In this document: positions 1 through 64,000 of the stretch, piece by piece
Layout: each line of letters begins with the position of its first letter
How positions within the stretch are numbered: the first letter of the stretch is position 1
Source of the DNA: an uncultured Clostridia bacterium
Lineage (GTDB): Bacteria; Bacillota; Clostridia; TANB77; CAG-508
Direction: 5' to 3'
Length of the DNA: 64,000 nucleotides
Assembly: GCA_934167175.1 (NCBI GenBank)
Contig: CAKPKF010000005.1
Coordinates: 681 to 64,680, forward strand
Made by a program: the position numbers and the translations under genes
Notes under the pieces: model-generated
Told to the model about the DNA's origin: nothing
Seen by the model: only the letters and a program-made list of their open reading frames with translations
Databases searched by the model: none

Positions 1-828
1 GGAATAATAGTAGTGGGACAAGGTTCATATGCAATATATAAAAATAATGCAGAAAAAAATGATGCGGAAAATAATTTACCAACAGTAAATATAGAAAGGA
101 AAGACCAAAAGGTTGAAATAAGTGTAAAACACGATAAACAAATATCAGAAATATTGTATAATTGGAATGGTGGTTCCGATAATAGAATAGCAGGGCAAGG
201 TAGAAATGAAATAACTGAAACAATAGATTTACCAGCAGGAGATGCAGTTTTAAATCTAAAAGTAAAAGATTCAGATGGAAAACAGGTAGAGTACAAAAAA
301 GAATATGTTACAGATTCTGATAATCCAAAAATAAACTTTGAAGTAAACGGAAGCAATATGAAGATAACAGCCGAAAGTACAAACACAATGAAGAGTATAA
401 CATATAGCTGGAATGGCGAAGCTGAAACAACAGTTGATGTGAAAAATAGTTCAGATAATAAAATAGAAAAAGAGATTCAAATTCCAATGGGACTAAATGA
501 ATTAAAAGTAGTTGCTGTAGATAGTAATAATGAGACAGTAACAAAAACACAAAAAATACAAGGGGTTAAGAAACCAGTGGTAACAGTTGTTCCTGATGCA
601 GATCGTTCATACTTAATAATAAAAGCAACAGATGATGACAATATGAAATTTGTTAGATATACTTTAAATGGAACAACATATGAAATAAATATTGAAAATA
701 TTGGTCCAACAAAGGTTATAGAATATAAACAAAAGGTACAAGAAGGATATAACAGAATTTCATTAAAAGCATCTAATATATATGATGTAGTCACAGAATT
801 TGAAGGAGAATATACCTATACACCATAA
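1..828 (+). CDS. C-terminal part of a secreted/surface protein built from three tandem ~70-80 aa beta-sandwich (Ig-like) modules; the 5' end lies outside the window
   Basis: Frame 1 is open from base 1 (ORF track 13..828). Three internally similar modules (ISEILYNWNGG..., MKSITYSWNGE..., MKFVRYTLNGT...). Strong hairpin terminator follows. Confidence 0.5.
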   Translation, partial: GIIVVGQGSYAIYKNNAEKNDAENNLPTVNIERKDQKVEISVKHDKQISEILYNWNGGSDNRIAGQGRNEITETIDLPAGDAVLNLKVKDSDGKQVEYKKEYVTDSDNPKINFEVNGSNMKITAESTNTMKSITYSWNGEAETTVDVKNSSDNKIEKEIQIPMGLNELKVVAVDSNNETVTKTQKIQGVKKPVVTVVPDADRSYLIIKATDDDNMKFVRYTLNGTTYEINIENIGPTKVIEYKQKVQEGYNRISLKASNIYDVVTEFEGEYTYTP

Positions 829-830
829 GA

Positions 831-862
831 AAAATTGTGTGAAGAAATTCACACAATTTTTT
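831..862 (+). terminator. Rho-independent terminator
   Basis: 12-bp perfect stem aaaattgtgtga / tcacacaatttt with a 6-nt loop, followed by T residues, right after the stop at 826..828. Confidence 0.75.
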
Positions 863-950
863 GTATATGGAAAAATTTTATAGTATAGAATTTTGTGTAA
901 TAATTTGGTTGAATGTAACTTAAGTACAATATGTTAGAAAGAGGGGTATA

Positions 951-1742
951 ATGAACGTAGACATTGTTAATATTGCATATATTTGTTCATATTTCATAAT
1001 ATATTCATTTATTGGATGGGGATTAGAATCAATATACAAAACCATATATGCTAAAAAAATTGTAAATAGTGGTTTTTTGCATGGCCCGTTTTGTCCAATA
1101 TATGGAATAGGTGCACTCATAATGTATATGTTTTTAGAAGAATTTAAAGAAGAACCAATAGCTTTATTTATTGTGTCAATAATAATATTATCAATATTAG
1201 AATATATAGTAGGGGTGTTACTAGAGAAAATATTTAATACCAAGTATTGGGATTATTCTGATTCAAAATTTAATATACAAGGTAGGGTTTGCTTGTTTAA
1301 TTCTATAGTTTGGGGAGTGCTAGGTGTAGTGTTTACTTATGTAATACATCCATTTATAGAAAAAGAAATGAATAATATTCCTAATAATATACTAGAATAT
1401 TCAGTAACATTGATAATGTTATATATTTTAGTGGATGCAGTAGTAACTATATTTAATGTTAAAAATATGGATGTAAAACTAAGAAAACTAAATGAATTAA
1501 GTGACAGTTTAAAAGAAAAATTAGATGAGTTAAAATCATTGAAGGAAAATGTTGAACTAAAACCTATAAATTTACAGGAAATGCAGAAAGTTATTGATGA
1601 ATTAAAATATAAACAAACGAAGATAAAAAGAAAATTATTAAGACAAACTAATAGATTAAGAAAAGCATTTCCAACTATGAAGTCAGATAAAATAACAGAA
1701 TTTTTAACCCAAAAAATAGAAATAATAAAAAAAGACAAATAA
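951..1742 (+). CDS. Multi-pass membrane protein of the 'putative ABC-transporter type IV' (CmpB-like, PF06541-type) family with a charged coiled-coil C-terminal tail
   Basis: Motifs FIIYSFIGWGLESIY, GPFCPIYGIGA and YWDYS are shared with the paralog at 33547..34383. RBS gagggg lies upstream of the ATG. Confidence 0.55.
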   Translation: MNVDIVNIAYICSYFIIYSFIGWGLESIYKTIYAKKIVNSGFLHGPFCPIYGIGALIMYMFLEEFKEEPIALFIVSIIILSILEYIVGVLLEKIFNTKYWDYSDSKFNIQGRVCLFNSIVWGVLGVVFTYVIHPFIEKEMNNIPNNILEYSVTLIMLYILVDAVVTIFNVKNMDVKLRKLNELSDSLKEKLDELKSLKENVELKPINLQEMQKVIDELKYKQTKIKRKLLRQTNRLRKAFPTMKSDKITEFLTQKIEIIKKDK

Positions 1743-1762
1743 TAACAAAAAGGAGTATAGAT

Positions 1763-2686
1763 ATGGTACAAGATATATATGTAATAGATGATGATGTAAA
1801 TTTATTAAATAAATTAATGGAGTTGTTTAAAGAAGAAAAAGATTACAAACTAAAAAGGGTCATAACTGAAGAAATAGAAATTGCTTTAAAAAATATTCCC
1901 TCATTAATAATAATAAATGAGGATACAATAGAGAAAAATATAATTGATTTATGCTCATCTATGCGAAATAATGAAGATAATAGTATAACGCCTATAGTTG
2001 TATTATCTTCAAGAGATGATGCTGAACACCAAATAGAAGTCTTAAAACAAGCTGTTCAATATTATATTATAAAACCATTTGATGAAAAAGTGTTGTATTA
2101 TACTGTGAGAAACATAGTTAGACTAATGTACACTAATAGAAGAGTAAGTCCACTTACAGGATTACCTGGTAATGTACAAATACAAGCGGAGCTGAAAAAA
2201 AGACTATTAAATAAAGAAGATTTTGCTGTATTGTACATAGATTTAGACAACTTCAAAGCATATAATGATTTGTACGGATTTTTAAAGGGCGATGAAATAA
2301 TTAAGTTTACAGCAAGAACTATTTTGAAAAATGTAAATAATTTAGAATGCAATGACTCTTTTGTAGGACACATAGGTGGAGACGATTTCGTAGCAGTAAT
2401 ACCAAAAGAAAATTATAAAAGAATATGTGAAGACATAATATCAGAATTTGATGCAGAAGTTTTAAATTATTTTAATCAGAAAGATTCAGACAGAGGATAT
2501 ATAGAAGTTGCAAACAGAAAAGGAATAATAGAACAGTTCCCAATTACATCTATATCAATAGGAGTAGTTATATCAGAAAAAGATAAATTTAAAAACATAT
2601 TAGAAATAGGTGAAGTAGAAGCTCAAGTAAAACATAAAGCTAAAGTTATATTTGGCAGTAGCTATGTTGTAGACAAGAGAAAATAA
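1763..2686 (+). CDS. Response-regulator receiver-like domain fused to a GGDEF-family (diguanylate cyclase-type) domain; signature reads GGDDF
   Basis: N-terminal DDD acidic pocket, LSS and KPF receiver landmarks. C-terminal LTGLPGN...YIDLDNFKAYND...HIGGDDFVAV...SISIGVV. Confidence 0.75.
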   Translation: MVQDIYVIDDDVNLLNKLMELFKEEKDYKLKRVITEEIEIALKNIPSLIIINEDTIEKNIIDLCSSMRNNEDNSITPIVVLSSRDDAEHQIEVLKQAVQYYIIKPFDEKVLYYTVRNIVRLMYTNRRVSPLTGLPGNVQIQAELKKRLLNKEDFAVLYIDLDNFKAYNDLYGFLKGDEIIKFTARTILKNVNNLECNDSFVGHIGGDDFVAVIPKENYKRICEDIISEFDAEVLNYFNQKDSDRGYIEVANRKGIIEQFPITSISIGVVISEKDKFKNILEIGEVEAQVKHKAKVIFGSSYVVDKRK

Positions 2687-2726
2687 AAAAGTTACTTAAG
2701 AAAAATATATAAAAGGGGATATCAAT

Positions 2727-5700
2727 ATGAAGAAAAAAATTGTAAGAGCTGTTTTATTACTATTTTTAGTTGTGTCAATAGTTATAGGCATAATTAACGT
2801 GTACAAGTGGATTGTTTGTGGAAAACAGATTATAAAAATAAGTACATCAGCTGAAATATATGCTAATAGTAAATTGCCAATAGTAACTACAGTTAAAGAT
2901 AGGAAAACAAAAGAAATTTTAGAAAGCAAAACTAAAATTAGATTATTAAATTCAAAGGGAAAAAAAGTAAAAAAAGCAAAGGTAGAGTATGATGAAAATT
3001 CGGCTATTGTGAACATTCCGCAAGTGAAAGAAGGTAAATACTTTATTGAAACTAAAGTATCAAGTAAGTCAGGAAAAGATACTATAAAAAAAGAAATCTA
3101 TATTTCAGATGCAATTTCAGAAAATGCAACAATAACTTTAGATAAAGGAATATATAAACCAGGGGATGATGTGAATTTTAGAGTGCTTTTGACTAAAAAA
3201 GAAAATGATGAACCTGTAAAAGAAGATGTGAATATAAGCATATATGATGGAAATGATAATAAAGTATATAATGAAGATGTTTCAGCATCAGATTATGGAA
3301 TAGTAAGTGGAAAATTTACTTTAGCAAATGAAGTAAATAGTGGAATTTATAGGATAGTAACTAAAACTAAGAAATCAGAAACGACAAAAAAATTTAAAGT
3401 CAATCCATATATAACACCGAAATATGATATAACACTAAAATGTGATAAAGAAAACTATTTAGTTGGAGATACAGCTAAAATAGATATAAATGCCAAATAT
3501 TTCTTTGGAGAACCAGTAGAGAATGCAAAATATTCTGTATATATAAATGATGAACTATATAATACAGTTAATGCAAATAGTAATGGGGATGCAACCGTAG
3601 AATATAAAATAAATGATGAAAAAACATATAATATAAAAGTCGAAGCTGTAGATTCTTCAAATTACTTTGTAGAAAAAACATCTAAATTTGTAGCAGGAAA
3701 AGATCTTTTTAAAGTAGAATTAATGCCTGAATATGGAGAATTAATTCCAGAAAGAAAAAATAAAATTTATGTGTTTACCAAAAGTATAGATGGAAAGCCT
3801 ATTAAAGCATATGTTAATATTTCAGTTGATAAAACAACAAAGCAAATTGCTACAAATGAGCAAGGAATAGGAGAAGTTTCATTAGATATAAGTTCATCAA
3901 ATAGTAGTGATGAAAGTTATTATAAAAAAAGTAATAAAAAATATTATTATGAAGACGACCATATTGATTATAAAGATTATAAAAAAATAAATGTTACGGC
4001 AGAGGATATTAATAAAAATAAAATAGAAAAAGATGTTATACTAAATGTGACTCACAAAAATCTATTAATAGCAACAGATAAAGTAAAATACAATCAAGGT
4101 GAGGATATTAAAATAAATATAACATCTGATGAAGGTGAAAATAAAAATATTTATATATTAAAAAATGATAAAGCAATAAAAATTATAAATACAGATTCAA
4201 ATAATGTAACAATTAATTTAGATGATGTGTATGGTTTAATTGATATATGCATAACGGATAAACCAAACAATTCAATAAAATGCAAAAAGACTATATTTAT
4301 AGCACCTGCAAAAAAACTAAATATTGATATAAATACAGATAAAAAAGAATACAAACCAGGAGATAATATATCAGTATCACTCAACGTGTCAGACGAAGAA
4401 AATTCAAGTGTTGATGCAGCATTATTAGTAAGCATGCTTGATAATTCAGTTTTAAGTTTAGCTGATAATGATTTATTAATAGATAATATAAAAATGGCAT
4501 TAGGAGATATCAATTTTTCAAACGAATTAGATGCGGCAACATTATATTCTTGCTTAGTGAATGATTCTTCTGAACAGACTATAATGGCATTATTATTAAA
4601 ACAAGCAGACAGAAACTTAAAAATTTCAGAAAGTGATAGTATCAACTTTGAAGAAAGAGATAGAGCAGAAATAATTTCAATAGTTGCACTAACATGTGCT
4701 GTAGTGGGAACTTGTATTTATTTAAGTGTAAAATTTCCTAAATTTAGGAAGGTATTAAAACACATAATTAATTTTTTAGTGTTAGAATCTATATTTGTAA
4801 TTTTGTTAAGTGACATAGTAGATGAGATATTTTATGCAAAGGATAGAGTTATTTCGATGATTATTCTTGCGGTGGCAGGCTTAGGAACTTATATATTATT
4901 TGGAGCTAAATGCACAGAAAAAACATTTAGGACGTCAGTATCAATAATTATATCTATTGGTATAATTATTATGTTACAAATATTGTTTGATGGATTAGGA
5001 ATTTCTCTTGGAAAATTAGGAATAATAATATCTGTAATATTTTTATTAGAAATTATTATTTATAAAGTATTTGGGCGTAGAAAGAAAAATATAAATAAAA
5101 TAATAAATGAAATAATATATATTTTAAAATATGCATTATCAGTAGCATTATCTGTTGCTTTGACGTGGATAATAAGTCGAGTTATAGATTTCTATATGTA
5201 TGATACGATTGCTATATTAATAATCATAATAGCTACATATATACTAAATTATAAATTTAATATAATAGGTAAGAAAGAGAATGTGAAAAAGCAACCAAGA
5301 GATAGAGATGATATTATATTCTATACAATAATAATATTGGCATTTATAGGTGTTATAAGCATTGGATTTTTTGTAGCAAACTCTGTAGAAAGAAGAGATG
5401 GCTATTATAATAGTTGGCTTAGTGAAAAGGTTCCAATAGATGATTCCATGTCATTTTTGCCTGAAACTAGCTCAAGCTCTGGTAGAATACCTTCTCCAAG
5501 CGATTTTTCAGGAACTATTTCAGATTCAGGAAGTGCAAGAATAAGAAATTCAGGAATAGGAAACATATTTGAAAAAGCAGATAGCTTTATTTCTGATAAT
5601 AAGAGTGAAACAGTAGAAAATGCAAAGACACAGACAAGTGATGAAACAAGCAAGGTTACAGACAATAAAATAAGAAATGTATTTTTAGAAAGTATGTGTT

Positions 5701-7733
5701 TTGTACCAGAATTGGTTACATCAAACGGAAAAGCAGATTTAAATTTAACTTTAAGTGACAATATTACAACATGGACAATACAAACAGTAGGAAATACTAA
5801 AAATGGCAAAATAGGATATGGAATGATAAATAATGTAAAAGTGTTTAAAGAATTTTTTGCTGATTTTGAATTACCCAAAAATTTAGTAGAAACAGATAAA
5901 GTAAACATTCCTGTTACAGTATATAATTATACAGATACAGATATAAATACTACTTTAAAAATTAAAGAAGAAGAATGGTTTAAGTTAGATAATTCAAACA
6001 ATATAGCGGTAAATATTAAACCACAATCTTCTAGTATGACATATGTTCCTATTACAATATTAAAAAATGGAGAATATAAATTTCAAATAGAAACAACAAG
6101 TGGAAGCTTAACAGATATTGTAGAAAAGGAAATTTCTATAAATCCAAATGGATATAAAATAGAAAAAGTAGTTTCTACAGGATATTTGGAAAAAGAACTT
6201 TCAGAAGATATATTGATATTAGATGATGCGGTTCCAAATACAGGCAAAGCAAAAATAAAAATATATGCAAGTCAGATGGCTCAAACTATAGAGGAAATGG
6301 AAAAAATATTTAAAATGCCAACAGGATGTTTTGAACAAATTTCTTCAAGTCTATATCCAAACATAGTAGCATTGAAATATTTAGAAGATAATAAGATGAC
6401 TAATGATGAAATAAAGAAAAAAGCTTTAGAATATATTTCAGCTGGATATCAAAAATTATTAACATATGAAGTAAAGGGAGAAGAAGGTGGATATTCATTA
6501 TATGGAAATTCACCAGCAGAAACAGTATTGACTGCATATGGACTAATGGAATTGACCGACTTAAGCAAAGTATATTCAGTAGATGAGAATGTTATAAACA
6601 AAATGAATGAATTTTTATACAAAAAACAAAATCCAAACGGAACATTTACAATAACGGGTAGCCATATTGGTGGAGCAAATTCTAGAGAAAAATTAGCATT
6701 AAATGCATATATAACATGGGCATTATCAGAAAGTAATCCAGATAATGAAAAATTATCAAAATCAGTAGAATATTTAAAAAAACAATTAGATAATGTTGAT
6801 GATAATTATACATTAGCCTTAATAGCAAACACATTAGCAAATGTAAAAGATAAAACATTAAATAGGGTAATAAAAAGATTAGTAGATAATATAAAAATAG
6901 AAGGGAATAATGCTAGTATAACATCCGAAGTTAAAGATTATTATGGTTCAAGCTCTTGTACACAAAGTATACAAACAGTAGCATTAACATCTATGGCGTT
7001 ATCAAAATCAAAAAGTAATGCAAGTACAAATAAATCTTTAATAAATTACTTAGTTTCTCAAAAAGATAAATTTGGTAATTGGTATAGCACACAAGCAACA
7101 GTATTAGCATTAAAGGCAATAAATCAATTTCAAGAAACATCCGAATTGAAAAAACAAACTATTTCAGTAAAAGTAAATTCAGATGAACAAAAAATAGAAA
7201 TAGCTGATAATCCATTAGAATTGTACGAATTAACATTTAATAATTTAAATAAAGAGAATAAATTAAATATTAACATGGAAAAAGGTAGTGCATATTACGA
7301 AGTTATAGAAGAATATTATATGCCATATGAAAAAATAGATACAAGTAAAGATGATATAGAAATTTCAGTGAGTGCAAATAACACATTAAAAGTTAATGAA
7401 ATATTAACTGCAAGCATAAAACTTACTAATAAAGGGAAAAACAGCATTTATAATGGGATGGTAACAATAGATATACCACAAGGTTTTTCAGTATTAGAAG
7501 AAAGTTTAGGCAAGTTAAAAGCAAAAGGAATAATTGAAAAATATGAAACTTCATATAGAACAGTAAATTTATATTTAAGAGATTTTGATTTAAGTCAAAT
7601 AATTGATTTAAATGTACAATTTAGAGCTATGTATCCAGTTGAAGTAACAGGATTGTCAGTAAGAGCATATGATTATTACAATCCGGAAATAGAAGGAAAA
7701 TCAATGCCAATAAAAATAAATGTGAATAAATAA
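2727..7733 (+). CDS. Alpha-2-macroglobulin family thioester-containing protein, membrane anchored, with a central ~8-helix transmembrane insertion
   Basis: N-terminal signal anchor and repeated MG-like modules. A2M-domain signature LSDNITTWTIQ. Thioester motif PTGCFEQ (TGT at 6327). Terpenoid-cyclase-like TED region and a C-terminal receptor-binding-like domain. Confidence 0.75.
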   Translation: MKKKIVRAVLLLFLVVSIVIGIINVYKWIVCGKQIIKISTSAEIYANSKLPIVTTVKDRKTKEILESKTKIRLLNSKGKKVKKAKVEYDENSAIVNIPQVKEGKYFIETKVSSKSGKDTIKKEIYISDAISENATITLDKGIYKPGDDVNFRVLLTKKENDEPVKEDVNISIYDGNDNKVYNEDVSASDYGIVSGKFTLANEVNSGIYRIVTKTKKSETTKKFKVNPYITPKYDITLKCDKENYLVGDTAKIDINAKYFFGEPVENAKYSVYINDELYNTVNANSNGDATVEYKINDEKTYNIKVEAVDSSNYFVEKTSKFVAGKDLFKVELMPEYGELIPERKNKIYVFTKSIDGKPIKAYVNISVDKTTKQIATNEQGIGEVSLDISSSNSSDESYYKKSNKKYYYEDDHIDYKDYKKINVTAEDINKNKIEKDVILNVTHKNLLIATDKVKYNQGEDIKINITSDEGENKNIYILKNDKAIKIINTDSNNVTINLDDVYGLIDICITDKPNNSIKCKKTIFIAPAKKLNIDINTDKKEYKPGDNISVSLNVSDEENSSVDAALLVSMLDNSVLSLADNDLLIDNIKMALGDINFSNELDAATLYSCLVNDSSEQTIMALLLKQADRNLKISESDSINFEERDRAEIISIVALTCAVVGTCIYLSVKFPKFRKVLKHIINFLVLESIFVILLSDIVDEIFYAKDRVISMIILAVAGLGTYILFGAKCTEKTFRTSVSIIISIGIIIMLQILFDGLGISLGKLGIIISVIFLLEIIIYKVFGRRKKNINKIINEIIYILKYALSVALSVALTWIISRVIDFYMYDTIAILIIIIATYILNYKFNIIGKKENVKKQPRDRDDIIFYTIIILAFIGVISIGFFVANSVERRDGYYNSWLSEKVPIDDSMSFLPETSSSSGRIPSPSDFSGTISDSGSARIRNSGIGNIFEKADSFISDNKSETVENAKTQTSDETSKVTDNKIRNVFLESMCFVPELVTSNGKADLNLTLSDNITTWTIQTVGNTKNGKIGYGMINNVKVFKEFFADFELPKNLVETDKVNIPVTVYNYTDTDINTTLKIKEEEWFKLDNSNNIAVNIKPQSSSMTYVPITILKNGEYKFQIETTSGSLTDIVEKEISINPNGYKIEKVVSTGYLEKELSEDILILDDAVPNTGKAKIKIYASQMAQTIEEMEKIFKMPTGCFEQISSSLYPNIVALKYLEDNKMTNDEIKKKALEYISAGYQKLLTYEVKGEEGGYSLYGNSPAETVLTAYGLMELTDLSKVYSVDENVINKMNEFLYKKQNPNGTFTITGSHIGGANSREKLALNAYITWALSESNPDNEKLSKSVEYLKKQLDNVDDNYTLALIANTLANVKDKTLNRVIKRLVDNIKIEGNNASITSEVKDYYGSSSCTQSIQTVALTSMALSKSKSNASTNKSLINYLVSQKDKFGNWYSTQATVLALKAINQFQETSELKKQTISVKVNSDEQKIEIADNPLELYELTFNNLNKENKLNINMEKGSAYYEVIEEYYMPYEKIDTSKDDIEISVSANNTLKVNEILTASIKLTNKGKNSIYNGMVTIDIPQGFSVLEESLGKLKAKGIIEKYETSYRTVNLYLRDFDLSQIIDLNVQFRAMYPVEVTGLSVRAYDYYNPEIEGKSMPIKINVNK

Positions 7734-7782
7734 TAGTATAAATTCCAAAACACCACATATATATTTATGAGGTGTTTTGAAT
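7725..7782. repeat. Copy A of a ~58-bp direct repeat containing a terminator hairpin (aaaacacc.cat...atgaggtgtttt)
   Basis: Near-identical to 9939..9998 (aataaataatagtataaattc[c/a]aaaacacc[a/g]catatatatttatgaggtgtttt..gaat). Overlaps the stop of the A2M-like gene. Confidence 0.8.
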
Positions 7783-7945
7783 TTATATATGGGAAAAATT
7801 TATTTCTAATACTATTTTCAGAGTATTAGTTAATTTCCTGGAAACCATAATTTCATCACCGCTTATAAATTTTATTTATTTTTTCTTTGAAAATATAAAT
7901 GAAATGATATTGGACAAAGGTAAATAAATGGAAAGGATGGTATTC

Positions 7946-9367
7946 ATGAAAAAAAATATAGTGTTAGTTGGTGTTGGTCCACATTCGAAGAGGATCTATA
8001 TAAAGGTTTTAAAAAAGTATAATATTTTGCCCAAATTAATAGTAGATTTAGATACAAAGGAGGAAGAATTAAAAAGATATTTGTTAGAACAAGAAATAGA
8101 TTCAGAAATATTTTTAATTCCAGAAAAATATAAAAATGATGAAGAGTTAAATTCAGATATTTCGGAAAAGTTGCTAAAAAAGATTAAGGAAATGGATATA
8201 GAATATGCAATTATATCAACAGAACCAAAAGCACATTATAGTTATTTAAAATTTTTTCTTCAAAATGAAATAAATGTGTTGTCAGACAAACCTATTACTG
8301 TTGTTAAGGAAATGCATAAAACAGAATCAATAAATAAAATAAAAAGGCAGTATGAAAATTTGCTTGATATTTATGAGCCAAAAAGTAACAAAATAAAATG
8401 CAATATTATGTGTCAGAGAAGATATCATAAAGGATACATATACATACAAAAAATGATAAAGGATATAATAAAAAAATATAATGTTCCTATTACATATATA
8501 AATATTTATCATTGTGACGGAAAGTGGATGTTACCACATGATTATGACATAGAAAATCATCCATATAAATATGGGTACGGAAAGTTATTTCATAGTGGAT
8601 ATCATTTTATAGATTTATTAGCTGAATTTGTAAAATTGAATGGATTAACATCAAAAGATAAAAAAATTACTAATGCCAATATTACTAGTTATAAATTTGA
8701 TTTACAAGATGATTTGACAAGTATAAATAGAGAAGATATATTTAGAATATTCAATGGACAAAATATACCAATATTTTATTCCAAAAAAATCAACAAAAAA
8801 CAATATGAAATATATGGTGAAAAGGATTCATATTCTTTGATCCAGTTTAAAAATAATGAAGACAGAGTTATAACTACAGCAAATCTTAATCTATTACAAA
8901 ATGGTTTTTCAAAAAGGTCTTGGATACAAACAAAGAAAAATACATATAAAGGTAATGGGCGAGTAAGACATGAAACTATAACAATACAAATTGGACCATT
9001 ACTCAATATACAAGTACATAGCTATCAATCCAAAGAAATAAAAGAAAGGAAAGAATTTAATCAAGAGCACCAATGTGGAGGATTAGAACATTTTGATATT
9101 TATATTTTTAGAAATTCAGAAATTATAGGTGGAAAGAGCTTCGAAAAAATTCAACTACATGACTTGTATAATGATATAGATATTAAAAATTTTAATGGTT
9201 ACAATGAATTGGCAAGAGAAGAATTTGTATTAAGTTTTTTGTCAGAAGAAAATACTAAATCAGATTTATTAGATCATAAATTAGCAATGGAATTATTATA
9301 TAATATTTGTTTGTCCATAAATAACGAGACTTTAGGAGAAAAAAGTACGCATATATCATGTATGTAA
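7946..9367 (+). CDS. Gfo/Idh/MocA-like (Rossmann N-terminal) oxidoreductase family protein; function unknown
   Basis: N-terminus IVLVGVGPHSKR, then STEPKAH and SDKP landmarks typical of the family. ORF track starts at 7928, but the ATG at 7946 has a better RBS (aaagga). Confidence 0.4.
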   Translation: MKKNIVLVGVGPHSKRIYIKVLKKYNILPKLIVDLDTKEEELKRYLLEQEIDSEIFLIPEKYKNDEELNSDISEKLLKKIKEMDIEYAIISTEPKAHYSYLKFFLQNEINVLSDKPITVVKEMHKTESINKIKRQYENLLDIYEPKSNKIKCNIMCQRRYHKGYIYIQKMIKDIIKKYNVPITYINIYHCDGKWMLPHDYDIENHPYKYGYGKLFHSGYHFIDLLAEFVKLNGLTSKDKKITNANITSYKFDLQDDLTSINREDIFRIFNGQNIPIFYSKKINKKQYEIYGEKDSYSLIQFKNNEDRVITTANLNLLQNGFSKRSWIQTKKNTYKGNGRVRHETITIQIGPLLNIQVHSYQSKEIKERKEFNQEHQCGGLEHFDIYIFRNSEIIGGKSFEKIQLHDLYNDIDIKNFNGYNELAREEFVLSFLSEENTKSDLLDHKLAMELLYNICLSINNETLGEKSTHISCM

Positions 9368-9394
9368 AATTAAAAAGAAAGGAAGAGAGAATTT

Positions 9395-9925
9395 ATGAAT
9401 TTTATAGGAAAAGTCACTGATGAAGATGTTGGAGAGAAAATTAAAGAAATAAATATGCCTAAAAAGAGACGAGCAGTAAGAGCTATTTTGATAAATGAAA
9501 AAGGAGAAATAGCATTATTGAATAAAGCCAAAAAAAATGAATATAAGTTAGTAGGCGGAGGAGTAGATGAAGGTGAAACTCTAGAAAAAGCATTAGAAAG
9601 AGAAATATTAGAAGAAACAGGATGTGAAATAAAAGTAATTGAGAGCTTGGGATATATAGAAGAAGAAAGAACAAGAGATAATTTTACACAAACTTCATAT
9701 ATATATATATCAAAAGTTATTAACGACACAAAAGTATTACACCTTACAAAAGAGGAGGAAGAAGAAGGAGCAAAATTATGTTGGTATAAAAAAGAAGATG
9801 CTTTAAATAAAATAAGCGAAAGCTACACAAAATTAATTCCTTCAAAATATTCAGACTTATATAATACAAAATTTGTTATAAAAAGAGATGAAAAAATACT
9901 AAAGTATTACATAAAAAATATTTAA
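9395..9925 (+). CDS. NUDIX hydrolase
   Basis: Nudix box GGGVDEGETLEKALEREILEETGCE. Confidence 0.85.
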   Translation: MNFIGKVTDEDVGEKIKEINMPKKRRAVRAILINEKGEIALLNKAKKNEYKLVGGGVDEGETLEKALEREILEETGCEIKVIESLGYIEEERTRDNFTQTSYIYISKVINDTKVLHLTKEEEEEGAKLCWYKKEDALNKISESYTKLIPSKYSDLYNTKFVIKRDEKILKYYIKNI

Positions 9926-9938
9926 TATTTTTTATAAC

Positions 9939-31320: not shown

Positions 31321-32550
31321 GTGGAAAGTATTTTGGAAATTGCAAAAAAAATAAAATTAAATGGCGGAGAGTTATATTTAGTTGGAGGAGCAGTTAGAGA
31401 CAAAATACTAAATAGGGAAGTTCATGATGAAGATTATTGTGTAGTTGGTTTGTCTGCAGAAAAATTCAAAGAAATATTTCCAGAAGCAATAGAAAGAGGA
31501 AAAAGTTTTTTTGTATTTGAGTTATACAAAAAAGAATTTGCAATAGCAAGAAAAGAAATAAAAATAGGTGTTGGTCATAAGAAGTTTGAAATAATTGCAA
31601 ATGAAGGTGTAACAATAGAAGAGGATTTAAGTAGAAGAGATATAACAATAAATTCAATTGCACAAAATGTTTTAACAGGAGAAATAATAGATATTTTTAA
31701 TGGAAAAAAGGATTTAAAAAATAAAATAATTAGGGCTACAACAGAAAAATTTAAGGAAGACCCACTTAGAGTTTATAGAGTTGCAAGGTTTGCAAGTCAA
31801 TTAGAATTTGAAGTTGATAAAAATACACTAAATCTAATGAATAAATTAAAAACTGAATTAAAGACACTTCCTAAGGAAAGAGTATTTGAAGAATTAAAAA
31901 AAGCGTTACAAAGTAATAAACCATCAATATTTTTTAAAATATTAAAAGATGCAGAAGTATTAGATGTACATTTTAAAGAAATATACGATTTAATAGGAAG
32001 TTTACAATCAGAAAAGTATCATCCAGAAGGGGATAGTTTTAATCATACAATGATAGTATTGGATAAGGCTTCAGAAGTAACTAAAAAATTAGAAATACGA
32101 TTTGGAGCATTAGTGCATGATTTAGGAAAAGGAACTACACCAAAAGAAATGTATCCAGATCATTCAGGACACGATGAAAGAGGAGTTGAGTTAGTAAATA
32201 AATTAGGGGATAGAACAGGAGTTCCAAAGCTGTGGATAAACTGTGGAAAACTTTCAGCAAAAGAACATATGAATGGTGGAAGATTCGGAAGTATGACACC
32301 AAGTGATAAAGTTAGTTTTATTGAAAGAATATGTAAAACACAATTAGGATTAGAGGGACTAGAAATAATTGTTAATGCTGACAGAGCAAGAGGCAATATA
32401 TATTCTAAAGTAAAATTTGCAGAAATAGGTGAAAAATGTATACAAGAAATAAATGGAGAATATATAAAACAAAAATATGGAAAAGAAGTTGGAGAAAAAT
32501 TTGCCCAAAAATTACATGAAGAAAGAGTAATTTGGATGAAAAAATATTAA
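31321..32550 (+). CDS. cca: CCA-adding enzyme / tRNA nucleotidyltransferase with an HD domain
   Basis: LVGGAVRDKIL, RRDITINS, DPLRVYRVARFA; HD region HPEGDSFNHT...HDLGK. GTG start. Confidence 0.8.
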   Translation: MESILEIAKKIKLNGGELYLVGGAVRDKILNREVHDEDYCVVGLSAEKFKEIFPEAIERGKSFFVFELYKKEFAIARKEIKIGVGHKKFEIIANEGVTIEEDLSRRDITINSIAQNVLTGEIIDIFNGKKDLKNKIIRATTEKFKEDPLRVYRVARFASQLEFEVDKNTLNLMNKLKTELKTLPKERVFEELKKALQSNKPSIFFKILKDAEVLDVHFKEIYDLIGSLQSEKYHPEGDSFNHTMIVLDKASEVTKKLEIRFGALVHDLGKGTTPKEMYPDHSGHDERGVELVNKLGDRTGVPKLWINCGKLSAKEHMNGGRFGSMTPSDKVSFIERICKTQLGLEGLEIIVNADRARGNIYSKVKFAEIGEKCIQEINGEYIKQKYGKEVGEKFAQKLHEERVIWMKKY

Positions 32551-32642
32551 TAAAAAAAAACATAAAAATTGCCAAAATACCTAGAATGAATGGCATTTTT
32601 TTCTTATATATGATATCATATTACAGAGGGAGGAATGTATAA

Positions 32643-33545
32643 ATGAATTATATATGCGTTAAAACGGAAGATAACGTGTATTTAGAGGGCTTAATTTACA
32701 ACGAAAATAAAAAAACAGATAGTATTGTTATCTCGGTGCATGGGATGGCAACTAATTGTATAAAAGATAGGGACAATATAATAGCGGATAAATTGAAAAA
32801 AATAAACATTGATTATTTAGTATTTAATAATAGAGGACATGATTTAGTAAGTTATGCAAAAAGAGAAGTGAATGGAAAAAGAAAAAACATTATATGTGGA
32901 ACAGCATATGAAGAAATATCAGATTGCTATTTTGATATAAAAGCTATGCTTGAACATGTATTAAAAAAAGGATATAAAAATGTATATATATTAGGACATA
33001 GTTTAGGGTGTACAAAGACAATATATACTTATAATAAATTATTAAAAAATAATGAAACAGTAATATTAAATAGTATAAAAGGAATTATATTGCTATCATT
33101 GGTTGATATACCTATGACATTAAAAACATTTTTACAAAACAATTTTAATGATATGACTAATTTTGCAGAAGAGCAAATAAAAAAAGGAAAAACAGAGATG
33201 TTAATGCCCAAAAAAGCATTTATACATCCGATAAGTGTAAAAACATTTTTAAGATATGCTAAAAATTCAGAAGACATAAACTTTGCAAGATTTTCGGAAG
33301 AAAAATATGATTATCCAGAATTAAATAATATAAAAATTCCATTATTTATGAGATGGGGAAATGAAAGAGAATTAATCTTGCAAGAGCCACAACAGTTGTG
33401 CAACACAATAAAAAACAAATTAAATAATAAAAATGTAGATATTGGATATATAGATGGTGCAAATCACAGTTATAGAGGAAAAGAGGTACAATTAGCAGAA
33501 GAAATATTTAATTTTATAAATAAATATACAAAGGAGAAATCGTAA
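32643..33545 (+). CDS. Alpha/beta-fold hydrolase
   Basis: Nucleophile elbow GHSLGC; an HG-type oxyanion region (SVHGMA); a C-terminal His (GANHSY). Confidence 0.6.
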   Translation: MNYICVKTEDNVYLEGLIYNENKKTDSIVISVHGMATNCIKDRDNIIADKLKKINIDYLVFNNRGHDLVSYAKREVNGKRKNIICGTAYEEISDCYFDIKAMLEHVLKKGYKNVYILGHSLGCTKTIYTYNKLLKNNETVILNSIKGIILLSLVDIPMTLKTFLQNNFNDMTNFAEEQIKKGKTEMLMPKKAFIHPISVKTFLRYAKNSEDINFARFSEEKYDYPELNNIKIPLFMRWGNERELILQEPQQLCNTIKNKLNNKNVDIGYIDGANHSYRGKEVQLAEEIFNFINKYTKEKS

Positions 33546-33546
33546 A

Positions 33547-34383
33547 ATGGCTATAATAGAAAAAGAAAAAAATGGGAAAAAAGGTATTTATTTTTTAGGG
33601 TATAGTATATGGAGAATATTTGCTTATTTCATCATATATAGTGTACTGGGATTTTTAATAGAAACATTATATGGAGCAATAACTAAAGGAGTTATTGAGA
33701 GTCGACAAAGTTTTTTATATGGGCCATTTTGTTCAATATATGGACTTGGTGCGGTCATAATGATAGTTTTTTTACAATATTTCAAAAAGAATAATAATAC
33801 ATTGTTTTGGGGAGGTTTCCTAATAGGCTCTATTACAGAGTATTTGGTTAGTTTAATAGGAGAACTTATTTTAAATGTTAAATGGTGGGATTATTCAAAT
33901 ATGCCACTTAATATAGATGGTAGAATTTGTGTATTCTTTTCAATATTCTGGGGGTTATTAGCAATTTATCTTATGACATATATAAATCCAAAAGTAGACA
34001 GACTGATAGAAAAAATTAAAAATAAAATGTCAATGAAAATGTTAAAAAGCGTAACAACAATTGTAACAGTTATATTATTTGTAGATTGTATAATTACAGG
34101 ATATGCTATTAATATGTTTCAACTAAGAATGGTTTATAAAAATAATATAGATGTAAGATTAGAAAGAAGCATAATAGAAAGATTATACAATGACGTATAT
34201 GGTAATAAAAAAAGGTCTGATTTTATTTATAAATATTTTGGAGATAAAAAAATGATAAGAACATTTCCAAATTTAAAAATAGAAGATAGAAATAACAATA
34301 TGGTATATTTTGATAGTTTATTACCAGATATACAGCCATATTATTATAAATTTCAACATGTAATAGGACTTAATAAAAAGTAG
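33547..34383 (+). CDS. Multi-pass membrane protein, paralog of 951..1742 (PF06541/CmpB-like)
   Basis: FIIYSVLGFLIETLYG, GPFCSIYGLGA and WWDYS are shared with 951..1742. Confidence 0.55.
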   Translation: MAIIEKEKNGKKGIYFLGYSIWRIFAYFIIYSVLGFLIETLYGAITKGVIESRQSFLYGPFCSIYGLGAVIMIVFLQYFKKNNNTLFWGGFLIGSITEYLVSLIGELILNVKWWDYSNMPLNIDGRICVFFSIFWGLLAIYLMTYINPKVDRLIEKIKNKMSMKMLKSVTTIVTVILFVDCIITGYAINMFQLRMVYKNNIDVRLERSIIERLYNDVYGNKKRSDFIYKYFGDKKMIRTFPNLKIEDRNNNMVYFDSLLPDIQPYYYKFQHVIGLNKK

Positions 34384-34394
34384 GGGTGAAAAAA

Positions 34395-35591
34395 ATGGAG
34401 CTAAATAAAGAAAATATAAAAAAAATAATATTTATTATATTTGTAACAATATTGATCTTTTTAGGATTCCAAAATTTAAATATTGTAGGAGAAATTCTTT
34501 CTACAATAATAGGATTAATTACACCATTTATTTTGGGATTAGCATTAGCTTTTATTCTAAATATTTTAATGGTGAAATTAGAAAAAATATCATTTACAAA
34601 AACGAAAAAAAATACAGGAAGAAAACAATCACCTAAAAAAGTAAGTAGTTTAAAAAGAACTTTTTCTATAATATTATCTTTTATTGTATTAATATTAATT
34701 ATAACTTTAGTATTAGGAATTGTTATTCCTGAATTTATAAAAACGATAAAAACATTTGCTCAAAATATACCAGAAGTTATTGAAACAGTTCAAAAATATG
34801 GAACAGAGATAGGAGAAAAATATCCAGAAATATTAGAATATACTGATATAGATGAACAATTTAATAAAATTACAACAAATGACAGTGAAACAACTAAAAA
34901 TTTAATAAAAAATGTATGGAATTTTGTACAAAAATATAGTGTAGGAGTTATTGCTTCTTCTACAAAAGCAATAACAACATTAGTAGGTGGAGTGGTAAAT
35001 GCAATAATTGCAATAATTTTTGCAGTGTATTTATTAGCACAAAAAGAAAAACTACAAAATCAATTTAAAAAAATGATGTATGCATACATAAGTAAGGAAA
35101 AATGTGACAAAATAATGGAAGTGTTGAGTGTATCTAATAATATTTTCGCAAATTTTATAACAGGTCAATTTATAGAGGCAATAATATTAGGTGTATTATG
35201 TTTCATAGGAATGTTAATACTAAAAATACCATATGCAGCAACAGTATCTGTATTAATAGCTTTTACTGCATTGATACCAATTGCAGGAGCAATAATGGGA
35301 ATGTTAATAGGCGTATTATTAATTCTTTCAGTAGCCCCTTTTAAAGCTCTGATATTTGTTGTATTTTTCTTGATATTGCAACAAATAGAAGGTAATGTGA
35401 TTTATCCAAGAGTAGTAGGAAATTCTGTAGGATTACCAGGAATATGGGTGCTAGTTGCAATTACTGTAGGTGGAGGATTATTTGGAATAATAGGAATGTT
35501 AGTATTTGTTCCAATAGTTTCAGTAATATATACGCTATTGAGAAAAGATGTTAATATAAAACTAAAAGAAAAAAATATAAATATAGAGTAA
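34395..35591 (+). CDS. AI-2E family transporter (UPF0118/PerM-like)
   Basis: Polytopic protein; QQIEGNVIYPRVVGNSVGLPGIWVLVA signature. ORF track starts at GTG 34386. Confidence 0.8.
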   Translation: MELNKENIKKIIFIIFVTILIFLGFQNLNIVGEILSTIIGLITPFILGLALAFILNILMVKLEKISFTKTKKNTGRKQSPKKVSSLKRTFSIILSFIVLILIITLVLGIVIPEFIKTIKTFAQNIPEVIETVQKYGTEIGEKYPEILEYTDIDEQFNKITTNDSETTKNLIKNVWNFVQKYSVGVIASSTKAITTLVGGVVNAIIAIIFAVYLLAQKEKLQNQFKKMMYAYISKEKCDKIMEVLSVSNNIFANFITGQFIEAIILGVLCFIGMLILKIPYAATVSVLIAFTALIPIAGAIMGMLIGVLLILSVAPFKALIFVVFFLILQQIEGNVIYPRVVGNSVGLPGIWVLVAITVGGGLFGIIGMLVFVPIVSVIYTLLRKDVNIKLKEKNINIE

Positions 35592-35726
35592 AAAGAAAAG
35601 TAATGAAAAAAGACACTAAGCCAGAATATGTTCAGCATAATTGGCAAAAAAGTGTCATTTTTCATTTATATAAAATGTAAACTTTCATATCTCTAATAAT
35701 GAAACATTTTTTATTTTTTCTTAGCA

Positions 35727-35755
35727 TTGATATATAAAAAAAAATGCTATATAAT
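35727..35755 (+). promoter_or_regulatory. Sigma-A-type promoter for the gene starting at 35783
   Basis: TTGATA, 17 nt spacer, TATAAT (35727..35732 and 35750..35755), then RBS aggagg (35771..35776) and the ATG at 35783. Confidence 0.55.
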
Positions 35756-35782
35756 ATAGGAAATGAAAATAGGAGGCAACAA

Positions 35783-36863
35783 ATGAAAAAAATAAAAAGT
35801 GAAAATGGTTCAATAACCGTATTTGTGTTATTAGCAATGTTATTTTTTATTATAATTTTAATGCGGAATATTTGTGTCTAATTCTAATTCAGAACAAGCA
35901 CAAATTAAGGCAATTGCTAGAATAAAAAGCATATATGAAAAAAATGTAGATAATAAAGAAGAAGTATACAAAACAGAAATAGAAAAAAAAGAAAAAAAGC
36001 CTTATGTAAGAAATAGTTTAAAAGTAGGAGATTATATAGAATATGGAGAAAAACTAACTAGTAAAACATTTGAGATAGATACAAGCGAAACTGGATATAG
36101 CGGTGCTCAAAATCAAACATTTCAGAATAATATAGAAGCAGTTTGGAGAGTAATAAATAAAAAGGAAAATGGTGAAGTAGAAATAACGCCAGTAGTAAGT
36201 ACTTTATCAAATGATGGAACAACGGGATTATATTTATCAGGAGAAAAAGGTTTTATAAATGCAGAAAAAATATTAAATAATATTTGCAAAAATTTATATT
36301 CTAGTGAAAAATATGGAACAGCAAGAAGTATAAATGCAGAAGACATAAATAATTTAACAGGATTTAATCCAGAAATGAGTGAATGGGACGGAAAGGAAAG
36401 TTATTTAACAACTACAACATATACAAATGGGACATTTTGGAATCAAAAAAATAATGTGTTTGAAGATGCTTCAAAGGTAGATGGTGGAGTGACAATTCAA
36501 ACTACTAATTATGAATATACAATAGATTCTAATATGCCTTTATATGATTCTTTAGTTAAAGAAACAAAAAATTATACTGGCTCAGAAGATGGTCCGAATT
36601 ATCCTTTGTTTTATTGGCTTGGAACTCGTTCAGTTAATATTAAAAGTGCAGATAATACAGCAGACTATTTAGTGATGAGAGTGGGATATGGAAAAGTTTC
36701 GCAAAATATAATATTTAATTCTAGCACGGTTGGAACAACTCAAGCATATTCATATGCATGTGGTATAAGACCAGTAGTAACTTTAAAAGAAAATATAAAA
36801 GTAGATATAAACGATACAACAAAAGATGGAAAAACAGAACAAACTGCATGGCAATTGGAATAA
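35783..36863 (+). CDS. Secreted/anchored protein with a pilin-like hydrophobic leader; C-terminal domain of unknown function ending in a GIRPVVTLK-type motif; needs a +1 shift at CGG 35864..35866
   Basis: ATG 35783 with promoter and RBS encodes MKKIKSENGSITVFVLLAMLFFIIILM, then CGG. The +1 frame gives -G-IFVSNSNSEQAQ..., continuous with ORF 35874..36863, which by itself has only a GTG start and no RBS. Confidence 0.65.
35864..35866 (+). other. In-frame CGG at a +1 frameshift junction (ATG CGG A)
   Basis: The 0 frame stops at 35879..35881. The +1 codon GGA (35865..35867) is in frame with ORF 35874..36863. Confidence 0.75.
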
Positions 36864-37005
36864 AATATAAAAAATATAATATTATTCAAAAAAAGAAAGA
36901 TTTTTACAGTATATTTGCTTGACATTATTGACTTTTACGCCAATTGAATATAATATATTATAGTACTATGCACAGAGAGTGAGCAGTATACAAGGAGGAA
37001 GAAGT

Positions 37006-37800
37006 ATGGGAGAAGTTATAGTTATAACATCAGGAAAAGGTGGAGTTGGAAAAACTACTACTACTGCAAATCTTGGCTCAGCCTTAGCCTTAGAGGGCAA
37101 GAAAGTAGTTCTTGTAGATACAGATATAGGGCTTCGCAATTTAGATGTTGTTATGGGCTTAGAAAACAGAATAGTATATGACATAGTAGATGTAGTTGAA
37201 GAAAAATGTAAATTAAGACAAGCTCTTATAAAAGACAAGCGTTTTAAAGAACTTTTTTTACTTCCAGCAGCTCAAACAAGAGATAAAAGTGCAGTAAATG
37301 AAGAACAAATGAAAGAATTAACTGCTAGACTTAAAGAAGAGTTTGACTATATAATTATAGATTGTCCAGCAGGAATAGAACAAGGATTCAAAAATGCTAT
37401 AGCAGGTGCAGATCGTGCAATAGTTGTAACAACTGCGGAAATATCTGCAATTAGAGATGCTGACAGAATCATAGGTTTATTAGAAGCTTCTGAAATAAAA
37501 AATCCTGAATTGATTATAAACAGAATCAGACCAAGCATGGTAAAAAAAGGCGAAATGATGGATGTAGAAGATATTGTAGATTTGTTATCTATTGAACTAG
37601 TAGGAGTAGTTCCGGATGATGAATATATTATAACCCAGACAAACAAGGGAGAACCAGTAATATCTAACAAAAAAGCTCCATCTGGAAAATCTTATTTAGA
37701 AACTGCAAAAAGAATTTTAGGAGAAAATATAGAAGTAACAATACCAGGAAGAGAAAAAGGATTTTTAGCGGCGGTTAAAAGATTTTTTGGAATTAAATAG
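37006..37800 (+). CDS. minD: Septum site-determining ATPase MinD
   Basis: Deviant Walker A TSGKGGVGKTT, DCPAG, and a C-terminal amphipathic helix (FLAAVKRFFG). RBS aggagg before the ATG at 37006. Confidence 0.92.
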   Translation: MGEVIVITSGKGGVGKTTTTANLGSALALEGKKVVLVDTDIGLRNLDVVMGLENRIVYDIVDVVEEKCKLRQALIKDKRFKELFLLPAAQTRDKSAVNEEQMKELTARLKEEFDYIIIDCPAGIEQGFKNAIAGADRAIVVTTAEISAIRDADRIIGLLEASEIKNPELIINRIRPSMVKKGEMMDVEDIVDLLSIELVGVVPDDEYIITQTNKGEPVISNKKAPSGKSYLETAKRILGENIEVTIPGREKGFLAAVKRFFGIK

Positions 37801-37827
37801 TAGTAGCAGATAGTGGAGGGATAATAT

Positions 37828-38589
37828 ATGTTTGAAAACATTATGAAATTTTTTAAAAGACTGTTAAAGTCAGAGGAAACAGAAACTAATTCTAAAGAAT
37901 CTGCAAAAGAAAGATTACATTTAGTATTAATGCAGGATAGAGCAAATATATCTGCTGATTTCCTAGACTTAATGAAACAAGAGATAATTGAAGTTATAAA
38001 AAAATACATAGATGTGGATGAAAATGAAATAGATGTAAAACTTACTAATAAGGAAAATGATGACGGAACAAATGGTTCACCAGTGTTGTATGCAAATATT
38101 CCAATAGTAAGTATAAAAAATGAAGTAAGAGCATTAAATAATGAAGATGCGAAAAATAAATCTGAAAAAGCACAAGAGAAAAAAGATTTAGAAGAAGCTA
38201 AAAAAATAGTTAAAAAAGAAGAAAATTCTAAAAAGGAAAAGGTAAAAGCAACTGTAGAAGAAAAAGAAAAGATTGTAGAAGAGGAAAAAAATGATGATGT
38301 AATGGTTAAAGAACCAGAAGAAAAAGAAGATAAAACAACAAAGAAAACTGTAAAAAAGGCTAAAACTACAGCTAAAAAATCAACTACAAAAAAGAAAGTG
38401 GAAGATGAAAAAGAAAAAGTAGCAGATCAAAAAGAGGAAAGTGTAGAAAAAGAAGAAAAACCTAAAGAAACAGAAAAGAAAACACAGGCAAAACCAAAAA
38501 CAACAACTAAGAAAAAAACAACATCAAAAACAACAAAGAAAACGACAACTAAGTCAGCTACAAAAACAACGAAAGATAAAAAAGAATAA
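37828..38589 (+). CDS. minE: Cell division topological specificity factor MinE with a ~150-aa Lys/Glu/Thr-rich C-terminal extension
   Basis: The first ~100 aa match MinE (membrane-targeting N-terminus FFKRLL, then SAKERLHLVLMQDR and a beta-rich core). The rest is low-complexity KKTTTKK/EEKEK sequence in the same frame. Confidence 0.8.
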   Translation: MFENIMKFFKRLLKSEETETNSKESAKERLHLVLMQDRANISADFLDLMKQEIIEVIKKYIDVDENEIDVKLTNKENDDGTNGSPVLYANIPIVSIKNEVRALNNEDAKNKSEKAQEKKDLEEAKKIVKKEENSKKEKVKATVEEKEKIVEEEKNDDVMVKEPEEKEDKTTKKTVKKAKTTAKKSTTKKKVEDEKEKVADQKEESVEKEEKPKETEKKTQAKPKTTTKKKTTSKTTKKTTTKSATKTTKDKKE

Positions 38590-38609
38590 TAATATATAGA
38601 GGTTGGTAA

Positions 38610-39719
38610 ATGAGAAATAGAATATTAAAAAATATCCAATGGGAAATACTTATATGTTGTCTAGTATTATTAGCAATAGGAGGTCTAGCATTATTTTCCG
38701 CTACACATGATACAGATTATGAAGAACTAAAAAAACAAATAACATGGTTAGTAATAAGTATTCCTATAGTAATAATTGTAATAAGTATAGATTATAATTT
38801 TATTGCTAAAGTGTCACCAGTATTTTATGGGATATTTATACTGCTCTTGATAGCAGTATTGTTTACTAAACCAGTAAATGGTGCAAGAAGTTGGTTTGAA
38901 GTTAATAGTATGTTTAAATTTCAACCAGCAGAGTTTGCAAAAATTTTTGTAATAGTATTTCTTTCTTATGTAATTTCTAAAATACAAGAAAGAAACAAGG
39001 AAGAAATTAATAAACCATTAAAATTATTAGGTAGTTTAGCAATTGTTATGATACCAGTTTTATTCATAGTAAAGCAGCCGGATTATGGAACTGCAATTGC
39101 ATTTATGATAGCAACAGCAGCAATATTATTTACAGCAGGAATAGACAAAAAATATATAATAATAACAAGTATAATAGTAATCATAGCATTACCATTAATG
39201 TATAAATTTGTATTACCAGAGCATGCAAAAACGAGAATAAATGTGTTCTTAAATCCAGACCTAGATCCAAGAGGCTCAGGATATAATGTTATTCAATCAA
39301 AATTAGCTATTGGGTCTGGAGAGTTATTTGGAATGGGACTATTAAAAGGAAATCAAACACAGTTAGGTTTTTTGCATCCTAAAACAACAGACTTTATATA
39401 CTCAGTAATAGGAGAAGAAATGGGATTTGTAGTAGCAGGAGCAGTTATAATATTATACGTTATATTAATAACTAAATCCATATATGTAGCTAAAACTGCT
39501 AGAGATGATTTAGGTTCCTATATAGCAATGGGAATTGTAGGAATCTTCTTTTTCCATATGGTAGAAAATATAGGTATGACTATAGGAATATTACCAATAA
39601 CTGGTGTACCTCTTCCTTTTGTAAGCTACGGAGGAAGTTCATTACTTACGAATTTAATATGTATAGGATTATTATTAAATATAAGCGGAAGAAGGCATAA
39701 AGCTATATTCATGAGTTAG
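38610..39719 (+). CDS. rodA: SEDS-family peptidoglycan glycosyltransferase RodA (FtsW/RodA/SpoVE family)
   Basis: FQPAEFAKI, QPDYGTA, GSGYNVIQSKLAIGSG, TDFIYSVIGEE, GVPLPFVSYGGSS. Sits directly after minDE. Confidence 0.85.
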   Translation: MRNRILKNIQWEILICCLVLLAIGGLALFSATHDTDYEELKKQITWLVISIPIVIIVISIDYNFIAKVSPVFYGIFILLLIAVLFTKPVNGARSWFEVNSMFKFQPAEFAKIFVIVFLSYVISKIQERNKEEINKPLKLLGSLAIVMIPVLFIVKQPDYGTAIAFMIATAAILFTAGIDKKYIIITSIIVIIALPLMYKFVLPEHAKTRINVFLNPDLDPRGSGYNVIQSKLAIGSGELFGMGLLKGNQTQLGFLHPKTTDFIYSVIGEEMGFVVAGAVIILYVILITKSIYVAKTARDDLGSYIAMGIVGIFFFHMVENIGMTIGILPITGVPLPFVSYGGSSLLTNLICIGLLLNISGRRHKAIFMS

Positions 39720-39730
39720 GGAGTAATAGA

Positions 39731-40708
39731 ATGTATTTGAATAAACTAAAAATAGGAAATGTTGAATTAGATAACAATGTAATATTAGCACCAATGGCAG
39801 GTATAACAGACCTGCCATTTAGAATTATATGTAAAGAATTTGGGTGTGGGCTAGTTTGTACAGAAATGGCAAGTAGTAAAGCAATTTTTTATAATGATGA
39901 AAAAACAAAAAGAATATTAAACATTGAAGGTGAAAAAAGACCAATTTCAGTTCAAATTTTTGGAAGTGATTTAGAAGCATTAAAATTTACTGCGAAATAT
40001 GTTTCAAATTTTGCAGATATTATAGATATAAATATGGGATGTCCAGCACCAAAAGTTGTAAAAAATGGAGATGGTAGTAAATTACTTACAAACTTAGATT
40101 TGTTAGAAAAGGTAGTAAATGTTGTGGTAAGTAATTCTAAAGTACCTGTAACAGTAAAGATAAGGACTGGGTGGAATGAGGATAATATAGTAGCTGTAGA
40201 AGCAGCAAAAATAATAGAGAAACAAGGAGCTTCTGCAATAACTGTTCATGGTAGAACCAGAGAACAATATTATAGTGGTCAGGTAAATTTAGATATTATA
40301 AAAAGAGTAAAAGAGAGTGTAAATATACCAGTAATAGGAAATGGAGATATTAAATCTGGAAAAGATGCTGCAAAGATGTTTGAATATACAGGAGTAGATG
40401 GTATTATGTGTGGAAGGGCAGCTTTAGGAGCACCATGGATTTTTGAAGAAATAATTGACTACTTAAATGGAAAAGAAGAGAGAAATAATTATCCAAGTAT
40501 AGAAGAAAGATTAAATATTATAAAAAAACATATAGAATTAGAAGTAAAAGAAAAAGGTGAAATAACGGCGATAAGAGAAATGAGAAAACATTTAGCTTGG
40601 TATACTAAGAGTTTGAAAAACTCTAGTAATTTTAGACAAAATATAAATAAATTGGAAACTAAAGAAGAAGTTATAGCTAGTCTAACAGAATACTTTAAAA
40701 CATTATAG
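39731..40708 (+). CDS. dusB: tRNA-dihydrouridine synthase
   Basis: LAPMAGITDLPFR, INMGCPAPKV, TVHGRTREQ. Confidence 0.9.
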   Translation: MYLNKLKIGNVELDNNVILAPMAGITDLPFRIICKEFGCGLVCTEMASSKAIFYNDEKTKRILNIEGEKRPISVQIFGSDLEALKFTAKYVSNFADIIDINMGCPAPKVVKNGDGSKLLTNLDLLEKVVNVVVSNSKVPVTVKIRTGWNEDNIVAVEAAKIIEKQGASAITVHGRTREQYYSGQVNLDIIKRVKESVNIPVIGNGDIKSGKDAAKMFEYTGVDGIMCGRAALGAPWIFEEIIDYLNGKEERNNYPSIEERLNIIKKHIELEVKEKGEITAIREMRKHLAWYTKSLKNSSNFRQNINKLETKEEVIASLTEYFKTL

Positions 40709-40717
40709 AATATAAAT

Positions 40718-40754
40718 AAAAAGAATAGATTATTAAATAATCTATTCTTTTTTT
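40718..40754 (+). terminator. Rho-independent terminator
   Basis: Stem aaaagaatagatt / aatctattctttt followed by a T run. Confidence 0.75.
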
Positions 40755-40835
40755 AACCTAAAAGTAAAAGACTATGTATTAAATATATATAGTGTATGCC
40801 AAATTTCAAAATGCTTATTGATAGGAGTGAAAAAA

Positions 40836-41513
40836 ATGGGAAAAAGAAAAATGTTTATCTTTTTTTTAATATTATTTTTAATGTTTATAATAGTTTTAAT
40901 TTTTTTATTCCAAAAAACTTATAAAAATAATAATTTTGGAAATAATATAAATAATAAAAATTCAGAAGAAATTAAAAATTATATTTTAAGCATTAGTTCT
41001 TATGAAGCACAAATAGAGGTAGAAGTAAAGAGTAATAAAAATCATAATAAATATATCATGAATCAAAAATATGCAGAACCAAATATATATAAACAGGAAA
41101 TCTTAGAACCAAGCAATATAAAAAATTTGATAATAACATATGATGGAAAAAATCTAAAAATAGAAAATTCAAAAATAAACTTAAATGAATTATATGAAAA
41201 TTATAATTGTATTACTGAAAATTTTTTGTATATAACATCATTTGTGGAAAATTATAAAAAAGATAATAATTCAATTTGCATAGAAGAAAATAATCAAATA
41301 ATAATGGAAGCAAATAATAATATAAACAATAAATATGCTACATATAAAAAATTATATATAAATAAAGAAGATGGAAAACCTATCAAAATGGAAATATTAG
41401 ATATTAACAAAAACATAATAGTAAACATAAAATATAATGAGATAAAAATAAATAATGTAAAAAAAGAAGATGTTTTAGCATTTAAGCTATATTTTGAAAA
41501 ATTAGATATATAA
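40836..41513 (+). CDS. Membrane-anchored Asn/Lys/Ile-rich protein of unknown function (possibly a LolA/RseB-like fold)
   Basis: N-terminal TM helix; no diagnostic motifs. RBS aggagtg before the ATG at 40836. Confidence 0.3.
   Translation: MGKRKMFIFFLILFLMFIIVLIFLFQKTYKNNNFGNNINNKNSEEIKNYILSISSYEAQIEVEVKSNKNHNKYIMNQKYAEPNIYKQEILEPSNIKNLIITYDGKNLKIENSKINLNELYENYNCITENFLYITSFVENYKKDNNSICIEENNQIIMEANNNINNKYATYKKLYINKEDGKPIKMEILDINKNIIVNIKYNEIKINNVKKEDVLAFKLYFEKLDI

Positions 41514-64000: not shown

What the first reader, a model, noticed from the sequence alone, without database searches (positions are those of the whole stretch)
4659..5400. Thioester alpha-2-macroglobulin-like protein with an ~8-helix transmembrane block where the bait region should be
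The 1668-aa ORF has these parts in order:
- An N-terminal signal anchor.
- About 600 aa of MG-like beta-sandwich modules.
- Roughly 245 aa that form about eight hydrophobic helices (EIISIVALTCAVVGTCIYLSV ... IIFYTIIILAFIGVISIGFFVA).
- A Ser-rich linker (SSSSGRIPSPSDFSGTISDSGSARIRNSG).
- The canonical A2M domain (LSDNITTWTIQ).
- The thioester motif CFEQ (6327..6338), the TED region and a receptor-binding-like domain.

In characterised A2M proteins the protease bait sits between the N-terminal MG modules and the A2M domain. Here that position is occupied by a membrane-embedded bundle plus a flexible Ser-rich segment. An even helix count would keep both soluble halves on the same, outer face. Characterised bacterial A2Ms are periplasmic lipoproteins of diderms. 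A polytopic, thioester-competent version in a sporulating Firmicute is unusual. It could tether trapped proteases to the membrane or couple bait cleavage to a membrane event.
Basis: partly seen in the sequence, partly recalled or inferred. Interest (0 to 1): 0.7.

Follow-up and report, generated by a model that had tools for sequence, protein, structure and literature searches.

The report
Membrane-embedded thioester macroglobulin of gut Clostridia
An uncultured gut Clostridia bacterium encodes a complete thioester alpha-2-macroglobulin-type protease trap with eight membrane-spanning helices inserted just before its bait segment, an architecture I found in no characterised macroglobulin.

Summary
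ORF 2727..7733 (1668 aa) has this order:
- an N-terminal signal anchor;
- six MG domains;
- the helical part of the bait-region domain;
- eight hydrophobic helices (aa 646-888, nt 4662-5390);
- a 90-aa polar segment predicted to be disordered;
- the conserved RNVFLES motif, then the A2M (MG7), CUB and TED domains, with GCFEQ at aa 1200-1204;
- a C-terminal MG8/receptor-binding-like domain.

Across 237 family members, the predicted cytoplasmic loops carry 17.3 Lys+Arg and the outer loops 0.5, and the bias holds in all 237. This fixes an N-out/C-out topology, so both soluble halves lie outside the cell.

It is not a chimera. All 233 homologues fetched by the two homology searches, from independent assemblies, carry the block and GCFEQ; 220 fetched proteins are full length (1626-1724 aa).

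The block matches no Pfam family and no PDB fold. In a profile search of 1.84 billion proteins it was found only inside this family.

The bait is probably retained, not replaced. The linker after TM8 is the fastest-evolving segment and sits where the A2ML1 bait lies.

By sequence, the family is much closer to metazoan CD109, A2M, A2ML1 and TEP1 than to E. coli or Salmonella A2M. It has no lipobox and no pbpC neighbour.

Most likely function is a membrane-integral protease trap. What the bundle does beyond anchoring is unknown. I rate it a new variant of a known kind.

The parts
2713..2719 (+). Shine-Dalgarno-like AAGGGGA, 7 nt before the ATG at 2727
   Evidence: Read directly from the sequence.
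2727..7733 (+). Whole gene: 1668-aa membrane-integral thioester A2M/TEP-family protein
   Evidence: ORF list and translation. Pfam domains. More than 230 homologues with the same architecture, 220 of them 1626-1724 aa.
2739..2807 (+). N-terminal signal anchor (aa 5-27), preceded by MKKK. Probably uncleaved, with its N-terminus in the cytoplasm.
   Evidence: Kyte-Doolittle peak of 3.03. AF2 helix at aa 3-30 with pLDDT 72-90. Lys+Arg averages 2.85 in the first 4 residues across 102 homologues. There is no lipobox: the residues before Cys31 are W-I-V, and Cys31 is not conserved. Cleavage by signal peptidase was not tested.
2817..4460 (+). MG1 to first half of MG6 (aa 31-578), an extracytoplasmic beta-sandwich ring
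   Evidence: Pfam MG2, MG3 and A2M_BRD. The AF2 model is all-beta with pLDDT about 80-90. Foldseek matches the C3, C4 and C5 beta chains, CD109, A2ML1 and TEP1 (E 4e-24, TM-score on target 0.5).
4461..4661 (+). Helical part of the bait-region domain plus one beta strand (aa 579-645), well conserved
   Evidence: AF2 helices at aa 583-592, 603-611 and 616-624, and a strand at 633-638 that ends 3 residues before the TM1 helix. Mean conservation is 0.76.
4662..5390 (+). Eight transmembrane helices (aa 646-888), entering and leaving on the outer face of the membrane
   Evidence: Hydrophobicity scan. AF2 gives 8 helices; TM1-7 have pLDDT 73-92 and TM8 has 44-57. Lys+Arg is 17.3 in loops 1-2, 3-4, 5-6 and 7-8 against 0.5 in loops 2-3, 4-5 and 6-7, in 237 of 237 members. 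No Pfam family reaches its cut-off. No PDB fold matches (best E 0.59, TM 0.24). A profile search of 1.84e9 proteins finds it almost only in this A2M family (39 hits; sequences inspected).
5391..5666 (+). Hypervariable polar linker (aa 889-980), the probable bait region
   Evidence: Lowest conservation in the protein, 0.31. Length ranges 59-137 aa across the family. Identity is 13-17% where the TED keeps 76%. Ser is 17.8%, and Asp, Thr, Asn and Glu are also enriched. AF2 pLDDT is 25-37. It ends at the motif that follows the bait of A2ML1.
5673..5693 (+). RNVFLES (aa 983-989), counterpart of the RxxFPET motif that starts the alpha'-chain or MG6b after the bait
   Evidence: Aligned to VRQYFPETW of A2ML1. 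R983 and F986 are present in 237 of 237 members and E988 in 236 of 237.
5697..5960 (+). A2M domain (MG7), aa 991-1078
   Evidence: Pfam PF00207, E 1.2e-20.
6267..7127 (+). Thioester domain (TED), aa 1181-1467
   Evidence: Pfam PF07678, E 1.1e-39, profile positions 9-311 of 312. Aligned to the A2ML1 TED.
6324..6338 (+). Thioester motif GCFEQ (aa 1200-1204; Cys1201, Gln1204)
   Evidence: Present in 120 of 120 and 113 of 113 homologues. Aligned to GCGEQ of A2ML1.
6663..6665 (+). His1313, a possible counterpart of the His that gives C3 and A2ML1 their hydroxyl reactivity
   Evidence: Present in 85 of 102 homologues. It lies 2 residues from A2ML1 His1084 in the phmmer alignment, next to a 3-residue gap. 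The equivalence is an inference.
7128..7730 (+). Second half of CUB plus the MG8/receptor-binding-like domain (aa 1468-1668). No C-terminal anchor.
   Evidence: The alignment to A2ML1 runs to chain residue 1425 of 1436. PF07677 is precomputed for many homologues. There is no hydrophobic segment after aa 888.
7738..7786 (+). Stable hairpin just after the stop codon, a likely transcription terminator
   Evidence: RNA fold -19 kcal/mol, z-score -5.1, and 0 of 200 shuffles fold as well. The consensus terminator scan missed it.

Best explanation
The gene encodes a membrane-integral member of the thioester alpha-2-macroglobulin/TEP superfamily. It most likely works as a protease trap fixed to the outer face of the cytoplasmic membrane of a single-membrane gut bacterium.

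Shown by computation:
- An N-terminal signal anchor starts export of six MG domains.
- The chain then crosses the membrane eight times and re-emerges outside.
- It continues through a 60-140-aa flexible, fast-evolving linker into MG6b, MG7, CUB, the TED (Cys1201-Gln1204) and MG8.

Inferred from the established mechanism of A2M, A2ML1, ECAM and C3:
- The linker is the bait.
- A protease that reaches the membrane surface cuts it, which releases the C-terminal chain from its tether to TM8.
- The MG7/CUB/TED/MG8 part rearranges, and the exposed thioester binds the protease covalently.
- The complex stays on the cell because the C-terminal chain remains non-covalently bound to the membrane-anchored MG ring.

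The bundle's role is also inferred:
- It holds the MG ring directly on the membrane. TM1 starts 3 residues after an MG6/BRD strand.
- It places the bait at the membrane surface.
- In a cell without an outer membrane, it stands in for the lipid anchor plus periplasm of Gram-negative A2Ms.
For: - Complete A2M domain set with significant Pfam hits.
- MG1-6 ring confirmed by AF2 plus Foldseek (E 4e-24 to the C3 beta chain, CD109, A2ML1 and TEP1).
- GCFEQ is invariant in 233 homologues, and the TED is the best-conserved region.
- Eight helices with an extreme positive-inside bias in 237 of 237 members.
- The linker is hypervariable, polar, predicted to be disordered, and sits at the bait position next to the invariant R..F.E motif.
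- The extra length against A2ML1 between the two aligned stretches is 239 aa, about the size of the 243-aa TM block. So the bait-region domain itself is kept.
- The architecture is conserved from 99% down to about 31% identity in independent assemblies of gut and rumen Clostridia MAGs.
- No partner gene is conserved next to it, so the protein appears self-contained.
Against: - Nothing here is biochemical. Thioester formation, bait cleavage and trapping are inferred from homology.
- An N-terminal anchor already exists, so eight more helices are more than anchoring needs. Their purpose is unexplained.
- TM8 is modelled with low confidence (pLDDT 44-57), both with and without the N-terminal anchor in the model.
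- The closest relatives include C3, TEP and CD109, which are not simple protease traps.
- No topology predictor trained for the purpose (such as DeepTMHMM) was available.
- Cleavage of the N-terminal anchor by signal peptidase was not tested.
Confidence: 0.6

Rival explanations
1. Protease sensor or transducer. The A2M ectodomain is the sensing part. Cleavage of the bait attached to TM8 changes the packing of the helix bundle, which passes a signal, or opens a path for ions or a substrate, across the membrane. This could act together with protease trapping.
For: - Eight helices exceed what anchoring needs, and the bait is attached directly to TM8.
- TM8 and loop 7-8 are modelled as loosely attached, while TM1-7 form a confident unit.
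- The few conserved bundle residues (Tyr722, Tyr838, Asn/Asp682) lie near the cytoplasmic ends of TM3, TM7 and TM2. In the query's sub-branch, His679, Thr736, Tyr798, Asn841 and Asn845 also lie on the cytoplasmic face.
Against: - There is no cytoplasmic output domain. The cytoplasmic loops are only 10-18 aa.
- No partner gene is conserved nearby.
- The bundle is poorly conserved (31% identity where the TED keeps 76%), and only about four positions are conserved family-wide. That pattern fits a scaffold better than a channel or an enzyme.
- It resembles no known receptor, channel or transporter.
Confidence: 0.2
2. Complement/TEP-like covalent tagging or adhesion. On activation, the thioester attaches to hydroxyl or amino groups of a surface (host mucus, dietary particle, another microbe, or the cell's own wall). 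This binds the bacterium covalently to that target instead of inhibiting a protease.
For: - The best sequence matches are CD109, A2M, A2ML1, TEP1 and C3, not the bacterial protease-trap A2Ms.
- A largely conserved His1313 lies close to the position of the His that gives C3 and A2ML1 their hydroxyl reactivity. That His effect is described in PMC7864068, which I saw only as the title and abstract opening listed.
- The protein is firmly membrane-bound, as an adhesin would be.
Against: - After bait cleavage, the TED-bearing chain is held to the cell only non-covalently, which is a weak basis for adhesion.
- In a thick-walled single-membrane cell, the TED sits under the wall and could hardly reach external surfaces.
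- The hypervariable bait argues for interaction with diverse proteases.
- The His equivalence depends on where a gap is placed.
Confidence: 0.15
3. Artefact. The ORF is a chimeric misassembly or a fusion of two genes, or the hydrophobic block is not membrane-spanning.
For: None found. The only oddity is that the block has no homologue outside this family.
Against: - The same uninterrupted architecture is seen in more than 230 cluster representatives from ENA, Logan, NCBI and JGI assemblies. These include a 99%-identical copy and members on contigs of 100-300 kb.
- G+C is uniform across the gene.
- The halves flanking the block are the two halves of one domain system, MG6a/BRD and MG6b.
- The positive-inside bias holds in 237 of 237 members.
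Confidence: 0.02

Closest known systems
Human A2ML1 (monomeric thioester protease inhibitor; PDB 7q1y)
   Same: - Best single-sequence match (E 4e-52).
- Same order: MG ring, bait-region domain, RxxF.E motif, MG7, CUB, TED with CxEQ, MG8.
- No oligomerisation domain is evident.
- A His lies near the reactivity-determining position.
   Different: - A2ML1 is soluble and secreted.
- It has no membrane helices in the bait-region domain.
- Its thioester motif is GCGEQ, not GCFEQ.
CD109 (GPI-anchored thioester protein of vertebrates; PDB 8s3o, 9fx2)
   Same: - Best profile match (E 5.7e-76).
- It is a membrane-tethered member of the same superfamily with a bait region and a thioester.
- The Foldseek match of the MG ring is strong.
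   Different: - CD109 is tethered by a C-terminal lipid (GPI) anchor. That fact is my own knowledge, not tested here.
- It has no polytopic insertion.
- It is eukaryotic.
Type I bacterial A2M (E. coli ECAM/YfhM and Salmonella Sa-A2M; PDB 4ziq, 5a42, 4u48)
   Same: - Thioester CxEQ, a bait region, and attachment to the cytoplasmic membrane.
- A proposed role in protecting the envelope from proteases (PMC4498604, PMC5764988).
   Different: - Only weak sequence similarity (E 2e-7 and 1.4e-5). They are absent from the top 60 profile hits.
- They are periplasmic lipoproteins of bacteria with two membranes. They have extra N-terminal domains (MG0 and NIE, per PMC12939704, read) and a pbpC neighbour.
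- Here there is no lipobox and no pbpC. There are six MG domains before the bait, as in eukaryotes, and eight membrane helices.
Type II bacterial A2M (Pseudomonas MagD with its membrane partner MagB)
   Same: The macroglobulin is held at the cytoplasmic membrane, and the membrane association matters for its stability and cleavage (PMC5764988).
   Different: - MagD lacks the thioester.
- It sits in a six-gene operon and relies on a separate single-pass protein, MagB.
- Here the membrane part is built into the same polypeptide, and no operon is conserved.
Complement C3, C4 and C5 (anaphylatoxin domain inserted at the same site)
   Same: An extra folded module sits between MG6a and the alpha'-chain N-terminus. 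Proteolysis next to it triggers the rearrangement. The structural match of the MG1-6 ring is strong.
   Different: - In complement, the inserted module is a small soluble four-helix domain that is released.
- Here it is an eight-helix membrane bundle that stays with the N-terminal half.
Drosophila Mcr/TEP6 (TEP with a C-terminal transmembrane helix; recalled from memory, not tested here)
   Same: A member of the superfamily that is an integral membrane protein.
   Different: - It has a single C-terminal helix and no thioester cysteine.
- Its role is in septate junctions.
- Nothing is inserted at the bait.

Membership tests
A2M/TEP thioester-protein superfamily | Ring of MG (macroglobulin) beta-sandwich domains, MG1 to MG6 | tested here: met
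   Pfam MG2, MG3 and A2M_BRD. The AF2 model is all-beta with pLDDT 80-90. Foldseek E 4e-24 and TM-score 0.5 to the C3 beta chain; CD109, A2ML1 and TEP1 also match.
A2M/TEP thioester-protein superfamily | A2M/MG7 domain followed by a CUB-embedded thioester domain | tested here: met
   PF00207 at 1.2e-20 and PF07678 at 1.1e-39. The alignment to A2ML1 is continuous over aa 973-1655.
A2M/TEP thioester-protein superfamily | CxEQ thioester motif | tested here: met
   GCFEQ at aa 1200-1204, invariant in 233 homologues.
A2M/TEP thioester-protein superfamily | Exposed, variable bait or activation segment between MG6a and MG6b | tested here: met
   The linker at aa 889-980 is hypervariable in sequence and length, polar, has pLDDT 25-37, and directly precedes the invariant RNVFLES motif. 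Whether proteases cut it could not be tested.
A2M/TEP thioester-protein superfamily | Formed internal thioester bond and covalent capture after proteolysis | not testable with these tools
   Needs biochemistry: methylamine sensitivity, autolytic fragmentation and SDS-stable conjugates.
Type I bacterial A2M (ECAM/Sa-A2M) | N-terminal lipoprotein signal (lipobox Cys) | tested here: not met
   The N-terminus has a 23-residue hydrophobic helix. The residues before Cys31 are W-I-V, and Cys31 is not conserved in the family consensus.
Type I bacterial A2M (ECAM/Sa-A2M) | Operon with pbpC (PBP1c) | tested here: not met
   The window neighbours are CmpB, a response regulator with a GGDEF domain, a GFO/IDH/MocA-like oxidoreductase and a NUDIX protein. 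No PBP and no shared neighbour appears in the related loci examined.
Type I bacterial A2M (ECAM/Sa-A2M) | Close sequence relationship, and extra N-terminal domains before the MG ring | tested here: not met
   E 2e-7 and 1.4e-5, against 4e-52 for A2ML1. They are absent from the top 60 profile hits. Only about 610 aa (six MG domains) precede the bait-region helices.
Type II bacterial A2M (MagD/YfaS) | No thioester; six-gene mag operon | tested here: not met
   GCFEQ is present, and there is no such operon. One database names a homologue 'YfaS (alpha-2-macroglobulin family)', but only as an automatic label.
Pfam TgpA_N (polytopic N-terminal domain of transglutaminase-like membrane proteins) | Score above the Pfam gathering cut-off (30 bits) | tested here: not met
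   12 of 45 TM-block fragments give sub-threshold hits (best E 9.3e-5). Four were examined, at 9-21 bits: three are roughly co-linear and one is out of register. The family profile found no such protein among 1.84e9 sequences. This remains a lead only.
Known polytopic membrane folds (PDB) | Structural match of the eight-helix bundle | tested here: not met
   Foldseek best E 0.59, TM-score 0.24 or less. The profile against PDB sequences gives only MtrC at E 0.0012, 21 bits. An internal 4+4 repeat is not supported (hhalign probability 9.7%).

The most novel reading that the evidence does not exclude
The protein is a new kind of receptor. A complement-like thioester ectodomain is wired through its bait to a private 7+1-helix membrane module. 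Cleavage by an external protease both traps the protease and sends a signal, or opens a path, across the membrane. A second novel strand concerns origin. The family would be a metazoan-type TEP lineage living in gut Clostridia, either acquired from animal hosts or representing the bacterial stock from which animal TEPs arose. It then gained a membrane domain on adapting to a cell without a periplasm.
Probability: 0.15. Interest if true: 0.85.

Novelty: new variant of a known kind. Interest (0 to 1): 0.62.

Why it matters
**What the literature says.** Thioester macroglobulins are known as soluble or lipid-anchored proteins. In bacteria they have been described as periplasmic lipoproteins, "primarily found in" Gram-negative species (PMC13069473; also PMC5764988). 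My searches of the held papers, including two 2026 reviews, found no polytopic membrane form and no Gram-positive form.

**What this family adds.**
- It shows how a cell without an outer membrane can keep such a trap at its surface.
- It is a natural case of a large membrane module tolerated inside the bait-region domain, which is relevant to engineering A2M baits.
- It is a bacterial lineage much closer to animal CD109, A2M and TEP than the studied bacterial A2Ms are. That bears on the old question of which way these genes moved between animals and their microbes.
- It points to protease defence in abundant, uncultured gut and rumen Clostridia, which live among host digestive proteases.

Tried and rejected
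- **Chimera or misassembly:** rejected, because the architecture is conserved in more than 230 homologues.
- **Hydrophobic but soluble block:** rejected, by helix lengths, hydrophobicity and the positive-inside bias.
- **Odd helix count:** rejected. Counts of 6, 7 or 9 from a crude threshold are threshold effects.
- **Known family for the bundle:**
  - NCBIfam gave no hit for the whole protein, and Pfam gave nothing for the bundle above its cut-offs.
  - TgpA_N hits are only sub-threshold.
  - Foldseek against PDB gave nothing.
  - The profile against PDB sequences gave only a marginal MtrC hit.
  - The profile search of 1.84e9 proteins found only this family and its fragments, apart from two or three marginal short hits that I judged likely spurious.
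- **Internal 4+4 duplication:** not supported.
- **Packing of the N-terminal anchor against TM8:** TM8 stays at low confidence when the anchor is included. Coordinates and contact maps were not available, so this stays open.
- **Conserved operon partner:** none found.
- **Lipoprotein anchor:** rejected.
- **Conserved cytoplasmic-face site:** it weakened when the divergent branch was added. Only Tyr722, Tyr838, Gly875 and Asn/Asp682 remain conserved.
- **Promoter scan:** uninformative in this AT-rich DNA (57 sites found, 60 expected).
- **Budd et al. 2004:** not in the held library.
- **A TM-less sister group:** I could not look for one.
Full report
**1. What is in the sequence**

The window holds an uninterrupted ORF at 2727..7733 (+), 1668 aa. 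It is preceded by AAGGGGA 7 nt before the ATG. It is followed by a stable hairpin (-19 kcal/mol, z -5.1).

Pfam finds these domains:
- MG2, aa 136-225
- MG3, aa 228-289
- A2M_BRD, aa 447-578
- A2M, aa 991-1078
- TED_complement, aa 1181-1467, covering nearly the whole profile

NCBIfam has no model for the protein.

A hydrophobicity scan finds one N-terminal segment (aa 5-27) and eight segments between aa 646 and 888. There are none after that. G+C is even across the gene.

**2. Is the block a membrane domain, and which way does it face?**

AlphaFold2 on aa 634-897, with 45 aligned homologous fragments, gives eight helices. Mean pLDDT is 78.6 and pTM 0.69. TM1-7 are confident and TM8 is weak. 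A second model of aa 1-1100 gives the same eight helices.

I counted Lys+Arg in the loops of aligned homologues.
- Loops 1-2, 3-4, 5-6 and 7-8 together carry 17.7 positive charges.
- Loops 2-3, 4-5 and 6-7 carry 0.6.
- The bias holds in 102 of 102 sequences.

With a wider set of 237 members the values are 17.3 against 0.5, again in every sequence, with a smallest difference of 9.

The N-terminus (MKKK) is positive before the first helix. So the anchor has its N-terminus inside the cell, the MG domains are outside, the block enters and leaves on the outside, and the C-terminal 780 aa are outside. The refutation test of an odd helix count fails.

**3. Is it real?**

The 120 best database homologues are nearly all 1626-1698 aa; the shorter ones lack only the N-terminus. 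Every one has a hydrophobic block at the same place and GCFEQ. A search from a divergent member (31% identical over aa 1-1100) added 113 more with the same features.

They come from ENA, Logan, NCBI and JGI assemblies. Some lie on contigs of 100-300 kb, and one is 99% identical to the window protein. A chimera is excluded.

All eight species-level genome hits are uncultured Clostridia, Clostridiales or Eubacteriales MAGs, judged from their record titles to come from human, rabbit and rumen samples. The only names found are 'hypothetical protein' and one automatic 'YfaS (alpha-2-macroglobulin family)'.

**4. Where exactly is the insertion?**

phmmer against PDB sequences aligns query aa 973-1655 with A2ML1 702-1425. 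Query KIRNVFLESM lies on A2ML1 QVRQYFPETW, the motif that follows the bait. R983 and F986 are invariant and E988 nearly so (236 of 237).

Between the two aligned stretches the query has 706 residues and A2ML1 has 467. The difference is 239, about the size of the 243-aa block. So the bait-region domain is kept and the block is added to it.

The AF2 model shows, in order:
- six beta domains;
- three short helices (aa 583-624) and a strand (aa 633-638);
- the TM1 helix, starting 3 residues later;
- after TM8, about 90 residues with pLDDT 25-37.

That linker is the least conserved part of the protein: 0.31, against 0.7-0.8 for the soluble domains. Its length varies from 59 to 137 aa. It is rich in Ser, Asp, Thr, Asn and Glu. 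It keeps only 13-17% identity where the TED keeps 76%.

These are the properties of a bait region. I conclude that the block sits just N-terminal to a retained bait and does not replace it.

**5. What is the block related to?**

Nothing detectable.
- No Pfam family reaches its cut-off. The only recurrent weak signal is TgpA_N, in 12 of 45 fragments (best E 9.3e-5). The four hits examined score 9-21 bits against a 30-bit cut-off, and three of them are in a consistent register.
- Foldseek of the bundle against the PDB gives nothing (best E 0.59, TM 0.24).
- The family profile against PDB sequences gives only a marginal MtrC hit.
- The two halves are not a repeat.
- A profile search of 1.84 billion representative proteins returns 39 hits. 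The full-length ones are all GCFEQ macroglobulins of 1650-1695 aa. Most of the shorter ones I read as fragments of the same family, and two or three of the weakest as likely spurious.

The bundle is therefore private to this family. It evolves fast (31% identity where the TED keeps 76%). Only Tyr722, Tyr838, Gly875 and Asn/Asp682 are conserved family-wide.

**6. Which macroglobulins is it closest to?**

| Comparison | Single sequence | Family profile |
|---|---|---|
| A2ML1 | 4e-52 | 2e-71 |
| CD109 | 2e-48 | 6e-76 |
| A2M | 1e-41 | 8e-72 |
| TEP1 | 3e-34 | 9e-63 |
| C3 | 6e-32 | 2e-53 |
| Salmonella A2M | 2e-7 | not in top 60 |
| E. coli ECAM | 1.4e-5 | not in top 60 |

The N-terminal model superposes on the C3, C4 and C5 beta chains, CD109, A2ML1 and TEP1 (E about 1e-23).

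The protein has six MG domains before the bait, as in animals. It has no lipobox and no pbpC neighbour.

**7. Surroundings**

The window is ordinary chromosome. It carries SMC, MinD/MinE, RodA/FtsW, signal peptidase, PFOR, two-component systems and a dockerin protein. The only RNA gene is a tRNA.

The gene's neighbours are CmpB, a response regulator with a GGDEF domain, an oxidoreductase, a NUDIX protein and an amidase. None of them lies next to the gene in ten related loci. No other neighbour family is shared by more than three loci. Other loci show unrelated housekeeping genes. One relative has Spo0A a few kb away. The protein appears to work without a dedicated partner gene.

**8. How it most likely works**

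Shown by computation: the architecture, the topology, the invariant thioester motif, and the variable disordered linker at the bait site.

Inferred from the established mechanism of A2M, A2ML1, ECAM and C3 (PMC4498604, PMC9156758, PMC5764988):
- A protease reaching the membrane surface cuts the linker.
- The C-terminal chain is freed from its tether to TM8 and rearranges.
- The thioester of Cys1201/Gln1204 captures the protease.
- The complex stays bound to the MG ring, which is fixed to the membrane by the anchor and the bundle.

In a cell with no outer membrane, this replaces the lipid anchor plus closed periplasm of Gram-negative A2Ms. The habitat (gut and rumen) is rich in proteases, but that link is an inference.

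Why eight helices are used, and not one, is not explained. Three options remain:
- a rigid platform that orients the ring and the bait;
- a transducer, the second-ranked explanation;
- a historical accident of the insertion.

A third possibility is complement-like tagging or adhesion. It is suggested by the nearest relatives and by a mostly conserved His1313 near the position of the reactivity-determining His of C3 and A2ML1.

**9. Novelty**

My literature searches found no membrane-spanning macroglobulin of this kind and no characterised A2M from Gram-positive bacteria. Two 2026 reviews discuss bacterial A2Ms without mentioning transmembrane or Gram-positive forms, and one of them says bacterial A2Ms are primarily found in Gram-negative species.

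The mechanism is probably the familiar one, so I rate it a new variant of a known kind. It has a novel domain insertion, and its relationship to animal thioester proteins is unexpectedly close.

Noticed in passing
window 10792-18976 (junction about 16690-16795): The 1984-aa ORF (Glycoamylase plus GH94 supersandwich domains) and the next 727-aa ORF (GH94 supersandwich plus catalytic domains) look like one cyclic-beta-1,2-glucan-synthase-like gene split by a frameshift. The second ORF's frame stays open upstream to about 16735 (..TWYKNSRLNKISSWSNNAVMDIPSE), and a poly-A run lies at 16690-16700. It could be a pseudogene, a sequencing error or a real split.
   Followed up: partly
window 2817-2828 (aa 31-34): Directly after the N-terminal anchor the protein reads CGKQ. 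Many homologues read CGEQ there, which is the string of the canonical animal thioester motif. Gly32 and Gln34 are nearly invariant in the family, but the Cys is not. Probably a coincidence, but unexplained.
   Followed up: partly
window 3888-3974 (aa 388-416): A low-confidence, Ser/Tyr/Lys/Asp-rich loop (SSSNSSDESYYKKSNKKYYYEDDHIDYKDYKK) interrupts the fourth MG domain (pLDDT 41-53). It is a second exposed, low-complexity segment of unknown role.
   Followed up: no
window 6663-6665 (His1313): This His is conserved in 85 of 102 homologues. It lies two residues, next to a 3-residue gap, from the His that gives C3 and A2ML1 their hydroxyl reactivity. If the two are equivalent, the thioester may react with hydroxyl groups as well as amines.
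   Followed up: partly
window 951-1742 and 33547-34383: There are two paralogous CmpB-type (PF06541) membrane proteins in one 64-kb window. The first lies two genes upstream of the macroglobulin gene.
   Followed up: no
window 1763-2686: A response regulator fused to a GGDEF domain ends 40 nt before the macroglobulin gene on the same strand, so the two may be co-transcribed here. The pairing is not conserved in relatives. In L007 the homologues of the three upstream genes lie about 8 kb downstream instead.
   Followed up: yes
window 26675-28018: A 447-aa protein has a C-terminal type I dockerin, which hints that the organism builds cellulosome-like complexes.
   Followed up: no
window 4662-5390 (TM block) in the family alignment: There are weak, sub-threshold but partly co-linear matches to Pfam TgpA_N, the polytopic N-terminal domain of transglutaminase-like membrane proteins. 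They occur in 12 of 45 family members and are not confirmed by the large profile search.
   Followed up: partly
L011 and L014, 1-167 (relatives' loci): In a common relative (seen on dozens of contigs), Spo0A, a DUF421 protein and mreB lie within 6 kb upstream of the macroglobulin gene. The glycolytic genes gap-pgk-tpi follow downstream. This supports an endospore-forming lineage and a housekeeping chromosomal setting.
   Followed up: no
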